Part shown: positions 1 through 64,000 of the stretch, piece after piece
How the letters are laid out: each line of letters starts with the position of its first letter
How positions within the stretch are numbered: the stretch's first letter is position 1
Origin: an uncultured archaeon
GTDB taxonomy: Archaea > Thermoproteota > Nitrososphaeria > Nitrososphaerales > Gagatemarchaeaceae
NCBI GenBank assembly: GCA_963799775.1
Contig: CAWCYD010000003.1
Coordinates: 352,001 to 416,000 of the forward strand
Direction: 5' to 3'
Length of the DNA stretch: 64,000 nt
Translations under genes and position numbers: made by a program
The notes under the pieces: generated by a model
What the model saw: the letters and a program-made list of their open reading frames with translations, nothing else
Databases searched by the model: none
Told to the model about the DNA's origin: nothing

Positions 1-439
1 AATCGGCTGTCTTGTTCTCCACCTCGTCGAGTATGTCCCTCATCTCTTGGGGGAGGAGGTCGAACTTGCCGATCCCCTTGACCCTGACCCGATACCTGTA
101 GATCCTCTGGTCCGTGAGAAGCCTTCGGAGCCGCTCCTCGATGAGGCGGAAGAGCTCAGCGACCTCTTCCGGCGTCCTCTGGAGGTTCTCTGTCGAGAGG
201 ACGTAGAGCGTTATCGACTTTATCCCTATCTCGTGACACCAGTCGAGCAGCCTCTCGACCACGTCCGCCCCCTGCGTGTGGCCGAGGTCGATGGTCAGCT
301 TGTGGTTCTGCGCCCACCTCCTGTTCCCGTCGAGGATTATCCCGATGTGCCCTGGTATCGGCCCCTTCTCGATCTGGGAGTTGAGAGAACTCTCGTAGAC
401 CCTATAGGCACCGATAGACCGCAATACCCCGTCAAGCAC
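1..439 (-). CDS. uppS: cis-prenyltransferase (undecaprenyl/polyprenyl diphosphate synthase), truncated by window edge
   Basis: Manual translation from GTG at 439: ...PIPGHIGIILDGNRRWA...GHTQGADVVERLLDWCHEIGIKSITLYVLSTENLQR; carries the DGNRRW and STEN motifs. Not in the ORF track because it runs off the window. Confidence 0.93.
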   Translation of the reverse strand, partial: MLDGVLRSIGAYRVYESSLNSQIEKGPIPGHIGIILDGNRRWAQNHKLTIDLGHTQGADVVERLLDWCHEIGIKSITLYVLSTENLQRTPEEVAELFRLIEERLRRLLTDQRIYRYRVRVKGIGKFDLLPQEMRDILDEVENKTAD

Positions 440-444
440 GGTCG

Positions 445-1650
445 TCAGTCCTGTCGTTCTTCCGGACCGGGTTCCGATACGTTGCCGTCTGCCGAGTCGC
501 CGGGCGTGAGCGAGGGGCGCTGGCCCGCGACCGACGGCACGGTCGACCTGCTCCTGAGTCTCGTGTACAGCGTTATCACGACGCCGAAGACCGCTGCGAG
601 CCCTACGAGCACGTAGGTGATGAGGAGGATGGTCGAGTTCGTCCCGCCGGTGATCAGGTAGTCGCTGAACTGGTCCATGGGGAAGAAGAGCAGCGCGAGC
701 ACCACGATCCCTGTCATGCTCCTCCATGCCCGCGGGCTCCCGCGCAGGAACTGGGTAAGGAGGTTCCCCGAGAGGTAGATCGCTATCGCCGTCCAGATCA
801 AAAGGAGAGAGCCCTTGAGATAGTAGCCTATCAGCCCACCTCCATATTGGATGAAGAGAGAAGGAGACTGCCCCACCAGGGCCATCGCGTTGGGGTCGTT
901 GAGTACCATGAAGCTGTAACCGCTTGAGAGACCTGCGATGAGGATCAAGATACTGGCAGGGATGGTGAAGAGCCGGACGTATCCATGGGGCTTTTGGCTC
1001 AACATGCCCGCGATGAACCTGTCGATGTTGAAACCTCGGACAAGGAAGGCAGCTCCGAGTATGATCAGTATCGACAGGGCCGCTAGATATGCCGCCCCCG
1101 CGAGGACCAGGATGCCGGTCAGCAGCAAGATTATCCCCGGCACCCCTATCGCCCACTTTGAGTATCTCGGGTCGAAGACGAGCATCCTCAGATACCGACC
1201 TATCACCATGTAGTTCTCCTCCACCGACCTGCTGTGCTTGACCACTATCCTCCTCACGGAGACTATGGGCTTCAACGTCTGGATTATCGGGATGACGAGC
1301 TCGTCCTCGGCCCCGTCGCTGATGAGCACTATCCCGGAGTAGTTCTGTCGGGAGAGGAGCGCCTCTACCTCGCTCCTGATCTTCCTGTCTGCCTTGAATC
1401 CCGAGTCCTCCAGGCCGCAGACCGCTCCCACATCGCACGCGATCTCCTGTGCCCTTAGGGCGTCGTATTCTTTCGTCGCCGCGAAGAGGGCGTTCGCGTC
1501 GGCCTCCTCTGGGTCGGCCACCGCGAGCCGGGTCGCTGCATCCAGCACCGCGTCCCTCCCGAAGATGGGGGACCGGATACCAGTCTTGCGCTCGAGGTCA
1601 CCGTCCCTATCGACCGAGAGCACAAGCACGCGCTCTTGGGGCGCCGACAT
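445..1650 (-). CDS. DUF373 family membrane protein
   Basis: N-terminal VLSVDRDGDL...DPEEADAN, SDGAEDE, then several TM helices; usual neighbour of archaeal uppS. Confidence 0.85.
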   Translation of the reverse strand: MSAPQERVLVLSVDRDGDLERKTGIRSPIFGRDAVLDAATRLAVADPEEADANALFAATKEYDALRAQEIACDVGAVCGLEDSGFKADRKIRSEVEALLSRQNYSGIVLISDGAEDELVIPIIQTLKPIVSVRRIVVKHSRSVEENYMVIGRYLRMLVFDPRYSKWAIGVPGIILLLTGILVLAGAAYLAALSILIILGAAFLVRGFNIDRFIAGMLSQKPHGYVRLFTIPASILILIAGLSSGYSFMVLNDPNAMALVGQSPSLFIQYGGGLIGYYLKGSLLLIWTAIAIYLSGNLLTQFLRGSPRAWRSMTGIVVLALLFFPMDQFSDYLITGGTNSTILLITYVLVGLAAVFGVVITLYTRLRSRSTVPSVAGQRPSLTPGDSADGNVSEPGPEERQD

Positions 1651-1745
1651 GACTTTCGTTCTCGAGAACGTCCCTCTCTACTTAAGGGCTATCCCGTCGC
1701 AGGGAAGAAAGGGCAAAATACCCGCCTACCTGACGACGTGTCAGG

Positions 1746-3449
1746 TTGCTAGTGGAGCGACCATGGAAAAAGGCCTGGGCAAAACACGTGATTGCTTCGG
1801 TGGGAGACGACCCGCCAGAGCCTCGCCCTTTGTTCGAGCTCGTCTCAAAGACCGCTGCGAGGGACCCGGCTAGGCGCTGTCTGCGGTTCCAGGGCGCGAG
1901 CCTGACCTATGGGGAGGTCGACGACCTATCGTCGCGATTCGCCACCGCGCTCCTCTCCATGGGCATGAAAAAGGGGGACAGGGTCGCCATATTCTTGCCG
2001 AACATGCCGCAGTTCGTCCTGGCATACTTTGGGATCCTGAAAGCAGGAGGGATAGCCGTCCCTTGCAGCCCTCTCTACAAGTCGAAGGAGCTCGAATTCC
2101 AGCTCAGGAACTCCGGCTCCTCGTTCGTCGTCGCGGTCAACGACGTCGTCAAGGGGAATGACCTCTACTCCAGCGTCGAGGGGTGTAAGCAAAAGGTCGA
2201 CGCAAAGGTCATCACAGCGAGCCTGACGGACTACCTTCCCGGGGCGAAGAGGGCGCTCGCTGGCCTCGCAGGCGTCAAGAACGTCAAGCGGAACGGGACC
2301 GTCGGCGCCTTCAGAGACCTCGTGACAAGGAGCCCGCCCTTGTCCAAGTATTCCGACATCGACCCGCGTCGCGACGTCGCCGTCCTCCAGTACACGGGAG
2401 GTACGACAGGGGTGTCGAAAGGTGCGATGTTGACCCACTCGAACCTCTACACAAACGCGGCCGTGACGGCAACATGGTTCCCCCTGAAGAGCGATGACAT
2501 CGCCCTCGGGGCGCTGCCGTTCTTCCACATATACGGGATGACCGCCGTGATGAACGCCCCCCTTTACGCGGGGGGCTCCATAGTCCTCCTGCCGAGGTTC
2601 GAGGTGGAGGCGGCGATGAAAGCGATACAGGACGAGAAGATCACCTCCTTCTGCGGTGTCCCGACCATGTACATCGCCGTCATCAACCACCCGGAGGTGA
2701 AAAAGTTCAATCTGAGATCCGTCCGCGGGTGCATTTCCGGCGGGGCCGCCCTTCCCAGGGCCGTGAGCGAATCGTTCGCGAGCCTCACGGGGGGGACGCT
2801 GGTAGAAGGATACGGTCTGAGCGAGTCCAGCCCGGTCACGCACTGCAACCCGATCGGCGAAGGAGGGGCGGTCAGAGAAGGCTCGATAGGCGTCCCGGTC
2901 CCCTTCACAGACGCGAAGATCGTGGACATGAGCGACGCGAGCAAGGAGCTCCCCCTGGGAGAGTCGGGCGAGCTCGCCGTCAAGGGGCCTCAGGTGATGC
3001 TCGGCTACTGGAACAACGTGGCGGAGACCGAACACGTCTTGAGCAGGGATGGCTGGATGCTGACCGGGGACATCGCAAGGATGGACGCGGACGGCTACTT
3101 CTACATCGTTGACAGGAAGAAGGACATGATCGACGTCTCGGGGCTCAAGGTCTATCCTCGCGAGGTCGAGGAGCTCCTCTTCACCCATCCTGCGGTCAAG
3201 GAAGCGGCGGTCGTTGGGATGCCCGACTCATACAGGGGAGAGGCTGTCCATGCCTACATCGTCCTCAAGCCGGAGAGCAAGGGTAAGGTCGCCGAGGAAG
3301 AGATAATACAATTCTGCAGGTCTAACCTCGCGACCTACAAGGCGCCGAGGAAGGTGACCTTCGTCGACGAGCTTCCGAAGTCTCTCATCGGCAAGGTCTT
3401 GAGAAGGAAGCTCCGGGAGACGGAATCAGGCCGGCAAGCGCCTTCCTGA
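1746..3449 (+). CDS. long-chain-fatty-acid--CoA ligase
   Basis: YTGGTTGVSKG AMP-binding motif, EGYGLSE, TGD, DRKKDMI, GKVLRR. Confidence 0.93.
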   Translation: MLVERPWKKAWAKHVIASVGDDPPEPRPLFELVSKTAARDPARRCLRFQGASLTYGEVDDLSSRFATALLSMGMKKGDRVAIFLPNMPQFVLAYFGILKAGGIAVPCSPLYKSKELEFQLRNSGSSFVVAVNDVVKGNDLYSSVEGCKQKVDAKVITASLTDYLPGAKRALAGLAGVKNVKRNGTVGAFRDLVTRSPPLSKYSDIDPRRDVAVLQYTGGTTGVSKGAMLTHSNLYTNAAVTATWFPLKSDDIALGALPFFHIYGMTAVMNAPLYAGGSIVLLPRFEVEAAMKAIQDEKITSFCGVPTMYIAVINHPEVKKFNLRSVRGCISGGAALPRAVSESFASLTGGTLVEGYGLSESSPVTHCNPIGEGGAVREGSIGVPVPFTDAKIVDMSDASKELPLGESGELAVKGPQVMLGYWNNVAETEHVLSRDGWMLTGDIARMDADGYFYIVDRKKDMIDVSGLKVYPREVEELLFTHPAVKEAAVVGMPDSYRGEAVHAYIVLKPESKGKVAEEEIIQFCRSNLATYKAPRKVTFVDELPKSLIGKVLRRKLRETESGRQAPS

Positions 3450-3472
3450 CTCCTCATTCGCACAGATCCGGC

Positions 3473-4648
3473 CTATCTCTCCACGATCATGGCCAGCGCG
3501 TTCCCTCCGCCCATGCACAGCGTCGCCAGACCTCTCCTCTTTCCCCGCCTCCTCAGCTCGTAGACCAGCGTCGTCAGGATCCTGGCGCCGCTGCACCCGA
3601 TGGGATGACCCAGGGCCACGGCCCCTCCGTTCACGTTCATCTTCTCGTCCGGGATCCCCAATTCGTCCCTGACCGCTATCGACGAGCTCGCGTACGCCTC
3701 GTTGTACTCGAACAGGTCGAAGTCCTCGATCGAGAAGCCGGTGGCCTTCAGCAACGACCTGACCGTGGGGATCGGGGCCTCCATGACGTCTTCCGGCTTG
3801 GTCCCGCCCGCGCCGTATGCGACGATCTTCGCAAGCGGCTTCGCTCCCATCTCCTTCGCATGCTCGGCGCCTGCGACGACGAGCGCGCTCGCCCCGTCGC
3901 TGAGCTGTGACGAGTTCCCTGCGGTCAGGATGCCATCATGCGCGAAGACGGGTTGAAGCTTCGCGAGCTTCTGCAAGGTCGTGTCAGGCCTGATACACTC
4001 GTCCGAGGAGAAGGAGATGCCTCCCGAGTCACTTTCGACATCCACGGGGACTATCTCGTCGGAGAACCTGCCTGCCTTCTGGGCGCTCGCGGCCTTTTCA
4101 TGGCTCTCCAGCGCGTACTCGTCAGCCTGTCTCCTCGTCACCCCGTACTTCTTCGCGATCCTCTCGCCGGTGACGCCCATGTGGAAGTCGTTGTAGACGT
4201 CCCAGAGGCCGTCGACTATCATCGAGTCTTCCAACTTCGCGTCGCCGATGCGGCTCCCCCATCTCATCTTCCTCACGAGGTACGGGGCGTTGCTCATGTT
4301 CTCCGTACCTCCTGCGAGGACAAGCCGCTGGTCGCCGGCCTTGACCGCCTGGGCAGCCAACATGACGGCGCGCAGCCCGGAGCCGCAGACCTTGTTGATG
4401 CTGAACGACCCGACGTGCGCCGGGACGCCCGCGTAGATCGCCGCCTGCCTAGCAACGTTCTGGCCTAGACCTGCGGAGATGACGTTGCCGAGGACGACCT
4501 CGCCCACGTCTCCGGGCTTGACGCGGGCCCTGGCCGTCGCCTCCTTGAGGACGACCGCCCCCAGGCGCGCCGCGTGGACACCGACGAGGGTCTTCCCGAA
4601 CTTACCGATCGGCGTCCTGCAGGCGGAGAGGATCACAGGAGAATCCAA
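3473..4648 (-). CDS. acetyl-CoA C-acyltransferase (classical thiolase)
   Basis: INKVCGSG catalytic Cys, NEA, GHPIG, CMGGG motifs. Confidence 0.95.
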   Translation of the reverse strand: MDSPVILSACRTPIGKFGKTLVGVHAARLGAVVLKEATARARVKPGDVGEVVLGNVISAGLGQNVARQAAIYAGVPAHVGSFSINKVCGSGLRAVMLAAQAVKAGDQRLVLAGGTENMSNAPYLVRKMRWGSRIGDAKLEDSMIVDGLWDVYNDFHMGVTGERIAKKYGVTRRQADEYALESHEKAASAQKAGRFSDEIVPVDVESDSGGISFSSDECIRPDTTLQKLAKLQPVFAHDGILTAGNSSQLSDGASALVVAGAEHAKEMGAKPLAKIVAYGAGGTKPEDVMEAPIPTVRSLLKATGFSIEDFDLFEYNEAYASSSIAVRDELGIPDEKMNVNGGAVALGHPIGCSGARILTTLVYELRRRGKRRGLATLCMGGGNALAMIVER

Positions 4649-4974
4649 TGTTATCCTATCAAGGCTGTTCCTTTATAACATGCGAGCGAGAAGACCCACT
4701 TGCCTCAGCCGTGGAATGAAAGCGAGCCTATGGGCGCTTAAGTATCGCGACCACAATATGATCAATGTGCGACCCGCACAAGTAGGGCAGGACATGCCCG
4801 AACTCAAGCCTGTGGAGACCAAGGCCTCTGCTCGTCGCGACAACACGAAAGCAAGCCAGATCGAGGAAGCAGGAACTATACGCGCTGCAACAGGCGCTGG
4901 AAGCGCACGGATTCTATTCGTGGGAGGATGTCACAACAAAAACCCAGGTTTCTACCCCGGAAGGCCCGTCGCCT

Positions 4975-5559
4975 TCATGTCGAGCGAAGCGCGAGCCCGT
5001 TCCTCGCATAGCGGGACGAGTAGTATATGATCACGGGAGCAAGAACCGCCCCCGTCACAAAGTCGCTGATCTCGTGAGCCAGCATGAAAGGGACCAAGCC
5101 TGCGACCTCTGTCGCGACGAGCTTCTGGAAAGTCAGCTGGGGCCAGAACTCCAGGATCGCCGTCCCTGCGTTCGTCTCTAGGCTCCACAAGAACGCGCAG
5201 ATCGTGAGCAAGGCGCCGAAGTAGAGGTTCCGCGCCGAGACCGTGGATACCTTGTTCGACCACAGCTTGGAGGCGGCCCACCCTGCGAGGGCGTACATTA
5301 TCTCACCGGCGACGAGAAACGGGATGATGTATCCGCCGAATCCGAAGGGATTCAACGTCCCCCAGATCAACTCGGAGAGCACCCCCACATAGATGCCCAT
5401 CTCGAGGCCGAAGACGAAGGCGACCGAGAAGACGACAGGGTCGACGATCTTGACGTTGAGCGCGTCCGTGAGCGCGTAGTCCGAGGCGATAGACAGAGAC
5501 GTGAAGACGGCCACGACAGCGAGATCCCTTGTCCTCATGTCCGCCGCCTGGCTGGACAA
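4975..5559 (-). CDS. ECF transporter S-component-like membrane protein (start may be 5538)
   Basis: About 190 aa with ~6 hydrophobic segments; N-terminal TRDLAVVAVFTSLSIA resembles S components. Confidence 0.6.
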   Translation of the reverse strand: MSSQAADMRTRDLAVVAVFTSLSIASDYALTDALNVKIVDPVVFSVAFVFGLEMGIYVGVLSELIWGTLNPFGFGGYIIPFLVAGEIMYALAGWAASKLWSNKVSTVSARNLYFGALLTICAFLWSLETNAGTAILEFWPQLTFQKLVATEVAGLVPFMLAHEISDFVTGAVLAPVIIYYSSRYARNGLALRST

Positions 5560-5578
5560 ACCAGCCAGGGTTTAACGA

Positions 5579-6052
5579 TTATCTCCTTCTCTGGTTCGCC
5601 CTCGTCCTGAACCCTTGGAGGTCGAGGATGGAGCCGCTCCTCTTGTCGGGGCTCGCGAACACGGCCCCGACGGAATCTCCCACCTTGGGTCTGCGTCCAT
5701 CCTCGCCGAGGAGCCTGTGGACCAACCCGCCGCTGACTCCCTCGAAGGTCACGAACCCGAAGGTCACTCTCGGTCTGCCGCCACGGGCAGTCGGTGAGGA
5801 CATCGCAGCTATCCTCCCAAGCTGGTAGAGCTCCACGTCAGGCCTCGTCCTGCCGTAGCACATGAGGCAGTACGTCCTGGGAGGGACCCTTACGTCGCCG
5901 CAGCGGGGGCACTTGCTGGCGATGATCTTGCACTCCATCAGGCCCCTGAGGAAGACCTCGCCTGCCACTCCAGCGGTGTATTCGTAGCTGAGGGGTATGC
6001 TGTCCTCCCAGGCGATGATCCTCCCTGTCCCACGTGCGACGACCGAGCTCAG
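5579..6052 (-). CDS. Zn-ribbon/OB-fold (DUF35) acyl-CoA-binding protein
   Basis: YEYTAGVAGEVF...CPRCG...PPRTYCLMC. Frame is open upstream of the ORF-track start to a CTG overlapping the previous TGA; start uncertain. Confidence 0.85.
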   Translation of the reverse strand: MSSVVARGTGRIIAWEDSIPLSYEYTAGVAGEVFLRGLMECKIIASKCPRCGDVRVPPRTYCLMCYGRTRPDVELYQLGRIAAMSSPTARGGRPRVTFGFVTFEGVSGGLVHRLLGEDGRRPKVGDSVGAVFASPDKRSGSILDLQGFRTRANQRRR

Positions 6053-6576
6053 CCTTTCCTCGACCTCACGTCAATCGGTCTGAAGTATGCGATGTCGGTG
6101 ATCGCGCCACCCCTTTCCCTCCGCGCCTTCCAGACTGCCTTGACCTTCATCCCGACCTCGACCCGCTCGGGGGAGACCTCGCCGAGGACGTGCAGCAGGC
6201 CCATCATCTCGGAGGCGCCGTCGATCTCGATGACGGCTACGAGGATGGGGTCTACCCGTCTGCTCGCGTCCGCATTGACATAGCTTATCGAATACGTGAC
6301 TATCCTCCCGGTGTCCTTCAACCTCACCCACTTGGTCGTAGGGCGGAAGCACCGCTCGCAATACATCCGCGGAGGCACGAGCGTCCTCCCACAGCCCTCG
6401 CACCGCCTTCCCCAGATCTCGCCGTCCTTGAGGCCCTCCATGAACCGTGACGTGGCCTTGCCTGCAGCCCAAGAGTATCTCAGGACCGTCTTGTACTTCG
6501 AGACGAGATACTTTTCCTCGCGCGACTCCTTCGACGTTATCTCCGTGCCAGGGTAGCGAGAGACCTTGCTGCTCAC
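6049..6576 (-). CDS. Zn-ribbon/OB-fold (DUF35) protein
   Basis: YSWAAGKATSRF...CEGCG...PPRMYCERC; GTG start overlaps the ligase stop (GTGA). It is the C-terminal part of the 789-aa ORF. Confidence 0.88.
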   Translation of the reverse strand: MSSKVSRYPGTEITSKESREEKYLVSKYKTVLRYSWAAGKATSRFMEGLKDGEIWGRRCEGCGRTLVPPRMYCERCFRPTTKWVRLKDTGRIVTYSISYVNADASRRVDPILVAVIEIDGASEMMGLLHVLGEVSPERVEVGMKVKAVWKARRERGGAITDIAYFRPIDVRSRKG

Positions 6577-8521
6577 CGTGTCGCCCTCCTGCTGCGGTAC
6601 TCGACGAAGAATCCCATCGCCTCTGGGTTCTTCAGCGAGCTCGCGCTCACGGCGCGGTCCGGATCCGTTCCCATGAGGATGCGCTTCACTGGGCACCTCC
6701 ACCTTCTTGCCGTTCATGGTCCTCGGCACTTCGCGGATCTGGACCACCTCGTCGGGAACAAGTCTTGGAGAAAGCTCCGCGCGGACCTTCTTCACGATCT
6801 GGTCCTTCAATGCTTGGTCTAGTACCATGCCCGGCCTCAAGACGACGAAGAGCGGCATGAACGAGGGGGCGTCCGGGTGCTCGACGTCGATCACCAGCGA
6901 GTCCAAGACCCCGGGGATGGACTCGACGACCCCGTATATCTCGCTCGTCCCGGCCCTGACCCCTCTCCTCTTTATCGTGGAGTCCGACCGACCATAGATG
7001 GCGCAGCTTCCTTCCTCGTCTATCTTGATCCAGTCGCCGTGCCTCCAGACCCCGGGGAACATTGAGAAGTAGCTCTCCTGATACAGCGACCCGTCCTCGT
7101 CTCCCCAGAGGTATAGCGGCATGGAGGGCATCGGCGACCTCACCACGAGCTCGCCTACCTCTCCCACTATCTCCTTCCCAGACTCATCGAATGCCGCGAC
7201 CGCGGCCCCCAGACATATGCACTGGATCTTCCCCGACCTCACGGGCAACGTAGGGTTGCCTCCCACGAAGGCCGTGCACACGTCCGTGCCCCCGCTGATG
7301 GAGGCGGTCCACATCTCCAGGTTCTCGTTGAGCCATCGGAAGCTGGCAGAAGATAGCGGCGATCCCGTCGAGCCTATGCCTCGGATGCTCTCGACATCCC
7401 TCCCCGCGGGCCTGTATCCGCTCTTTGACATCGCATCGAAGTACGGAGCGCTCGCCCCGAAGAAGGTCATCTTGGTCCTGCCCGCCAGACTCCACAAGGT
7501 ACTGGGGTCCGGATGCAAGGGGTCGCCGTCAAAGAGTACGACCGAGGCACCGAGAAGAAGCGCTCCGAGCATGTAGTTCCACATCATCCAGCCCGCCGAA
7601 GTGTACCAGAACATCCTGTCGCCCCGCCTGATGTCGTTGTGCAGCGAGAGCTCCTTGAGGTGCTCCAAGAGAATGCCTCCGTGACCATGGACGATCGGCT
7701 TTGGAAGGCCGGTCGTCCCTGAGGTGTACAAGATCCACAGAGGATGGTCGAAAGGCACCATCTCGAACTCCAAGGGCTCGTCCCTCTCTCCCAGCTCGAC
7801 CCAGTCTTCTGCTCCCGCGACGCCTTCCCTTTCCCGTGTGTCTGTCACCACCGTCGTGTGGATGCTGGGCAGCGACTCGCGGACCTCCTCGATGACACCT
7901 CTCTTGTCGAACCACTTGCCGCCGTAGCTGTACCCTTCGACCCCGATGAAGGCCCGGGGGGAGACCTGGCTGAACCGGTCGATGACGCTCCGAGGGCCGG
8001 CCTCCGGGGGGCAGCAGGTCCACACCGCTCCGATGCTTGCCGAGGCAAGCAACGCCACGACCGCTTCTGCACAGTTCGGGAGGTAACCCGCGACCCGGTC
8101 ACCCGGCCTGACCCCCTCCTCTCTCAAAAAGGCCGCGAGAGAAGCAGTCTCCGCCTTTAGCTCGCCCCAGGTGACGCTCGAGTCCTCCTCTCTCTCCGCT
8201 GCGACGACTAGTGCCACGTCGTTGTCGTATCTGTTCCGGAATGTGTGCTCCGCGTAGTTGAGCCTGGCGCCCTCGAACCATCTTGCTCCCGGCATCTTCC
8301 TCTCGCTCAGGGCCCTTCTCGTAGGGCCTCGTGGACCAGACCTCGAAGTACTCCCAGACGGTCTCCCAGAACTCCTCCAAGTTCTCGGTCGACCAGCGCC
8401 AGAGGGCCTGATAGTCATCGAACGTGACGCCCTTGCGCTTCTCGACCCACCTCCTGTACCTCGTCATGTTCGCGAGCTCCGCCGACCGCTTCGAAGGTGC
8501 CCAGAGCGTCTGACCTTCCAT
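6573..8521 (-). CDS. acetoacetate--CoA ligase (two apparent 1-nt frameshifts, ~8312 and ~6690)
   Basis: LWAPS...DYQALWRWS, ARWFEGARLNYAEH, YTSGTTGLPKPIVHGHGG, SISGGTD, WRHGDW, GKKVEVP. Confidence 0.9.
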
Positions 8522-8526
8522 CTCAT

Positions 8527-9692
8527 CTATCGCCTCAAGGTGATGACGGTGCCCACCTGGAGGAGGTTCCCCCCAAGCCTGAGCCAGCCCTCTGTTCACT
8601 TCCTTTTTCACTTGTCTCTTCCCCGCTTCCCCCCTCAGTTGCCAGAACACCTCGCAGACCTTCATGAGGCCAGCGGCAGCAATAGGGTTTCCAACTCCAA
8701 GGAGCCCGCCTGAGGGGTTAATCGGGAAGTCTCCGTCTCTCTGGGTCACGCCTTCCTTCGTCAGCTTGGGCGCCCCGCCTTTGTCCGCGAGCATGAGGCC
8801 TTCCATGTGGTGCAACTCCTTGTAGTCGAAGGGGTCGTAGACCTCCGCAAAGTCTAGGTCCGTTCCGAGGGTCCTCGATCTTCGCCATCTTGTATGCCAT
8901 CTTGGCGGCGCGCTCGACGTACTCCGGGTAGCACAGATCCCTGTTGGTCCAGTATTGCGTGTCGACATTCCAGCCGACGCCGTCGATCCAAACAGGGTCG
9001 TCAGTGTACTTCCTTGCGACATCTTCTGAGGCTAGCACCATCGCAACGGCCTCGTCTGAGGGCGGTGAGACATCCAAACGTTTCACAGGTGAGACAATCT
9101 TCTCGCTCCGCATGACGTCCTCGACCGTGATCTTCGCCCCCAACTGGGCGCACGGATGGTCGAGCGCGTTGAGCTTGTTCTTCACAGCGACCAGCGCTAT
9201 CTCCTCTTCCTTCACCCCGTAGACGTGCATGTACCTTCGCATCTCGAGCGCGAAGATCCAGAGCAGCGTCACGCCCAACGGTCTCTCCAAAGTGTGGTCG
9301 AATATGCTCCAGAAGGCATACTGCGGATGCGGATGGAGAGGGGACATCTTCTCCTCCGCGACCACCATGCAGGTGTCGAACATCCCCGACGCGACGTGCC
9401 ACCAGCCTCCTATCGGTGAGAAGACTCCCGTCCCGCCTCCGACGTAGACCCTGCTCGTCGGCGAGCCGATGCCTCCGGCCCCCTCGAGGAGGTACTCTCC
9501 CTTCATGTGCACCCCGTCGAACGCGTCCGGGGCGCTGCCTATCACGACGGACTCGATCTCCTTCCTTTCCATCTTGGCCGCCTCCAGGGCCATGGAGGTC
9601 GCCTCGAAGGATAGCTCCCTCCCCGTCTCGAGGAGACGCCTCCTGAACAACGTCATCCCCGCCCCGATTATCGCGACCCTTCGCGCTGTCAT
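8527..9692 (-). CDS. archaeal thiolase-domain protein (SCP2/lipid-transfer type), frameshifted ~8860 and ~8565
   Basis: VAIIGAGMT, APDAFDG, AEVYDPFDYKELHHMEGL, NPSGGLLGVGNPIAAAG. Confidence 0.85.
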
Positions 9693-10828
9693 GCTCCCAC
9701 CGAGAGAATCGCGACCCCACCCGTGGCGGTTGGGACGCCGCGCCACGACTGCACGAGCGCGCTCTTGGCGCCCTTCACCTGCCTCTTGCCGCCCTCCCCC
9801 CTGAGCTGGACCACTGCTTCGTAGAGCCGATAGAGCGCCGAGGCCTCGATGAGGTTGCCTACAGCCAGCGACCCTCCTGATGGGTTCAGCGCCGGGCCTC
9901 GTCCTCTAGGATCTCCGAGGCCTCTTGCCCGTCCTTTGAGAGCGACAGGAGGTGTTGAAGAAGCTTGAACGAGTAGGTGTCGTCTATCTCCAAGAGGTCC
10001 AGCGACCCTATCTCCCTGTCCAGCCCCGCTTGCCTGGCCGCGCGCTCGAACGACGCCCGCGCATATCCTGCCGAAGTAACCTCGCCGCCGTCGAGCCACG
10101 GGAGGGAAGAGTTCCAGGCGACGCCGTCGACTCCTACGCCTTCTCCCCTGTTCTTCCGGGACCATCCATCTGAAGCGAGCACTATGACCACGGCCGCGTC
10201 TGCGAACTGGGCCTTGTCCGCCCTCCTCAACGGGGAAGAGATGACCTCTGAGCTTGCCGAGACGCCGCGTCTCCTCTTCGACCCGAAGCTCGCCAACGGG
10301 TTGAGGGTGCCCCTCTTCCTTGAGTTCTCTATGGCGACGTCGCAGTCAGCCAGCCCGAATCCCGAGAGCTCCAAGAACGCCCCCATCTCGAGCGCGGCCA
10401 GCGTGTCGCTCCCCATCCCGAGAGGACGCAACAGCGACGGCTCCTGCGCGAAGTCCTCCACCGCGTCCTTGTCGAGCACGTCCGAGACCTTGCTGTGAGC
10501 CTCTAGCACGACGACCTCTGCCACGCCGGACTCGATCTGCATGACGGCGTTTCCCAGGCCGGTGATGCCGTCCCCGGGAATCGTGCAGACCGGCCTCCCC
10601 GCGCCTCCTATCTGGTCGGGTACCATCTCGTCTGTGATGCTCCAGCCCTCCCACAGGCTCATCGCTCGTCGTGATGAAAGAATCGACGTCCCTCCTCGGG
10701 TCTACACCCGCGTCCCTGTATGCCAGCGCGGCCGCCTCGAACATCAACTCGCGAGTCGAGATCTCTGGGAGCGCAGGCTTGAACCCCGCGGCACCCACGC
10801 CGACTATGCTGACAGCAGGTCTCCCCAT
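9689..10828 (-). CDS. archaeal thiolase-like protein, frameshifted ~10665 and ~9895
   Basis: Three consecutive ORF pieces: VSIVGVG...; LWEGWSITDEMVPDQIG, EIDDTYS; NPSGGSL...QSWRGVPTATG. Confidence 0.8.
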
Positions 10829-10909
10829 CTCGTGCGCTGAAGGCTCGTTCGATAGATAAGTTTGGCTGCATCGACAGCAATTAATCTACCACAGGTCTGA
10901 TGCCGCGCG

Positions 10910-11695
10910 TTGCCCATGGAAGAGGTGGAGAGCGAGCTCAGGGACAAGTTCGGACTCAACTCCTACGAGGCGCGCGGCTATCTCGCCCTGGTCTCTTCGC
11001 CGATGAAGCCCAAGGACATCGCCGCGGCCGCGGACATACCCAACCCACGCGTCTACGACACCCTGCGGGCGCTCGAGATGAAGGGGTTCGTCCACAGGAG
11101 AGGCGACAATTTCGTCGCCGAGTCGCCCAGCGTCGCTCTCAAGACCTACATGCTCGGCCACCAGCGCTCGTTCGAGAAGGCGAGGGAGTCGAAGGAGGCG
11201 TCCATGAAGCACATCGTCGAGCTCCTGCAGCCCGTCCTCGCGTCCAAGGACGACCTCTCGGAGGAGCCCGTGCTTCTTCGAGGGATAGACGCGATCGCCG
11301 GGAGGTTCTTCGAGATCCTCGGAACGTCGAAGGACATCATGCTGATGGTGAGGAAGGCCCTGAAGGTGAAGGGCGTCTTCAGCGAGTATCTGGAGGCCTT
11401 TCCCATATCGGGGAAGAGGATACGCCTGCTTCTGCCATCAAAGCCGCCGATAAACGAGCGCGACGCAAGGCTTCTCTCACGGCTGAAGATAGAGACACGC
11501 TACTATGACCACCCCGTCCTGGACATGATGGTCGCGGACGAGCTCGACGTGGTCCTAGGCGTCCCAGAGAGGAGCAACGACGAGCCCTTCAGCGCGGTCG
11601 CCCTGTGGGTGAGGAACCCCTCGTTCGCGCGGTCCACGAGGGCGGCGATCGACGAGATATGGGAAGAGAGCTCCAAGCGGAAGGTTCAGGCGTAG
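10910..11695 (+). CDS. TrmB family transcriptional regulator
   Basis: FGLNSYEARGYLAL...IPNPRVYDTLRALEMKGFV wHTH plus C-terminal effector domain. Confidence 0.88.
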   Translation: MPMEEVESELRDKFGLNSYEARGYLALVSSPMKPKDIAAAADIPNPRVYDTLRALEMKGFVHRRGDNFVAESPSVALKTYMLGHQRSFEKARESKEASMKHIVELLQPVLASKDDLSEEPVLLRGIDAIAGRFFEILGTSKDIMLMVRKALKVKGVFSEYLEAFPISGKRIRLLLPSKPPINERDARLLSRLKIETRYYDHPVLDMMVADELDVVLGVPERSNDEPFSAVALWVRNPSFARSTRAAIDEIWEESSKRKVQA

Positions 11696-11700
11696 GCGAG

Positions 11701-12349
11701 ATGCCCAGGTCGAAGACCAAGGCAAGGAATCTCGGCGACCCGAGCGCCTTCAAGGCAGGCTACGCGCACATCAGGAAGAACGACCCAAAGCTCGCCCCCA
11801 TCCTCGACTCGCGTGGGGTGCTCAAGTTCAAGCCCGAAGGCCAGCCCTTCGAGTCGCTGGTGGAGTCCATCCTCTCGCAGCAGCTGGCCGGGTCCGCCGC
11901 CTCGGCCATCATCAAGAAGGTCCGGGCGCTCTTCCCTGACGGGGAGCTGGAGGCGAAGAGGATGCACAGGATTGACGCGAGAAAGCTCCGCTCCGCGGGC
12001 GTCTCTCCACAGAAGCTGACGTATCTCAAGGACCTCTCGGCCAGGGTCGTGAAAGGGAAGCTCGACCTCGAGGCGCTCGAATCGATGACCGACGAAGAGA
12101 TAATCGAGGTCCATCGACGAGGTGAAGGGCATAGGGCCTTGGACGGTCCACATGTTCCTCATCTTCACTCTCGGGAGGCCGAACGTCTTGCCCGTGGACG
12201 ACTACGGCATCAGGACTAGCGTGCGGAGCATCTACGGCCTGAGCGACCTCCCGAAGAAAGCCGACATCGAGAAGCTGGCGGCGAAATGGCATCCTTACTC
12301 CACCGTGGCGTCGTTGTATCTCTGGCACGCGAAAGATAACGAAAGTTAA
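11701..12349 (+). CDS. DNA-3-methyladenine glycosylase II (AlkA/HhH-GPD), frameshift ~12111
   Basis: LVESILSQQL, GVSPQK, KGIGPWT..MFLIF.LGRPNVLPVDD, WHPY. Confidence 0.9.
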
Positions 12350-12381
12350 ATGGCCTGCTGGGCTGGTCCCCGAAACCCGTC

Positions 12382-13558
12382 TTGAAGTTATTCGGCCCCG
12401 AACATGAGCAACTCCTGGTCTCGTTCTATGGAGAGGAGCAGGGGGAGGCCTATGGGGCCCTCCTTCGCAGCCTCTCTGTCGTCCTCAACGAGAGGATAGC
12501 CCCTCTCTCGCTGGCGCTCGACCAAGGAGAGGAGGAGATCGACAAGACGCGCCGGGTCCATCTTCGAGCAGGGCGTGTGCAGACTGCCCCACTCGAGCGA
12601 GTTCGGCGGAATGGACCTGCCCTTCGGTGTCTACGCCCTCGCCATGGAGCTCGCGGGCGCCGCCGATGCGAGCACGGCGATGAGTGTCGGGATACACAAC
12701 ACGGTGGCTGACGCTATCGAGACTTTCGGGTCGCCCGAGCAGAAGAAGCGACTCCTCCCTGGGCTCCTCTCGGGGAAGCGGTTGGCCGGCTTCGCACTCA
12801 CAGAGCCGTCGTCCGGTTCGGACGCCCGCTCGATGCACACGAAGGCAGCGCGCGAAGGAAGGCACTTCGTGATCGACGGCTCCAAGATGTTCATCACCAA
12901 CGCGGGCGAGGCGGACTTGTACCTCGTCTTCGCAGCCACCGGGAAGGGGCACGGGGCCTTCCTTGTGGAGCGGACCAACCCGGGCCTGAAGATCGGGAGA
13001 CCCCTGAACGAGAAGCTAGGGATGCGCGGCTCGCACACCGCCGAAGTGAGGCTTGCGAAGTGTCGCGTCTCCGAGGACTCGGTCCTGGGCAAGGAAGGGG
13101 CGGGCTTCGACCAGGCGAAGCGGCTGCTTGACTCGAGCCGCATCGTGATGGGGATGATATGCGTGGGCATCGCGCACGTCGCCTTCGACAAGGCGTTGTC
13201 GTATGCCAAGGGGCGGGACCTGTTCAAGAAGAAGCTCGCTGACATGCAGCTGACCAGGGAGAAGCTCGCGAACGCCACAATCGAGGCGAACGCTGCGCGC
13301 CTGCTCTGCCTCCATGCCGCCAGGCTCAAGGAGGCGGGAAAGCCCTTCTCCTCGGAGGCTGCCCAGGGGAAGGTGCTCGCCACTGAGATGGCGGTGAGGA
13401 CGTGCGACGCCACAGTGCAGCTCCTCGGTGGCTACGGATACACCAGCGACGACGTCCACAGGCACCTGAGGGATGCCCGACTCCTGACGATCGGCGAGGG
13501 CACGTCCGAAGTATTGAGAATGCTGATCGCCTCGAAAGAGCTGGAGCGCGAGAGTTGA
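12382..13558 (+). CDS. acyl-CoA dehydrogenase, frameshift ~12550
   Basis: FALTEPSSGSD, GSKMFITN, KLGMRGS, GGYGY, IGEGTSE. Confidence 0.92.
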
Positions 13559-14323
13559 ACATAGTAGTCCTCGTGAAGAGCGCAGTCGACGAGGCCGAGC
13601 TGTGGGCCGACCCAGGGGGACACCCGGTCCTGAAAGGGGCCGCAACGAAGATTAGCAACTTCGACATGAACGGCGTCGAGGAAGCGGTGAAACAGAAGGA
13701 GGAAAATCGCGGCACGGTCACCGTCCTCTCTCTCGGAGGTGCGGAAGCAAAGAAAGCGATCAAGGAAGCAATGGCGATGGGCGCGACCCGGGGTGTCCAC
13801 GTCCTCGCCGAGCCGTCCGAGGCTCCCGACTCGATAGGCACGGCCTACCTGCTGGCAAAGGCGATCAAGCGAATGGGGGAGGTGGACCTGGTGGTATGCT
13901 CCGAGGGCGCCTCGGACACCTACCAAGGCCAAGTGGGCGCGATGGTCGCCGAGCGCCTCGACATGCCGTTCCTAGCATACGCGAAGAAGGTCGAGACACG
14001 GGCAGGCAAAATAAGGATCGAGCAAAGCTACGAGGGCGGAATCAAGGTTCTCTTGGCGAAGCTGCCCGCGGTCGTCTCGGTCGTGAGCGAAGCGAACGTC
14101 CCCAGGTACCCCACCCTGATTCAGGTTATGGTCGCGGGGAAGAAGCCGATCGAGGACGTCCCCATGGCTTCCCTCCGGGGGGAGGACTACCCACGGACGG
14201 GCTTCGAGGTCCCTCGATATCGTCCTCCAGCCCGCGAGCAGGAAGAGATTGATTCTCAAGGGCACCCCTGAGGAGGCGTCCAAGAAGCTCGTCGAGGCGC
14301 TGAACAAGGACGGAGTCCTGTAG
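13555..14323 (+). CDS. etfB: electron transfer flavoprotein beta subunit, frameshift ~14210
   Basis: TTG start; NIVVLVK, AMAMGA, ASDTYQGQVG, NVPRYPTL; shifted tail LKGTPEEASKKLVEAL. Confidence 0.9.
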
Positions 14324-14325
14324 CC

Positions 14326-15255
14326 TTGGACGTCGTCTCCTACTCTGAAGACGCCGCTCTGGCCAGCGAGGTCGCCGCTGCGGCTCTGGACGTCGCGGAC
14401 GCAATTCGGGCAGACGCAGTCGCGATAGAGCTCGACGAGGTTAGCCCGGGCCTATCCTCTGCGGAGAAGGTTGTCCTTGTCAAAGGAGACAGGCCGCTCG
14501 AGGACGACGACGACGCGGCAGCCGCGGCCATCGTGGAGGTCGCAAAGACACGCGACATAGGAGCGATTCTAGTCGCAGAGACGAGGTTCGGGACGTTGGT
14601 GGCCGCGAAGGTAGCGGCGAGGCTCAAGGTCGGCTCGCTAGGAAAGGGCAGGAGGGTCCGCGTCGACGACGGCCGACTTGTGATAGAGAGGGACGCTTAT
14701 GGCGGTAAGTACGTCGCCCAGGTCGCGGCGAAGATGCCGTGCGTGGCGATCGTCCAAGCGGGTGCATACAAACCCACAGGCACGCGCCCCGCCCTCCTCG
14801 ACAGCTTGAGCGTGAGCGTCGGGGCGCCCCGCGTGGTAGTAGTGGAGACGAAGACGAGCCAGCGCGTGGGGACGGACCTGAAGTCCGCTCAAAGGATCGT
14901 CTCGGCAGGGCGGGGGTTTGCCAGGAAGGATGGCCTGTCTCTCGCGCAAGACCTGGCAAGCGCTCTCGGGGCCGCCCTCGGGTGCTCCCGTCCTCTCTCC
15001 TCCGACCTCGGATGGATGGGAGAGGATGCGCACATAGGGCTCACCGGCGCATACGTCCATCCCGAGCTCTACGTGGCGCTAGGGATATCGGGGCAGCTCC
15101 AACACATAGCAGGCATCAAGGACTCGAAGGTGATCGTCGCGATAAACAAGGACGCGCAGGCGCCAATATTCCAATTCGCGGACTATGGCATCGTCGGCGA
15201 CCTCTACGAAGTCGTTCCAGCCTTGACGACCATCCTGAAGAGCAGACCTCGCTAG
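14326..15255 (+). CDS. etfA: electron transfer flavoprotein alpha subunit
   Basis: IVSAGRG, GCSRP, IGLTG, GISGQLQH, AINKD.QAPIF. Confidence 0.93.
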   Translation: MDVVSYSEDAALASEVAAAALDVADAIRADAVAIELDEVSPGLSSAEKVVLVKGDRPLEDDDDAAAAAIVEVAKTRDIGAILVAETRFGTLVAAKVAARLKVGSLGKGRRVRVDDGRLVIERDAYGGKYVAQVAAKMPCVAIVQAGAYKPTGTRPALLDSLSVSVGAPRVVVVETKTSQRVGTDLKSAQRIVSAGRGFARKDGLSLAQDLASALGAALGCSRPLSSDLGWMGEDAHIGLTGAYVHPELYVALGISGQLQHIAGIKDSKVIVAINKDAQAPIFQFADYGIVGDLYEVVPALTTILKSRPR

Positions 15256-15280
15256 GCCGCGGCCTGGGACTGGCCTAGCT

Positions 15281-17294
15281 TCACGAGGTCGGCAGCCTCT
15301 CGGCCACGAGTTCGGCGATGTCGCGCACCTCAAGGCCGCCGCCGGGTCCCTTGGCAGCGTCTTCGAGCATGGTGATGCAAAACGGGCACGCCACCGCCAG
15401 CGTCTTTGCGCCCGTCTTCACAGCCTCCTCCATGCGGATGACGCTGATCTTGGTCCGCTCGGGGACCGGGTACCAGACGTTCGCGCCGCCCCCGCCGCAG
15501 CAGAAGCTCTTCTCCCTGCTCCTAGGCATCTCGACCACCTCGAAGCCCTCAGCCGCTTTGATGGCATCGCGGGGGGCGTCGTAGACACCGTTCACCCGCC
15601 CCAGGTTGCAAGGGTCGTGGAACGTCACCGCCCCGTCGCGCTTCGCGAGGGGGAGCTTGCCCTGCGCGACGAGCTCGCCGATGAGCTGGGAGTGGTGTAC
15701 CACCTCAAAGTCCGCGCCGAACTCCGGGTACTCGTTCAGGAAGGTGTTGAAACAGTGGGGGCAGTGGACGACCACCTTCTTCGCCCCTGACCGCTTGATG
15801 CTCTGGATGTTTTTTAGGGCGAGCTCCTGAAAACGCGCCTCCTCCCCCATCCTCCTCACCGGCTCCCCCGTGCACACTTCCTCGTTCCCGAGCACGGCGT
15901 AATTCACCTTGGCCGCGTCGAGGATCTTTACCACGGACTGGGTCAGCTTCTTCCCCCTGGGGTCGTAGCTTCCGTGGCACCCCACCCAGTAGACGTACTC
16001 AGGGTGCGGGTTCTCCCTGAGCGTAGGGACCCCCGCCTCGCTGAGCCAGCTCTGCCTCTCCTGCTGCGGGAGCCCGAAGGGGTTGTTCGCCCGTCCGACG
16101 TTCTCCAAGAACGTCCTCTTCGCAGGGTCGAGCTTGTTCTCCGCCACGAGCGTGCGCCGAAAGTCGATGATGTAGTCGACCTGGTTGATGAACACCGGGC
16201 ACACCTCCACGCACGCGTTGCAGGTGGTGCAGGCCCAAAGCTCGCTCTGGCGTACCACGCCTCTGGCGAAGACGTCCTCGTCAGGCGCTGCTCTGGACTG
16301 TCTCCCAAGATCCTGGACGACGTCCCTGGGCGAGAGATCCCTACCCGCGGCGTTGGCAGGGCAGACTTCCTGGCACCTCCCGCAGTTCGTGCATGCGTCG
16401 AGGGCGAGGAGCCTGAGGGGCGCGAACGCGCTAGCGGCGTGTACGTTGGGCGGGGTTGAGACCTCGCCCGTCTCAAGCATCGCCGCCAGGCTGAAGGGAG
16501 TGCTCAGCCGGCCGCGTGGCTTCTCCGGCGAAAGGACGATGTTGGAAGCGGAAGTGAAGACGTGGACTAGCTTCGTGTAGGGGGTCGCGGCGATCAGCGC
16601 CATCACGGAGAACATGTGCGCCCACCAGACGGCCTGATAGACGACCTGCGCCTGCGCCACCGTGGGCGCCAGCGTCCTCCCGATCAGGGCTCCCAGCGCG
16701 TCTCCTACGGGCGAAAAGATAGCCCATTGCGAGGGGATCGCCACGAACCTCAAAGCCTCGATCATGAACCCTGAGACGCCGATCCAGAGCAGCATCCCCA
16801 GGACGACGCGGTCGTCCCAGCCCGTCCTCAACTTGTCCAACCTCTGGACGTAGCGCCTGTAGATTGCGATCGCGAGCCCAACGATGAAGAGGAGCCCGAG
16901 GGTGTCCCCTAGGAACTCCAGCGTGAGGTAGAAGTCCCCTTTGATGAAGATTCCTCCGCCGAAGACCGGAAGGATGTCGCTCTGGACGAATATCAGGCTG
17001 GTGTACGCGAAGAGCATGAGGAACCCGTAGAAGAGCGCACCGTGCATCACTCCTCCCGAGCCTCCTTCGATGGACCTTCCTCTGGCCCAGCGCGTACTTG
17101 CCGAACCGACCGAACTTCGTCTTTAGGTCCTTGGTGGAGAGCGAGAGGAACTCTCCGAGGCTCATCCCGTAGCTCTTCAGGTGCCTGTGGAGCCCGAAGA
17201 GCATGATTACTCCGGCAGCGAAGAATGCGGCGTAGACTACTGCCGGCGCGTAAGAGGGGAGGAAGAGGTAGCTCTGGCGAACCGGCTCGGACAT
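15281..17294 (-). CDS. membrane-bound Fe-S oxidoreductase (NarI-like TM domain + 2x[4Fe-4S] + two CCG domains; FadF/HdrD-like ETF:quinone oxidoreductase candidate), frameshift ~17070
   Basis: CTNCGRCQEVCP, CTTCNACVEVCP, CPHC, HDPC, CCGGGG, ACPFC. Confidence 0.88.
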
Positions 17295-17372
17295 CGGTCG
17301 GACCGATTCCACCTAATTCGGTTAATACAGGTTCCGAACCTTGCCTTTAGGTATCGTGGGCCAGGGTCGAGG

Positions 17373-19316
17373 CTAGGTCTGCGGTTGAGAAGGGGCGGGC
17401 TTCTTGTCCTCTCTCTTCCTGATTATCTTCCCGCCGCCCGCAGGAAGTATGCGGAGGATGTCGTCGACTCCAAGCTCGACCTTCGTGTTAGCGTATGGTC
17501 TCAGCTCGTGAAGCACCCGCTTCGCCGTGTCCGACGGCTTCTCCCTGCTCGGGATGACCATGACGTGCCCTCTCGCGACTTTCATTATCGCTTCCTCGGG
17601 TCCCGCGATCGCTCTCCCGACATCGTCAATCCCCACGGCTATCTCGACCGGGATCTTCGTCACGAAGTTCTTCTTCCCTTTGATCGCGAAAGAGCCATGG
17701 GCGAGGTACTCCCCGCTCGGCCCGGCGGCGCTTATCTGCTCCGGGGTGACCCAATAGGCGTCGGCCGCACCCAGGCCTGTCTTCCAGGCGCTGCTGAACG
17801 TCGCTGTCGCCTTCGCCACCTCCCTGACCTCCTCGTCTGTCTGGTCCTTCCCTCCCTTCAGTATGAAGAAAGGCGAGCCGAAGAGGTCCGCGTGGTAGAC
17901 AGTGTCGCCTTCCTGCATGTGCCTTCTTATCAGGGTCGTGTTGCTCTGCGCGTCGCGACCCCCGATGGCCAACTTCCCTCCCGTCGTGTAGAACCATCTG
18001 AACTTCTCGTACCACTCCTTCTTCGCCCTCGAGAGGGGAATCGCCTTCACGCGCGCGACCTCTTCCTTGCCGCTCTCTCTCTTGAGCCTCGGTTGGAGCT
18101 TCTTTATCGCGTCGTCGATGTCCCGGATGTCGCGTTCGTTCCTCTTCGCCCGGTCGAAGATGGCCGAGGAGACAGAGGCCTGCCCCTTCTCAGCCAGCTT
18201 CTCCAACGATGACAGAAGGTCGCCAGGAAGGGCTTTGGACCCCTTCGCTATCTGCACGGCCTCTTCAGCATCGCTCGCCGCCCCCACCCGCGAAGCAAGC
18301 GTCCTCAGCTCTGTCGAGAGGTCGGCCAAGCCAGCCTTCTTCGACTCGAGGTCGGCTATGGTGGCTTGCAGCTCCAGCGCACGGCGTTTGTGAGCCCCGA
18401 CCTTCGACTCGTCCGCTTCACCAGACTGGCCCTCTTCCTCCGCCGCCAGCAGGCCCGGGAACAGCAGTTTGTCCAGCAGGGGGCTCAGAGTGGGCGATGA
18501 CTCCACGACTTCCCTGCTCGTAGGCCGAATGACCATGACCTCGACTGAATCCTCGTCAGTCCTCACCAATGTGGGCGAAGGGTGGGTCTCGATGATTGCT
18601 AGCATGTCCCTTATTGTCGCCATGACCTGTTCGACGTCGGCATCGGACATTACTGCGGAGTCCTCCTGCCCATGCCTGAGGCGGGCCAGAATCTCGTCGA
18701 CGTACCTTCTAGGAATCGAGAGCCCCCTTCCGAGCGCGCGTCCGAGCGTCTTCTCCTTCGCGAACGCGTTCTTCAGGTCCTGGATCGTCAGCGTCTCTAG
18801 GGATGCCCGCGTCTGAGCCGGAGGGACGTACGGGTAGCCCTTCGCGAGCCTCCTCGAACCACCCTTGACGTCGCGAAGAAGAAGCACGATCTTCTTGTCA
18901 GGCCCCGAGAGCACGAGGTTACCCGGAGGCATGAGCTCGAGGACGAGCTGCAACCGTTCTTCCCCCTTGCCCTCGAACTCAAGGATCAGAACCCTGTCCA
19001 GGTCGAACTGCGAGACAGATGCCAGCCTCGCCCTTAGGAGGTGCGAACGAAGTGCCGTCGTGAACTCGGTGGTCTCGACCCTGGCCGGGTTCTCGGTCAG
19101 CCATGCGCCTAGCTTCGGCGAGAGCACAAGCGAGGCTTCCGTCGTTTGGCCCCCGTCTTCTCCAGCGGCCTTCCTCAGCCTGATGAGCTGGCTCTCTCCT
19201 ACCGAGTAGATGTTGGAGACATATGTCCCCGCGAGCGCGGACGAGATCTCCTTGGAGAGGACCCTGAACTCAAGGCCCGAGATCGAGCCCCGGAACTTCT
19301 CGGAAAGCAAAGACAT
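17373..19316 (-). CDS. ribosome quality-control factor Rqc2/RqcH (NFACT family)
   Basis: LELMPPGN, WYEKFRWF, IGGRDAQSN, HADLFGSP, GEYLAHGSF. Confidence 0.9.
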   Translation of the reverse strand: MSLLSEKFRGSISGLEFRVLSKEISSALAGTYVSNIYSVGESQLIRLRKAAGEDGGQTTEASLVLSPKLGAWLTENPARVETTEFTTALRSHLLRARLASVSQFDLDRVLILEFEGKGEERLQLVLELMPPGNLVLSGPDKKIVLLLRDVKGGSRRLAKGYPYVPPAQTRASLETLTIQDLKNAFAKEKTLGRALGRGLSIPRRYVDEILARLRHGQEDSAVMSDADVEQVMATIRDMLAIIETHPSPTLVRTDEDSVEVMVIRPTSREVVESSPTLSPLLDKLLFPGLLAAEEEGQSGEADESKVGAHKRRALELQATIADLESKKAGLADLSTELRTLASRVGAASDAEEAVQIAKGSKALPGDLLSSLEKLAEKGQASVSSAIFDRAKRNERDIRDIDDAIKKLQPRLKRESGKEEVARVKAIPLSRAKKEWYEKFRWFYTTGGKLAIGGRDAQSNTTLIRRHMQEGDTVYHADLFGSPFFILKGGKDQTDEEVREVAKATATFSSAWKTGLGAADAYWVTPEQISAAGPSGEYLAHGSFAIKGKKNFVTKIPVEIAVGIDDVGRAIAGPEEAIMKVARGHVMVIPSREKPSDTAKRVLHELRPYANTKVELGVDDILRILPAGGGKIIRKREDKKPAPSQPQT

Positions 19317-19418
19317 CTCCTTCCAACCCGCGCCTCGAGGACGGGCCCGTGCAAGTTTTATTAACCTACTGAGGCTCGGGTGATTTTTGCCCGCCCCCTC
19401 AGAATATAGTGATTTTGG

Positions 19419-19763
19419 TTGCCCTTCACCGACCTAGACAAGATGTACTGGTTCAGGACGGGCCTCGGGGTCTTGGGAGGGGGTCTTGCCGAGCTTCTCA
19501 CCGGTTGCAAGGTCATCCTCCCACCAGCCGCCAACGCGGGCACCTGCGTGGGAAGCGCAGTCCCCGACTACTCGACAGGGATACTTGTCTGGGTCGGGCT
19601 CTATCTTCTCTCGTTCTATCTGATCAAGTGGACCTACGGGAAGAAGCTGGACAAGGACGAGCAGAGGAAGATAGTTACGACTGGGATAGGGAGCTTCATA
19701 CTCCTCTTCATCTTCACCTGGGTCATTCTGTTTACTCTTGGGGTTTCTTACCTGAACTTTTGA
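19419..19763 (+). CDS. small 3-TM membrane protein, EMC6/Rab5ip-like
   Basis: DKMYWFRTGLGVLGG...TTGIGSFILLFIFTWVILFTL; family assignment is from pattern recognition only. Confidence 0.55.
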   Translation: MPFTDLDKMYWFRTGLGVLGGGLAELLTGCKVILPPAANAGTCVGSAVPDYSTGILVWVGLYLLSFYLIKWTYGKKLDKDEQRKIVTTGIGSFILLFIFTWVILFTLGVSYLNF

Positions 19764-20079
19764 CCGACTTGGCCCACTTACCTAGCGTCTGAAGATATCC
19801 GCGGTCAAGATCGTCTGTCATCTCGACCTTCGGGATCCTGTCGACAGCCCTCAAGATCTTCTCGGAGTCGGCCATCTTGTCGGGCGTCCTGTTCTCAGTG
19901 ACGTTCACGATCCCGTTGAGGGCGAGAAGGGCCCCTCTGCCGTACTCTGATGAGACCTGAGGTACGAGGTGATTCAATCGCTGTCTAGCATCCTCTAACT
20001 TGGAATGCACTAGGGACTCGATTATCACGTCCACTTCTTCCTTGATCATGCTGCTCGAAAGCATACGCGACTGACGCAT
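19732..20079 (-). CDS. hypothetical helical protein
   Basis: 115-aa ORF with plausible composition (EYGRGALLALNGI, DRGYLQTL). Confidence 0.6.
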   Translation of the reverse strand: MRQSRMLSSSMIKEEVDVIIESLVHSKLEDARQRLNHLVPQVSSEYGRGALLALNGIVNVTENRTPDKMADSEKILRAVDRIPKVEMTDDLDRGYLQTLGKWAKSVKSSGKKPQE

Positions 20080-20171
20080 TGGTTTCGTTTGCTTAAATGC
20101 TTATGTTCCCAAAAAGGCGAGGACTCCAGGACAGACTGGTCCCGCCGATGCGAGGCGGAGCCTGCGATCCT

Positions 20172-20916
20172 TCAGTCGAACCCGCGCTCGGAGATGCGGC
20201 AGAGGACGGGCTTCTCAGAGTTCGGTGGGTACTCGACGGAGGCATTGACGTGCGCTCCCATCCTGGTGAGTCGCAAGGACTTGCTCACGAACTTCCTCAA
20301 TGTGAGCCCGCCCAGGTCTACCTCCTGCGACTTGCCCTCACCAGGAACGGAAGCGACCCGATTCGTGAGCAGCACGAACCGCATCCGCCGGTATGCGTCG
20401 AGCGCGATGCTGTTGAGATACGCGCCCAGCTCTCCCTGTCGTCTGCCGGTCCTCTCTCTGCCCGGGAACTCGAGCGAGAAGTTCTTCGTGATGGTGTCCA
20501 CAACCACCAGCCTTGCTGAGCCCACCTTCGGGTCGTCGCGCATCGTCCTCATGCACCTCGTTGTGCGCACGGACGTCTCGCGCGCGTACCCAGTAGATCA
20601 GTTCGAGGGCGTCGCGGACGTCGATCCCCCTCGCCTTGGCCATCTCTTCTACTCTCTCGGGTCGGAACGTCGATTCCGAGTCCACGTAGAGCGTCCGCCA
20701 GCCTTTTCCCGCCGCGATGACAGCGGCCTGCATGGCCAACTGGGTCTTCCCAGTGTTGCTAGCCCCGAACACCTCTGAGATCTTTCCTTGCTCATACCCT
20801 CCCTCGAGCAACCCGTCGAGGGCGGCCGACCCCGTGCTCAGTCTCCCGAGCCCGCGGGCGACCTCCAAAGCCCGGGCGAAGGAGAGGTGGCCGGCACTCG
20901 CGGGATCAGATGACAT
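20172..20916 (-). CDS. RadA/RadB-like recombinase paralog, frameshift ~20575
   Basis: STGSAALDGLLEGG, GASNTGKT Walker A, VDSESTFRPER, LVVVDT Walker B. Confidence 0.85.
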
Positions 20917-21196
20917 TCGGACCAATCGGAACACCTCGAAGGGCGATAATAGCTTTCACGCCCGACGGGTCCGGGAATTCCGCTGGCCGTGAGGATACGT
21001 TTTTATGAGGAGCAGGCAACACTCGCGTGGTTCGGAACCCCACTTACACCGCTAACTGTGGGAATCGGAGTGCCAGTCATTGTTTGCTCCGTCTTCAGGT
21101 TCGTCTGGCCCTACAAGATCAAGTGAACACCCGAAGCTAAGAGAGTGAACTATTCCCCTAGGTCTCTCTCGTCGCTTGCTTGTGGCAGCCTTCGTC

Positions 21197-21914
21197 GTGC
21201 AATGGGTTCATCGCGCCTCCGCCGGGGCCACTTGATTTCCGAGCCCAAGGCTTAAATCAGAAGGCGGGAAGAAAGCACTGGGCTTGTCCGACCCGAATAC
21301 GGCGGCCTTGTCGAGCATCAGTGGCTACCTTTTTTGGGCTATCATTGTCAACATAATCGCGATACTCGTATCTCTCTTCACTTTTCTTCTTCTCGCCGGA
21401 CTCGACCTGATTTGGTTGGTAGGAGGCATCGCCGTTCTCATCAGAATACGGAGTACGAGAAAAGCGGCAGAGCGAAATGATATTGCTAAGCTCAAAACAA
21501 TGGCCTCAACCGGTTGGGCGATTGCGGGCTTCATATTCACCGGCATTATCCCTGGCATCTTGATGTCTATGACAGATGGAAAAATCAAGCAATTAGTAGT
21601 TCCATCCATGCCGATTGCCAGTTCGACTGCTGGAACAACTATCCCCGGGCAATTAGCAACACAGCAGACCGGGGATTTCAAGTATTGCGTATCTTGCGGA
21701 ACTCAAATCTCGAGACGAGCTTCTTTCTGCCCTAGTTGCGGGGCCAATCAGAATTAATTCTCTTCTAGACGCTGACATAAGACTCCGACAACAAAGGCGC
21801 CTCCGCCGGACAACCAGACCCCGACTGTAGGGCTAAGGACTAAGCACGTCAAGCTCGGAGGTAAGGTACTTGGATTTCGGAGTGTACAGGGTTCATTGCG
21901 CCTCCGCTGAGGTC
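21197..21914 (+). repeat. degenerate ~33-bp direct repeats (21197-21229, 21882-21914; partial copy 21797-21809) flanking an AT-richer gene
   Basis: GTGCAATGGGTTCATCGCGCCTCCGCCGGGGCC vs GTGTACAGGGTTCATTGCGCCTCCGCTGAGGTC; GCGCCTCCGCCGG recurs at 21797. Confidence 0.65.
21284..21757 (+). CDS. membrane protein with C-terminal zinc-ribbon domain
   Basis: Three TM segments, then KYCVSCGTQISRRASFCPSCGANQ; visibly more AT-rich than flanks. Confidence 0.8.
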   Translation: MSDPNTAALSSISGYLFWAIIVNIIAILVSLFTFLLLAGLDLIWLVGGIAVLIRIRSTRKAAERNDIAKLKTMASTGWAIAGFIFTGIIPGILMSMTDGKIKQLVVPSMPIASSTAGTTIPGQLATQQTGDFKYCVSCGTQISRRASFCPSCGANQN

Positions 21915-22073
21915 TTGAGGTCGAGTCGGCTCAAAGGCCTTGCAGCTGGGTAGAGCACGAAGAGAAACTATTCCAGCGACTTGGCCTTAGTCCTCGCAAG
22001 GGTGGTTTATTCCTCCCACTTGTGAGCGTAAAACGTTTTTATTCTCGGTAAAGGTCGGCTGAAAAGCTCCAAA

Positions 22074-22322
22074 GTGAACGCTTCTCAACAGGCGCCCAAG
22101 AGACCTCTCGCCGTCCTACAGAAGGCAATAAGCAAAAAGGCGACAATCCGTCTCAAGACCGACGTCGAGTATCGCGGACGCGTCTCGAACGTCGACGCAT
22201 TCATGAACGTGATACTCGAAGATGCCGAGGAATTCGAGGCAGGGAGACTCTCCGCGAACTATGGCAGGGTCATCGTAAGAGGAGACAACGTCCTCTACGT
22301 CAGGCTCGAAAGCTCGCTGTGA
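22074..22322 (+). CDS. Sm/LSm protein
   Basis: IRLK...YRG...VDAFMNVILEDAEE...YGRVIVRGDNVLY. Confidence 0.92.
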   Translation: MNASQQAPKRPLAVLQKAISKKATIRLKTDVEYRGRVSNVDAFMNVILEDAEEFEAGRLSANYGRVIVRGDNVLYVRLESSL

Positions 22323-22360
22323 GACATGTTGAGCTATTTCCGAGAAACGGTGTCAGACTG

Positions 22361-23569
22361 ATGGACAGGGCAGTGCACTCGGAACAACTTCCTGACTGCG
22401 TCTCCGACCTTCAGGTCGAGATCGTCGAGAGGAAGGGGATAGGACACCCAGACAGCATGATAGACGGAGCCTGCGAAGCGGTCTCGATCGCGCTCTCAAA
22501 GTATTACATCGACAACTTCGGCGTCATCTTCCACCACAACGTGGACAAAGGGCTCCTAGTGGGCGGCAAGTCGCACGCCGAATTCGGCGACGGGAAAGTG
22601 ATAGACCCGATCTACATCCTCGTTGCTGGTCGGGCCACCGACGTGGTCCCGATCGGGAACAAGAGAGAGGAAGTGCCCGTCGAGACGATAGCGAAAGAGG
22701 CCATAGCCAACTATCTCCGCGGGACCATGCGCTTCCTCGACCCGAAGAAGCACACCAGACTGGAGACGATGATCCGGGCCGGCTCCCCAGACCTCGTGGC
22801 GGTCTTCCTCAGGAAGCAGGCCATGCCAGTCGCCAACGACACCTCGATAGGCGTCGGTTTCGCGCCCCTTTCTGCGACAGAGAGGGTCGTGTTCGAGATA
22901 GAGCAGCTCCTCAACTCGTCGAAGTTCAAGAAGAAGTATCCGGCTGTGGGCGAGGACGTCAAGGTGATGGGCATGAGGGTCAGGAAGAAGCTCAATGTCA
23001 CGGTCGCAGCGGCGATGGTCGGGTCGCAGATCAAGGACGCGAGCGAGTACACGAGCATCGTCGACGATGTCAGGAGCGAGGTGGACGACCTTGTGGCAAA
23101 GTCACCCCTCGACGTCCATGTGAGACTCAACAGCGGCGACGACCCGAAGAGAGGGAGCTACTATCTCACAGTGACTGGCACCTCGGCGGAGCAGGGGGAC
23201 GACGGGAACACGGGCCGGGGCAACAGGGTCAACGGGCTGATCTCACCCATGCGGCAGTATTCGATGGAGGCGACCGCAGGAAAGAACCCCGTCAATCACA
23301 CTGGCAAGCTCTACAACGCGGTGGCACTCCACGCGGCAGAGCAGATCGCGGAGGAGGTCAAGGGCGTGAGGGAGGCGTACGTGAGGATACTCAGCAGGAT
23401 AGGCAGCCCGATCGACCAACCGCAGATAGCGAGCGCGGCGGTGGTCCTCGAGAAGGGGACGAAGATGTCCCGTGTCAAGGGCGAGGTCGAAGAGATACTC
23501 AACGACCAGTTGAGAGACATCAGGAACATCACGGACCTGATACTCGCAAAACGCGTCATACTGTTCTGA
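22361..23569 (+). CDS. mat: archaeal methionine adenosyltransferase
   Basis: [41 protein letters not shown]. Confidence 0.95.
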
Positions 23570-24420
23570 TTGCGGGAAATCGGCCGACACCGGTGACATA
23601 GGCCACCATCTCGTCTGTATCAGCTCGGAGCCCGTATCCGCGCTCAAAGAACTTGCCTACCGCCCCGACGTCCCTCTTGATCAGCTCCTTGGCGTTGGGG
23701 TGATCCTTGCCGGCCCATTGAGGCCAGTCTATGAGCCAAACGGACACGCCGTCCGTGAGGATGTTGTACTCGCTCAGGTCTCCGTTGATCATCCCAGCCT
23801 TCTCGTAGATCACCCTGACGGTCTCGATTATCTCCCTCAAGATCTTCTTGGCATCCACCAGGTCGGGTCGGTTCGTGAGCCTCACGCCGGGGAGCTCCTT
23901 CAGCAGGACCGTGTGCCTGTTCGTCGCGACGGCGACAGGGATGTTCTTGGTGACCCCGGCCAGCCTTGAGAGCGCGTTGAATTCCCTGTGAGCCGCTTGG
24001 TAGTTGACGTCGAGCCAGGTGTTCAGCTGCTTCGGTGAGGCGTGCCTCTTGCGCGTGACGTCGCGGAAGCTGGTCCTGCCCAGCCTGAAGAGCTTCAGAG
24101 CGTAGAGTGTCCCCTTTCTCAGACAAGACCTCGTAGACGTCCGACTCCTTCCCTTTGGCGATCAGCTTTCCCAGGGCGTTCGCGTAGTCCTTGTCCGCGT
24201 AGAACTTGAGCGCGAGGAGGTCCAGGGCCGGAACGTAGATCTCGTGAGTCCTCCCCGCGCTGATGAGCTTCCTCTTGTTCAACTCGTCGAGGCCGAAGTT
24301 CACCCGGTCCAGAGGCTGTCCCGAGACCTTCGCTATCGATTCTGCCGATGTCGTAGCCTTGCCCAATGTGCATTTCTCAAGAGCTCTGAGGGCCTGCCAC
24401 TCCTCGGGCCTGAGTTGCAT
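23556..24420 (-). CDS. RIO2-type Ser/Thr kinase, frameshift ~24105
   Basis: N-terminal wHTH, GKESDVY, NGDLSEYNI, IDWPQ. Confidence 0.88.
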
Positions 24421-24508
24421 GATGAGGGACGCCGCGATGTCTGTCGATGACAGGATTCGATGGGCCTCTTATCGACGACCTCCCTGGCGCTTCTTGAATC
24501 TTTCAGGC

Positions 24509-25589
24509 TCACTTGAGGCCTTTTCTGACCGCCTCGGAGTAGGCGTTCCAGTAGTCCTCGGAGCCTCTCGGTTCGAACCGCGAAGGCTTCGCGCTTCCCG
24601 AAGAGACCCAGAGGCCCGCGTTCCTGCGATCTCGCCCCACCTCGGCGACTACATACCCGCGGATGCCCCTCCTCCCCAGGAGGGACTTGAGCTCCTCGGT
24701 GGCTCCCGGGTTGCATGTCATGAGGAGCGTCCCCTCGCTCACCGACGTAAGCGGGTCGAGCCCGAAGAGCCCGCAAACTGCCGCGGCCTCCTCTGACACG
24801 TGGATTGCGTCTCGCCTCACGAAGATTGGTAGTCCACACGCCAGAGCGAGCTCGTCCAGGCCACCCAGCACACCGCCTTCGGTGGCATCGTGCATCGAGG
24901 TCACCTTGTCTCTGAGCCCAAACGTCGCCGCGGCCCTCGCCTCCTCGACCGTCGAACAGTCCCGGAGGAGAGACTGGGCCTTTCTGAGGAGCGGGTCTCC
25001 GATCTTCTCTCCTATCGTGGAGGGGAACGCCCGTGCGAGGATCGCGGTGGTGCCTATTGCAGCGCCCTTCGTCATGAGGACGGCGTCGCCTGGCTTCGCC
25101 ATGGCGGGCGTGACATAGGATTCTTCTTCGACCACGCTGAACATCATCCCTCCTCCGATGACCGTGTAGTCGGACCCAGGGTACCTGCCCGTGTGTCCTC
25201 CCACGATCGCTATCCCAAGCCGCTTGCATTCGTCGCTGAGAGCCGTCACATAGGCACTGACCGACTCCAGGTCCATCTTCGGCGGCAAGTTGAGGTCGAG
25301 CATGGCGTACTGGGGATCCGTCCCACTCGTCGTAAGGTCGGAGGCCAGCAGATGGATGCTCAGCCACGCGGAATCCTTCATCCCCACAGAAGGGATTATC
25401 GAGAGTGGGTCGCTGGTCACGATGACGGACCTTCTTCTCTCCGAGGGAGATCACCGCGTTGTCGAGGCCATGCCCCGGGCCCGCAAGCACCGAACTTCTC
25501 TTTGCACCTAGGTTCGCGAAGACGACCGCCTCAAGGAACTCGCGGGGGACCTTCCCCTGCTCAACTTTGGGTGCTACCTTGTCGGTCAA
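24509..25589 (-). CDS. AIR-synthase-family (HypE/ThiL/SelD-like) protein, frameshift ~25425
   Basis: GPGHGLDNAVI, SDP, IVGGHTG, MHDATEGG, SEGTLL. Confidence 0.85.
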
Positions 25590-26185
25590 TCGAGGTAGCC
25601 CAGCCGCTTGAATGTCGGACGAGCTGCGACGATGATTGCGAGGGCGACAGGTATGAAAGCCAGGTCTGCAAAAGTCGCGAGATCGGGGAGAGCGGACACC
25701 AAGCCGGAGTAGACCGTGGTCGGGGGGCCATATTGGAACAGCCCGTACGTGTAGAACAACCAGTCGGGGACGAGGAAGGCGAACGTCTCGTACACCGTCG
25801 CGACGACCATCGAGATTACGAGGTGCCTTCGCCCCTTCTTCGCGCCCCAGGCGATTAAGAGAACTTCCGGAGCCCTGGCCCAGACCATCCCGAGCGGATA
25901 GATTGGCGAGCCGCCCCGCGTAGTGATGTTGAAGAGCTCCCCTACGAATCCACCAATCGCCGTCGCCGAGAAGGCATCCCATCTGTCTGCCAGGGCAGCC
26001 AGGGCGAAGTACACCGCGGGAGCCAGGGTGATCTCGAAGACGGGCGGAGGAAGGGGAATCGCAATAATAGTGCACACGGCGATGACGGCCGAAAAGACAG
26101 CCACGAGAGCAAGCCGCTGCCTGGACGTGGGCCTGGCGGTCGCCGAAGTGTCTTCGTGAAAGGCCGACTCGGCGTACGTTCCCAT
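25586..26185 (-). CDS. ECF transporter S-component-like protein (possibly for thiamine or a precursor)
   Basis: RLALVAVFSAVIAVCTIIAIPLP plus ~6 TMs; divergent from a ThiR-like regulator. Confidence 0.65.
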   Translation of the reverse strand: MGTYAESAFHEDTSATARPTSRQRLALVAVFSAVIAVCTIIAIPLPPPVFEITLAPAVYFALAALADRWDAFSATAIGGFVGELFNITTRGGSPIYPLGMVWARAPEVLLIAWGAKKGRRHLVISMVVATVYETFAFLVPDWLFYTYGLFQYGPPTTVYSGLVSALPDLATFADLAFIPVALAIIVAARPTFKRLGYLD

Positions 26186-26232
26186 GCGGTAATCCAGTGT
26201 CATGCCCTGGATGAGATTCTTATAAACGGCCT

Positions 26233-26247
26233 CATAAGTCACTTATG
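26233..26247. promoter_or_regulatory. perfect palindrome, candidate ThiR operator
   Basis: CATAAGT-C-ACTTATG between TTATAAA box (~26220) and ATG at 26250. Confidence 0.55.
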
Positions 26248-26249
26248 GG

Positions 26250-27194
26250 ATGCACCCTCCATGCGAAATGATGGTCGACAGCTTCCTCCCTTCCATGCGA
26301 GTTCTTGTGGCGAAGAAACTAAAGGAAGACGGCCTTTCGCAAGGAAAGATCGCGAGCTTGCTCGGGCTCACTCAGGCATCCGTGAGTTCATACCTATCGA
26401 CTTCGGGTTCAAAGCAGCATGTCGCCCTGTCGGGTTTTGGGATAGGGCCAGAGGAGGCGGAGACATATGCCGCCCTCTTAGCGGATGGACCTCAAGAACA
26501 ATCCGACGTATGCTGTCGCCACCCTGTACTCTATCTGGAACCAGCTGCTCGGCGGAGGCAGCGCCTGCGCCAGCCACCGGGCCGAGTACCCTTTCCTGGC
26601 GACCTGTGACATGTGCATGAAGGTCTTCGGGCCTTACAAGAGGCGAGGGGGAGAAGCCATCGAGCAAGTCGAGGACGCTCTAAGGTCAATAGAAGGGTCC
26701 ACCCTTCTAGTTCGTGTGATGCCTGAGGTGTCCGTCAACCTCGCATACGCACCTGAAGGCGCCAAATCGACGAAAGATGTCGTCGCCATCCCCGGAAGGA
26801 TCGTCCGGGTGAAAGGGCAGGCTCGGTCGTTCATGAGGCCTGAGTTCGGCGCTTCAACCCATCTTGCCGCTATCCTCCTCGAGGTCGAGAAAGCTCAGCC
26901 CTCGCTTCGAGCCTCGATGAACCTCAGGTATGACGAGAAGATGTCGAAGTGCCCTCGAGGCGATGAAGTTGAGACTCTTGACGATGGGGCGCACCTATCC
27001 TGCCGACTCCGGAGACAAGCGTCCTCCAAGCACTCAAGAGTCTCCTTGCGTCCAAGGGCCGGGTCGCTACCTTCGAAGCTCTGGTGGACCTCGGGGGACA
27101 GGGCGTCGAGCCAAGCCTCTATCTCTTCGCTGAGGATGCGGTCAAGGTGGCGCGTCGAGCGATCGAGATAGCGAGGATCTACGCCTCGAGCTGA
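26250..27194 (+). CDS. HTH + ThiN-domain transcriptional regulator (ThiR-like), several frameshifts
   Basis: PPCEMMV...LSQGKIASLLGLTQASVSSY; MPEVSVNLAY, VVAIPGRI, PEFGASTHLA, D.G..GVEP. Confidence 0.82.
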
Positions 27195-28844
27195 GGCCGA
27201 GGGAACCTCGAGCCTCTTTCCCTTTGCCTTGCGCTCCTCGATCGCGGCCTTCATGAAGGCGAGGAAGATGGGTTCAGGAGACTCGGGTCGGCTGCAATAT
27301 TCTGGGTGATACTGTGTTCCCATGAAGAACGGGTGGCCCTTTAGCTCCAGGATCTCCGCACGCCTGCCCCCGTCGCTGAACGCAGAGAAATGCATCCCGG
27401 CATCCTCGAGCTGCTGCATGTAGCTCTGGTTCAGCTCGAACCGATGCCTGTGCCTTCCCCTCACCGTCTTGCTCTGGTAGACGTCGAACGCCTTGCTCGG
27501 CTTTAGCACGGTGATGTCGTGGCCGCCGAGCCTCATAGTCCCCCCCATGTTCGAGATGCCCTTTTGCTCCGGAAGCAGGTCTATCACAGGGTCCGCCGTC
27601 TGGGGCGCGAGCTCCGTGGAGTTGGCCTCCTTCAGGCCAAGGACGTGCCTGGAAAAGGAGACGATGGACAGCTGGAAGCCGAAGCACAGGCCCAGCAGCG
27701 GTTTCTTCTGCCTCCTGGCGTACTCGGCAGTCCAAATCTTCCCTTCCGTCCCCCTCTTTCCATAGCCCTGAGGGAGCACCACCCCGTCCGCCGAGTCCAG
27801 GATCTTCTTCGCCTGCTCGACCCTGCTGACCCCCTCGAAATCCTCCGACTCTATCCACTTTATCTCGACTCCGACCCCGTTCGCCGCGGCCGCGTGTTTG
27901 AGAGCCAGGTTGACGCTCACATAGCTGTCCATGAGCGTGACATACTTTCCGACCATCGCGATGGTCACCCAGTTCCTCTGTCTCACAAAGCGAGAGGCGA
28001 CCTCGTTCCAGTCCAGCAGGTCGGTCTTCTTCCCTCTGATGTGGAGATGGGAAGTGAGCGGCTTCATCACGCCTTCGCGAAAGAGCGCCTCGGGGACCTG
28101 GTAGATCGAGTCCACGTCGGGATTCGATATCACGCTCTGCGTCGGAACGCTCGTGAAGAGTGCCAGCTTCTCCTTCGCTTCCTGCGGCAGAGGCCTGGTC
28201 CCTCTCACCACGATGATGTCCGGTTGGATGCCTATGCGCCTCAACTCTTGTACGCTGTGCTGCGTCGGCTTGGTCTTCATCTCGCCCACCGCTCCCATCT
28301 CCGGGGCTAGCGTGACGTGGACGAAGAGCGTGTTCTCGAGGCCGTCCTCGAGCCTCATCTGTCTGAACGCTTCCAGGAAGGGGAGGCTCTCGATGTCTCC
28401 AACCGTCCCGCCGCACTCGATCACAACCACGCTTGAACCGCTGCTCGTCGTCCGCTCGCGTATCCTTCGCTTGATCTCGTCAGTGACGTGAGGGATAATC
28501 TGGACGCACTTGCCTAGGTACTTGCCCTTACGCTCGTCCTCTATGACTGCGTTGTAGACCTGGCCTGTGGTGATGTTGTCCTCCTTGCCGAGGCCCTTGT
28601 TGAGGAACCTCTCGTAGTTCCCCAGGTCCATGTCGCACTCCCCTCCATCGTCCGTCACGAAGACCTCCCCGTGAGCTATCGGATTCATGGTCCCCGCATC
28701 GAAGTTGATGTACGGGTCGACCTTCATGCAGCTCACGGTGAGGCCCGTACGCTGGAGGATTTTCGCCAAGGAGGAGGTCGTTATGCCCTTGCCGAGGCCG
28801 GACATCACCCCTCCAGTTACAAAGATGTACTTCGGCACATTCAA
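27179..28844 (-). CDS. pyrG: CTP synthase (3' end approximate; ORF-track extension to 26895 is probably a read-through artefact)
   Basis: KYIFVTGGVMSGLGKG, KTKPTQHS, GLCFG, RHRHRFE, QYHPE. Confidence 0.96.
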
Positions 28845-28970
28845 CCTACTTTGAAGATGTATATTGGTTTTGTTGTTTCAGGATAACATAGTTGCAAATG
28901 CAGACCGTCGGCAGAGCCGAGGTCAATATTTCGGCAAGACTTTTTATGCGACTTGTGAGACAATCATCCC

Positions 28971-29381
28971 ATGGCCGACGACAGGACAATCGACCTGAAC
29001 GAAAGGGCATTCGAAAAGCTCACCTGGGCTAAGAGGGAGGACGAGACCTACTCCGACGTGGTCCTTCGTCTGACTTCCACGAAACTCGAGGGCCTCCAAA
29101 GAAGGGGAGTGAAGGTGATTGTCACCAAGGACGGTCGGCGACTCGGGATAAACATCGAGCAGGGCAAGTGCTCGGGCGCCGAGAGCTGTGTGACGCTGGC
29201 GCCTGAGGTCTTCGCGCTAGACCCGGAGCAGCTTGGCCGGACCCACAACGAGCCCCTGGGGTTGCGGGACGTTATGGAAAAAGAGCTAAACAGCGAGTCG
29301 ATCATTCGTGCAGCGAAGTCCTGCCCCTACGGGGCGATCACCCTCAGAGACATGGACTCTGGCGAAGAGATCTCTCCCTGA
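28971..29381 (+). CDS. VapB/DUF217-like antitoxin domain fused to a single-cluster ferredoxin
   Basis: RTIDLNERAFEKLTWAKREDETYSDVVLRL followed by CSGAESCVTLAPEVF...AAKSCPYGAI. Confidence 0.75.
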   Translation: MADDRTIDLNERAFEKLTWAKREDETYSDVVLRLTSTKLEGLQRRGVKVIVTKDGRRLGINIEQGKCSGAESCVTLAPEVFALDPEQLGRTHNEPLGLRDVMEKELNSESIIRAAKSCPYGAITLRDMDSGEEISP

Positions 29382-29680
29382 TTGGCATCTTCACGTCTTT
29401 ATGTCATTTTCACTTTTGAAAATCGCATCCGCCCGTTAAATACTTGATTGGCCCCGTAGACCAACGAACCGGGTTGTCCAGGCAGCGGACCTCTTGCATC
29501 GGGCGTTGGAAATGATGGGCAAGGCGGCCGCATCGAATAGGGACCGGAACGCTGGATGGTGTTAGCGGCTCGGCCGATCGTGACAGCCCCGAGTTCGAGG
29601 AGTGGGCCAAGAAGAAGCTGGCGGAGATTCTCCACCTCGAGGAGGAAGAGAGGCGGGTAGGGGAATCGCCACCAGATGAG

Positions 29681-30943
29681 TTGAAGGAGATCCTTCGCCT
29701 GCTCGACTATGAAGTTGCCCCCCTCCTCGACGCATCTGGAGTGGAGATTTCGAGAGAGGAACTCGCAAGAATGTTCACGGAGTGGTTCGTGCTCAGGAAA
29801 TTCTCCGAGGCGCAGAATCCAACAACCGTGCCGACAGCTTCTCAAGATGCTCAAACGACGACCGCTTCCCCATCGCGCTTCTCCACCCGGCAGAGACTCG
29901 GAAGGATGGTACGCCCGATGAGGAGGGCGATGAGAGTGGTGGGCATACTGATAATGCTCGTTCCGCTGGTCTTCGTCCCCGCCTACTTCTTCTTGTCCAC
30001 CCAGATCCCGCCGCCCACCGCGAGCGGGACGCTTACGCTGACGCCGGCAATCCCTCTCATCGCGCCCGGTGAGAGCCAGAACTATTCTGTGCTGACTCTA
30101 ACCACGCCCACGAGGGGGACAACGTTTACGTCCCTGACAGCCTTCTCCCCCAATGGCCTCTTGTTCGGGCTGTCACAGACGGAAGTTCCCCCCGAGCCGA
30201 CAACCAACATCCCTGTCGTGATCCAAAGCTCGGCTTCTCTTGCCCTCGGGAGCTATCAGGTGACAGTGGAGGAGATGCAAGGCTCGGCGATAAGGAATCA
30301 GACTTTCACAGTTAAGGTGGTTCCTGCCCTCGTCGTAATGAAGGACGTTGCATTCGTGCCTCCAGACCTCAACGTCACGAAGGGGACTACCGTCTACTGG
30401 ATGAATCTCGATTCAACCATAGGATGCTGCGATCCGGGGTATCATGACGTCGCCTTCCTTGGTGCGGGAATGAACGTGACCTCTCCAATTCTAAAGAGGC
30501 TCGACACCTGGAGCTACACCTTCGAGACGCCGGGGAAGTTCTACTACTACTGCACGATTCACCCCTGGATGGTTGGACTCATCACAGTGAGCGCTAACGT
30601 GACATCCTCCTCGAGCGAAGCATTCGTTTCGGCCCCAGAATCTCCGACGGTGGTAACGGTCAACATCCCACCCGGCGGGTCCGACCCTAACAACGGACCT
30701 GGGTTTGCTCCCGACAAGATTACCGTAGTCATAGGGGTAAACAACACGGTGACCTGGTTCAACAACGACACTTCGCCGCACACGGTGACCTCAACGATAG
30801 TGCCCCTCGGAGCTTCGGCCTTCGACTCTGGCAACATGGTGTGGTTGACGACTTTCACCTACACGTTTACCGTCCCCGGTACATACCAATACGGGTGTAG
30901 CTACCATCCCTGGATGACAGGGACTGTCGTGGTGAAGGCTTGA
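29681..30943 (+). CDS. membrane-anchored protein with two cupredoxin (type-1 Cu) domains; frame stays open ~45 codons upstream of the listed start
   Basis: Single TM; HDV...YYCTIHPWM and HTV...YGCSYHPWM. Confidence 0.85.
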   Translation: MKEILRLLDYEVAPLLDASGVEISREELARMFTEWFVLRKFSEAQNPTTVPTASQDAQTTTASPSRFSTRQRLGRMVRPMRRAMRVVGILIMLVPLVFVPAYFFLSTQIPPPTASGTLTLTPAIPLIAPGESQNYSVLTLTTPTRGTTFTSLTAFSPNGLLFGLSQTEVPPEPTTNIPVVIQSSASLALGSYQVTVEEMQGSAIRNQTFTVKVVPALVVMKDVAFVPPDLNVTKGTTVYWMNLDSTIGCCDPGYHDVAFLGAGMNVTSPILKRLDTWSYTFETPGKFYYYCTIHPWMVGLITVSANVTSSSSEAFVSAPESPTVVTVNIPPGGSDPNNGPGFAPDKITVVIGVNNTVTWFNNDTSPHTVTSTIVPLGASAFDSGNMVWLTTFTYTFTVPGTYQYGCSYHPWMTGTVVVKA

Positions 30944-30958
30944 CGTCCGGCGTTCTGC

Positions 30959-31633
30959 CTATGCAGGCCTTCTCTTCGATGCGACCAACATTATGGTGCC
31001 GACGTTCATTTCGTGCCTCGTCACCCTGTAGCCGTATCCGTTTAGGATTGACTGCATGAAGACGAACGAGCACTCTGTGGACTCCATCCTCCTTCCAGCC
31101 CCTACAATGCCTATCTCCACGGCTTCGTCCCCTGCAGACCGGGTTAGCTTGAACTGCTTTATCGGAAGAAGCGCTGTAAAGTCTCGTGCAAGGTCTGCCA
31201 GTTGGTCGAGGTCCCTTGCGGCGATCTTGAGGACTCCCACGAGGTTGCTCCCCATCTCACTGAACATCTTGAGCAACCCCTCCTTGTCTGTCGCGTATTG
31301 CTTAGCAATCAGCTCGTCAACGAAGTCGGACGGGAGAGTAATCACATCCGCCTGCTTTAGGAGCACGACGGAGCGCCAAAACTTGTAGAGATCCGTGGGG
31401 TCTCCACCCTCCGCCGATATCTTCGATATCGCCAAAAGAGACTCGTTCGCGAAGGCAAACAGCGTCTTGTCCCTGCGCTTCGCCTCGGAGTGGAACTCCT
31501 CGAAGACATCTTGGTCTACCGAGATGTTGGTCCGCGCCACGATTGCCTTGGGGTGCTGAACGTTGGATTTAGGGATATCCTCGCTGGCGCCCCTCGGGCT
31601 GCTTTTCGTCCTCTGGGCGACCGCGTGCGTCAT
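30959..31633 (-). CDS. putative regulator (RHH-like N-terminus, V4R-like ligand-binding C-terminus)
   Basis: RTNISVDQDVFEEFHSEAKRRDKTLFAFANESL beta-alpha-alpha pattern; divergent from the respiratory operon. Confidence 0.55.
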   Translation of the reverse strand: MTHAVAQRTKSSPRGASEDIPKSNVQHPKAIVARTNISVDQDVFEEFHSEAKRRDKTLFAFANESLLAISKISAEGGDPTDLYKFWRSVVLLKQADVITLPSDFVDELIAKQYATDKEGLLKMFSEMGSNLVGVLKIAARDLDQLADLARDFTALLPIKQFKLTRSAGDEAVEIGIVGAGRRMESTECSFVFMQSILNGYGYRVTRHEMNVGTIMLVASKRRPA

Positions 31634-31712
31634 CTCAAGACCTTTTCGACGGGTTGAGATTCCTCGCGCCCGGCCCAGGCCATACCATAGGGTCTCCTGC
31701 GGCCGGTGCACC

Positions 31713-31772
31713 TATACGCGTATCCGTGCTTTTGTTAACATTTGCACAGATTTGGCCGGATGCGATTAAATA
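31713..31772. promoter_or_regulatory. divergent promoter with inverted CGYATCCG / CGGATGCG sites next to TATA-like boxes
   Basis: CGTATCCG 31719-26, CGGATGCG 31757-64, TTAAATA 31766-72. Confidence 0.5.
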
Positions 31773-31802
31773 CGTTGGGGGGCTGCTAAACGCCGAACGC
31801 TT

Positions 31803-33329
31803 ATGGTAACAATGAAAGGGAAACCGAACAGGCTGGTTCAGATGGCACTAAGCTCCTTGCTTTTTGTATCGATGCTCGTTCTCATGGTCCCGCTGGCGAC
31901 AGTGTCTGCTCAGACGCAGATCATCACAGCTACACCAGGAACGATCAACCTTGGGCTGACCACCTCAATTGCGGTCACCGGTCCCGCCGCAGGCACCTAC
32001 ACGGTCATGGTCGTCGCGCCGAGCGGGAGTTCGACTTCTCTACCCTACACGTTCACGTCCGCTGGGCAGGTTGTGACCAACGTCTACGGCAGCACGACCT
32101 CAGGCTTCGCCGTCGCGGTGACTCAGGCAGGCACGTACAACGTGTACGTGGAGCAGGGCTCGACGGTGGTCAGCACGGCTTCCTTCTACGCGACCAGCAA
32201 GCTCTTCATCACCATGGACATGGTGACGGGAGGAACCTGCGCTTACATCCTTTCAGAGCCGAGGGGCTGGAAGTTCCTCCCTAGGTTCTACGTCTACTAT
32301 GCGTCGAATCCCACCGGCACGCTCACGGGCGTAGCGGTGAACAGCACAGCGACCCCGAACTTGATTCACGACGCCAACTTTACAGTGAAGTTCACGCAAC
32401 CAGACGGCAAGACGGTCACGACGGCCTCGTGGGACGCAGGAGCGCTCCTCTACAGGGGCCTAGTGCAGCCCGCTTGGAACTACACTTTCATCGGACCATG
32501 GACGCCCACCGTCACAGCTAGTGACGCAGCGGGGAACTCGGGCACCTACACATACTCGTCTTCGGCTACAGGGCCATTCAGCATCACGGCCGCCACTCTC
32601 TCGGCAACCACCAAGGTGATCGATGCCAATACAGGCGTGCCCGTCGCGTCGATCTACGCTGGGGAGTCCGTCACCATCAGCTCCACCATCATGTATCCCA
32701 CCAATCCCGAGCCTACGTCAGGCTTCGTGACGGGTCTTGACGCCACCAATCGGGGCGGCGTGGTCAACGCCGTCGTCGGATACGGCTCTTGGAATGTCAC
32801 GGCAGGAACGTTCGGTGGCGGTGCCAAGAACCCAGGCGGCGTCATAGGGACGGTGAAACTGTCCAACACCAACGGGGTCAACGGCACGTGGACAGGAACA
32901 TTCTCCTTCCCGTCCACCCTCCCAACGCTTCCAGCAGGCGCGAGCTTCGCCGTGGCCATAGTCTCGTCAGACAAGGCCAATCCTCCCAACACTGGACTTC
33001 AGGTTACCAACATGGGACTAGCGCCGACTCCTGCGACGACCAGTGGCTCTCTCGTCATAACGACTTCGACGGTCACAGCCCCCCCATCCACCACCACGGT
33101 GGTGATATCGGGGACTCAAACCCTCTCTCCGGTGACTTCGACAGCAACGACAACGGCGACAGCAACGACAACGGTCACCGGGGCAGCTAGCACCGCGATC
33201 AGCACCTTGACCTCGACCATCTCGCAAGTCACGCAATCCATACCCACGGTAGCCTACGCCGGGATGATAGTCCTACTCATAGTGGGAGTAGTCGTCGGAC
33301 TTATAGTCAAGATGCCGAAGACCAAGTAG
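31803..33329 (+). CDS. secreted beta-rich surface (glyco)protein with Thr-rich stalk and C-terminal TM anchor
   Basis: Signal peptide, N-x-T sequons, poly-T/S linker, terminal hydrophobic helix plus basic tail. Confidence 0.8.
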   Translation: MVTMKGKPNRLVQMALSSLLFVSMLVLMVPLATVSAQTQIITATPGTINLGLTTSIAVTGPAAGTYTVMVVAPSGSSTSLPYTFTSAGQVVTNVYGSTTSGFAVAVTQAGTYNVYVEQGSTVVSTASFYATSKLFITMDMVTGGTCAYILSEPRGWKFLPRFYVYYASNPTGTLTGVAVNSTATPNLIHDANFTVKFTQPDGKTVTTASWDAGALLYRGLVQPAWNYTFIGPWTPTVTASDAAGNSGTYTYSSSATGPFSITAATLSATTKVIDANTGVPVASIYAGESVTISSTIMYPTNPEPTSGFVTGLDATNRGGVVNAVVGYGSWNVTAGTFGGGAKNPGGVIGTVKLSNTNGVNGTWTGTFSFPSTLPTLPAGASFAVAIVSSDKANPPNTGLQVTNMGLAPTPATTSGSLVITTSTVTAPPSTTTVVISGTQTLSPVTSTATTTATATTTVTGAASTAISTLTSTISQVTQSIPTVAYAGMIVLLIVGVVVGLIVKMPKTK

Positions 33330-33338
33330 GAGAGAGAC

Positions 33339-35145
33339 TTGGTCAAAGCTGGCAATCTGGGCGTCAAGATATCGCTTGCAGCGATCTGCTTCGTACTCCT
33401 GTTCGTGGGAAGCGTCCACGCCCAAACTCAGGCGTCGGCTTCGATCTCTGTCTCGTCGTCCGCGGGAATCGTCGGGAGCAAGATTACGGTCAGTGGTTCG
33501 GGCTATCCCCCTAGCACAACCCTGCAGTTGGAATGGAACTCAGCGAACGCGAACTGGGTAGTGGCGAGCGTCCCCGGCGCTGCGGGACAGAGCCCTCCCC
33601 AGGTCACCGGCATCAACGTAGTGCCCTTCGAGAAGACCCTGGGGTCTGCCCAGACCAACGCGTCGGGCTCCTTCAGCGTTCAGATCACCACGCCCTCTGA
33701 CTTCGGCGTTCAGCATGTCATACAGGCCTACGCAGCGAATGGCACGGCGTACGCGCCAAAGGCCACCTACACGACCGAGCCTTTGTTCACCGTCTCGCCG
33801 TTGAGCGGACCCGCCGGGACTCCAATCACCATAACGGGGACGGGGTTGGGTGACGGGCTCTACTCGACGAGCTACCACGTCTACTGGGACAACAACTACG
33901 TGGGCTATGCGACCGCAATCGACTCTCAAGGGTCGACGAGCTTCACCGTATACGCGTCGGGGGTACCGGGGACGCACTTTCTCGCCATATACCAGGGATA
34001 TCCCGGTCCGGGATACCTGAACGCGGAGCAGATTCCGGTAGCAAGCCAGAGCCAGTCCTACTTCCCTCCGGGATGTGTCGTGATGGTCTCCTGCACGATT
34101 CCGTACTACGTGAATTTCACGGTCTCAGCCTCTGATCCGCCAAGCAGCAGGCACCAGCGGCTTGGCAGCTCCGGCTCGATGGCCTTCGTTCCTCTTCTGG
34201 CGGCAACAACTGCGCTCGCGGGCGGAGCTCTCTACGTGTCCAAGCAAGATCCCGAGAGACGCAAGGCCGTCAGCAGGTCTATGGCGGCAATCGTGCTCAT
34301 AGTCGTGATCGTCGTCGCAGGCGTCGCACTCTACGGCAGCATGGCGTCGAGTGGCTCTCGGAGCGCATCCACCGTCACCGCCACCACCACGGTCACCGCA
34401 ACGCCAACGACGTCTGCAACCTCCACCACCCCGATCAGCTTCACGCCTGTCGCCTCCATCGACAGGCCGCAGATAACAGTCCCAGTGTATAACACCGCGA
34501 CGACGGGCCCTCGGATAACCGTCACTCCAGAAATAGTCTCGGTGGGACAGACGATAAACGTCACCGGGCAAGGCTTCGCACCGAACACCCAGCTCCCGAT
34601 AACCTGGTCGACTAGACAAGGGAGCAACCTTCTAGGCTATAAGCTGGTCGCGCTCCCGCTGAAGACCGTGACCACGGACAGCAACGGAGCGTTCACCTTC
34701 GCACAGAAGGTTCACTCCGACGTCGGGGGGATCCACTTCGTGGCGGCCGGCAACCTGACCGAGAACTCGAACGGGACAGTGTTCCTGCAGAGGACCGGGA
34801 CCATTAGCGCGACGCAAGGGCCCGCCAGGGACCAAGATAGTGATCTCCTTCGTCGGGATCGGATGGGACTACAACACGAACATCATGACCGTCGACTACG
34901 ACAACTCGTACGTCGGCTATGGGTGCGGCTTCAACACTGGCGGTAACACTACCATCACCATATTCGCCGCGGGCGCACCCGGAGTGCACAACATCGACAT
35001 CTATCCGTCGATCTGGTGGGGTAATTCAGGTCCCACGGCCCAGCAGGTGACGATCTATAGGTACCCGATCTTGACGCCTCAGGACCACCCAGAGCTGATG
35101 CCTTCGTTCCACTTCACCTTCCTCATCACGGGCGGGACCGCATAG
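33339..35145 (+). CDS. secreted Ig/IPT-like repeat protein with an internal TM hairpin, frameshift ~34826
   Basis: Two homologous modules (ITVSGSGYPP / INVTGQGFAP; WDNNYVGY / YDNSYVGY) either side of two TM helices. Confidence 0.75.
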
Positions 35146-35222
35146 CGGCGGAGGCGGATTGTTGACGTGATGATGTCGTCAGACCACTCTCAAGAATCTG
35201 CGGCACGGCTTGGGGACAACCA

Positions 35223-36032
35223 ATGACCGCGAACGAAGAGGACGAGTCGAAGAAAGCGGCCCCTCCTCCGGGCGACCGCAGCATCACCCGGAGGAACCTG
35301 TTGCGCGCAGGTCTCACGTTGGGTCTGATTTCGATGGTCGCGGGCATCTCCTCCGTCGCCAAGTCGCTCTTCTCTCCAGCGAATCCTCCTTCTCCGCTCG
35401 AAGCGCAGACCTCCACGCCCACCGTAACGAAGACCAAGACCTCGACCGTCACCGTCACGCAGGGAGGGGGGAACCAGACGGCCTCGGCCTCCTCAAGCGC
35501 TTCCTCGTCAGCGACCAGTGAGACCACTTCGACGTCGAGCACTTCGACCACCTCCTCGCCCTTCCCTCAGCTGGACATAGCCAACATCAGCAGTCTGGTC
35601 GTGTCCCAGCCCATATCGTTCAACTACCCGCTGGAGGAGACGCCGAACATCCTGGTGAAGCTCGGCGTGAAGGCAGAAGGGGGGGTCGGGCCGGACGGGG
35701 ACATCGTAGCTTACAGCGTGGTCTGCCAGCATCTTGGGTGCATCTTCGGTTTCGTCGCCAAGGGCGACGCCCCCGCATGCGAGAGCGACTACACCGCCGC
35801 CGGACCGATAGGCTACTGCTGCTGCCATGGGAGCGTCTACGACTTTCTAAACGGCGCCAAGGTAACCGACGGTCCTGCACCACGGGCGGTACCCCAGGTA
35901 ACCCTCTCGATCGACGACTCAGGCGAGATATGGGCGGTGGGCATGGGCCCGCCGACAATCTTCGGGCACAACACAGGCTCAAACGACGTCCTGGACGACC
36001 TGCAGGGGGGAACCGTAGTGAGTGGTCAATAG
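35223..36032 (+). CDS. Tat-exported Rieske [2Fe-2S] protein (SoxL/SoxF-like)
   Basis: TRRNLL Tat motif, NYPL, GVGP, CQHLGC and CCCHGS boxes. Confidence 0.92.
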   Translation: MTANEEDESKKAAPPPGDRSITRRNLLRAGLTLGLISMVAGISSVAKSLFSPANPPSPLEAQTSTPTVTKTKTSTVTVTQGGGNQTASASSSASSSATSETTSTSSTSTTSSPFPQLDIANISSLVVSQPISFNYPLEETPNILVKLGVKAEGGVGPDGDIVAYSVVCQHLGCIFGFVAKGDAPACESDYTAAGPIGYCCCHGSVYDFLNGAKVTDGPAPRAVPQVTLSIDDSGEIWAVGMGPPTIFGHNTGSNDVLDDLQGGTVVSGQ

Positions 36033-36033
36033 A

Positions 36034-37600
36034 ATGTCGGAGCAAGAGGAGGAGAAGAAGAACCCAAGCCGCTTCCATCCATCAGAGGAGGCCGCGCCTC
36101 ACGAGCGCCTCTTGGCAAGGACGGTCCACTGGTTCGACGACAGGCTGGGCCTTTCACACGAGATGTTTCGCCCTGCGCCGGCCTACTCCGTCAACCCGTT
36201 CTACTGGCTCGGGGCTCTGGCGGTTGTCGCCTTCGGGATTCAGGCGGTCACCGGCATGATGATGATGATCTACTACATCCCCACGCCCGCGCAGGCGTAC
36301 TCCTCCACCCTCTACATCTTCGAGAATGTGAGTTATGGGCGGTTCCTCGAGACCGTGCACCTCTACACCGCCTACGCGATGATCATGCTCGCGTTCATGC
36401 ACATGATGAGGGGTTACTTTGTCTCGGTCCACAAGAAGCCGCACGAGCTGATGTGGGTGACCGGGATGGTCATGGGGTTCGTCACGCTGGGGTTCGGATT
36501 CACCGGGTACCTTCTTCCCTGGACCGTCGTCTCCAAATCGGCGACCGACGTCGGGATTGGAATGATGTCCGCCCTGCCGCAGCCCCTGTCTAACTTCATC
36601 CAGTTCCTCATCGTCGGCGGAGGGACGGACTCGGGGACCATGCTGAGGTTCTTCGACCTCCACGTCGTCGTGCTCCCCGCCGTCCTCGTGATTCTCCTCG
36701 CCGCCAAGATGTACATGCTCGAGGCGCACGGCGTGTCTGAGCCGGTGACAGGCCCTGTACCGCTGCCGGGGAAGAAGAGGAAGCTGATCCCGATCTTCCC
36801 TGACCTCACGTTCTATCTCCTCGAGCTCGCAGCCTTGTTCGGCGTGGCGATATTCCTCATCTCCGTGGCGTTCCCGCTGACCCTTCCGCCGCAGTACACC
36901 CCGACCTTGGCCGCCCAGTCCACCCCGCAGCCCGACTGGTACTTCCTCTGGGTCTACCAGGTGCTGAAGATCGCGGTCTTCGAGGGGCCGGGGCTCACCG
37001 TCGCGCTCACGCTGATCTCGCTGGTGTTCGTGGCGCTGATCGTCCTTCCCTTCATTGACAGGGGGACGACGCGAAGGATTGCGTCGAGGAGGAACTTCGT
37101 GACCCTGGGACTGATCTTCGTTGCAGAGGTAGCCGTGCTGACGGTTTGGGGGTACAAGACGCCTGGCAAGATCATACCCAACGAGCAGGCCTTGCTCGTT
37201 CTGGGCGGCACCGCGCTGCTCGTGGCTCTGGTCTCCGCAGGGATGTACAGGGTCATCTTCAGGGGGCTTCCAAAGGGAACTTCTGCGCCGGGCATGTCGC
37301 CGGCTACTTCCGGAGCCCCGTATGCGACCAGGGCGTTCAATTCTGCTGCCCTGTGGACCGCCTCCAGCTTCGTCATCCTGCTGACCTTGGGGACGTTCGG
37401 CATCGGCGGCACCCTGGCATGCGGGGTCAACCTGATAATGCAGGGCGCTACCCCGGCGATACTGACCTCCTTGGCAGAGTCGCTCGTGGAGCTCTCGGTA
37501 GCAGTGGCGGGATCCGTCTACCTTCTCTATAGGCTGAGACCTCGGGACAGGGTCCATCAAGCGGCGCGTGAAGGCACTCGAGGTCGGATGGAGCTCATGA
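36034..37600 (+). CDS. cytochrome b of a Rieske/cyt b complex (SoxN/SoxC-like), frameshift ~37538
   Basis: NPFYWLGAL, HLYTAY...MH, TGYLLPW, FFDLH, PDWY Qo motif. Confidence 0.92.
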
Positions 37601-37869
37601 CAGAACTAGACGAGCGGGTCGGCCTCCGGGTGGTGGGGCTGCTCTTGGTGGTTGCGTTCGCGACCGTAATAGGCCTATGGACCTTGGACACCTCCGCGGT
37701 GGCCGGCGAGTCTCTATACGCAATCTACGTCTCGATAGACCTCATATGCTTCGCCATGATCGCATACATCTACAGGAAGAGCAATGCAGGTGAGAGCGTC
37801 GGACGCATCCCACTGCTCGCCGGGTGCTGCATGATGCTCATCCTAATCTTCTCCGGGTTCGCTGTGTAG
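37597..37869 (+). CDS. small 3-TM membrane protein
   Basis: ATG overlaps the corrected cyt b stop (ATGA); MTELDERVGLRVVGLLLVVAF... Confidence 0.65.
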   Translation: MTELDERVGLRVVGLLLVVAFATVIGLWTLDTSAVAGESLYAIYVSIDLICFAMIAYIYRKSNAGESVGRIPLLAGCCMMLILIFSGFAV

Positions 37870-38037
37870 GGCTCCAGAGAAGGACCGCGCGGCCAAAGCT
37901 GAGGGTACCACAGATAGGCTCCATTGTCTTGCTCGAGAGCTGAGGTTCTCTGTCGCGCCACGGTACCCGGCCGCGGCGCACCCAGGGAGCGCCAAGCTCC
38001 GCCCGCAAACCGGTTATGTGATTGTGCGCGCAAATGC

Positions 38038-38062
38038 GCGCATCCGCACGGATGCGCTTATA
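38038..38062. promoter_or_regulatory. perfect palindrome abutting a TATA-like box
   Basis: GCGCATCCG-CA-CGGATGCGC followed by TTATA. Confidence 0.55.
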
Positions 38063-38095
38063 CCGGACCGCAACTCTGTAAATTTAGTGACATCG

Positions 38096-38576
38096 ATGGA
38101 AGTGCAAGAGAGACAGATGGACGAGCTGTTCTGGCACCAGTTCTGGAAGGACTTCCCTGCTGCCACCGACTACTTTTCGCCGGCGATCAAGGCGTTGCAG
38201 GACTACCTGGGATTTGGGTCGAAAGACATACTCCGATCGCTGGGCGAGATGATGGGCCGCAAGGTCGTGGAGAGGTGCCCCGCACATGAACATGACGGAG
38301 ATGCTATCTGAGCTTTCCAGAATCTGGGAGAGCATGGATATCGGGCACTTGAAGGTCGTAAGCCAGGATCCGCTGACATTGGAAGTGTCCAACTGCATGA
38401 TCTGTGGGCAACTGGCGGGGTCGGGCGGGATGTACGAGTGCTCGTTTCACGAGGGCTTCTTCCACGGGGTGCTGACCAGCTGCATGCAGAGAGACGTCCA
38501 GGTACATCAGGACACGAACTTCGAGGGCGACGCAGGGACCTGGTGCAGGAGATTCGTCACAGATATCAGGCCTTGA
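38096..38576 (+). CDS. V4R domain protein, frameshift ~38280
   Basis: LRSLGEMMG, WESMDIG, NCMIC, CSFHEGFFHG, terminal C. Confidence 0.8.
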
Positions 38577-38868
38577 GAGATGCCTAACGCTAGCGCCGAG
38601 CCGAAGCCGCAGAGGTCAGATAGACACGGAAGAGAAATGCATTTGTTGTGAAGTCGACGCCAACCGAGGCGACGGCCTTCGATGTTGGGTGTGCGAGTGC
38701 GAAGCAAGCAAGAATAGCGTCTGAGAAGCTGTCGGCCATTTTCGGCCGATAGTCAGTTTAAAGGTTCTTCGTGATTGGGCGACTCGATATTTCATCATGG
38801 CCGTTGACGACGCTCTGCAATCTCAACGATTAGCGGTTTAATACGTCGCCAAGCCCTACTGGCCCACA

Positions 38869-39387
38869 ATGACATCTTCGCTGATGGATCTCTCCACCGT
38901 CCTTGGCATCGCAGGCTTCAGCGTAAGCGTTCTCGTCGCAGAGGAGCTGATCAGTTTCGTGGTGCGCCGTGCGGCGAAGAAGGCCCGCGCAGACCTCACC
39001 GTCCAGAGGGACCTGGGGACTGGCATGAGGCTGATTGCCGTGCTCCTGATAGTCTCGGACATACTCAGCGCTTCCGGGCTCTCATCGCTCTTCGCGACGC
39101 TCACGATCTCTGGCATCCTCGCCGTTGCCGTCTCCCTAGCCCTGCAGAGCACCCTCGCGAACGTGATCTCAGGCCTCCTCCTCTTCAGCGACGGCGTTCT
39201 GAGGCTCGGCGACACAATAGAGTACAGCAGCGCCAAGGGGAAGGTCGTCCGGATAGGACTGAGAAACACTTGGATAAAGACTGAGCCAGGGCACATCGTC
39301 GTCGTGAGCAACTCCTCCCTCTCGAGCGGGCCTCTGGTCAATCTCACAGCCACGGAGCGGCTCTCGAAGCGCTACGCGTTCGAGTGA
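38869..39387 (+). CDS. small-conductance mechanosensitive channel (MscS family)
   Basis: SLALQSTLANVISG, LGDTIE, GKVVRIGLRNT. Confidence 0.88.
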   Translation: MTSSLMDLSTVLGIAGFSVSVLVAEELISFVVRRAAKKARADLTVQRDLGTGMRLIAVLLIVSDILSASGLSSLFATLTISGILAVAVSLALQSTLANVISGLLLFSDGVLRLGDTIEYSSAKGKVVRIGLRNTWIKTEPGHIVVVSNSSLSSGPLVNLTATERLSKRYAFE

Positions 39388-39397
39388 GCCCGCGACC

Positions 39398-40393
39398 TCA
39401 TTCGGGCCTGAACTGGTACGTGGGCAGCGCCAGGTCGGAGATGTCGACGATGATGCTCGCGACCCTTTCCAATAGGGTGAGGAGGTCGACCATCATCCCA
39501 GTCGATGCCCCCCTCATCCCGACCATCTCCTTTGAGAGTTCCCCTAGTCGTTCGCGCATCGCGGCGACATCCGTGTGCGTCTTCTTGGGCTGGACCCGCC
39601 TCCTGGCCAAGAACGAAGAGATCGCCACTTCGCCCATCTTCTCGAGCGTTCCAAGAAACTCCACTAGCTGGACGGATACCTCCTCCAGCTCCTCTCGGGC
39701 CGCCCTCTTGGAGAAGTCGGCGACTGCGTCTCCGAGACTCTCGAGATAGCTTGCTAGGACCCGGAAGTCTAGGCACTCTATGGGGGCAAGCTTGTATCTC
39801 TCTGCGACCTCAGGGTCGATCGTCGCCGTCCTGATCGTCCTGACGAGCAGGAAATACAACCTGTCTACCTCGTCGTCCCTCTCGTCGACGGTCCCCAAGA
39901 GGGCGCGGTCTTGTCGGATTCCCTCTGCCGAGTCCCTGAGCATGCCTGCAATCAGGCTCCCCATTCGCCTCACTATCTTCTCAGGGTCGAGGGCCGCCGG
40001 GTCTGGAAGGAACTGCATCGTCATGCTCTTCGCATCCTCGTCGACCACCTCTAGTCCCACGAGCCTCGTGACGGCCGACTTGAGCCTCGTCCTGTCCTCT
40101 CTCGTTATCATCGACTTACCGGCCACCCGTATCGCGTTGCTCCCCATCAGGTAGGCGCCGGTCACGTCGTTGGTGACGTATGTGATGCTCTCTCGTGGAT
40201 ACTCTATCACAACCTCGTCCCTCGCGTCGTCCCGCTGGTTCTCTTCTATGGGCTTCACGACCAGCCTCCGGGGCGAGATCTCCTCGACGACGACGCTCGA
40301 GCCGCGCACCACGCCATTCCTCTTGGCCCAATTCTTGGGAAGCGAGATCAAGACGGTCCCTCCGCCCATCTCAAGCACCTTTCTGGTGTCCAC
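39398..40393 (-). CDS. AbrB-PhoU family regulator
   Basis: RKVLEMGGGTVLISLPKNWA, DDEVDRLY, LESLGD. Confidence 0.9.
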   Translation of the reverse strand: MDTRKVLEMGGGTVLISLPKNWAKRNGVVRGSSVVVEEISPRRLVVKPIEENQRDDARDEVVIEYPRESITYVTNDVTGAYLMGSNAIRVAGKSMITREDRTRLKSAVTRLVGLEVVDEDAKSMTMQFLPDPAALDPEKIVRRMGSLIAGMLRDSAEGIRQDRALLGTVDERDDEVDRLYFLLVRTIRTATIDPEVAERYKLAPIECLDFRVLASYLESLGDAVADFSKRAAREELEEVSVQLVEFLGTLEKMGEVAISSFLARRRVQPKKTHTDVAAMRERLGELSKEMVGMRGASTGMMVDLLTLLERVASIIVDISDLALPTYQFRPE

Positions 40394-40396
40394 AGA

Positions 40397-40427
40397 AATC
40401 TATAGCTCTATAGATTATTTATAGATT
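40397..40427. promoter_or_regulatory. palindrome plus extra half-site, candidate operator
   Basis: AATCTATAG-CT-CTATAGATT and a further TTATAGATT 11 bp later, in a 45-bp divergent intergenic gap. Confidence 0.55.
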
Positions 40428-40438
40428 ATCTTGATAAA

Positions 40439-41283
40439 TTGACCACCCTTGAGACCCAAAGGCACATGTTCCCTGTGAACGCCAAGCCTACGGCCGCCGG
40501 GAAGGTAGCCCTGATCGCCATAACTGCCGCGTTATACGCGGTCGCGAAGGGCCTCACGGCCTTCATCCCCACTCCTTTTGGCGTCGGTCAGTTCCTCCTC
40601 TTCATCTTCGTCCCTGCCTTCTTTGCGATAGTTGGCGACACCCTCTCTGCCGCCATCGGGGCCGCGATAGGCACTTTCCTCGGCGACACGATCTTCCTGA
40701 CGCCCTTGGGTCAGACCAATCCCGCGCTGTCCCTCGTCTCAGGCGTCCCGGCCAACTTCATCGCGTTCCTCCTCTACGGATACCTGGTCAAGAAATACAA
40801 GTCGTGGCCCGCCTTCATCTCCAGCACCGTCCTCTGCATCACGCTCGGAAACCTGATTGCGGGCGCCCTGGTCGTGGAATTCGCGGCGCAGGTCTTCCTT
40901 CCGGCCTTCTCAGCCACCGTCGCCCACTACGGGGTCTTGACCCTGGTCCTTGGGTTCACCCTCTTCTGGACCGGCACGATGGTCCCAGCAGTTGTGATCG
41001 CGATACCTCTCCTCTTGAGGGTCGTCAGGCCGCTGGCCGGGCGCTCGAGCATCTTGTCATACTACCCATCGTGGTCGAACTACGAGGTGAGGAGCATATT
41101 GCCAGCGACCCTGGCTTACGCCATAGCTTTCATCGTCATCGCCGCGGGCTTCTTCATCCTCCAGTTCAACGTCCTCCAGGGCTGGTCTGTAATAGGAAGT
41201 TGGATCCTGGTGGCCGGAGTCGTGCTCGCGATAGTGGGCCTGTCGCAGGCCTCTTGGCTGGGGCCAACAAGCCAGGCTACTAG
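40439..41283 (+). CDS. ECF S-component-like membrane protein; frameshift ~41240 makes it look fused to pantoate kinase
   Basis: KVALIAITAALYAV, AAIGAAIGTFLGD; alternative frame ends LLAGANKPGY* one base before the next TTG. Confidence 0.65.
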
Positions 41284-41284
41284 A

Positions 41285-42223
41285 TTGCAAGCCAGAACGG
41301 CTCTCGCGTTCGCTCCCGCCGTGATCTCGAACTTCTTTGCGATTCACAACGAGGGCCTCTCTATGAGCCCGCCCGACCTTTCCCGCGTGGGCGCGACCGG
41401 AGGCGGGTTCACCCTCTCGAAGGGGGTCTACTCCCACACGAGGGTCGTGCCTAGCTCCTCTCCCGCAATCTCGGTCGCCGTCAACGGCGACGCCAACTAC
41501 CCTGCCGCCACGACCAGAAAGGCCATAGAGCTGCTAATGAAAGGGACCCGACAGGCCCCTCACCTCGTCGAGCTCATTCAAACCGTGGAGGTCCCGATAG
41601 GTGCGGGGTTCGGCAGCAGCTCAGCATCGGCGCTGTCCGCGGTGATGGCCGTCGCCTCCGCCCTCGGGCTGGGCCTGACCAAAGAGCGCGTCGCCTCATT
41701 CGCCCACGAGGCCGACATCGTGCGCCACACGGGGCTCGGGACCGTCTCCTCCACCTACAACCAGTCGGGGGCCGCGCTCATCATCAGGCCCGGCGGCCCG
41801 GGCGTCGCCGAACTCAGGAGCGTCAAAGTGCCTGAGGGGGTGCGCGTCATCACCGCGTGCCTGTCCCGCAAGGCAAAGGCGAACCTGCTCTCCTCGAAGC
41901 GGATGCAGACGAAGGTCAACGCCTTGGGAGACGCAGCCCTCCAGAGTGCCTCCGACCTCAGCCTGGAGAGCCTCCTGGCTGCCGGTCATGAGTTCGCCGA
42001 GAGACTGGGGATAATGACCCGGGCGGTCGAACATCTCGTCTCGGCAGCCCTGGAGAACGGGGCGATCGGGGCCAGCCAGAACATGGTCGGGAACTCCATG
42101 CACGCGGTCGTGAGGGACAAGGACCTGGACCGCATCTCTGGGATAATGCAAAACATCTCGAAGAAGGCGACGATCGACTCCTTCCGAATCGGCGGGCGAA
42201 CCGCCCGCGTCTTAGATGAATAA
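41285..42223 (+). CDS. pantoate kinase (GHMP family)
   Basis: AFAPAVISNFF, GATGGG, PIGAGFGSS, AHEAD...TGLGTV, SQNMVG. Confidence 0.85.
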   Translation: MQARTALAFAPAVISNFFAIHNEGLSMSPPDLSRVGATGGGFTLSKGVYSHTRVVPSSSPAISVAVNGDANYPAATTRKAIELLMKGTRQAPHLVELIQTVEVPIGAGFGSSSASALSAVMAVASALGLGLTKERVASFAHEADIVRHTGLGTVSSTYNQSGAALIIRPGGPGVAELRSVKVPEGVRVITACLSRKAKANLLSSKRMQTKVNALGDAALQSASDLSLESLLAAGHEFAERLGIMTRAVEHLVSAALENGAIGASQNMVGNSMHAVVRDKDLDRISGIMQNISKKATIDSFRIGGRTARVLDE

Positions 42224-42295
42224 TCATCAGATTTCTTCAAGCTTAGGCTTATATGCGCCTCCCGTCAGCAGGATAAGACAGCCGGAGTCTGCAGA

Positions 42296-45200
42296 TTGGG
42301 TTATATTCGAAGGCTCGAAGTGAAAGGGTTCAAGTCCTTCGGCCCTCGCCCGCTCACGATAAGCTTCGAACAGGGTCTCAACGTCGTCACAGGACCGAAC
42401 GGGAGCGGCAAGTCCAACATCGCAGACGCGATCCTATTCGCCCTCGGGGAGAACTCGCCCCGGTGCCCTCAGGGCAGCGCAGGGCCGCCTGACTGGGCTG
42501 ATTTATGACCCGAAGAGGGAGGCCGTTGAGGCCGCCCATAAGGAAGCCGAAGGCGAGACCTCAGGTGGTGGCCGGCCCTATTCTGGCGAGGAGCGCCCCT
42601 CAAGCTGCAGGGTAAGCCTGCAGATCGACAACGCCGATAGGAAGATTCCGGTCGACACCGACCTCGTGACGCTAACTAGGGAACTCAAGAACAACGGCGA
42701 GAACTCCTACTACCTTAACGGAAAGAAATCGACAAAGTCGATGATTGCGGACTTCCTCGACGTCTCAGGTCTCTCTCCAAGCGGCCTGAACGTCATCCCG
42801 CAAGGCGCGGCGACCAGGGTCGCCGACCTCACGCCTGATGAGAAGAGGAACATGATTGAGGACGTCATCGGGATTGCAAAGTTCGATGACAAGAAGGCGG
42901 AGGCCCAGAAGCAGCTCTCTCAGGCCGACACAAAGCTGCAGATAGAGCTCGCGCGCACCGGCGAGATGAAGTCCCAGCTGGAGCGGCTCGAGGAGCAGAG
43001 GAACGACCTCGTCAGATTCAACCAGCTCGAGGGACAGCTGAGCTGGCTGAAAGGGGTCCAGACATCCAGAAGGATCTCGGATTTGCGCGAGAAGCTTAGC
43101 TCCAACAGGAAGATGGAGGAGGAGCTGACACTGAGGCTTGAGGAGGTACGAAAGCGAAAGGAGGAGTTCGAGGCACGCGTCGCAGCTCAGACATCGGAGA
43201 AGGAGAAGTTCATCGTAGAGATAGTCCAGGGTGGCGGCGAAGGCCCCACCAGGCTCCGCGACGAGCTCGAGTCGGTCAGGCTCCGCCGTGACCAGCTGAC
43301 GAGCGAGGTGCGCAAGCGCGAGGAGAACACCAGGCGCCTTGAGATGGAGTCGATGCCGACCCTCCGCTCCTTCGTCGCAGAACGAAAGAAGCAGGTCACC
43401 GCTGTCACCTCGACCGTCGAGTCCCTCACCGCCACGGAAGAGAAACTCGAGGGGAGGAGGAAGGAACTGAGCTCCCAGCTTCAGGAGATCCTGGACGCGG
43501 AGGAGGTCCTTCGGGCCACCATCGAACGGAACAGGAAGCAGGCGGAGCGCTACCGGTCAAAGCTCGACCAGCTCACAGAGGAACTCGCGCCGGTGGGCTT
43601 GGAGATCAACGCGGTGCAGGCCGGCCTCGGGGCGGAGAAGAAGAGGGCCGAGGAGCTAGAGTCAAGGGTGAAGAGCTTCACCGAACTTCTCGACAGGCTG
43701 GACAACAACTCCAAGCAGCTCATGGAGCTCCAGACCGAAGAGACGCGGGAGCTCGCCACAATTGACGATGAACCTCTCGAACCTAGAGAAGGAGAGGAAC
43801 CTCATCGAGCAGAGCATCGGCGCCGCGGCCAAGGTCTTGGACAAGGCTTCAGGAGAGGTAGCCACCCAGACCGCCAAGTCCGAGTTCTCGGAGCAGCTCG
43901 GCTCGGACCGCGTCGGCCACAGCAAGCTGAGAGAGCTCTGCGAGGGCGGAGGAGTACCAGGATACGTGGGGATGGTCAATCAACTGATCTCCCTCCCGGC
44001 GCAGTACAGGAAGGCCTGCACCGCCGTCATGGACACTTGGAGCAGCGCGTTCGTCGTCTCGGACGTCCGGTCAATGACCGCCATGATAAAGGCCGGAAAG
44101 AAGCTCAACATCAGCTCGTTCGCCATTATCCCTCTCTCGGAGGTCGCCGACGTGCGAGCCGTCTCGGTGTCAAAGTCTGCAGGGGTGATAGGGCCTCTCT
44201 CAGGAGTCCTAAAGGCCGACAAGGAGTACAGAGGCCTGTTGAACTTCATAGCAGGGGATACGGTCCTCGTAGAATCCGAGGGTATCGCCTACATTCTTGC
44301 GTCAGAAGGGTTCCGGACCGTCACCCCCGACGGCGAGATCTTCGAGCTCGGAGGCAGAGCCTTCGCATTTGGACTACGCGACGCCCTCTCGAAGTGTCCT
44401 CGAGGCGCTCGAAGACATCGAGAACGTCGGAGAGGTCCAGGGCGCCGTAAAGGCCCTGAGGGCGGCCATCGACAAGAGGAAGCAACAGATGGTGTCCCTC
44501 CAGAACGATGACAAGACGCTCACGAAGGACAGGGTCAAGAAGATCGCCTCCGTGGCCGCGCTGAGGGCAGAGGCCGAGACCGTCCTAAGGCTGTCCAAGC
44601 GCTACCGGGCGATGCACCGCTCCATTAACCAGGACTTTGAGTCCCAGATGAGGGCGGTGGAGAAGCTCCAGAGGCGCGAAGCCTCGCTCCAAGTGAAGCA
44701 AGACTCCATGGCCACGGAGATGAAGCTCCTCAAAGAAGGGCTCGCCGAGCTGGAATCACTCGGCCTCGACGGCCACATGGCCGAGATCGAAGGTGCGCGC
44801 AACGACCTCAACCTTCAGCTCAACGAGCTCTCCGCAAAGGTCGGGGAGTTCCATCTCTCCCTCACCAGAGAAAAAGCGAACCTGGAGCAGATGGTGCTAC
44901 CCAACCTCGAGCGCGTCAGGCAAGACCTGGAGGCGAGCGAGATGCAGTACGAGGCTGACAGGCAGTTCATCCAGGCGTCGAGGAAGGAGCTCACCGAGCT
45001 CGGCCACAGGTTCACCGACTTGGACGCGCAGCTGCAGAAGGTCCATCGAGTCTTCCACCAACAGCAGGCCGGTCCTCGAGGAGTTCGACAACAAGATCAG
45101 GCGCCTGAAGGAGGAGGCCTCAGCGGCCGAGAGGTCGGCCTTCAACACTGAGAAGGAGATCTTCGCGCTCCAGCAGGCCGCACTGGCTCTCCAGGACAAG

Positions 45201-45917
45201 GTCGCGGAGCAGCTGAGCAGCTTGAGGTTCTACGGCTACGACGACGTGCTGGATGTCTTCGAGGGGAGCGACCAGCTGCTATCCCAAGTGGAGTTCGAGC
45301 ACGAGGGCCTTGCGATGACCGTGAACAAGAGCTCGGAGAGGGACTACGCGGCGGTCTACGACAGCTACAGGAACCTCTCCCAGAGGATCAACGAACTGGA
45401 GCAGGAGAGGAACTCCATCGTCAGGTTCATCGAGAGCGTGGACTCGGAGAAGAGGAAGGTCTTCGCCTCTGCGTTCGAGACGATAAACAAGGAGTTCGCG
45501 GTCACATTCAAGACGCTCACGACCGGTGAGGCGTGGCTTGAACTGGAGAACAAGGAGGAGATCTTCACAGGCGGGATCTACATGATGGCGAGCTTCAGGG
45601 GCAAGCCGGCCTGGGAGTCGTCCTCGATGTCTGGAGGAGAAAAGTCGGTGACGGCCGTGGCCCTCATACTGGCCATCCAGAGGGTGAACCCGCACCCGTT
45701 CTATCTCTTCGACGAAATCGACCAGAACCTCGACCAGACCAACTCCCAGAGCCTGGCGGACTTCTTCAAGGAGAGGTCGCAGCAGGCGCAGATCATAGTC
45801 GTCTCGCTGAAGGACACGATGGTCTCCCGCAGCGGGATCGCATACGGCGTCTACAACGTGGCTGGGATCTCAAGGATAGTAAGGGCAAAGATGGAGGTGC
45901 AGGTCAAGAGTGGTTGA
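42296..45917 (+). CDS. smc: chromosome segregation protein SMC, ~4 frameshifts
   Basis: [14 protein letters not shown], coiled coils, hinge, [15 protein letters not shown]. Confidence 0.95.
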
Positions 45918-46563
45918 AGGCGGCATCCTGGCCAGGCCACCCCTGAACCTGCTCATCGACCCCAACGCAGCCAAGAGGAAGAGCCCGTGGGAGATCCACA
46001 TCTCCGAGCTCCTCGACATGTTCCTGCAGGCCATCGCCAAGTCTGAGTTCCTCGACCTCCGCGCCGCCGGGACGGCCGCCCTCACCTCTGCGACCATCTA
46101 CAGGTTCAAGGTAGAGTCGCTCTTCTTGTTCGAGAAGCTCCAGCGCGAGAGGAGGATAATGGACGCGGTCGAGCCTCCGCAGATCGTCGTGATGCCCTTC
46201 CGCTATGAGGTCTACTCGACCACGGTCGACGAGCTCTTCGATGCGCTCACGAGGATCCTGGAAGACATAGTGGACAACGACAGAGAGATCTCGACCATAT
46301 CTCCCTCCCTCCTCGAAGAGGGCCCCCCGCCGAATCCCGAGGAGTACCTCATCACCATCCTTTCGAACCTGCAGGCGTTCGCCAAGGCCCTCAGGGAGAG
46401 GGTAGGCCCGCTGGGGAGGATCAAGTTCTCCGACCTGATCGCGGGGATGCCGCTGCTGGAGGCGTCCCGGACCTTCATCCTCCTTCTCTTCTCGGCAATG
46501 AACGGGACAGTCGTCTTGGACCAAGAGGGAGATGACGACCTCTTCGTGATACTCGTGGGTTGA
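45910..46563 (+). CDS. scpA: kleisin ScpA
   Basis: PWEIHISELL, DLRAAGTAAL, FILLLF; follows smc. Confidence 0.85.
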   Translation: MVEGGILARPPLNLLIDPNAAKRKSPWEIHISELLDMFLQAIAKSEFLDLRAAGTAALTSATIYRFKVESLFLFEKLQRERRIMDAVEPPQIVVMPFRYEVYSTTVDELFDALTRILEDIVDNDREISTISPSLLEEGPPPNPEEYLITILSNLQAFAKALRERVGPLGRIKFSDLIAGMPLLEASRTFILLLFSAMNGTVVLDQEGDDDLFVILVG

Positions 46564-46573
46564 TGTCGCAAAG

Positions 46574-47170
46574 ATGAGCGAGTTCCAGGCCCCACCGGGT
46601 CAGCAAGCCCAACAAGAGCAACCGGAGCTGACAGAAGGACAGCCGAAGACGGCCACTGGTGAGGAGGTGAGGGCGCGGATAGAGGCTGCCTTGTACTCGT
46701 CAGGAAGGGCTCTCGACGCTGAGCAGCTGGCCAAGGCAGCTGGAATCACCTCGAAGAAGAGGGCGATCGACGAGGCCAAAGCCATCCAGGCAAGGGTGAA
46801 ATCGACGATGTCCGCGATCGAGGTGGTCGAGTACCCCGGTCAGAGGTTCGCGATGCAGCTCAAGGCGGACTACACCCACGTCGCCAGAAAGTTCGCCACC
46901 AAGCCCTTGTTGTCAAAGGCCGCCCTTCGAACACTCTCTTTCATCGCGTACTTCCAACCCATCTCGAGCGCAGACCTTGCGCTCAGGAGGGGGTCGCAGG
47001 CGTACGACCATGTGAAAGACCTGGAGGAGGTCGGTTTCGTATCGTGGGAGAGGACCGGAAGGTCGAAGCTCTACAATACCACGACCGAGTTCTCCGAGTA
47101 TTTCGGGCTGAGCGTGGATCCGAGCACGCTGAAGCACCAGCTCGAAAGGCGCGCCCTGATTCTCCGGTAG
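46574..47170 (+). CDS. scpB: ScpB
   Basis: IEAALYSSG, LSKAALRTLSFIAYFQPI, TTTEFSEYFG. Confidence 0.92.
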   Translation: MSEFQAPPGQQAQQEQPELTEGQPKTATGEEVRARIEAALYSSGRALDAEQLAKAAGITSKKRAIDEAKAIQARVKSTMSAIEVVEYPGQRFAMQLKADYTHVARKFATKPLLSKAALRTLSFIAYFQPISSADLALRRGSQAYDHVKDLEEVGFVSWERTGRSKLYNTTTEFSEYFGLSVDPSTLKHQLERRALILR

Positions 47171-47232
47171 CCGCCGGGCTGGAAGAAAGGCTTAACACTA
47201 TCCCAGGGTGGGGGCAGCCAGAACGCACTTTG

Positions 47233-47613
47233 GTGAAGGCCGTAGAGAACCTCAGAAAGAGAAAGTTCACAGGAGGGAAGAGGCGCCCGTTCAGGGGAAG
47301 AAAGGCCAGCGAGACGGACGACTATGCGTTCGAGACGGCGGTGGGAGAGACAATCCGCTCCCCAAAGCGGACGAGGGGAGGGAAGTTGAACTTCGGGCTG
47401 CGCTACGCCAACAAGGCCAACATCTATGACCCGTCGACAAGCAAGACGGTGTCCACCGACATTTTGCGCGTCACCGCCAACCCTGCGAACAGGGAGTATG
47501 AGCGCAGAGGCGTCATCACGAGAGGTGCTACGATCGAGACCAAGCTCGGGAAGGCGAAGGTAACCTCCAAGCCAAGCGACGATGGCGTCGTGAACGGCAT
47601 CCTCGCAAAGTGA
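47233..47613 (+). CDS. rps8e: 30S ribosomal protein S8e
   Basis: RKFTGG, NPANREYERRGVITRGATIET.LG.AKVTSKP..DGVVNG. Confidence 0.95.
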   Translation: MKAVENLRKRKFTGGKRRPFRGRKASETDDYAFETAVGETIRSPKRTRGGKLNFGLRYANKANIYDPSTSKTVSTDILRVTANPANREYERRGVITRGATIETKLGKAKVTSKPSDDGVVNGILAK

Positions 47614-47686
47614 AGCGAGAAACAAACACTATATCACTCGCTCATCTCCCGCCACTCACAGTCGAGGCTTCCTTGAGGAGACAGAG

Positions 47687-47986
47687 TTGAAAGAATACGA
47701 GCGGTTCGTCGTCTGGCTCGACTACCTGGATTCTGAGAAGAAGAGGAACGAGGGAAGGCGTGTCCCCTTGAACTCCTGCGTGCGCACGCCGACGCTCGAC
47801 GAGGTGACACAAGCGTGCAAAAGGCTGAACCTCGACCCCCAGCCGCAGAAGGCCTTTCATCCAAAAGCTTCGCGACGAGAGTCAGGATACGTCTCGGTCA
47901 AGAAGCAGGGACACAAGCAACAGCAGTTGATCGCGATAGCGAGGGAATTGTCGAAAATCAGAGGCTCTCAGCCGAAGAAAGTTTAA
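47687..47986 (+). CDS. srp19: signal recognition particle protein SRP19
   Basis: VWLDYLDSEKKRNEGRRVP, HP, SGYV. Confidence 0.92.
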   Translation: MKEYERFVVWLDYLDSEKKRNEGRRVPLNSCVRTPTLDEVTQACKRLNLDPQPQKAFHPKASRRESGYVSVKKQGHKQQQLIAIARELSKIRGSQPKKV

Positions 47987-48015
47987 AGGCAAGCTTCGTC
48001 TCTTTGTCAAGTTTA

Positions 48016-48241
48016 ATGCAGGAAGTTGGCGAAGGTCATCCACAGAGCAAGAAGCGGAAGGCTGATTATCCGTCTGACGCAAAGAGTCGAACCAGGCTCG
48101 GTACTCTTGGATTCAAAGGGCAGGAACGCCGCCAAGGTCTACGAGCTCATAGGGCCAGTATCGAGACCGTACGCCTCTGCCGCGCCTGCAAGTGACCGGA
48201 GCGACACGGGGAAGGAAGGCCGGAAGCTCTTCCTCGGGTGA
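48016..48241 (+). CDS. gar1: H/ACA RNP protein Gar1, 1-nt frameshift ~48033
   Basis: MQEVGE / VIH..RSGRLI, ELIGPVSRPY. Confidence 0.85.
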
Positions 48242-48250
48242 GTCCGAGCA

Positions 48251-49195
48251 GTGTGGGACCCAAAGGCAGACTCCGAACTCTACCGCACAGATTGTCCCAA
48301 CTGTGGCGACAGGCTCATCGGTGACTCTGAGAAAGGAGAGCAGGTCTGCCAGGCTTGCGGATACGTCGCCGCGGCGGGAGCCGACCAAGGGCCTGAATGG
48401 AAGGCGATCGACCTCGAGGAGAAGAGCAAGCGGGTGAGGGTCGGGTCGCCCACGACTTTGACACTCCATGACCTAGGTCTCTCTACCGACATCGGCAGCG
48501 ACATGCGCGACTCACACGGCAAGTATCTCGACCCCACGATGCGCGCCACCGTCGAGAAGATGAAGAAGTGGCAGAGCCGCATCAGGACGATCAACAGCCA
48601 GGAGAGGGGGCTCTCCATAGTGCTCGCAAAGATCACGGAGGTTTGCGACAACCTCAACCTCCCACGCAACGTCGCAGAGACCGCCGCCCACATCTACAGG
48701 ACCTCGGTCAAGCTCAAGGTGGCCAAGTCCAAGTCCATCATGGGGATGACCGCGGCGACAGTCTACCTCGCGTGCAGAAAATGCGGCGTCAGCAGGACGC
48801 TCAAAGAGGTCGCAAGGGCCGCCGGGATAGAGAAGGGGTCCGTCGCGAAATATTTCAGGCTGATATTGAAAGACGTCGAGAAGGAGTACGTTCCTCCGGC
48901 GTCCGTGGAGAAGCACATCTCGAAGCTCGTGAACCTCGCGAAGATCGACCCGCGCGTGGAGCACCTAGCCCTGCAGCTCTCTCGCATGACGAACGACTCC
49001 AGGATCTCGAGCGGGAAGGCTCCCGCCGGGCTCGCTGCGGCCTACGTCTACATGTCCTCGGTAATGAGAGGCGAACACCTCCCGCAGAGAGAGGTGGCAG
49101 AGTTCGCGGAGGTCACAGAGGTCACGGTCAGAAACCGATGCAGGGAACTACTCGACAACTACATTATAAGGCAGAAAGTTGGATGGACAGAGTAG
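48251..49195 (+). CDS. tfb: transcription initiation factor TFB
   Basis: CPNCG...CQACG ribbon, GPEW, HDLGLST, two cyclin repeats. Confidence 0.96.
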   Translation: MWDPKADSELYRTDCPNCGDRLIGDSEKGEQVCQACGYVAAAGADQGPEWKAIDLEEKSKRVRVGSPTTLTLHDLGLSTDIGSDMRDSHGKYLDPTMRATVEKMKKWQSRIRTINSQERGLSIVLAKITEVCDNLNLPRNVAETAAHIYRTSVKLKVAKSKSIMGMTAATVYLACRKCGVSRTLKEVARAAGIEKGSVAKYFRLILKDVEKEYVPPASVEKHISKLVNLAKIDPRVEHLALQLSRMTNDSRISSGKAPAGLAAAYVYMSSVMRGEHLPQREVAEFAEVTEVTVRNRCRELLDNYIIRQKVGWTE

Positions 49196-49705
49196 TTGCC
49201 AAAAGGCGAGAAGAGCGCGAAAGCCAAGGCCAAGTCGCCAAAGACCTCAACCCCTGAAGCGCAGACAGAGAAGGCCGCTGATAAGAAGCAGAAGCCTGTC
49301 CCAAGAACAGAGAAGACAGAGGAAGAGCTAGTCGACCTGACCTCGAGGGTCTACAAGCTCGTAGTAGAGAGAGGCAAGGACGGCGTCCTCCAGAGCGAGA
49401 TCTGGAAGGAGCTAGGCTTGACGAGCAGGGACGGCTCGAGGCTTGCGATCAGGCTCGAGAAGCGAGGGATGATACGGCGAGTGAAGGTCCTCGACGACGG
49501 AAGGTGGACCTACAAGCTCACCCCCCTCAGGCTGCCGGCGAACATCTCCTCGATGGAGTCCGCGCCATGCATCGTCTGCCCGGTGGAGTCCAAGTGCTCC
49601 GTCACGACAGAGATCAATCCGCTCACCTGCCCTCTGATAGGGCCGTGGGTCATCAAGGAATACGCGGCCTCCAAGTCCATAGAGGTCGCCCCGGCTGTCG
49701 TCTAG
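49196..49705 (+). CDS. TFE beta / RPC34-like wHTH + Fe-S protein
   Basis: GVLQSEIWKELGLTSRDGSR...TYKL; PCIVCPVESKC...PLTC; directly after tfb. Confidence 0.82.
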   Translation: MPKGEKSAKAKAKSPKTSTPEAQTEKAADKKQKPVPRTEKTEEELVDLTSRVYKLVVERGKDGVLQSEIWKELGLTSRDGSRLAIRLEKRGMIRRVKVLDDGRWTYKLTPLRLPANISSMESAPCIVCPVESKCSVTTEINPLTCPLIGPWVIKEYAASKSIEVAPAVV

Positions 49706-49711
49706 TTCACG

Positions 49712-50305
49712 ATGAGGCTCCAGGACGCGAAAAAGGACCCGTACAGAAGACTCGCGCGCGAAGAGGGCTACAAGAGCCGGGCGGCCTACAAGCTCCTCGA
49801 GGTCGTGAGGAAGCACAATCTCATCCAGAGCGGCGACGTGGTCCTAGACTTCGGGGCAGCCCCTGGGGGTTGGTTGCAGGTGGCAGCCGAGGCGGTGGGC
49901 GAATCGGGACTGGTGGTGGGAGTGGACATCGATCCCGTCGAGCTGGACCAGGAGAACATCGTCACGATCCAGTCCGACGTCAAGTCCCCCGAGCTCTCCC
50001 TTCGACTCGAGAAGACGCTCCCCAGGAAGGCAGACGTGGTTCTCTCAGACCTCGCCCCCCAGGTCACGGGCACCTGGGGCCTGGACCACTTCAGGCAGAC
50101 CGAAATCACGCTCTCCGCCGTCTCTCTCATGGCCGGCTTCCTTCGCAAGGGAGGGAACGCGATGTTCAAGGTATTCGACGGAGAGCGGTTCGGGGAGATT
50201 CGGTCCACGCTAACCAAGCAGTTCCGCATCGTGCAGGTGACGAAGCCAAAGGCCAGCAGGCGCTCCAGCGCAGAGGTCTACCTCGTCTGCTTCGGCTATC
50301 TGTAA
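49712..50305 (+). CDS. rlmE: 23S rRNA 2'-O-methyltransferase RlmE/FtsJ
   Basis: GYKSRAAYKL, DFGAAPGGW, SDLAP, KPKASR..SAE. Confidence 0.93.
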   Translation: MRLQDAKKDPYRRLAREEGYKSRAAYKLLEVVRKHNLIQSGDVVLDFGAAPGGWLQVAAEAVGESGLVVGVDIDPVELDQENIVTIQSDVKSPELSLRLEKTLPRKADVVLSDLAPQVTGTWGLDHFRQTEITLSAVSLMAGFLRKGGNAMFKVFDGERFGEIRSTLTKQFRIVQVTKPKASRRSSAEVYLVCFGYL

Positions 50306-50369
50306 AGTGAGACCTTTCCTCCATAGGACTCTTAAGCCAAAAGCGCGTCCTTTCTCGCAGGGGACGACG

Positions 50370-51938
50370 ATGCACAGGGTCACGATGCTGAGCGCGCTCC
50401 TCGTAGGGCTGCTGGGACTGTCCATCGCGAGCGGAGTTGCCGCATCGTTCGCCGCCGCTGCCCCCAACACTTCGACCGTGGCCGTCGGGACCGCCCCTTC
50501 GGCGATGGTCTACGATGGCAGCAACGGGAACATCTACGTCGCGAACTCCAACTCCAGCTCGGTCTCGGTCATCAGCGGGACGGCGGTGTTGGCCACCGTC
50601 GGGGTCGGCTCGGGCCCCTCGGCCTTGGCATACGACCCTTCGAACGGCTACGTCTATGTCAGCGACACGAACTCGAGCACCGTGTCCGTGATCTCCGGGA
50701 CTACGCTTGTAGGCAGTGTGGGGGTCGGCTCAGGCCCGACGTCCCTCGCATTTGACGCGTCCAACGGCTACGTCTACGTCTCTGACACCAACGTCAAGGG
50801 GAGTGCGAGCCTCCCGGACAACGTGACGGTGATATCTGGGACCACGGTGGTGTCCACAATCTCTGTCGGGTACCTGCCCTCATCGATAATCTACGACCCC
50901 TCGAACGCGTACGTCTACGTGGCGGTCGGGGGCTCCGGCGTGGTCGACGAGATCTCAGGGACCACGGTCGCCGCGACGACGCCCAAGCTCTCCTCGCCCG
51001 GTCCGCTGATCTTCGACCCTAACAACGCTGCGGTCTACGTCGGCAATCTCGGATCTGGGACGGTCTCGGAGATACTCGGGAGCACTCTGGCGGCCAACGT
51101 CACGGTGGGGGTCGACCCTTTATCGATGGCGTTCGACTCTGGCGACAACGACGTCTACGTGGCAAACTTCGACAGCTCAAGCGTCGACGCGATCTCAGGA
51201 TCCTCTATCATGGGAAACCTGACCCTCGGGTTGTTCCCTTCATCGACGATCTACGATGCCTCTGACCAGTCCGTGTACGTCGCAAGCGCCAACCCGGCGG
51301 CGACCCAAGGCACCCTTTGGCAGGTCGAGGGCACCACCCTGATCGGGAACATGACGCTGGGTCCCGAGCCAAGGCCCCTGGGCCCTCAACACATGGTCTA
51401 CGATTCGGCGAACGGAGACCTCTACGTCGCCAACGTCGAATCGGGCAGCGTCCTTGTGATACCTACGGGCGCCCCGGTCAGCTCCACAACGTCAATCACG
51501 TCTACCTCTACGACGTCCACGACGACAACGAGCTCGAGTTCATCGAGCCCCTCCTCTACCACCTCGACGACGTCGGCGTCCAGCACGACGACGAGTTCGT
51601 CGACGACAACCACGGCAACGGCCAGCACCAGCAGCAGCTCGACCACGTCGAGCTCGAGCAGCAGCAGCTCGACTACATCGAGCACCACCGTCTCGCCGCC
51701 GAGCTCAACCTCCACGTCCACCAGCTCGGGAGCTTCCTCGACTCAGACTTCGCCAACGCCTTCTTCGACGTCCTCTACACCGTCTCACACCTCGTCGAGC
51801 AGCACCTCGCCAAGCGTGGCGTCCTCGACCCAGCTCCCGTCTGCCTCCAGCCAACCCACCATCTATGTGGCCGGGGCACTGGGTCTCCTGGGTGCGATCC
51901 TTGTCGCCTCCGCCGTCTTGTTGAGACGACCGCGGTAG
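50370..51938 (+). CDS. YncE/YVTN-type beta-propeller surface protein with Ser/Thr stalk and C-terminal TM anchor
   Basis: ~8 repeats of VG..P..(L/M).(Y/F)D.SNG.VYV; long S/T tract ~51480-51860. Confidence 0.88.
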   Translation: MHRVTMLSALLVGLLGLSIASGVAASFAAAAPNTSTVAVGTAPSAMVYDGSNGNIYVANSNSSSVSVISGTAVLATVGVGSGPSALAYDPSNGYVYVSDTNSSTVSVISGTTLVGSVGVGSGPTSLAFDASNGYVYVSDTNVKGSASLPDNVTVISGTTVVSTISVGYLPSSIIYDPSNAYVYVAVGGSGVVDEISGTTVAATTPKLSSPGPLIFDPNNAAVYVGNLGSGTVSEILGSTLAANVTVGVDPLSMAFDSGDNDVYVANFDSSSVDAISGSSIMGNLTLGLFPSSTIYDASDQSVYVASANPAATQGTLWQVEGTTLIGNMTLGPEPRPLGPQHMVYDSANGDLYVANVESGSVLVIPTGAPVSSTTSITSTSTTSTTTTSSSSSSPSSTTSTTSASSTTTSSSTTTTATASTSSSSTTSSSSSSSSTTSSTTVSPPSSTSTSTSSGASSTQTSPTPSSTSSTPSHTSSSSTSPSVASSTQLPSASSQPTIYVAGALGLLGAILVASAVLLRRPR

Positions 51939-51948
51939 TGCTCGTGCT

Positions 51949-53091
51949 CTAGCGCGAGGCCTTCCTGACTGCCACGAGGAGCTCTTCGTAACTTGCGTCC
52001 GTCTTCAGTCCGGACGACCCGAAAGGCTGCCGCATCGCCGACCGTCCGGAACCCTCGAGCTCCTCAACGACGCTCTGGAACTTCACTGAAGAGACCTTCT
52101 CCCTCGACGTGATCCTCTCGAGGGAGAACCCGAAAGGAGGGAAGCGGTCGCAAGACTTCAGAGCCTCCATCGCGCGGGCGGCTTCCCTCCACCCTTGAGA
52201 GGAGCAATATCGGAGGGACTCCCCGACCGCCGCCTCGTCCACCAGCTCTCCCAGCCATTGCGGGCCTATCGACCTGGCCTTGCTTCCGCAGCGCTGGCAC
52301 AGAGCGACAGGCGAGGGCGAGAGAGCGTTCTCGTGGCAGCTCGCGCAGGTCACGACGTATCCCAGCTGTCTGATGCACGAATCCGAGGCGGCCGCACCTC
52401 TGGAGCACCTGAAGTAGACGCGCAAGTAGTGGAGCGTAGAGTGCGCAGCCATGGGCTGGAGTCCGATGTCGAGCACCCCGCCCATCCTCGCACAGAACCC
52501 CAAGAGCACCCTGACAGCCGCCTCGTGGGAGAACTCGCTCCTGCTGACCAGCGCGCCGTACCTCCTAAGCGCGACCCTAGGATAGACACCGCACAGGGTC
52601 GCCGTGTCTGTCGCTGTCATGGAGACGATGCCCTGGTCCTGCGCCGCGGTCAGCGCTCCCTGGACATAGGGGGCCGGGGTGCCGAACGGGTCGATGTCCA
52701 CCGCGTCGAACCGCTCCGCCCTCCCAAATCTGGAGCTGAGGTAAGCGCTGGACTCCTCGTGGACCATGGCACACCTTCCCGCCAATCGGTTCACCTTGAC
52801 GTTCTTGGCCGCGATCTTCGCTGAGACCTCGTTGAACTCGACCAGCGTGACCTCGACCTCGGATGTCGCCTCGTTGGCGACGCGCACCCCTCTGGCTCCG
52901 GTCCCAGCCAGCGCGTCCAGGAAGCTTCGAGGCTCTGTCGCCCTCGCGATCGCGACGGAGACGTCTCTGTTTACCCTCGCGGCAGGGTTGAAGAAGGCCG
53001 GGAAAGTCTTCGGCTCTCGGCCACTGAGGCTCTCTTTGGGAACGAAGAGGTCGGTCGAGCCTTCGCGTATGAGCTCGAGCTCCGGGAGCAT
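51949..53091 (-). CDS. trm1: tRNA (guanine26-N2)-dimethyltransferase
   Basis: FFNPAARVNRD, LAGTGARG, DIDPFGTP, TATD, HYLR, Zn ribbon. Confidence 0.93.
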   Translation of the reverse strand: MLPELELIREGSTDLFVPKESLSGREPKTFPAFFNPAARVNRDVSVAIARATEPRSFLDALAGTGARGVRVANEATSEVEVTLVEFNEVSAKIAAKNVKVNRLAGRCAMVHEESSAYLSSRFGRAERFDAVDIDPFGTPAPYVQGALTAAQDQGIVSMTATDTATLCGVYPRVALRRYGALVSRSEFSHEAAVRVLLGFCARMGGVLDIGLQPMAAHSTLHYLRVYFRCSRGAAASDSCIRQLGYVVTCASCHENALSPSPVALCQRCGSKARSIGPQWLGELVDEAAVGESLRYCSSQGWREAARAMEALKSCDRFPPFGFSLERITSREKVSSVKFQSVVEELEGSGRSAMRQPFGSSGLKTDASYEELLVAVRKASR

Positions 53092-53152
53092 CGGAGCCTC
53101 GCCGCTCACTGCGAAGCATTTAAGCCCCGTGCGGAGGTTTCGACATGAAAAC

Positions 53153-53698
53153 TTGAGTTCATCCGGAAAGATCTGGCTGGTCACAGGCCCGCCAGGGATA
53201 GGAAAATCCACCCTGGTGGCGAAGGTAGTCTACGCGGTCAGGTCAAGAGGGCATGCGGTGGGAGGATGCCTCACAAGAGAGGTGAGGGTCGGAAGGGAGC
53301 GCACAGGATTCATGCTCATCGACCTCCTTAGCGGCAACGAGGCCGAGCTCGCCTCTGTGAAGGGACTGGGACCGAGGGTCGGCAGATACAGGGTCAACAT
53401 CAAGAACCTATCTGGCCTCGGGGCAAGCTCCCTTCTGAGGGCCGCCGAGCTAGCGGACTTCATCGTGATTGACGAGGTAGGCCCTATGGAGCTCACGAGC
53501 CCCGAGTTCAGGAAAGGCGTGAGCGCCTGCCTCAAGACAGCCAAGCCCATGCTCATCGTGCTCCACGAGAGCATGAAAGACCCGTTGATGACGGAGATCA
53601 CCGGGCAGACGAACAAGGAGCTCGTCGAGCTGACGCTCCACAACAGGGAGAAGATGGCGAATGAGCTTCCGGCGGAGATTTCATCAAGTCTGGGGTAA
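53153..53698 (+). CDS. nucleoside triphosphatase (THEP1/NTPase_1)
   Basis: TGPPGIGKST, TREVR, RVGRYRV, IDEVGPMEL. Confidence 0.92.
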   Translation: MSSSGKIWLVTGPPGIGKSTLVAKVVYAVRSRGHAVGGCLTREVRVGRERTGFMLIDLLSGNEAELASVKGLGPRVGRYRVNIKNLSGLGASSLLRAAELADFIVIDEVGPMELTSPEFRKGVSACLKTAKPMLIVLHESMKDPLMTEITGQTNKELVELTLHNREKMANELPAEISSSLG

Positions 53699-53732
53699 GG
53701 CGCCTGCGAGACACGCTCGCCGGCGTCGCGGC

Positions 53733-54820
53733 ATGCGGTCGGTTTTACGGCTCGTCGCATCTGCGCTGAAATAGGTCAGGATCATTTCTATTCACGAAGA
53801 CCTCCGGCAAAGACTTGGCGCAGATCGTAGGACTCTGGCTGGCAGAAGGCGATCACAAGACATTACGTGAGGTCACCTTCACCAACAATGACTCGAAACT
53901 CATAACCTTCTTTCACCACGTTCTTTGGGAGCACTTTACGCCACGTAACCCGCCAAGAGTCTACGTCTACCGACCGTCCAAGGATGCAACCTTCGACCGT
54001 CCGGTAATGGGCGCAGTTTACAGGTATTACATTGACCGACGGGCCAATGTGCCGTATTACATCTACAGAGTCTCTGGAGTTGAATTAGCGAGAATCTTGA
54101 GAAGAACCTCGCAGACGATATGCGCTGATTCGTCCAATTATCGGGGAATACTTCAGGGGTTCTTTGCCGGAGAAGGCAATATCAAGGAAACCATTGCTCA
54201 TTATTCGAGAGTGCTTAGAATCGCTCAAGGTAAGAGACTCGCTATTCTTGAGCGGATCTTGCGCTTTTTGAGTGTGAAGTTCAGCTACAAGCTGTCAGAA
54301 AGCTCCTACGTAATTTCGGGTCGAGACAACTTGGAAAAGCTATGGAGCATCGGCGTAAGCGAACTGCATTCGAAGAAGCACGCAAAATTTGCTGCTATGA
54401 TGTCCTCGTACCAACAATATCATTATCGACGAGGCTATCTCAGTGCTCGAATATTAGAGATCCTTTCGTTGCCCTTGACTACTCGCCAAATTGCCACCCG
54501 AGTGAATCGGGGTAAATCAAGGGTAAATCATCTATTGACTGCGCTCTGCCGGAAAGGCGAAGTCGAAATGTTCAAGGTTAGAAGCTCATATTATTGGGTA
54601 AGGAGCGACCAACAATGCGTAATAATCTCTAAGGAGAAGTCCACGATTCTAGAAGCGCTCTCCTGTCCTCGGCGACTATCGGAGATCGCCAAGGGCCGTC
54701 AACCGCACCGAGAAGTCAGTTTCCCATAGACTTGCAGAGTTGAACAGGCTCGGTCTTGTCATGAAAGCAAACTCTAATTGGCGAGCAATCGAGGTATCGA
54801 AGCGGGTGATTGTCAAATAA
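53733..54820 (+). CDS. free-standing double-motif LAGLIDADG endonuclease with two C-terminal wHTH domains (frameshift ~54692; start 53733 or 53815)
   Basis: IVGLWLAEGD and ILQGFFAGEGN motifs, FTNND block; LTTRQIATRVNRGKSRVNHLL and RRLSEIAKAVNRTEKSVSHRL after correction; AT-richer than flanks. Confidence 0.85.
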
Positions 54821-55496
54821 CGCTCATCGGTGGGGTCGATGAGGCCGGGAGAGAGCACGACGAAAAGTCGTCTCCCCGCGAGGCTGCGTACTCGGCCCGC
54901 TCGCGGTCGCAGGCGTCTCAATAGAATCATCTAGGCTGCAGGAACTCTCTGAGCTGGGGGTCAAGGACTCGAAGCTCCTCTCACCCAGCCAGCGGGACTC
55001 CCTCTACCCGGAGATCAAGAGAATCTGCAAGGGCGTCGAAGTCTCCTGCATCCCCCCGAAGATGATCGACCGATACGTCAGCAGGGGCAAGAAGTACAGG
55101 CGCCTCAACTACCTCGAGACCATCCACATGGCGAAGGTCATCGACGCGCTCTGCGTCGACGAGGTATTCGTCGACGCTCCGGACGTCAACCCGCCGAGGT
55201 TCACGATGGAGCTCGCCGAGCTGCTCACCACGACCCCACGGATAGTCGCCGAGCACAAGGCGGACGTCAACTACGCGGTCGTCTCCGCCGCCTCGATAAT
55301 CGCGAAGGTGGAGAGGGACCTCGAGGTCGCTGCGCTCAGGGAGATCCACGGCGACTTCGGCTCAGGCTACCCCTCGGACCCTGACACGATAGCCTTCCTG
55401 GAATCATGGGTGAAGAGGCAGAGCTCGCAGCCCGAGTTCGCCCGCAAGAGCTGGAAGACGTGGGAGAGGATAGTCCCGCTCCCCACCCTCGACTAG
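54817..55496 (+). CDS. rnhB: ribonuclease HII, interrupted by a 29-nt candidate intron (exons 54817-54851, 54881-55496)
   Basis: TLIGGVDEAGR|GCVLGPLAVAG, VKDSKLL, VDA, EHKAD, VSAASIIAKV.RD, GSGYPSD. Confidence 0.93.
54852..54880 (+). other. 29-nt bulge-helix-bulge intron in rnhB mRNA
   Basis: Central helix CGGG/CCCG, bulges AGA and CGA, intron stem GAG(C)ACGAC/GTCGTCTC; removal gives GCC GGG AGA GGC. Confidence 0.85.
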
Positions 55497-56170
55497 TCAG
55501 CTCAGAAGCGCCGAGATCAGCGCGTGGTCCTTGTCGAACGGATGGAGGTCGACCACGCGCTCGACGACGAAACCAGCGTCCCTCAGCTTCTGGGCCTCTT
55601 CCTTGAAGACCAGCGAGGGCTCCTTCAGCTGGTCTATGCTCCTCGCTTTGACGATGAGCAGGATCCTGCCGCCCTTTCTGAGATGCCTCTTCGCGTTCGT
55701 TATCGCGATCTCGGTCTGGTCCCTCTGCGCGATGTCGCAGTAGAGCACGTCCATCTTCCCGAAGCCACCGAAGCTCCCGGTCTCCCTTGCGTCAGAGATG
55801 AAGGGTATGACATTGGGCCTCGCCTTCGCCACCTTCTCGATGAACTCTCTGCCCACGCGGGCGGAGAGCTCCACCCCAACAACCATCCCGCCCTCGCCGA
55901 CGATGTCCGAGACGTGCGAGATTGTCGTGCCCGTCGAGGCACCGAGATATACGGCACCTTGTCCCCGATGCTTATGACATCGGGAGAGACCGCGCCCTTG
56001 AGTATGCCCCCCGCGAGCTTGCTGCGGTAGGGGTCCCATGCCCTGTACTCGCTGCCGTGTATCTTGACGAGGTCTTCGTCATACGCCGTGCGGCCTGGGA
56101 CGAGATTTCTTGTGAAAACCTTTCTCCTTCCCGGCTCCCGGCCTTCCATAACGAGGACGTTGCTTGCCAT
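55497..56170 (-). CDS. flpA: fibrillarin rRNA/tRNA 2'-O-methyltransferase, frameshift ~55950
   Basis: EYRAWDPYRSKL, YLGASTGTTISHVSD, DIAQRDQ, KARSID. Confidence 0.93.
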
Positions 56171-57315
56171 CGCGCCGGAACTCTCTTCGTTGTTCGGGTC
56201 GGGGCGCGGGTGGTTCCTTATACTTTATCCTGATTTCATTTAGTCTCTTCTCCAACAGGCCCGTGAGCTCCCCCGCCTTCTCTCCCCTGAAGTAGTCGAT
56301 CCTCGCTGCGATGGCAATCTTGTTCGCCAACGTGCGCGCGATCTTCCCTCTCTGCCATTTGGGCGCCGTGTGGACCGCCTCGTGCTGGAAGAGTATCCCG
56401 TGCTTCGGAGGCCTGGAGCCTGTCCTTATCGCCCTGAAGAGCGCCTTCTCAGCCCCCAGGACCTGGATCGTGCTGGCCGGAAGCCTGGCCATGCGCTCCA
56501 GCCCTCCCGCCCTGGCGATCAGCCTCGCCCCTATCGTCGCCCCCGCGACCGCGGTGACGTTGGGGGCGATCTTGTTCATCGTAGACTCCACCGTCTCGGC
56601 GAGCCTCTCCCTCTCCGCTGCTGTCTTGACCGCGAGCTCGGCCAGACCGACGATGCGGCGCATGTCCTTGTCTGAGATGCTGCCCCCCTTCGAGCGCTCG
56701 GCAGCGAGCACGATCGCCTCGGCCTTCTTGTCGCCGAACCCTTGCTTCTCGAGGGTCTCCTTGTCGAAGGTGCCCCGCTTTCCGATGTCTATGATCAGCT
56801 TGGCCAGCGCCAAGTTGTCTTTCAGGATGTCTTGAAGCTCAGGGAAATGCAGGCTGTACCACTCCATGGTCCTCTCGGTCGTGATGTTGAGGAACCGGTC
56901 CAGCTCGTCGAGGGCCTGTATCGCGTTGACGAGATGTATGGTCCTCTTTGGAGGAGGCCTCGCTCACCTCCTTCTCCGCCGCGGCTATGGCCCGCGCGCG
57001 AGTGCTCTCAAACGCGCTCTTGGCGTCGGACGCCAGACCCGCCTTTGCAATGATTTCGAACTTCCGCGAGTCCAGCTCGTCGCGCTCGTCGTCCGTTATA
57101 ATCGAGGTCTCGATCCCGAACTCTTCCATCTTCTCCTTCGCGGGCAGGCTCGACACCTTCAGCCGCCCGATGCCCTTCTTCTTGACCCCCTCCGCCACCC
57201 TGCGCAGGTAATCCTCTGCTCCGCCCTCCTTGCCCGACTTTTCCGAGAGGATGATGTCGTCGCCCTGCACGACCACGAAGCCGGCTTCGGTCTCGTAGAG
57301 GATGGGCTCGGCCAA
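56079..57315 (-). CDS. nop5: C/D box RNP protein Nop5/Nop56, frameshift ~56941
   Basis: EWYSLHFPEL, APN, PASTIQVLGAEKALF, PKHG, RGKIAR. Confidence 0.93.
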
Positions 57316-57403
57316 GAAAAATTCGATTGATGCACCCTCAGGGCACGGATAAAGGTTGTCGCCAATGCGCATTGCTGCTTATTAGCGGAACCCACTTCTC
57401 CAG

Positions 57404-57986
57404 ATGTTGGAGTACCGCTGCGAGTACTGCGGGGCAGTCTTCGCGGGAAAGAGGCAAGTTATCGGTCACAAGGTAGGCAAACACATCAAAGTAACCTCGT
57501 TTGCAGAACGCGAAGATCAAGCTCGATGGGTTGACTGAACGTCAGATAGGATACATCGCGGCTTTCTTGGACGGCGAAGGCGGCATTCAAATCACTAGGA
57601 CGACAAGAAAGGACAGGGAATACACCATAGCCCTCCATCCTTGCGTCTACTTTACCAACACGAATCGCGAAGTAATCGAGACGTTGAGGAGGTGGTTCTC
57701 CGCAGGATGTGTCGTGACCGCCAAGGCAAACAAGGAAGGCCACAAGCCAACCCATGTCCTTCACATCACAGGGACGAGGAACATCGTCTCCCTCCTTACA
57801 GTCGTCAGGCCATGCCTCATAGTCAAAGCGAAACAGGCCGACACCATGTTACAATTTTGCAAGAGCCGCCTCACTCACAACGCCGGAAAGGACCGAAGAT
57901 ATACCGAAGAGGAATTATCATTATATATGACTCTCAAAGCACTGAACGAGAGAGGTGTAAAGAAACGCCAACACACGGAAGTCTAA
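57404..57986 (+). CDS. free-standing single-motif LAGLIDADG endonuclease with N-terminal C2H2 zinc finger (1-nt frameshift ~57500)
   Basis: MLEYRCEYCGAVFAGKRQVIGHKVGKH, then YIAAFLDGEGGIQI...FTNTN...PCLIVKAKQA; TATA-like CTTATTA ~25 nt before ATG. Confidence 0.85.
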
Positions 57987-58148
57987 CGAAGGCGGGGAAA
58001 TGCCAAATGGCACCCTTTAGTCCGCGGTCAGACCCCCAAGATAGAAGGCAAACCGCACAAGGGTAAGATCCCCAAAGTGAGGAACACCCGGACCTTCGTC
58101 AAGAGATTCACACTAAAGAGAAAGCCCGGACAGAATTGGAGACTTTAG
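57965..58148 (+). CDS. rps30e: 30S ribosomal protein S30e, interrupted by a 19-nt candidate intron (exons 57965-57999, 58019-58148)
   Basis: Spliced product (M)[53 protein letters not shown]; absent from the ORF track. Confidence 0.92.
58000..58018 (+). other. 19-nt bulge-helix-bulge intron in rps30e mRNA
   Basis: Exon stem GGC/GTC, central helix GGGG/CCCT, bulges AAA and TTA, intron stem TGCC/GGCA; removal gives GGG AAA GTC. Confidence 0.85.
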
Positions 58149-59765
58149 ACTCCGATTCTTTCTCGGACGGAGAGGCCGCGGCTACAGAGTGGCTAGTCGC
58201 CTCTATCCTCTCCGGCGAGATCTCTTCCCGCCAGCAACTGGAGAGAGCAAAGAAAGTCGCCGCCCGGGATTTTCACCTCGGCCGCTTTCTTACCAACTCC
58301 GAGATTTACCTCGCCCTCGAGCCCAACGATCGCGAGGGAAGGAAGGAGCTGTTCCGGGTCCATCCTCGCCGGAGCGCCTCCGGAATAGTCATCGTGACCG
58401 TCTTCACGGCGCCAGCAAACTGCCCTCACGGGACGTGCACCTACTGCCCGGGCGGGCCGAGCGTCGGCACACCACAGAGCTACGTGCCCGACGGTCCCAG
58501 CATGCGCGGGGCCCGGAGCGTCGGCTTCGACCCCTATCTGCAGGCGCAGAAGATGCTGAAGAAGTACCTCGACAGAGGACATGAGGCGTCAAAGGTCGAG
58601 CTGATGGTCGAGGGAGTGCACCTTCCTCGCCATGCCGAGAGAATACCAGGAGTGGTTCCTCAAGCGGGCCTTCGACGGCCTGAACTGCGCCCCGTCTCCG
58701 TCTCCTTCCCTAGAGCAGGCGCACTCGACGAACGAGTCCGCAGACTATAGGTCCGTTGGATTGACGATCGAGACCAAGCCCGACTGGTGCAGACCTGAGC
58801 ACGTGGACATGCTCCTCTCATATGGGGTGACCAAGGTGGAGATAGGGGTCCAAGCGCTTCGAGACGAGATCCTGACAAGGAGCAACCGCGGCCACGGCGT
58901 CCAGGACACGCTCGATGCGTTCCAGGTGGCGAGGGACGCCGGCCTGAAGGTCACTGCCCACATGATGCCTGGCCTTCCGGGCTCGAACCCCGAGGACGAC
59001 CTAGCCGACCTGCTCAGGCTCTTCGAGGACGACGCCTTGCGCCCGGACATGATGAAGCTCTATCCTACCACGGTCGTGAAGGGGACGGCCCTCGCGAGGA
59101 TGTGCGAGGCGGGCCGGTACACGCCCTATGACCTTGAGACGGTGGTGAACCTGATCGCGGAGATGAAAGTCCACGTCCCCGCCTGGCACCGGATAATGAG
59201 GATCCAGAGAGAGATACCAGAGGCTGACATAGCGGCGGGAAGCAAGGCTGGCAACCTCCGGGAGATGGTCTTGGCCAAGCTGCGGGCAGACGGGCACACA
59301 TGCGGTTGCATCAGGTGCAGGGAGGTGGCGATGGACTCGCCTTCAGACCTAGACGAGGCGTCGCAGGGCGAGCTGGTCATCCGGAACCAGAGCTACCGCG
59401 CCTCAGGGGGGACGGAAGTCTTCTGCACGTACGAGTTCAGCAACTCCAGGAAACTGGCTGGTTTCATCCGCATGCGGGCTCCCTCGGCCGAGGCACACAG
59501 GCCCGAGATGGCAGACCATCAAGTGTGCATAGTCCGCGAGCTCAAGGTCTACGGGCGCGTCGTCTCGGTCGGATCCAGGGACGCTGCTGCCTTCCAGCAC
59601 CGAGGGCTCGGTCACTCGCTGCTCGAGGAGATGGAAGAGGAGGCGAGGCGAAGCTTCGACGCCCGCAGGTTGCTCGTGATGAGCGCCGTTGGAACCAGGA
59701 ACTACTACAGGAAGTTCGGGTACGAGAGGTCGGGGCCTTACATGGCAAAGGCGCTCGCGTCCTAA
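58136..59765 (+). CDS. elp3: tRNA U34 carboxymethylation radical-SAM/GNAT enzyme Elp3, frameshift ~58617
   Basis: CPHGTCTYCPGG, ETKPD, HMMPGLPG, RIQREIP, VRELKVYG, QHRGLG. Confidence 0.93.
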
Positions 59766-59793
59766 GGAAGACGAAGGAGTCCCGACCTCACGC

Positions 59794-60465
59794 TTGATCA
59801 TCGGCAACTGCAGGTTCGCCGACGATGTCTTGTATGACCCGTCCATCGGCACGTGGGTGCGTTTCTCGCGGGCTTCACAAGGAGCGACTGTCGGAATAGA
59901 CACCATATTCGCCTGGCTGATGGGCCGGGTCACGTCTGTCTCTTTCAAGCCAACGGGGGGCGTGATAGAGCGAGGGAAGGCGCTGGGGGCGGTCGAGAGC
60001 GCGCGCCACTTCGACGTCGTGAGGGCTCCGATAAGCGGCAGGATCCTCGCGGTGAACGACGAGCTCGCAGGGAACCCGAGATTGCTCAATCACGACCCGT
60101 ACGGCGAGGGCTGGTTTGCGAAGCTCGAGCCGCTAGAGGGAGCCGCGGTCGCGGGAGTAGAGCCTCCGGAGGCGGCGAGGCCAGCGCTCGAGGCGAAGAT
60201 TGCCGAGCTCAAGATAAGATGCTTCGCCGAGTACCCGGACCAGGAGATGTACGAGATAGGGACCGAGTGCTCGGCCGTGCTCGTCAGGCTGGACGAGCTC
60301 CTGTCTGGCTCCAAGGTCGGGACAGTCGTCCACCTCGTGTCTGATGATCCCTCCTCGCAGGTCGAGATGGTCGGGTGGGCTGACCGGACGGGAAACGCCC
60401 TCCTGGAGACCCGCAGGGAGGACAAGCTGGTGCACTACATCGTGAAGAAAACCGGTGAGAGGTGA
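59794..60465 (+). CDS. GcvH/lipoyl-domain-like protein fused to a C-terminal TusA/SirA-like domain
   Basis: TVGID, GAVESARHF..APISG.I.AVN, N.DPYGEGW; then GTECSAVL...VSDDPSSQVEMVGWADRTGN. Confidence 0.8.
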   Translation: MIIGNCRFADDVLYDPSIGTWVRFSRASQGATVGIDTIFAWLMGRVTSVSFKPTGGVIERGKALGAVESARHFDVVRAPISGRILAVNDELAGNPRLLNHDPYGEGWFAKLEPLEGAAVAGVEPPEAARPALEAKIAELKIRCFAEYPDQEMYEIGTECSAVLVRLDELLSGSKVGTVVHLVSDDPSSQVEMVGWADRTGNALLETRREDKLVHYIVKKTGER

Positions 60466-60472
60466 ACCGATC

Positions 60473-61330
60473 CTACGGCTTCTCTACTGGCGTCCCTACA
60501 GAGTTACCCCACTCCGTCCAAGAACCGTCGTAGTTCTTGACGTTGGGGTAGCCCAGCAGGTACTTCAGCACGAACCAGCTGTGGGACGACCTCTCGCCGA
60601 TCCTGCAGTATGTGATGATCTCCTTGTCCGAGGTCACTCCCTTTGGGAAGTATAGGGCCTCGATGTCCTTGCGGGACTTGAATGTCCCGTCCGCATCGTT
60701 CACGGTCTGCGCCCAAGGGATGTTCCTCGCGCCGGGGATGTGGCCGCCCCTCTGGGCGTGCTCGGTAGGATACTCGGGCGGAGCCAATATTTCGCCGCTG
60801 AACTCCTTGGGGCCTCTCACGTCAACGAGGACCTTGTCGCCCAGCCTCAGGCCTTGCAGGACGTATTCCTTGAAGACCCTCAGAGATGGATCGGGCTTGC
60901 CGACCTTGTACTCAGTCCTCTGGGGTGTCGGCACGTCCTTTGTGACCGGCTTGTCCTCGAGGAGCCACTTCTTCCTCCCGCCGTTCATTAGCTTGACCTT
61001 CTCCACGCCTCTGTACTTGAAGGCCCAGAAAGCAAACGTGGCGAACCAGTTGTTGAAGTCGCCGTAGAGCACGAGCCATGTGTCGCTTCCGATGCCCGCG
61101 GAGCTGAACAGGGCCTCCAGTTGCTCCTTGCTCAGGACGTCACGTTGGGTGGGGTCGTTGATGTCCCTCTTCCAGTCAAACAGCACCGCCCCAGGAATGT
61201 GACCAGTGCCATAGTTGGCGGCCGGGTCGTAATCGACCTCGGCGATTCTGACGTTCGGATCCTTGTGGTGCTGCAGAACCCATCCAGTGTCCACAAGCAC
61301 TTCAGGATGTGCGTATTCGACGGCGCTCAT
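60473..61330 (-). CDS. tandem-domain rhodanese/sulfurtransferase
   Basis: GHIPGA x2, YCRIGERSS active loop, YDGSWTEWG. Confidence 0.94.
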   Translation of the reverse strand: MSAVEYAHPEVLVDTGWVLQHHKDPNVRIAEVDYDPAANYGTGHIPGAVLFDWKRDINDPTQRDVLSKEQLEALFSSAGIGSDTWLVLYGDFNNWFATFAFWAFKYRGVEKVKLMNGGRKKWLLEDKPVTKDVPTPQRTEYKVGKPDPSLRVFKEYVLQGLRLGDKVLVDVRGPKEFSGEILAPPEYPTEHAQRGGHIPGARNIPWAQTVNDADGTFKSRKDIEALYFPKGVTSDKEIITYCRIGERSSHSWFVLKYLLGYPNVKNYDGSWTEWGNSVGTPVEKP

Positions 61331-61512
61331 ATTTTTGAACCGCGATTATTCTCTATATTAATACGATTGTCCAAGATATTCTTTCTAGAATGCAGGAAGG
61401 GCGTGCGAAGAGAGGCCTGAGCCTGGCTAGCTCGCCCGGCCTTTCGTAGGCGCCGAACCCGAACGGGGCCTCAAAACTTTATGCCGTCCGCGTCGGGAGC
61501 GAAAGCCACCAA

Positions 61513-62833
61513 ATGGCAGCGCCTTCTGGATATCGGGGACCTTCAGCCAAATTTCTAGAGAAGGCTGGGGTGACGATCGGGGACGTCCTAGAGGTCACCA
61601 CAGGAGACCAGAAGATCAAGGGGACCCTCGTGCCCCGATACGAGCACGACGACGACAGACACATCGTGATCAAGCTCAGGAGCGGGTACAACGTCGGCAT
61701 CGCCGTCGAGAAGATCACCGGCGTCGCCCGGATCGCCAAGGGAGAGGCCCCGAGGTTCGTCGCCCCCCCAAGCGCCGTCTCGAGCGACCTGCCCAAGGTC
61801 TCGATCCTCGGGACCGGCGGGACGATCGCGAGCCGTGTCGACTACAGGACCGGAGCGGTTCACCCTGCGACCACTTCGGAGGAGCTATACTCGCTCTTCC
61901 CCGAGCTCTCAGAGATCGCATCTATCACGCCTGAGATAGTCCTGAGCGTCTACAGCGAGAACCTCGAGCCTTCGCACTGGGAGGTCATAGCGAAGAAGGT
62001 CTCCGATGTCGTCTCCAAGGGAGTCTCCGGGGTGATCTTGACGATGGGGACGGACACGATGGGATACACCGCCGCGGGCCTGAGCTTCGCCCTCAGGGGG
62101 CTGCCGGTCCCCCTCTTCATAGTGGGGTCGCAAAGGTCGTCTGACAGGCCCTCGTCGGACGCGTTCCTGAACCTCATAGGCGCGGCGAACCTAGCCGTGA
62201 AGGCCGACTTTTCAGGCGTGTTCGTCGCCATGCACGCGGACTCGAGCGACGAGAGGATCGCCATCCATCGGGGCACCAGAGTCCGGAAGAACCACACCAG
62301 CTCGAGAGACGCTTTCGAGTCGATGGGCGTGGAGCCGGTGGGGTACTGGTCTCGTCTCGGATTCATTCCAACGGCTCACGACCCGCCTCCACCCCGAGGC
62401 AAGCCGAGCAGCTTCGTCGCCATGCCCAAGTTCGACCAGCGCGCGGCGCTCGTGAAGTTCTATCCTTCGATGTCGACCGGGTACCTCGAGGCCTTGCTGG
62501 GGTCGGGCCTGAAGGGGGTCGTCTTCGAGGGGACAGGCCTGGGTCACATCAACAGCAAGAACATCGAAGTGGTGAAGCGGTTCATCGACGATGGCGGCGT
62601 GGCTTGCATGACGTCGCAATGCCTCTGGGGGAGGGTCGACATGAACGTCTACGACACCGGAAGGGGCACTCCTCAGGGCCGGAGTCCTGAGCCTGGAAGA
62701 CACGCTCCCGGAGGCGGCCGTCGCGAAGCTGATGTGGGCGCTGGCCAACTCGCAGTCGAAGGACGAGGTCCAGAAGATGATGCAGACGAACCTGGCCGGG
62801 GAGATGAGCGCCAGGAGCATCCTGAGGGAGTAG
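61513..62833 (+). CDS. gatD: Glu-tRNA(Gln) amidotransferase subunit D, frameshift ~62664
   Basis: KLRSGYNVG, GTGGTIASRVDYRTG, GTDT, GSQRSSDRPSSD, EGTGLGH; shifted tail KLMWAL...NLAGE. Confidence 0.95.
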
Positions 62834-62839
62834 AGCCGC

Positions 62840-64000
62840 ATGGAGCGCGCACCCTCTCAGGCCAGCCTGCCGTTCGACCCGGGCTCGTGCAATCTCAGGG
62901 TCGGATTGGAGATCCATCAGCAGCTAGCCACAAGCACCAAGCTGTTCTGTCCTTGTCCTCCGATGAAATCCGACGAGCTGCCTCTCTCCTTCGAGAGGAG
63001 GCTCAGGCCCACGCAGAGCGAGCTGGGACAGATCGACCCGGCCGCCGTGTTCGAGTTCAACAAGGGGAGGGCGAACGTCTACAGGGCCAACCCAGAGTCC
63101 TCATGCCTGGTCGAGGCCGACGAGGAGCCCCCGCACCCGCCGAATGCAGACGCTATCGAGACGGCTCTGATAATGGCCCATGTTCTGGGGTCGAGTGCTG
63201 TGGACGAGGTCCATGTCATGCGAAAGATAGTGATCGACGGCTCGAACACCTCGGGCTTCCAGCGGACCGCCATCATCGCGCTGGGTGGAGCACTCCGAGT
63301 GGGGCCTTCCACCGTCGGAGTACAGACGATCACCGTCGAGGAGGACTCCTCGAGGGTCCTCAAGGAGACCTCTCAGGCCAGGGAGTACGCCCTCGACAGG
63401 CTGGGAGTCCCGCTGATTGAGATCGCCCTGGACCACGTCGTGGGCGTGCCTGAACAGGTGGAGGCGATAGCCCTCACGCTCGGAAGGTCGTTGAGGTCCA
63501 CGGGGAGGGTAGCGAGAGGTCAGGGAACGATTCGACAAGACCTCAACGTCTCGTTGCTCGGTGGTCAGGTCGTGGAGGTGAAGGGAGTGCAGAAGCTGAA
63601 CCTCCTCGCCAAGGTCGTGCGCTACGAGGCCATCCGGCAGATGGGCATGGTCAAGATAGCGGAGGAGATCAAGAGAAGAGGCCTCGTCGAGGCGAGGTGC
63701 ACCTCGAAGGATGCGCGGGCAGCGCTTGAGAAGACAGAGTCCCCCATCCTGAGGCGTCTCCTGCAAAAGGGCGGAGCGGTGGAGTGCATCTCGGTCCCGA
63801 AGTTCGCGGGCCTCTTCGGGTACGAGCCGTTCCCTGGAATCCGATTGGGCAAGGAGCTCGCGGAGATCGCGAGGACGAACGGGCTTGGAGGCGTGATCCA
63901 CTCGGACGAGTTTGCGAAGCAGAGGATAGCGGAGAGCGAAGAACGCGCCCTCCGGGCGCTCACTGGATCCGATCAGGATGCGGGGTTGGTGCTGGTCGGA
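62840..64000 (+). CDS. gatE: Glu-tRNA(Gln) amidotransferase subunit E, truncated by window edge
   Basis: Manual translation: VGLEIHQQL..TKLFC, SCLVEADEEPPH, MRKIVIDGSNTSGFQRT, LDRLGVPLIEI, TIRQDLNVS. Confidence 0.95.
   Translation, partial: MERAPSQASLPFDPGSCNLRVGLEIHQQLATSTKLFCPCPPMKSDELPLSFERRLRPTQSELGQIDPAAVFEFNKGRANVYRANPESSCLVEADEEPPHPPNADAIETALIMAHVLGSSAVDEVHVMRKIVIDGSNTSGFQRTAIIALGGALRVGPSTVGVQTITVEEDSSRVLKETSQAREYALDRLGVPLIEIALDHVVGVPEQVEAIALTLGRSLRSTGRVARGQGTIRQDLNVSLLGGQVVEVKGVQKLNLLAKVVRYEAIRQMGMVKIAEEIKRRGLVEARCTSKDARAALEKTESPILRRLLQKGGAVECISVPKFAGLFGYEPFPGIRLGKELAEIARTNGLGGVIHSDEFAKQRIAESEERALRALTGSDQDAGLVLVG

What the first reader, a model, noticed from the sequence alone, without database searches (positions are those of the whole stretch)
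53733..58148. Repeated module: free-standing LAGLIDADG endonuclease + BHB micro-intron in the 5' end of the adjacent conserved gene (rnhB, rps30e)
Seen: twice within 4.5 kb, an AT-richer LAGLIDADG gene lies directly upstream of a conserved gene and overlaps its start (4 nt for rnhB, 22 nt for rps30e). Each host gene carries a tiny frame-breaking insertion in its most conserved motif that folds as a canonical bulge-helix-bulge. Both begin exactly 35 nt after the presumed start (codon 12, phase 2). The two endonucleases have different architectures and the two insertions share no obvious sequence, so these look like independent events converging on one design. Established: archaeal tRNA splicing endonuclease EndA cuts BHB motifs. 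Homing endonucleases normally sit inside archaeal rRNA introns or inteins, and cbf5 is the classic spliced archaeal mRNA. Collaborative homing between a free-standing endonuclease and an ORF-less intron is known from phage. Inference: the endonuclease cuts the intron-less allele at the conserved motif, the micro-intron destroys the site and gives self-immunity at no protein cost, and the pair spreads by co-conversion. I do not know of this being described for archaeal mRNAs, but cannot check the literature here.
Basis: partly seen in the sequence, partly recalled or inferred. Interest (0 to 1): 0.95.

Follow-up and report, generated by a model that had tools for sequence, protein, structure and literature searches.

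The report
Homing endonuclease genes paired with micro-introns
Two essential archaeal genes are each interrupted by a tiny intron of the tRNA-splicing type and sit right behind a selfish DNA-cutting enzyme gene, a pairing that recurs across many archaeal phyla and probably lets the enzyme spread without cutting its own genome.

Summary
In rnhB a 29-nt insert (54852-54880) and in rps30e a 19-nt insert (58000-58018) fold as bulge-helix-bulge (BHB) motifs. Their standard cut sites restore exactly DEAGR|GCVLGP and [11 protein letters not shown]. Each gene lies directly behind an AT-richer LAGLIDADG gene.

- Among 37 assessable relatives, the rnhB intron and LAGLI-A occur together in 8 and apart in none.
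- The rps30e intron occurs in 9 of 35 relatives, 7 of them with ZnF-LAGLI-B. LAGLI-B never occurs without the intron in that set.
- A second rps30e intron (31 nt) in other relatives is paired with a different, PD-(D/E)XK-like gene.
- Of 80 LAGLI-A family loci from many archaeal phyla, 78 have rnhB immediately downstream. Of these, 65 carry a 21-73-nt BHB insert at the same codon, with strong exon-intron covariation.

- The presumed start codons are ATA and ACG, not ATG.
- The rnhB BHB has only a 1-bp outer helix.
- The cassette was inserted inside rnhB and left a 5' remnant.
- Other frame breaks nearby are 1-2-nt assembly errors.

Still unproven are splicing in RNA and the cleavage specificity of the endonucleases. 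Nine apparently intact LAGLI-A genes sit at intronless rnhB. My paper searches found no description of this arrangement.

The parts
53733..53745 (+). Decayed remnant of the original rnhB 5' end (ATG plus a few codons), left upstream of the inserted cassette
   Evidence: Filled alleles of relatives keep ATG-CTT-GTC-GGC-GGC-GTG-GAC (G019) or a 19-nt version (G017) at this position. These match the 5' end of intronless rnhB alleles (G011, G018, G008). The copies in G000 and G016 are decayed.
53815..54820 (+). LAGLI-A: free-standing double-motif LAGLIDADG endonuclease gene with two C-terminal wHTH domains. The window copy has a 1-nt frame break near 54694-54700.
   Evidence: The family alignment A4 has both catalytic-position Glu-Gly pairs invariant in 25 of 25 sequences. 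GC is 0.482.
54805..54810 (+). Shine-Dalgarno-like GGTGAT, 6 nt upstream of the ATA at the rnhB start position
   Evidence: Read. GCGGGTGAT(T/C)GTCAAATAA is conserved in all 7 filled alleles shown. Its function is inferred.
54817..54851 (+). rnhB exon 1 (35 nt; ATA at the start position, overlapping the LAGLI-A TAA stop as ATAA)
54852..54880 (+). 29-nt BHB micro-intron in rnhB, after the 2nd base of the Arg codon of DEAGR|G
54881..55496 (+). rnhB exon 2 (RNase HII)
   Evidence: PF01351, E 4.9e-41. It is the single copy in the genome.
57404..57986 (+). ZnF-LAGLI-B: C2H2 zinc finger fused to a single-motif LAGLIDADG endonuclease. The frame break near 57493 is an assembly error.
   Evidence: The ORF is fused and in frame in G006, G011 and G007. 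A short-read contig lacks 1 nt at 57493. GC is 0.506.
57952..57957 (+). Shine-Dalgarno-like GAGGTG, 7 nt upstream of the ACG at the rps30e start position
   Evidence: Read. AGGTG lies 7-10 nt before ACG also in relatives that lack both LAGLI-B and the intron.
57965..57999 (+). rps30e exon 1 (35 nt; ACG at the start position)
58000..58018 (+). 19-nt BHB micro-intron A in rps30e, after the 2nd base of the Lys codon of TKAGK|V
   Evidence: 98.9% of cells paired, 4 pairs with changes on both sides, 0 of 500 shuffles as high.
58019..58148 (+). rps30e exon 2 (ribosomal protein S30e)
   Evidence: PF04758, E 0.001, below cut-off for this 42-aa piece. One search finds it conserved in 36 of 41 relatives.

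Best explanation
Each module is a composite mobile element. It consists of a free-standing homing endonuclease gene inserted at the 5' end of a conserved host gene, plus an ORF-less BHB micro-intron a few codons into that gene.

Step 1 (well supported): the micro-introns are removed from the mRNA by the host tRNA-splicing endonuclease and joined by RtcB. This restores the catalytic DEAGRG motif of RNase HII and the TKAGKV motif of S30e.

Step 2 (inferred): the endonuclease recognises the uninterrupted, highly conserved DNA that codes for that motif in intron-less alleles.

Step 3 (inferred): the intron splits the site in the carrier genome, so the carrier is immune at no protein cost.

Step 4 (supported by distribution): break repair copies the endonuclease gene, the new exon 1 and the intron together into empty alleles. 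After the endonuclease gene decays, the intron stays behind as a resistant allele.

The host gene is translated from a near-cognate start (ATA or ACG) behind a Shine-Dalgarno-like motif. For rnhB this start is coupled to the endonuclease's stop codon (ATAA here, ATGA or GTGA in other phyla).
For: Splicing:
- Standard BHB cut positions (after the 2nd bulge base) restore the frame exactly in both genes.
- Covariation for intron A: 9 sequences, 98.9% of cells paired, 4 pairs changed on both sides, 0 of 500 shuffles as high.
- Covariation for intron B: 6 sequences, 98.7% paired, 4 such pairs, 0 of 500.
- Across 65 rnhB introns, the 4-bp central helix is fully paired in 59, against at most 4 of 65 in slid registers. 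There are 19 different exon tetramers, each matched by the intron's 3' end.
- The genome holds two tRNA_int_endo genes and RtcB.
- rnhB and rps30e are single-copy.

Linkage:
- rnhB intron and LAGLI-A occur together in 8 of 37 assessable relatives and apart in 0.
- Intron A occurs in 9 of 35 relatives, 7 with LAGLI-B. None of the 26 other loci has LAGLI-B.
- Intron B occurs in 6 of 35, 4 with HEG-C. None of the other 29 has HEG-C.
- Class-wide, 3 of 4 further close LAGLI-B homologues and 2 of 2 further HEG-C homologues sit upstream of rps30e carrying the matching intron.

Selfish character:
- GC is 0.48 to 0.51 against about 0.61 in neighbours.
- Decayed copies retain the intron (G016, G020, G417).
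- The filled state needs at least 4 changes on the rnhB tree, 2 of them forced by well-supported branches.
- A remnant of the old rnhB 5' end lies upstream of the cassette.
- Both catalytic-position Glu-Gly pairs are invariant in 25 of 25 family members.

Generality:
- 78 of 80 LAGLI-A family loci from many phyla have rnhB directly downstream, and 65 of those 78 carry the insert at the same codon.

Weak hint of co-conversion:
- In the first 60 nt of exon 2, G000 is 90% and 83% identical to filled alleles, against 73% and 70% to closely related empty ones. That difference is gone from nt 180 onward.
Against: - There is no RNA evidence of splicing. No RNA run was listed, and the one DNA run laid did not cover the introns.
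- There are no cleavage data for any of the three nucleases.
- Eleven of 76 resolved LAGLI-A loci have an intronless rnhB. In 9 of those 11 the LAGLI-A ORF is full length with both motifs. The intron is therefore not needed for coexistence everywhere. Those alleles encode DDSGRG, DDAGRG or DEAGKG, or use a CGT Arg codon, which may or may not change a target site.
- The remnant ends 11-14 nt upstream of the intron site, not at it.
- The intron and the endonuclease gene are only about 35 nt apart, so co-occurrence could be plain linkage.
- Related genomes are not independent counts.
- The rnhB covariation within the genus alone is not significant (142 of 500 shuffles as high).
- The rnhB outer helix is 1 bp in 50 of 65 loci.
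- The starts are non-canonical and untested.
- Only 44 of 65 intron-bearing loci passed my strict test for an intact LAGLI-A. Part of that shortfall may come from assembly errors or from my motif patterns.
Confidence: 0.62

Rival explanations
1. Hitch-hiking intron. The endonucleases are selfish homing enzymes, but their target is elsewhere, for example the point where the cassette was inserted (rnhB codon 7, or the rps30e 5' leader). The micro-intron neither blocks cleavage nor helps homing. It is only dragged along because it lies within the co-conversion tract.
For: The rnhB remnant ends 11-14 nt upstream of the intron site. Nine intact LAGLI-A genes sit at intronless rnhB. Introns exist without endonuclease genes (G021, G024, G008).
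Against: Three unrelated nuclease families, and perhaps a fourth at a tRNA gene, are each tied to their own micro-intron within 20-35 nt of the host gene's start. LAGLI-A keeps the same intron site in 65 of 76 resolved loci across phyla, although the intron sequences are unrelated. Within the relatives set, no endonuclease gene occurs without its intron.
Confidence: 0.15
2. Domesticated partner. The LAGLIDADG-wHTH protein is no longer a homing enzyme. It is a regulator or splicing helper (maturase-like) for rnhB, kept in an operon with it.
For: Synteny is strictly conserved, with rnhB directly downstream in 78 of 80 loci. The stop and start overlap as ATGA, GTGA or ATAA in 43 of 76 loci. There are two wHTH domains. 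The protein is also present at intronless rnhB.
Against: It was found in only 8 of 20 assessable genomes of the genus. Copies are decayed or truncated in several genomes. GC is low. An insertion scar is present. The catalytic-position residues are invariant. The unrelated LAGLI-B and HEG-C show the same pattern at another gene.
Confidence: 0.12
3. Independent features. The micro-introns serve the host, for example by holding back translation of rnhB and rps30e until the mRNA is processed. The endonuclease genes merely land in tolerant spots next to conserved genes.
For: Both introns lie within 35 nt of the start, where a BHB structure could hinder initiation. rps30e carries two different introns in some genomes.
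Against: Presence and absence of intron and nuclease gene are tightly coupled. Twenty-nine of 37 assessable relatives do without the rnhB intron, and 22 of 35 have no intron in rps30e.
Confidence: 0.08
4. Artefact or pseudogenes. The inserts are assembly errors, or the two genes are dead.
For: The assembly does contain 1-2-nt indel errors. These break fibrillarin, Nop5, Elp3, LAGLI-A and ZnF/LAGLI-B, and two of them are corrected by short-read contigs.
Against: The inserts are 19 and 29 nt long and recur in independent assemblies. They keep a BHB geometry with compensatory changes. The exons remain open, conserved and single-copy.
Confidence: 0.02

Closest known systems
cbf5 pre-mRNA BHB intron of Crenarchaeota (Watanabe 2002; Yokobori 2009, PMC2738675: search listing and start of abstract seen)
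   Same: A BHB intron inside an archaeal protein-coding gene, presumably cut by the tRNA-splicing endonuclease. It shows gain and loss among relatives.
   Different: The host genes differ (rnhB, rps30e). The introns are very small (19-31 nt here, 21-73 nt family-wide). They lie within the first 12 codons and are tightly linked to an adjacent free-standing endonuclease gene. That cbf5 has no such linkage is my recollection and was not tested. A 2020 paper states that cbf5 was then the only reported example besides the HVO_1309 5' UTR (PMC7714728, passage seen).
Collaborative homing in T-even-type phages: a free-standing endonuclease plus an ORF-less or defunct group I intron (term and mobE/I-TevIII case in PMC2790892: listing and start of abstract seen; details recalled)
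   Same: The endonuclease gene lies outside the intron. The intron is proposed to interrupt the enzyme's target. Both are inherited together.
   Different: The intron here is a BHB intron cut by a host protein enzyme, not a self-splicing group I intron. The hosts are cellular archaea. The nucleases are LAGLIDADG or PD-(D/E)XK-like. The cassette also supplies a new exon 1 and a new start for the host gene. Cleavage and immunity are untested here.
LAGLIDADG homing endonucleases encoded inside archaeal rRNA BHB introns (closest solved structure by sequence for LAGLI-B: 3e54, E 8e-5)
   Same: The same enzyme family and the same intron type, in an archaeal host.
   Different: The ORF is not inside the intron. 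It lies upstream of exon 1, and the intron is ORF-less and tiny. The target is a protein-coding gene. LAGLI-A carries two wHTH domains and LAGLI-B carries a C2H2 zinc finger.
BHB intron in the 5' UTR of Haloferax HVO_1309 mRNA (PMC7714728, passages seen)
   Same: An mRNA substrate of the archaeal splicing endonuclease.
   Different: That intron is in an untranslated leader and does not break a reading frame. No endonuclease gene partner was mentioned in the passages I saw.

Membership tests
Archaeal BHB intron (substrate of the tRNA-splicing endonuclease) | Two 3-nt bulges on opposite strands, separated by a 4-bp helix | tested here: met
   Across the rnhB family, the central helix is fully paired in 59 of 65 loci and 3 of 4 paired in the other 6, against at most 4 of 65 in slid registers.
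Archaeal BHB intron (substrate of the tRNA-splicing endonuclease) | Flanking helices on both sides (strict hBHBh') | tested here: inconclusive
   rps30e intron A has a 3-bp outer and a 4-bp inner helix, so the feature is met. The rnhB intron and rps30e intron B have an outer helix of only 1 bp (50 of 65 rnhB loci). That is a relaxed motif. By the abstract of PMC5829648, only (alpha-beta)2 and epsilon2 enzymes cut non-canonical introns.
Archaeal BHB intron (substrate of the tRNA-splicing endonuclease) | Cuts after the 2nd bulge base give a functional product | tested here: met
   the frame is restored to DEAGR|GCVLGP and [11 protein letters not shown]; the same holds for 65 of 78 rnhB loci. The position of the cut within the bulge is recalled knowledge.
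Archaeal BHB intron (substrate of the tRNA-splicing endonuclease) | Splicing machinery present in the genome | tested here: met
   Two separate PF01974 genes, consistent with a two-subunit enzyme, though the subunit type was not tested. RtcB scores 1.2e-172.
Archaeal BHB intron (substrate of the tRNA-splicing endonuclease) | Spliced RNA observed | not testable with these tools
   No RNA run holds the stretch.
LAGLIDADG homing endonuclease | LAGLIDADG motif(s) with a conserved acidic residue | tested here: met
   LAGLI-B: Pfam 23.8 bits against a 22.5 cut-off, and PDB 3e54 and I-MsoI. LAGLI-A: the window copy is below cut-off (18.4 bits), but the family alignment has both Glu-Gly pairs invariant and relatives carry PF14528.
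LAGLIDADG homing endonuclease | Presence/absence polymorphism at one conserved site (mobility) | tested here: met
LAGLIDADG homing endonuclease | Site-specific cleavage of the empty allele | not testable with these tools
   This needs protein expression and a cleavage assay.
Collaborative homing (free-standing endonuclease plus ORF-less intron) | The endonuclease gene lies outside but next to an ORF-less intron, and both are inherited together | tested here: met
Collaborative homing (free-standing endonuclease plus ORF-less intron) | The intron interrupts the enzyme's recognition site and protects the carrier | not testable with these tools
   This is inference only. Counter-observation: 9 intact LAGLI-A genes sit at intronless rnhB.
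Collaborative homing (free-standing endonuclease plus ORF-less intron) | The intron is a self-splicing group I intron, as in the phage cases | tested here: not met
   The inserts are 19-31 nt with BHB geometry. They are too small for a ribozyme. I did not run an Rfam search.
PD-(D/E)XK nuclease (for HEG-C of relatives) | Restriction-endonuclease-like fold with a D...E-x-K-type motif | tested here: inconclusive
   The model has pLDDT 80.7. The best PDB matches are archaeal Hjc, the R2 endonuclease domain, EndA and Bax1, at E only 0.02-0.07. P-D...E-V-E..K is invariant in 30 of 30 sequences. There is no Pfam or PDB sequence hit.

The most novel reading that the evidence does not exclude
Free-standing homing endonuclease genes paired with ORF-less BHB micro-introns form a general, pan-archaeal class of composite mobile element. 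Such elements would create and spread introns in protein-coding genes, and perhaps in tRNA genes. Many short archaeal BHB introns would then be immunity scars or homing partners of endonucleases, rather than relics or anti-virus devices. The rnhB element alone spans Nitrososphaeria, DPANN lineages, Thermoplasmata and others. This genome also shows the same pairing at tRNA-Ala(GGC) and tRNA-Cys(GCA).
Probability: 0.35. Interest if true: 0.95.

Novelty: new variant of a known kind. Interest (0 to 1): 0.9.

Why it matters
Only one intron within an archaeal protein-coding sequence (cbf5) was on record in the papers I could search. Here there are three more intron sites in two genes. One of them, in rnhB, recurs in 65 loci from many phyla.

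The tight pairing with free-standing endonuclease genes offers a concrete, testable origin and spreading mechanism for archaeal BHB introns, which is an old open question. It also extends collaborative homing from phage group I introns to a protein-spliced intron type in cellular organisms.

Practical consequences:
- Gene callers will mis-annotate these rnhB and rps30e genes as broken or truncated.
- The LAGLIDADG-wHTH family is a large natural panel of enzymes that probably target one conserved site.
- The conserved ATA, ACG and CTG codons at start positions suggest near-cognate initiation in these archaea.

Tried and rejected
1. Other frame breaks as micro-introns. The breaks in fibrillarin (~55952-55955), Nop5 (~56850), Elp3 (~58612), LAGLI-A (~54694-54700) and ZnF/LAGLI-B (~57493) are 1-2-nt indels. 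Short-read contigs identical to the window lack the extra bases at 55952, 55955 and 57493. They are assembly errors, not introns.

2. A large BHB intron holding the whole endonuclease gene, with the upstream ATG (53733 or 57404) as exon 1. I rejected this by inspecting. The rnhB remnant is decayed in G000 and G016 and not recognisable in G009 and G014. It also lacks the bases needed to pair with an intron 3' end. No fold was run for this idea.

3. The upstream in-frame TTG (54778) as the rnhB start. This is possible in G000. But G014 has an in-frame TGA after it, and G009 differs in frame. The block GGTGAT, 6 nt, ATA is what is conserved.

4. Genome-wide census of BHB-interrupted ORFs. The first scan gave 15,246 raw hits and missed rnhB. 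The relaxed scan with ORF filters gave 6,817 candidates from 48,114 hits and missed both known introns. I abandoned it, so no statement on genome-wide frequency is possible.

5. Other free-standing LAGLIDADG genes of G000. I read the nucleotide sequence only for the one at C3:209328. The DUF354-like gene behind it has a 1-nt indel, not an intron. The others were only listed as ORFs.

6. RNA evidence. No RNA holder was listed. The one DNA run laid (share 0.07) did not cover either intron.

8. Sequence searches of LAGLI-A and HEG-C against PDB gave no meaningful hit. Pfam and PHROGs gave only zinc-finger-type hints for HEG-C.

9. tblastn with HEG-C against G000 found nothing.

10. aragorn could not resolve the tRNA-Ala genes of most relatives, so co-occurrence of the tRNA-Ala intron and its LAGLIDADG gene is untested beyond G000, G015 and G024.

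11. Literature searches found no rnhB or rps30e intron and no archaeal collaborative homing. Supplements were not consulted. Subscription journals are largely outside the library.

Full report
**What is in the window.** The stretch 53.7-58.2 kb reads, on the + strand:
- the end of an NTPase-like gene;
- LAGLI-A (53815-54820);
- rnhB (54817-55496);
- on the - strand, fibrillarin and Nop5;
- back on the + strand, ZnF-LAGLI-B (57404-57986), rps30e (57965-58148) and Elp3.

rnhB and rps30e are each broken by a short insert. Removing 54852-54880 (29 nt) gives ...GGVDEAGR|GCVLGPLAVAGV... Removing 58000-58018 (19 nt) gives ...[20 protein letters not shown].... Exon 2 of rnhB scores 4.9e-41 against Pfam RNase_HII. 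Each gene is found once in the genome.

**The two endonuclease genes.** Both are AT-richer than their neighbours, at GC 0.48 and 0.51 against 0.60-0.63.
- LAGLI-A has two LAGLIDADG motifs and two wHTH domains.
- LAGLI-B has one motif behind a C2H2 zinc finger. Its best match among solved structures is an archaeal rRNA-intron-encoded endonuclease (3e54, E 8e-5).

**Quality of the assembly.** The 2.47-Mb, 3-contig assembly carries small indel errors. Five genes within 6 kb are broken by 1-2-nt indels. One public DNA run holds short contigs identical to the window that lack the extra bases at 55952, 55955 and 57493. So those breaks, including the one between the zinc finger and LAGLI-B, are errors. 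The 19- and 29-nt inserts are of a different kind and recur in other assemblies, as shown below.

**Are the inserts BHB introns?**
- rps30e folds into a textbook motif: a 3-bp outer helix GGC/GUC, the 4-bp helix GGGG/CCCU, bulges AAA and UUA, and the inner hairpin UGCC/GGCA. Cutting after the second base of each bulge removes exactly the 19 nt. The cut position within the bulge is recalled knowledge.
- rnhB has the central helix CGGG/CCCG, bulges AGA and CGA, and a long inner hairpin. Its outer helix is a single pair, so it is a relaxed motif.
- Single-sequence energies are unremarkable (z -0.5 to -1.5).
- The evidence comes from comparison. For intron A, 9 sequences give 98.9% paired cells and 4 pairs changed on both sides, with 0 of 500 shuffles as high.
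- The genus-level rnhB alignment is nearly invariant and therefore uninformative (142 of 500). The wider family settles the question, as described below.
- The genome has two tRNA-intron-endonuclease genes and RtcB. Two separate subunit genes fit the hetero-oligomeric enzyme type. By the abstract of PMC5829648 that type accepts non-canonical introns. The subunit type was not tested.

**Relatives: rnhB.** I searched 41 genomes (23 of the same genus counting G000, 2 more of the family, 16 of other families of the order). The 5' end of rnhB could be read in 37.
- Eight genomes, all of the genus, carry the 29-nt insert. All eight also carry LAGLI-A directly upstream. It is a single unbroken tblastn match in G006, and also in G019 apart from an early stop. 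It has frame breaks in G000, G017, G009 and G014, and it is truncated or internally deleted in G020 and G016.
- None of the 29 intronless loci has LAGLI-A in the fetched flank.
- On an rnhB protein tree of 26 rows, the filled state needs at least 4 changes, 2 of them forced by well-supported branches. Partial genes of G006, G021, G022 and others were left out of that tree.
- Filled alleles keep a remnant of the original rnhB start upstream of LAGLI-A. In G019 it is ATG-CTT-GTC-GGC-GGC-GTG-GAC. It is decayed in G000, at 53733.

The cassette (LAGLI-A, a new exon 1 and the intron) was therefore inserted into rnhB at about codon 7, just 5' of the DEAGRG codons. The new exon 1 has ATA at the start position. 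It overlaps the LAGLI-A stop as ATAA, with GGTGAT 6 nt upstream, and this block is conserved in all 7 filled alleles shown.

**Relatives: rps30e.** The 5' end could be read in 35 genomes.
- Intron A is present in 9. Seven of these have ZnF-LAGLI-B upstream, as one fused ORF in G006, G011 and G007. G021 and G024 have the intron without LAGLI-B.
- G024 is of another genus. Its 20-nt version has compensating changes in both the central and the inner helix.
- LAGLI-B is found in none of the other 26 loci.

Unexpectedly, a second micro-intron, B, is present in 6 genomes. It is 31 nt and is cut at ...GGGAGTC|A...AG|TCAC..., within the Leu codon (codon 7). It shows 98.7% paired cells and 4 pairs changed on both sides, with 0 of 500 shuffles as high.
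- Four of these genomes have, directly upstream of rps30e, a 207-226-aa ORF of a different kind, which I call HEG-C.
- HEG-C has a zinc ribbon, a basic helical region and a C-terminal domain with an invariant P-D...E-V-E..K.
- Its model (pLDDT 80.7) matches PD-(D/E)XK nucleases best, with archaeal Hjc on top, but only at E 0.02.
- G021 and G024 carry both introns.

The rnhB and rps30e modules are distributed independently. G011 has only the rps30e module, and G017 has the rnhB module together with intron B and HEG-C.

In samples of 401 genomes of the class (400 plus G000):
- Four further close LAGLI-B homologues all lie directly upstream of rps30e. Three have intron A. The fourth, G104, is a pseudogene with two stops next to an intronless gene.
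- Two further HEG-C homologues both lie upstream of rps30e with intron B.

**The rnhB module is pan-archaeal.** LAGLI-A has 396 relatives at E <= 0.001 in the protein collection. In an alignment of 25 diverse members, both LAGLIDADG motifs, including the Glu-Gly at the catalytic position, are invariant.

A scan of one genome per prokaryotic species found 91 relatives, of which 80 loci were kept. Their titles name Thaumarchaeota/Nitrososphaeria, Woese-, Pace-, Micr- and Aenigmatarchaeota, Nanohaloarchaea, Altiarchaeota, Thermoplasmata and others. Some of these records probably belong to the same species as my G handles.
- In 78 of the 80 loci, rnhB follows immediately. The other two end at the contig edge.
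- A script that looked for the join restoring D-E-x-G-R/K-G-x-x-x-G-P found an insert of 21-73 nt in 65 loci, no insert in 11, and no solution in 2.
- In 54 of the 65, the insert comes after the 14th base counted from the Asp codon. That is the same place as in the window.
- The intron sequences are unrelated between phyla. Even so, the 4-bp central helix is fully paired in 59 of 65 and 3 of 4 paired in the other 6, against at most 4 of 65 in registers slid by 1-3 bases. Nineteen different exon tetramers are each matched by the intron's 3' end. This is strong covariation for the BHB.
- The outer helix is 1 bp in 50 of 65.
- The script chose the best-pairing join among those that restore the motif, so a small selection bias exists.

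**What argues against a simple immunity story.** In 9 of the 11 intronless loci, LAGLI-A is a full-length ORF with both motifs. These rnhB alleles encode DDSGRG, DDAGRG or DEAGKG, or use CGT for Arg. Whether that alters a target site is unknown. The rnhB remnant ends 11-14 nt before the intron site. No enzyme or RNA data exist. Linkage over 35 nt would by itself give co-occurrence.

**Mechanism.**
- Shown or strongly supported: the inserts are conserved BHB elements whose removal restores essential motifs. They travel with adjacent endonuclease genes that behave as mobile, decaying, AT-rich insertions. Introns outlive the endonuclease genes.
- Inferred: the endonucleases cut the uninterrupted motif-coding DNA. 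The intron protects the carrier. Repair copies the whole cassette.
- A weak hint of co-conversion: in the first 60 nt of exon 2, G000 is 90% and 83% identical to filled alleles, but 73% and 70% to closely related empty ones. That difference vanishes downstream.
- The equal 35-nt offset in the two genes follows from both proteins having 11 residues before the split codon. Twenty-seven of the 76 resolved rnhB loci have the same spacing between the LAGLI-A stop and the Asp codon as a 35-nt exon 1 implies, if rnhB starts in the overlapping A/G-TGA. I see no evidence that the number itself matters. A BHB this close to the start might hold back translation until splicing, but that is speculation.

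**Comparison with what is known.** In the library searched, the only intron reported within an archaeal protein-coding sequence is cbf5, plus a 5'-UTR intron in Haloferax (PMC7714728, passages seen; PMC2738675, listing and start of abstract). Collaborative homing is described for phage group I introns (PMC2790892, listing and start of abstract; details recalled). Searches combining RNase HII or rnhB, BHB, LAGLIDADG, free-standing and DPANN found nothing relevant. Subscription journals and supplements were not covered. I therefore rate this as a new variant of a known kind. It works like collaborative homing, but with a protein-spliced intron in cellular archaea, and it adds three intron sites in two archaeal protein-coding genes.

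**Verdict.** Interest is high.

Noticed in passing
window 55497-56170 (fibrillarin), 56079-57372 (Nop5), 58136-59765 (Elp3), ~54694-54700, ~57493: Housekeeping genes are broken by 1-2-nt indels about once per kb. Short-read contigs of one public run lack the extra bases at 55952, 55955 and 57493. The assembly therefore carries long-read-type indel errors, and gene calls here need frame-aware handling.
   Followed up: yes
window 57965-57967 and 54817-54819; L031-L060; L144, L146: The rps30e start position holds ACG in 14 of 20 genomes of the genus, including 7 that lack both the endonuclease gene and the intron and have a TATA-like box upstream. It holds CTG in two genomes of another family. 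An AGGTG-like motif lies 7-10 nt upstream. rnhB behind LAGLI-A has ATA in the Thaumarchaeota-type loci (ATAA or ATAG overlap), against ATGA or GTGA in other phyla. This suggests near-cognate initiation.
   Followed up: partly
G000:C3:1424631-1425149 (L169, L171); G015 (L173, L185); G024 (L172, L195): tRNA-Ala(GGC) with a 13-nt anticodon-loop intron is followed 66 nt later by a 121-aa single-motif LAGLIDADG ORF. The same pair occurs in G015 and G024. Three other-family genomes have an intronless tRNA-Ala(GGC) without it. This may be a tRNA version of the same endonuclease-plus-micro-intron design.
   Followed up: partly
G000:C3:751803-752600 (L170): tRNA-Cys(GCA), with a 24-nt intron called by aragorn, lies next to a frameshifted double-motif LAGLIDADG gene on the opposite strand.
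   Followed up: no
relatives: L031:1738-2415(-), L040:759-1406(+), L041:1758-2378(-); P0121-P0175: HEG-C is a family of 55 proteins of about 210 aa with no Pfam domain. It has a zinc ribbon and a probable PD-(D/E)XK domain. In all 6 genomes examined it lies directly upstream of rps30e carrying intron B. It is a candidate new homing endonuclease family.
   Followed up: partly
G000 whole genome: There are 21 LAGLIDADG_3 matches. About a dozen lie in open frames of 480-1477 aa and are likely inteins. Several lie in small frames, for example C3:209328 upstream of a DUF354-like gene, C3:814839 and C3:545222.
   Followed up: partly
L041 (G021), L051 (G024), L153 (G417): In these genomes rps30e carries both micro-introns, A and B, within its first 12 codons, about 16 nt apart in the mature mRNA.
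   Followed up: yes

Follow-up and report, generated by a model that had tools for sequence, protein, structure and literature searches.

The rnhB gene of the soil archaeon studied here, its only RNase HII gene, is interrupted within the sequence encoding the catalytic DEAGRG motif by a 29-nt insert that is very probably a true, spliced archaeal BHB intron, as first proposed in a first-pass annotation of the window (the whole 64,000-nt stretch of DNA analyzed) made from its letters alone. That annotation overlooked the endonuclease cassette, the identity of the 'conserved upstream' sequence, and the spread over archaeal phyla. Comparison with relatives indicates that an older rnhB without interruption received the cassette at the Asp and Glu codons of DEAGRG, and that the cassette brought a free-standing LAGLIDADG endonuclease gene followed by a separate copy of rnhB codons 1 to 11; what is new here is that the intron is one half of such a cassette, with the upstream LAGLIDADG gene as the other. 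We place the probability of this overall explanation, a BHB intron together with a homing-endonuclease cassette in rnhB, at roughly 0.8.

Table 1. Features of the rnhB locus, numbered from the first letter of the window.
Feature	Positions	Strand	Basis
Degraded remainder of the rnhB 5' end from before the insertion	53708..53732	+	Alignment with element-bearing and element-free relatives
LAGLIDADG endonuclease gene (predicted) with two C-terminal winged-helix domains; stop TAA 54818-20	53815..54820	+	ORF, relatives, Pfam, fold
Shine-Dalgarno-like GGTGAT, 6 nt 5' of the rnhB start, within the endonuclease ORF	54805..54810	+	Spacing kept in relatives
rnhB exon 1, 35 nt; putative start ATA 54817-19; last bases AG of the Arg codon	54817..54851	+	Sequence, relatives
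Whole BHB motif, from the short exon-exon helix through the central 4-bp helix with a 3-nt bulge on either side to the intron hairpin	54842..54885	+	-16.6 kcal/mol
BHB intron (predicted), 29 nt	54852..54880	+	Letters, pair list, same-site comparison
rnhB exon 2, opening with the A of the Arg codon; then 204 codons and TAG 55494-96 as stop	54881..55496	+	ORF, Pfam match, dN/dS

The central helix pairs 54846-49 with 54875-78 through four G-C/C-G pairs, and the two 3-nt bulges (54850-52 and 54879-81) lie on opposite strands with this 4-bp helix between them, which is the BHB geometry. The intron stem (54853-61 with 54867-74) contains 8 pairs with C54856 bulged and a loop at 54862-66, and the exon side is held by the pairs 54845-54882, 54843-54884, and 54842-54885, with a G·G mismatch at 54844/54883. 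The helix, the bulges, the 8-bp stem with its bulged C, and the exon-side mismatch of the first-pass annotation, with every position given there, were verified in the sequence. The archaeal splicing endonuclease EndA cleaves after the second base of each bulge, a rule that agrees by reasoning with the 37/38 position of tRNA introns. Such cuts would take out 54852-54880 and bring AG and A together in one Arg codon, and only then is DEAGRG complete; this excision and the resulting 216-aa reading, both claimed earlier, were reproduced on the window sequence. The unspliced frame had been said to stop at ~54922 and does end there, after 35 codons, at TAG 54922-24. The letters and coordinates of the proposed intron thus all match, and the comparative evidence for it, given below, is strong.

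By itself, the BHB motif of the window is no more than chance. The bare pattern (a helix of 4 bp with two 3-nt bulges and three or more additional pairs) has 2743 and 3385 matches on the two strands of the window, the fold has a z of -1.48 with 14 of 200 shuffles folding as well, and the BHB register (-16.6 kcal/mol) is not the minimum-energy fold, a slightly different register reaching -20.5 kcal/mol. At 2 of 28 loci, one of them that of the window, a crude scoring placed a BHB-like candidate that does not restore the motif ahead of the true BHB. Three things do exceed chance: frame and motif are restored exactly, the insert recurs at this site in other assemblies, and the paired positions covary. 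ARAGORN found no tRNA genes in the window.

Counting distinct loci only, 28 from genomes and 65 of 67 from metagenomes have an insert of 20–52 nt within the same 12-nt stretch of rnhB, the insert-bearing lineages being Nitrososphaeria and several lineages of DPANN. Closer to the window, a same-site insert is present in 7 of the 27 relatives' loci inspected; at the level of genomes, 8 of 23 in the genus have it and 16 of 97 in the family, the latter with one match per genome. All 24 genome loci found via the endonuclease have rnhB directly downstream, each with an insert 5' of exon 2, and their hosts belong to Nitrososphaeria, Nanoarchaeota, Woesearchaeota, Nanohaloarchaea, Aenigmatarchaeota, Iainarchaeum, and Micrarchaeota; rnhB likewise lies downstream of the endonuclease in 73 of 80 metagenome loci. 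A strict BHB whose removal gives DEAGRG was identified in 27 of the 28 genome loci, and the 67 metagenome loci include 55 with a strict BHB, 7 with one mismatch in the central helix, and 3 with an insert outside the pattern. The inserts occupy four positions (E|A, A|GA, AG|A, and G|GA), each splitting one DNA stretch. Absence of the insert elsewhere had been raised as a point against the intron, and the insert is present in many independent assemblies; some of these have contigs named NODE_ or k141_, names that suggest assembly from short reads. The weak DNA match to the intron region on contig 38 of another genome (G006, locus L043) lies on the other strand inside an intact epimerase-like ORF and was set aside as chance.

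The stem sequences vary among loci, and the 4-bp helix and 3-nt bulges are kept by many compensatory changes. In an alignment of 28 sequences, 87.3% of cells are paired as compared with 69.1% in shuffles, and 63 cells carry changes on both sides as compared with 18.4 (0 of 500 shuffles as high in either case), with slid registers pairing only 36–52%. Pairing reaches 94.6% in the central helix, 88.1% in the intron stem, and 76.2% in the exon helix. One variable pair of the central helix is CG in 8 sequences, UA in 8, and AU in 7, and the other is GC in 16, CG in 7, and AU in 2; all five tested pairs of the intron-side helix covary. The exon-exon helix is short and weak, consisting of one invariant C-G pair, the constant G·G mismatch, and then one or two pairs. 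The bulge on the 3' side is variable (CGA, TGA, AAA, ACA, ATA, TCA, or TAA), with the 4-bp/3-nt geometry exact.

The endonuclease gene is located between an NTPase gene and rnhB, and the first TTG of its open frame (53815) was taken as the putative start. Its 3' coding end accounts for the 'conserved upstream blocks', which had been a candidate promoter or RNA element. In the window the gene runs in two frames (ORF 53815-54729), with one extra G in the run at 54693-95, and in relatives it forms one continuous frame of about 334–347 aa up to a stop that overlaps the rnhB start; because the fibrillarin gene is frameshifted too, the frameshift may be an assembly error. Pfam LAGLIDADG_3 (PF14528) was matched in 14 of 17 relatives at E values up to 0.01 (best 8.7e-9), the window's ORF and the L049 protein scoring 18.4 and 21.5 bits, both below the 22.5-bit cut-off, and a TrmB-type wHTH was matched in 16 of 17. 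An AlphaFold2 model of the L049 protein, which is 78% identical to that of the window, has a pLDDT of 93.5, and in a Foldseek search it matched bI3 maturase, E-DreI, I-DmoI, I-Tsp061I, and WhiA, with a probability of 1.00 for I-DmoI (TM 0.59–0.64 on the target), E-DreI, I-Tsp061I, and bI3 maturase. The predicted structure is a double LAGLIDADG fold in a single chain, in which the acidic residues closing the two motif helices, Glu11 and Glu120, are invariant in 17 of 17 sequences; we take these to be the catalytic positions. A profile search of PDB sequences returned winged-helix proteins only, for the C-terminal part, the nuclease domain being seen by the fold search. Only 6 of the 301 genomes sampled from the order carry the gene, and none of 79 pattern matches on viral contigs is a relative of the endonuclease.

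Upstream of the endonuclease gene, the remnant of the older rnhB contains the old ribosome-binding stretch, the former start (now ACG, 53713-15), and the first codons as far as the Asp of DEAGRG, and its similarity to the element-free form stops after the Asp codon. At two element-free loci (L002 and L005), the start matching this remnant is the real rnhB start, and three element-bearing loci (L049, L050, and L051) carry a near-intact copy of the start and first seven codons directly 3' of the NTPase stop. A larger BHB intron around the endonuclease gene, for which the remnant would serve as true exon 1, was considered and rejected: in the window the remnant lacks its start codon and 2 nt, and at other loci it is absent or decayed.

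The endonuclease gene or its remnants accompany 7 of 7 insert-bearing loci of the set and 0 of its 23 other loci. Exceptions to the pairing exist in both directions: the intron occurs alone, with an ordinary TTG or ATG start, at L085 and L088, and an intact endonuclease gene precedes an rnhB lacking the insert at L166 and L168 (2 of the 67 metagenome loci), the latter with an ordinary DEAGRG. Deletion derivatives of the endonuclease gene were found at L004, L009, L082, and L084. The spread is patchy, at least four state changes being forced by well-supported branches of an NTPase tree whose sample is biased toward intron-bearing loci outside the genus. Exon 2 of L007 is a mosaic: its first 102 nt are 69–74% identical to those of the intron-bearing L008 and L010, which belong to another clade, as compared with 59–62% to its clade mates, and its last 204 nt have the reverse pattern, with the clade mates closer. 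Within the genus, the endonuclease and host genes diverge to a similar degree, so part of the pattern could reflect vertical descent and losses.

The recurrence of the intron in many distantly related archaea, nearly always with the endonuclease upstream, makes it look like a travelling selfish element and not a broken gene. The endonuclease is likely to be a present or past homing enzyme that moves the cassette. Such an enzyme would cleave uninterrupted rnhB DNA within the DEAGRG-coding stretch, and repair templated by a cassette-bearing copy would import exon 1 and the intron along with the endonuclease gene. As the intron splits the target stretch, the carrier's own gene would then be protected, an arrangement known as collaborative homing. 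We hold this last step, that the intron acts as immunity against the endonuclease, only tentatively, at a little under even odds: the four insert positions within one 10-nt stretch speak in its favor, and the endonuclease genes of L166 and L168, which have no insert beside them, speak against it. The stand-alone introns of L085 and L088 likewise argue against a strict dependence between intron and endonuclease.

The alternative that survives best, although unlikely, accepts the intron as real and takes the LAGLIDADG protein to be a domesticated DNA-binding protein or an inactive relic, with no protection provided by the intron; the two would have travelled jointly only as a result of their 35-nt spacing and one ancestral cassette. 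The structural neighbors of the protein are compatible with this, since they include a maturase and WhiA, a LAGLIDADG-plus-HTH regulator, as are its two winged-helix domains and the occurrence of each partner without the other, and a translational overlap with rnhB kept across phyla would suit a co-expressed host factor. Nevertheless, the acidic residues of both LAGLIDADG motifs, which WhiA has presumably lost, are invariant (17 of 17), the gene is rare in the order (6 of 301), it has decayed by deletion and frameshift in several lineages, and the insertion that contains it has left behind a remnant of the former rnhB start, all of which fit a selfish gene better than a host factor.

The remaining alternatives concern the intron itself, and the state of rnhB bears on them. 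Exon 2 (54882-55493) matches Pfam RNase_HII (PF01351) with an E value of 4.9e-41 over profile positions 9–198 of 199, so that the only part without a match is what exon 1 supplies. The spliced product of 216 aa is read from ATA 54817, where L045 and the Woesearchaeota loci have ATG and others GTG. The Shine-Dalgarno-like GGTGAT, presumably a match to the 3' end of archaeal 16S rRNA, is found at equal spacing in relatives of three genera and in DPANN loci. TTG 54778 was rejected as the rnhB start, being inside the endonuclease coding sequence and interrupted or out of frame, by eye, in L008, L010, and L047. The endonuclease stop and the rnhB start overlap as ATAA in the window, and this kind of overlap (NTGA or NTAA) suggests that translation of rnhB is probably coupled to that of the endonuclease gene. 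Exon 2 was open in all 15 intron-bearing loci tested, the frame of L009 continuing past the usual stop across N's, and its dN/dS was 0.055–0.33 over the whole length in 26 pairs of intron-bearing species (dS at least 0.5), pointing to purifying selection. The window's genome (81.67% complete) gave a single RNase_HII match and no second intact rnhB of the kind that the first-pass annotation had considered, and 5 of 5 DPANN hosts examined likewise have no second RNase_HII gene.

The enzymes expected of a splicing host were also identified. The window's genome has two EndA (PF01974) matches, at 491964-492206 and 1241691-1241945 of contig 3, which fits the heteromeric type of enzyme, and one RtcB match, and one PF01974 match was found in each of the 5 DPANN hosts. 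The pre-mRNA would fold with its two 3-nt bulges separated by the 4-bp helix, of which exon 1 provides one strand (the last base of the Ala codon and the Gly codon of DEAGRG) and the intron, with its 3' end, the other. Cleavage by the tRNA splicing endonuclease would follow the second base of both bulges, and ligation of the exons by RtcB would create the Arg codon AG|A and with it DEAGRG. The presence of the intron at L085 and L088 without the endonuclease gene suggests that splicing is independent of that gene.

It is very improbable that the insert is instead retained, leaving rnhB a pseudogene or yielding a truncated protein from an internal start. The assembly contains other broken genes, and the first canonical ATG in exon 2 (ORF 55062-55496) could give a 144-aa fragment. 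Such a fragment would lack DEAGRG, however, and this account is at odds with an exon 2 that is open in 15 of 15 loci and constrained along its whole length, with a precise structure kept by compensatory change across phyla, and with a single RNase HII gene and no other found in the genomes checked. Least probable of all are an assembly artefact, given the same insert in dozens of independent assemblies, and ribosome bypass of the 29 nt by hopping, as in phage T4 gene 60, for which the hairpin directly after a Gly codon and the early stop in the unspliced frame could be cited, but which is contradicted by take-off and landing codons that differ, 3'-side bulge bases that vary around an exact 4-bp/3-nt geometry, and insert lengths of 20–52 nt.

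If the reading as an intron-endonuclease cassette is correct, rnhB would provide a second and far more widespread BHB intron in protein-coding sequence, found in Nitrososphaeria and DPANN and breaking a catalytic motif. Splicing of mRNA by the tRNA endonuclease could then no longer be regarded as an oddity of Crenarchaeota, and the rnhB genes concerned would be receiving wrong annotations from gene callers, as truncated or broken. Its constant nuclease partner would offer a testable answer to the long-open question of how ORF-less BHB mini-introns spread, and the stop/start overlap with NUA codons could serve as a natural system for archaeal termination-reinitiation and non-canonical starts.

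The closest known case is the BHB intron in crenarchaeal cbf5 pre-mRNA, reportedly described by Watanabe in 2002 and Yoshinari in 2006. No published description of an rnhB BHB intron/LAGLIDADG element was found in literature on RNase HII with BHB, LAGLIDADG, archaeal pre-mRNA splicing, or DPANN mRNA introns; the supplements of PMC2738675 or of genome papers might list more predicted mRNA introns. In the excerpts of the sources on which the following comparisons draw, the cbf5 intron of Crenarchaeota is 16–44 bp long and lies within the coding sequence, with Cenarchaeum, Nitrosopumilus, and Korarchaeum tabulated as intron-free; it is too short for a nuclease ORF, and these excerpts name no partner (Yokobori 2009, PMC2738675). 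The rnhB intron resembles it in being a short BHB intron in a coding sequence, presumably removed by the tRNA splicing endonuclease in hosts with hetero-oligomeric enzymes, and in its patchy distribution with gain and loss (PMC2738675). It differs in the gene interrupted, in the lineages concerned, in that the element crosses phyla, and in having a nuclease gene 35 nt upstream in almost every case. The consulted sections of a 2020 paper refer to 'only one example' of a BHB intron within a protein-coding sequence (PMC7714728), and in those of a 2025 NAR paper the cbf5 work is still the sole citation for such introns. The mRNA of Haloferax volcanii HVO_1309 is likewise a substrate of the splicing endonuclease, but its BHB intron lies in the 5' UTR and interrupts no reading frame, and the same sections mention no associated nuclease gene (PMC7714728).

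With respect to mobility, the nearest parallels described in the excerpts are the free-standing F-CphI beside an intron-containing psbA in cyanophage S-PM2, termed collaborative homing (PMC6083498), and the trans homing of mobE/I-TevIII in T4 (PMC2790892). As in F-CphI/psbA and mobE, the endonuclease gene adjoins the interrupted gene and lies outside the intron, the intron falls in the expected recognition stretch, and the flanks are mosaic. The phage systems differ in that their introns are self-splicing group I introns and their enzymes are of the Endo VII or HNH type, whereas the rnhB element would combine a protein-spliced BHB intron, cellular archaeal hosts, a LAGLIDADG enzyme, and a stop/start overlap with the host gene; for the rnhB element, cleavage and protection are predictions, and 2 of 67 loci are without the intron. 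The archaeal rRNA introns that encode I-DmoI and I-Tsp061I also pair a BHB intron with a LAGLIDADG enzyme that has this fold, and their insertion site is likewise highly conserved (PMC2738675). Those introns are long, with the ORF inside, and interrupt an RNA gene, whereas the rnhB intron is minimal, with the ORF outside, 5' of the start of a protein gene, and its enzyme has two extra winged-helix domains. A further possibility, to which we give slightly less than half a chance, is a cross-phylum selfish element of an undescribed kind. In it, a free-standing homing endonuclease of the LAGLIDADG type would have settled 5' of the one RNase HII gene that its host has, would have captured the translation start of that gene by a 4-nt stop/start overlap (often with a non-canonical NUA start), and would carry a minimal BHB intron splitting its own target. 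Phage collaborative homing would thereby have an archaeal counterpart that is protein-spliced, and the element could plausibly represent an intermediate toward ORF-containing BHB introns.

The window is part of contig 3 in a genome of 2.47 Mb and 3 contigs, and every letter quoted by the first-pass annotation for a bulge-helix-bulge (BHB) intron in the RNase HII gene (rnhB) was found where it had been placed. The exon-side stem is imperfect (a C54845-G54882 pair, a G.G mismatch, then two further pairs), excision of 54852-54880 gives a 216-aa reading from ATA 54817 with the catalytic motif DEAGRG, and the frame without splicing stops at 54922-24 after 35 codons. Exon 2 by itself matches Pfam RNase_HII with an E value of 4.9e-41, from profile position 9 on.

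Features of the rnhB intron, the endonuclease cassette and neighboring genes (positions in the window)
Feature	Position	Strand	Remark
NTPase ORF	52766-53698		~130 low-complexity residues precede the NTPase_1 domain; as the domain spans 53156-53695, the true start probably lies well after 52766
Remnant of old rnhB start	53708-32		decayed
Endonuclease gene	ORF 53815-54729, then other frame to TAA 54818-20	+	one extra G in run 54693-95
Stop/start overlap	54817-54820		ATAA
Central helix	54846-49 with 54875-78		
3-nt bulges	54850-52; 54879-81		AGA; CGA
Intron stem	54853-61 with 54867-74		8 pairs, C54856 bulged
Fibrillarin gene	55500-56170	-	split over two frames that overlap (Pfam profile positions 16-79 and 62-223)
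Nop-domain ORF	56082-56867	-	begins at profile position 18/228; no N-terminal domain in frame

By thermodynamics or motif alone, the BHB of the window is no more than chance, and the case for it rests on comparison. The minimum-energy fold adopts a neighboring register (-20.5 kcal/mol versus -16.6 for the BHB), the folding z-score is -1.48 with 14 of 200 shuffles equally stable, and each strand of the window holds about 2,700-3,400 matches to a bare BHB pattern extended by three or more pairs.

Comparison of relatives' rnhB loci revealed a 29-nt insert at the identical site in 7 of 27, all in the window's genus, the remaining 20 having an uninterrupted DEAGRG. A DNA scan placed the insert in 8 of the genus's 23 genomes, and a covariance model gave a single match in each of 16 of the family's 97 genomes, in 5 of 10 genera; as the model was trained on sequences of this kind, its training members match by construction. 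All 24 loci reached through the neighboring LAGLIDADG endonuclease gene in species-representative genomes have rnhB directly downstream, with an insert ahead of exon 2; they belong to Nitrososphaeria, Nanoarchaeota, Woesearchaeota, Nanohaloarchaea, Aenigmatarchaeota, Iainarchaeum, Micrarchaeota, and Asbonarchaeaceae. The same arrangement of endonuclease and rnhB is found in 73 of 80 metagenome loci. Five of the other seven have at most 181 nt of sequence beyond the endonuclease match, and in L130 an interrupted rnhB start is visible by eye. L099 (2297-3395), where an endonuclease gene truncated at ~residue 265 and frameshifted is followed by unrelated sequence and no rnhB, looks like a rearranged locus.

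With cleavage after the second bulge base as the rule, 27 of 28 distinct genome loci contain a strict BHB whose excision restores an in-frame DEAGRG, and in the exception, L068, an A.A mismatch interrupts the central helix. On a crude score, another in-frame candidate that does not restore the motif ranked higher in two of the 28, including the window. The distinct metagenome loci (n = 67) comprise 55 strict cases, 7 with one central-helix mismatch, 3 whose insert falls outside the search pattern, and 2 (L166 and L168) that lack an insert altogether. Inspection of the three by eye shows an intron stem mismatched near its beginning in L117 and L165, and Glu in place of the motif's Asp in L161. 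Inserts range from 20 to 52 nt and their stem sequences are unrelated between lineages. In the 28-sequence alignment, 87.3% of cells are paired versus 69.1% in shuffles (0/500 as high), 63 cells are changed on both sides versus 18.4 (0/500), and the covariation score is 0.543 versus 0.193, a control that overstates significance because the sequences are related. Two observations are independent of this kinship: the fall of pairing to 36-52% when the register is slid by 1-3 columns, and the number of pair types. In the central helix, which occurs as CGGG/CCCG, TGGG/CCCA, AGGC/GCCT, CGGC/GCCG, and GGGA/TCCT, the exon strand is bound to the third positions of the Ala and Gly codons, and the intron strand changes with it. 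Taken together, the BHB intron claimed for rnhB is real, recurring at the same site with its structure kept by covariation, and comparative evidence indicates that it is almost certainly spliced.

The intron is, on gene order and sequence, part of a widespread cassette that pairs it with the endonuclease, a larger finding than the intron originally noted. In the first locus set, the endonuclease gene or its remnants accompany 7/7 insert-bearing loci versus 0/23 others. The stop of the upstream gene, a THEP1-type NTPase (Pfam NTPase_1), and the rnhB start lie within about 20 nt of each other in element-free relatives; about 1.1 kb separates the two genes in the window. The endonuclease is single-copy in the window's genome and is encoded in a single frame of about 334-347 aa in relatives, with Pfam LAGLIDADG_3 detected in 14 of 17, two winged-helix domains, and an invariant acidic residue in each LAGLIDADG motif (17/17). 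An AlphaFold2 model (pLDDT 93.5) has structural matches to I-DmoI, I-Tsp061I, E-DreI, bI3 maturase, and WhiA. The split of the fibrillarin gene reflects a small frameshift rather than an insert, and with the extra G in the endonuclease gene suggests indel errors in the assembly; the Nop-domain ORF may have another frameshift further upstream.

In several carriers (L050, L051, L049, L054, and L082), the endonuclease gene is preceded by a copy of the former rnhB 5' end, comprising the ribosome-binding stretch, the start, and the first seven codons. This copy breaks off with the Asp codon of the motif DEAGRG; the insertion point of the cassette was therefore at the Asp/Glu codons of an uninterrupted rnhB, 11 nt before the intron site, and the cassette supplied its own copy of the first rnhB codons. 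Among the strict metagenome cases, the insert (marked by a slash) lies at E/A in two loci (L103 and L104), A/GA in 4, AG/A in 42, and G/GA in 7, all within 10 nt and splitting the same DNA stretch. In L103 (2505-2556) and L104 (2508-2555), the BHB insert is 20-24 nt long and separates the Glu codon from the Ala codon; this is 8 nt upstream of where inserts usually lie and about where the old-gene remnant ends in other carriers.

Of 76 distinct loci, 63 show a 4-nt overlap between the endonuclease stop and an in-frame rnhB codon, with GGTGAT 5-6 nt upstream. This codon is ATG, GTG, or TTG in 28 loci and ATA (21), CTA (6), GTA (3), TTA (3), or CTG (2) in the other 35, as if TGA to TAA changes had preserved the stop and spoiled the start. 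The overlap codons suggest termination-reinitiation with a relaxed start codon. In the window, the overlap ATAA makes AUA the probable rnhB start, which would be reached through translational coupling with the endonuclease ORF.

All 15 intron-bearing loci tested have an open exon 2, and its dN/dS of 0.055-0.33 in 26 pairs (dS at least 0.5, several pairs saturated) indicates that it is evolving under purifying selection. Decay of this copy beside a second intact rnhB had been raised as a possible objection; in the window's genome (81.67% complete), RNase_HII is matched by this gene alone, and each of five DPANN carriers also has a single match. The window's genome encodes RtcB and two paralogues of the tRNA splicing endonuclease EndA, in keeping with a report of a hetero-oligomeric enzyme in Thaumarchaeota (PMC5829648); the five DPANN carriers have one EndA gene each. 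In L009 (G020), the exon-2 frame continues past the usual stop to 452 aa across N's. In element-free L030 (G022), the rnhB match is divided between two frames, over residues 1-106 and 99-204, and AGC (Ser) stands at the expected Arg of DEAGRG.

Distribution is patchy, the endonuclease protein being found in 6 of 301 sampled genomes of the order. On an NTPase tree of 35 loci, sampled outside the genus with a bias towards carriers, the intron has to change state 9 times, and well-supported branches force at least 4 of these changes. Exon 2 of L007 is 69-74% identical to other-clade carriers at its 5' end versus 59-62% to clade mates, and at its 3' end 78-84% to clade mates versus 60-69% to other-clade carriers, a mosaic that co-conversion would leave, although the test is crude. 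Homing genes pass through a cycle of invasion and decay. The endonuclease gene has decayed by frameshift in L003, L008, and L010 and by deletion in L004, L009, L082, and L084; in L085 (1441-1549) and L088 (reverse strand), from two genomes of a single other genus, the intron (central helix AGGG/CCCT) occurs without trace of the gene, and rnhB begins with a usual TTG or ATG immediately behind the NTPase gene. Such decay and absence match this cycle and show that the predicted splicing does not depend on the endonuclease.

That the intron protects its carrier's rnhB from the endonuclease is a tentative proposal, slightly short of an even chance. Behind its endonuclease gene, the cassette rebuilds the presumed target in full, and all four insert positions split that stretch. 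However, in L166 (2278-2305) and L168 (2499-2537) an intact endonuclease gene, the two proteins being alike by eye, precedes an rnhB without insert, with an ordinary DEAGRG in L168 and DDAARG in its place in L166.

No description of an rnhB intron or an endonuclease-intron cassette was found in the openly accessible article texts searched, nor of coding-sequence BHB introns beyond crenarchaeal cbf5. PMC7714728 gives only one example of BHB introns within coding sequence as of 2020, beside a Haloferax 5' UTR intron, and a paper from 2025 refers to the same three studies on cbf5. The cbf5 introns of Crenarchaeota, as described in PMC2738675, are 16-44 bp long, absent from the thaumarchaeal genomes examined there and, unlike the rnhB intron, have no nuclease partner. 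PMC6083498 defines collaborative homing on a phage group I intron paired with free-standing F-CphI. The cassette of endonuclease and BHB intron described here for rnhB is new as a combination.

Follow-up and report, generated by a model that had tools for sequence, protein, structure and literature searches.

A tRNA-type mini-intron in the rps30e gene of a soil archaeon, very probably removed by splicing and possibly spread by collaborative homing

How can the gene for ribosomal protein S30e be read when 19 nt are inserted within its twelfth codon, and how would such an insert be gained and kept? These questions are raised by the window analysed here, a stretch of 64,000 nt from a contig of an uncultured archaeon of the family Gagatemarchaeaceae, in which the two halves of rps30e flank a motif of the bulge-helix-bulge (BHB) type (Table 1). 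Removal of 58000-58018 at the BHB cut sites regained an S30e of 54 codons. When all cut pairs around the insert were tried, two excisions only, 58000-58018 and 58001-58019, restored the S30e motif; they give an identical product, and the former is the one that follows from the BHB rule, by which each bulge is cut behind base 2. Predicted folding of 57978-58036 returned the BHB as both the minimum-energy and the centroid fold. The helices and bulges around Lys12 thus lie exactly at the coordinates claimed in a preliminary description of this DNA, and the S30e signature and 54-codon ORF that it expected after excision were borne out. Scanned separately, the halves of rps30e scored 14.2 and 19.7 bits against Pfam S30 (PF04758), each below the cut-off of 27, and intronless alleles of the same genus, with an exon 2 that is 80-93% identical to that of the window, exceed this cut-off.

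Table 1. Features of the rps30e and rnhB loci, with coordinates counted from the first nucleotide of the window
Feature	Coordinates	Strand	Remarks
Second, different free-standing LAGLIDADG-like ORF	53815..54729	+	Directly upstream of rnhB
Putative relaxed BHB intron of rnhB (RNase HII), 29 nt	54852..54880	+	Lies in the DEAGR motif, inside the Arg codon
Free-standing C2H2-zinc-finger and single-motif LAGLIDADG gene	57404..57986	+	Overlaps the first 22 nt of rps30e
TATA-box-like TTATATA, putative rps30e promoter	57921..57927	+	44 nt upstream of ACG, within the LAGLIDADG ORF
Shine-Dalgarno-like GAGGTG	57952..57957	+	7 nt upstream of ACG, within the LAGLIDADG ORF; conserved on ACG alleles
rps30e exon 1	57965..57999	+	Codons 1-11 and first two bases of Lys12; Pfam S30 positions 2-14
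Complete BHB motif	57991..58022	+	3-bp exon helix (GGC 57991-93 / GUC 58020-22), 4-bp central helix (GGGG 57994-97 / CCCU 58013-16), two 3-nt bulges (AAA 57998-58000, UUA 58017-19), 4-bp intron helix (UGCC 58001-04 / GGCA 58009-12)
Putative Lys12 (site B) BHB intron, 19 nt	58000..58018	+	Restored frame, fold, covariation
rps30e exon 2	58019..58148	+	Last base of Lys12 to stop; Pfam S30 positions 12-57

The fold energy of this BHB is ordinary (z = -1.09, equalled by 30 of 200 shuffles), and strict BHB patterns of lengths 14-70 are frequent in the source genome (G000; 59% GC), with 6686 occurrences. At a fixed site, the chance of a BHB of length 19 is 2.7e-5 (133 in 4.94 million); because the site in rps30e is set independently by the protein motif, the BHB found there is beyond chance. 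tblastn found no second rps30e in the source genome assembly (82% complete), in agreement with the preliminary description. No contig of the DNA run X1 (share 0.09) bridged the Lys12 intron.

Two EndA genes (PF01974) and one RtcB gene (PF01139) of the source genome scored over their cut-offs. One EndA keeps the Tyr and His that we take to mark a catalytic subunit, the other is without the His, and the two are presumably a catalytic-looking and a structural-looking subunit; this composition suggests an EndA of the heteromeric type. Based on the BHB structure, the restored frame, the covariation described below, the single locus and the presence of these enzymes, we conclude that 58000-58018 is very probably a tRNA-type (EndA-type BHB) intron of the rps30e pre-mRNA. 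The transcript, beginning at a putative transcription start, would fold into the BHB, the splicing endonuclease would cut each bulge 3′ of its second base, RtcB would ligate the exons and remake Lys12 as AAA, and the ribosome would initiate at an ACG codon, aided by the Shine-Dalgarno-like element. Heteromeric EndA has been linked to relaxed substrates, according to the accessible parts of two papers (PMC10485636, PMC12397907).

The 6686 BHB motifs from the de novo scan of the source genome were reduced to 1968 that join reading frames and to 53 after filters, and inspection of these 53 by eye revealed no convincing further mRNA intron. The filter dropped the rps30e intron itself and the relaxed intron of rnhB described below was missed, and this result is therefore no evidence of absence. 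The cbf5 gene of this genome is uninterrupted at the GTLD motif, with no intron there.

Exon 2 of rps30e was matched in 74 of 97 genomes of the family, the source genome included; with one contig-edge fragment left out, 73 alleles were compared, and every matched relative (73/73) has a single rps30e locus. Inserts were found at two sites, which lie 16 nt apart. Site B, within Lys12, holds an insert of 19-20 nt in 32 alleles, and site A, at Leu7, holds one in 41 alleles, with a length of 31-32 nt in 40 of them and 46 nt in one. Thirteen alleles have both introns and 13 have neither, and 60 of the 73 are interrupted at these two codons with intact exons. The BHB at site B is a full one, with a central helix of 4/4 pairs in 31 of 32 alleles, an intron helix of at least 4 pairs in all 32 and an exon helix of 3 bp in 30. 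The BHB at site A is relaxed: the central helix is 4/4 in all 41 alleles, including a G-C/A-U exchange at a synonymous exon base, and the exon helix is reduced to 1 bp in 40. The interior of the Leu7 intron (for example L038:1441-1491:+) forms a bulged hairpin of conserved shape. The single 46-nt intron (L100, from G258) has grown via a short triplet repeat in the loop and has kept its BHB. The fixed length of the Leu7 intron may point to a function beyond splicing.

A scan of metagenomes with a pattern that fixed exon letters only, some of whose loci duplicate genome alleles, detected 58 site-B loci (47 distinct), with a central helix of 4/4 in 45 of the 47. Among 48 distinct 20-nt introns in a gap-free alignment, 99.2% of pairs were formed and two-sided changes were observed at 7 of 11 pairs, with 103 cells showing such changes as against 33 in shuffles; partners slid out of register were paired at 27-56%. 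The 19-nt class, to which the intron of the window belongs (16 distinct), was paired at 98.3%, with two-sided changes at 6 of 11 pairs and in 12 cells as against 2.3 in shuffles. The pairing and covariation score was matched by none of 500 shuffles for either length class, counts that are not to be read as probabilities since kin are not independent and kinship inflates the controls. Four different pair types at single positions would be hard to get without covariation. Compensatory changes among insert-bearing relatives, which the preliminary description had proposed as a check, are thus present in both length sets. The inner sequence of the site-B intron is unconstrained, indicating that structure is conserved rather than sequence.

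The exon codons are constrained where the site-B intron is present, as the synonymous bases at codons 10 and 12 follow the intron: codon 10 is GCG in 26 of 32 alleles with this intron and in 2 of 41 without, and codon 12 is AAA in 32 of 32 and in 15 of 41, respectively. In three genomes and seven metagenome copies the 5′ bulge is AAT or AAC, from which Lys is obtained only in the BHB register; this excludes the alternative cut register shifted by one base.

Beyond the family, 294 of 304 genomes of the order matched S30e, about two of them weakly (a tally that includes three unpublished genomes), and across the phylum 242 of 251 genomes were above the S30e cut-off, with intact genes. The weak or missing matches outside the family gave no further candidates: G104 (L240) has a one-base frameshift at codon 7-8, G394 and G535 have no parsable gene, and G028 and G031 gave no match. 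Three carriers of site B (L134, L141 and L198) have a different type of exon 2 and probably belong to a neighbouring family. A site-B search of named records returned 38 hits, 26 of archaeal type (Nitrososphaerales/Thaumarchaeota) and 12 of bacterial type, which were rejected as chance matches; the pattern was absent from viral contigs (0 hits). Leu7-type alleles in joined form were likewise absent from metagenome contigs (0), a count that has no bearing on splicing.

The preliminary description had the gene begin with an ATG (MPTHG). Codon 1 is instead ACG (57965-67), which we take as the putative start from its position, its Shine-Dalgarno spacing and the ATG at the same place in relatives. 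Its further suggestion, that the intron arose by local duplication of the gene start, is not supported: the gene starts with ACG, ATG opens only 11 of 32 site-B introns, and the interior of the intron changes freely provided that pairing is kept. The start codon is associated with the introns. All 41 site-A alleles start with ATG or TTG, and 31 of the 32 alleles without the Leu7 intron have a non-standard codon (29 ACG, one TCG, one GTT; the remaining one is ATG), an association with p ~0.03 in an independent-pair test; ATA and CTG occur among metagenome copies. ACG alleles have an SD-like GGAGG or GAGGTG close upstream, and a TATA-like box lies 44-50 nt upstream in 28 of the 32 alleles without the Leu7 intron, being kept where the LAGLIDADG ORF has decayed. 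ACG is itself kept in 16 alleles with no detected LAGLIDADG. Sequencing error was rejected as the source of ACG, given its presence in 29 of 73 alleles. C-to-U editing of ACG into AUG is conceivable, but it would leave the ATA, CTG and GTT starts unmended. Also rejected was a large intron that encloses the LAGLIDADG gene and splits the start codon: neither a strict scan nor inspection by eye found a BHB joining an upstream AT or ATG to the gene, and the same short leader occurs in G016 (ACG) and G022 (ATG). An ATG, GTG or TTG in the frame of the last exon is lacking in 64 of 73 family alleles, and just one allele combines a standard start with no intron. As the preliminary description had anticipated, S30e would be overlooked or wrongly called by gene callers in the other 72 of the 73.

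The LAGLIDADG gene upstream of rps30e is split in the window by an extra base near 57493 (ORFs 57404-57538 and 57501-57986); it is one ORF in relatives, and a 151-nt contig of run X1 is without this base. Its product scored over the cut-off for PF14528, and the LAGLIDADG profile matched I-MsoI, I-CreI, I-CvuI and an rRNA-intron endonuclease (E 1e-11 to 1e-6). Near-full-length LAGLIDADG genes were found in 7 of 73 alleles (the source genome counted), all with the site-B intron and none with site A, and fragments in another 7, of which 6 have the site-B intron; the sole fragment-bearing allele without it (G273) has a stop and a frameshift. Site-A alleles have instead an upstream ORF of 200 aa that combines a Cys4 finger with a PD...ExE core, in which PD and E-x-E are invariant. 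It is whole in 12 and broken in 4 of the 73 alleles, and all 16 have the Leu7 intron. No Pfam family was hit over cut-off by this PD-type ORF, and a PDB sequence search with its profile gave nothing under E 0.1. The predicted structure (model pLDDT 78) had Hjc resolvases and R2 endonucleases as best Foldseek rows (best E 2.7e-3, none at or below 1e-3), and its Atlas neighbours were Hjc, Mrr, McrBC and NUMOD3, with scores under 0.9; the model thus weakly resembles Hjc-type nucleases. Within the family, this PD-(D/E)XK-like group (L036:1738-2352:- and homologues) occurs only upstream of Leu7-intron alleles; outside it, G104 (L240) has a PD-like ORF fragment upstream of an intronless rps30e. Metagenome contig L153 carries a mixed cassette, a whole LAGLIDADG in frame with the ATG of rps30e and both introns. 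Three more LAGLIDADG-like ORFs were noted on contig C3 of the source genome (G000:C3): one at ~1424768-1425149 (+), directly after an intron-bearing tRNA-Ala gene, one at 209312-209981 (+), preceding a conserved gene, and one on the minus strand.

We lean, with some reserve, towards collaborative homing as the means by which the intron persists and spreads. The LAGLIDADG nuclease would cut the 5′ end of rps30e alleles that are uninterrupted there, the intron would shield its own allele from this nuclease, and repair would copy the nuclease gene, promoter, start codon and intron as one unit; the PD-(D/E)XK-like nuclease gene, the Leu7 intron and an ATG/TTG start would form a rival cassette at the same place. 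Whole nuclease genes always occur with their intron among genome alleles (LAGLIDADG with site B, 7/7; PD-type with Leu7, 12/12), and site B is present in 13 of 14 alleles with LAGLIDADG sequence as against 6 of 18 among the remaining alleles that lack the Leu7 intron. In a tree built from the 420 nt downstream of site B (67 of 73 rows, the other six being too short), intron A changes 16 times and intron B 17 times, as against 9 for genus, and four pairs of sister genomes have opposite cassettes. G249 and G261 have both flanks in common and differ between about -720 and +60, and identity between G323 and L187 is 98-100% over the stretch -900 to +120 but falls to about 85% past it, a break that could stem from a chimeric assembly. 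Among independent pairs, LAGLIDADG and site B went the same way in 4.6, the opposite way in 0.0 and showed no difference in 3.4 (p ~0.06, not significant), and the PD-type ORF and the Leu7 intron gave a similar value (p ~0.06, not significant); linkage within 60 nt is enough to yield such associations without any immunity. In 19 of the 32 carriers of intron B no LAGLIDADG was detected, and 13 of these are on the other cassette. Also counting against homing are the mixed cassette of L153, the PD-like fragment of G104 beside an intronless gene and the frameshift in the LAGLIDADG gene of the source genome as assembled. The nuclease trees largely track the host lineages (Spearman 0.37 and 0.68), and long-range transfer is thus unsupported.

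The same layout recurs in the window at rnhB, where the start is seemingly ATA, overlapping the upstream stop (54817-54880 region), with ATG there in G080. Among the best 30 of 85 family matches, 28 were parsed; an insert of 26-30 nt was present in 14, with a central helix of 4/4 in all 14, and a LAGLIDADG-like ORF lay upstream in 11 of the 28, all with the insert.

The strongest competitor to homing, though one that we judge rather unlikely, is that the intron is spliced and kept for regulation, the output of S30e being throttled by either the Leu7 intron or a weak non-AUG start, with the nucleases as passengers at a hot spot. The complementary distribution of Leu7 intron and start codon (41/41 and 31/32; p ~0.03), the near-constant length of the Leu7 intron (40/41) and the persistence of ACG in 16 alleles with no detected LAGLIDADG are all in line with such a role, but it leaves unexplained both the pairing of each nuclease type with an intron of its own and the recurrence of the nuclease-plus-intron layout at rnhB; moreover, the inner sequence of site B is free, and the rest of the phylum copes with intact genes (242/251). 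Slightly less probable again is a variant of homing in which the LAGLIDADG target is the stretch from the start codon to Leu7, protection comes from the non-AUG start (or the Leu7 intron) and intron B hitch-hikes. Whole LAGLIDADG alleles do start with ACG, ATA, CTG or TCG, the sole ATG one having the Leu7 intron as well, and, read in the nuclease frame, CTG yields the Cys that ATG would also give, so that the overlap does not force a change of start. Against this variant, the enrichment of site B in LAGLIDADG alleles (13/14 versus 6/18) has no explanation, and a non-AUG start could equally guard against the rival PD-type nuclease. Targets at Lys12 and in the start-to-Leu7 stretch are indistinguishable at the sequence level.

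Neutral origins appear improbable. The intron might derive from a tRNA intron, by copying or reverse splicing followed by neutral drift, its presence and absence reflecting old polymorphism and loss, and this agrees with a genome rich in intron-bearing tRNA calls that has the machinery, as well as with nuclease trees that follow the host lineages; yet the intronless alleles mostly lack the codon signature of intron alleles and are thus unlike precise losses, and whole cassettes are swapped between sister genomes. That the ribosome bypasses or frameshifts over the hairpin without any splicing is very improbable: the hairpin is short and close to the start, as bypass would have it, but inserts of 19, 20 and 22 nt require different shifts, the exon-intron pairs and the two 3-nt bulges are conserved with compensation, and 13 alleles would need two such events. 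Hardly credible at all is a pseudogene or assembly artefact. One-base indels do lie nearby (57493, 58617), and a second rps30e copy could be unassembled in an assembly of this completeness; against these points stand the 60 of 73 alleles that are broken at the same two codons and keep intact exons, the one locus in each of 73 relatives and a search of the metagenome collection for Leu7-type alleles in uninterrupted form, which found 0. Taken together, BHB splicing combined with collaborative homing is an explanation that we hold, as a whole, with high confidence. More tentatively, and with considerable doubt, the first 36 bases of rps30e may be contested by two unrelated homing endonucleases, each with an EndA-spliced mini-intron as immunity, while alleles also escape via loss of AUG and some gather both introns; together with rnhB, this would represent a general route of tRNA-type introns into archaeal protein genes.

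Apparent one-base indels break nop5 (56839-56867), the LAGLIDADG gene (57493), elp3 (58617) and the gatD-gatE region (~62850) in the window; they are probably assembly errors, two being absent from contigs of run X1. Elsewhere in the window, 50307-51938 encodes a 543-aa ORF with a signal peptide, beta-propeller-like repeats, a long Ser/Thr linker and a C-terminal anchor, by appearance a surface protein.

Introns in archaeal mRNAs look commoner than the two documented cases suggest. The locus contributes rnhB and a ribosomal protein gene that has two intron sites and some 100 natural variants, both from a soil lineage that is common and whose ribosome assembly would thereby depend on tRNA splicing, and it presents a conserved non-AUG start on an essential-type gene. 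It would also offer an explanation of the gain and spread of BHB introns that can be tested directly, with a named nuclease, a 36-base candidate target and naturally immune and sensitive alleles. The cases of archaeal mRNA splicing named in the accessible parts of the literature are cbf5 and HVO_1309 (PMC7714728, 2020; PMC10485636, 2023), and the 2023 review puts the number of spliced archaeal mRNAs at two, with more to be expected (PMC10485636, in the part available). S30e and RNase HII were reported as intronless in another archaeon, in the available part of PMC3082918. No report of rps30e introns or of archaeal collaborative homing was found in the literature searched, mostly open papers, where a supplementary table could list such introns. 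The Leu7 intron site, the conserved non-AUG start and the two alternating types of upstream nuclease go beyond the preliminary description, which had missed them.

Among known systems, and as far as the accessible text of the papers cited goes, the rps30e intron resembles that of cbf5 in Desulfurococcales and Sulfolobales, a short BHB intron inside a conserved coding motif, with a variable inner part and a heteromeric EndA (PMC2738675, PMC10485636), in whose BHB the cuts fall between the second and third base of each bulge (PMC2738675). In contrast to cbf5, rps30e is a ribosomal protein gene of another archaeal class, with two sites, a patchy distribution within genera and free-standing nucleases alongside; cbf5 splicing was shown by cDNA, whereas splicing of rps30e is deduced from its sequence. 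The HVO_1309 intron of Haloferax volcanii is likewise an EndA substrate in an mRNA but lies in the 5′ UTR, whereas the rps30e intron breaks the reading frame (PMC7714728, PMC10485636, in the parts available). The LAGLIDADG protein shares its motif and domain homology with I-MsoI, I-CreI, I-CvuI and the archaeal rRNA-intron enzyme of PDB 3e54; unlike these, it is encoded outside the intron, carries an N-terminal C2H2 zinc finger and overlaps the start of the host gene. The accessible accounts of phage homing describe how the group I intron of psbA in cyanophage S-PM2 blocks self-cleavage by F-CphI (PMC6083498). As in F-CphI/psbA and the trans homing of T4 mobE, a free-standing nuclease lies beside a conserved gene whose intron would block self-cleavage (PMC6083498, PMC2988022), and, as in T4 segG, the putative promoter of the host gene is embedded in the nuclease ORF (PMC2988022). 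Unlike these phage systems, the rps30e locus lies on a cellular archaeal chromosome, its cleavage is predicted from the nuclease genes, its mini-intron would be spliced by proteins at a BHB rather than by a ribozyme, and two nuclease types appear to compete for the same site.
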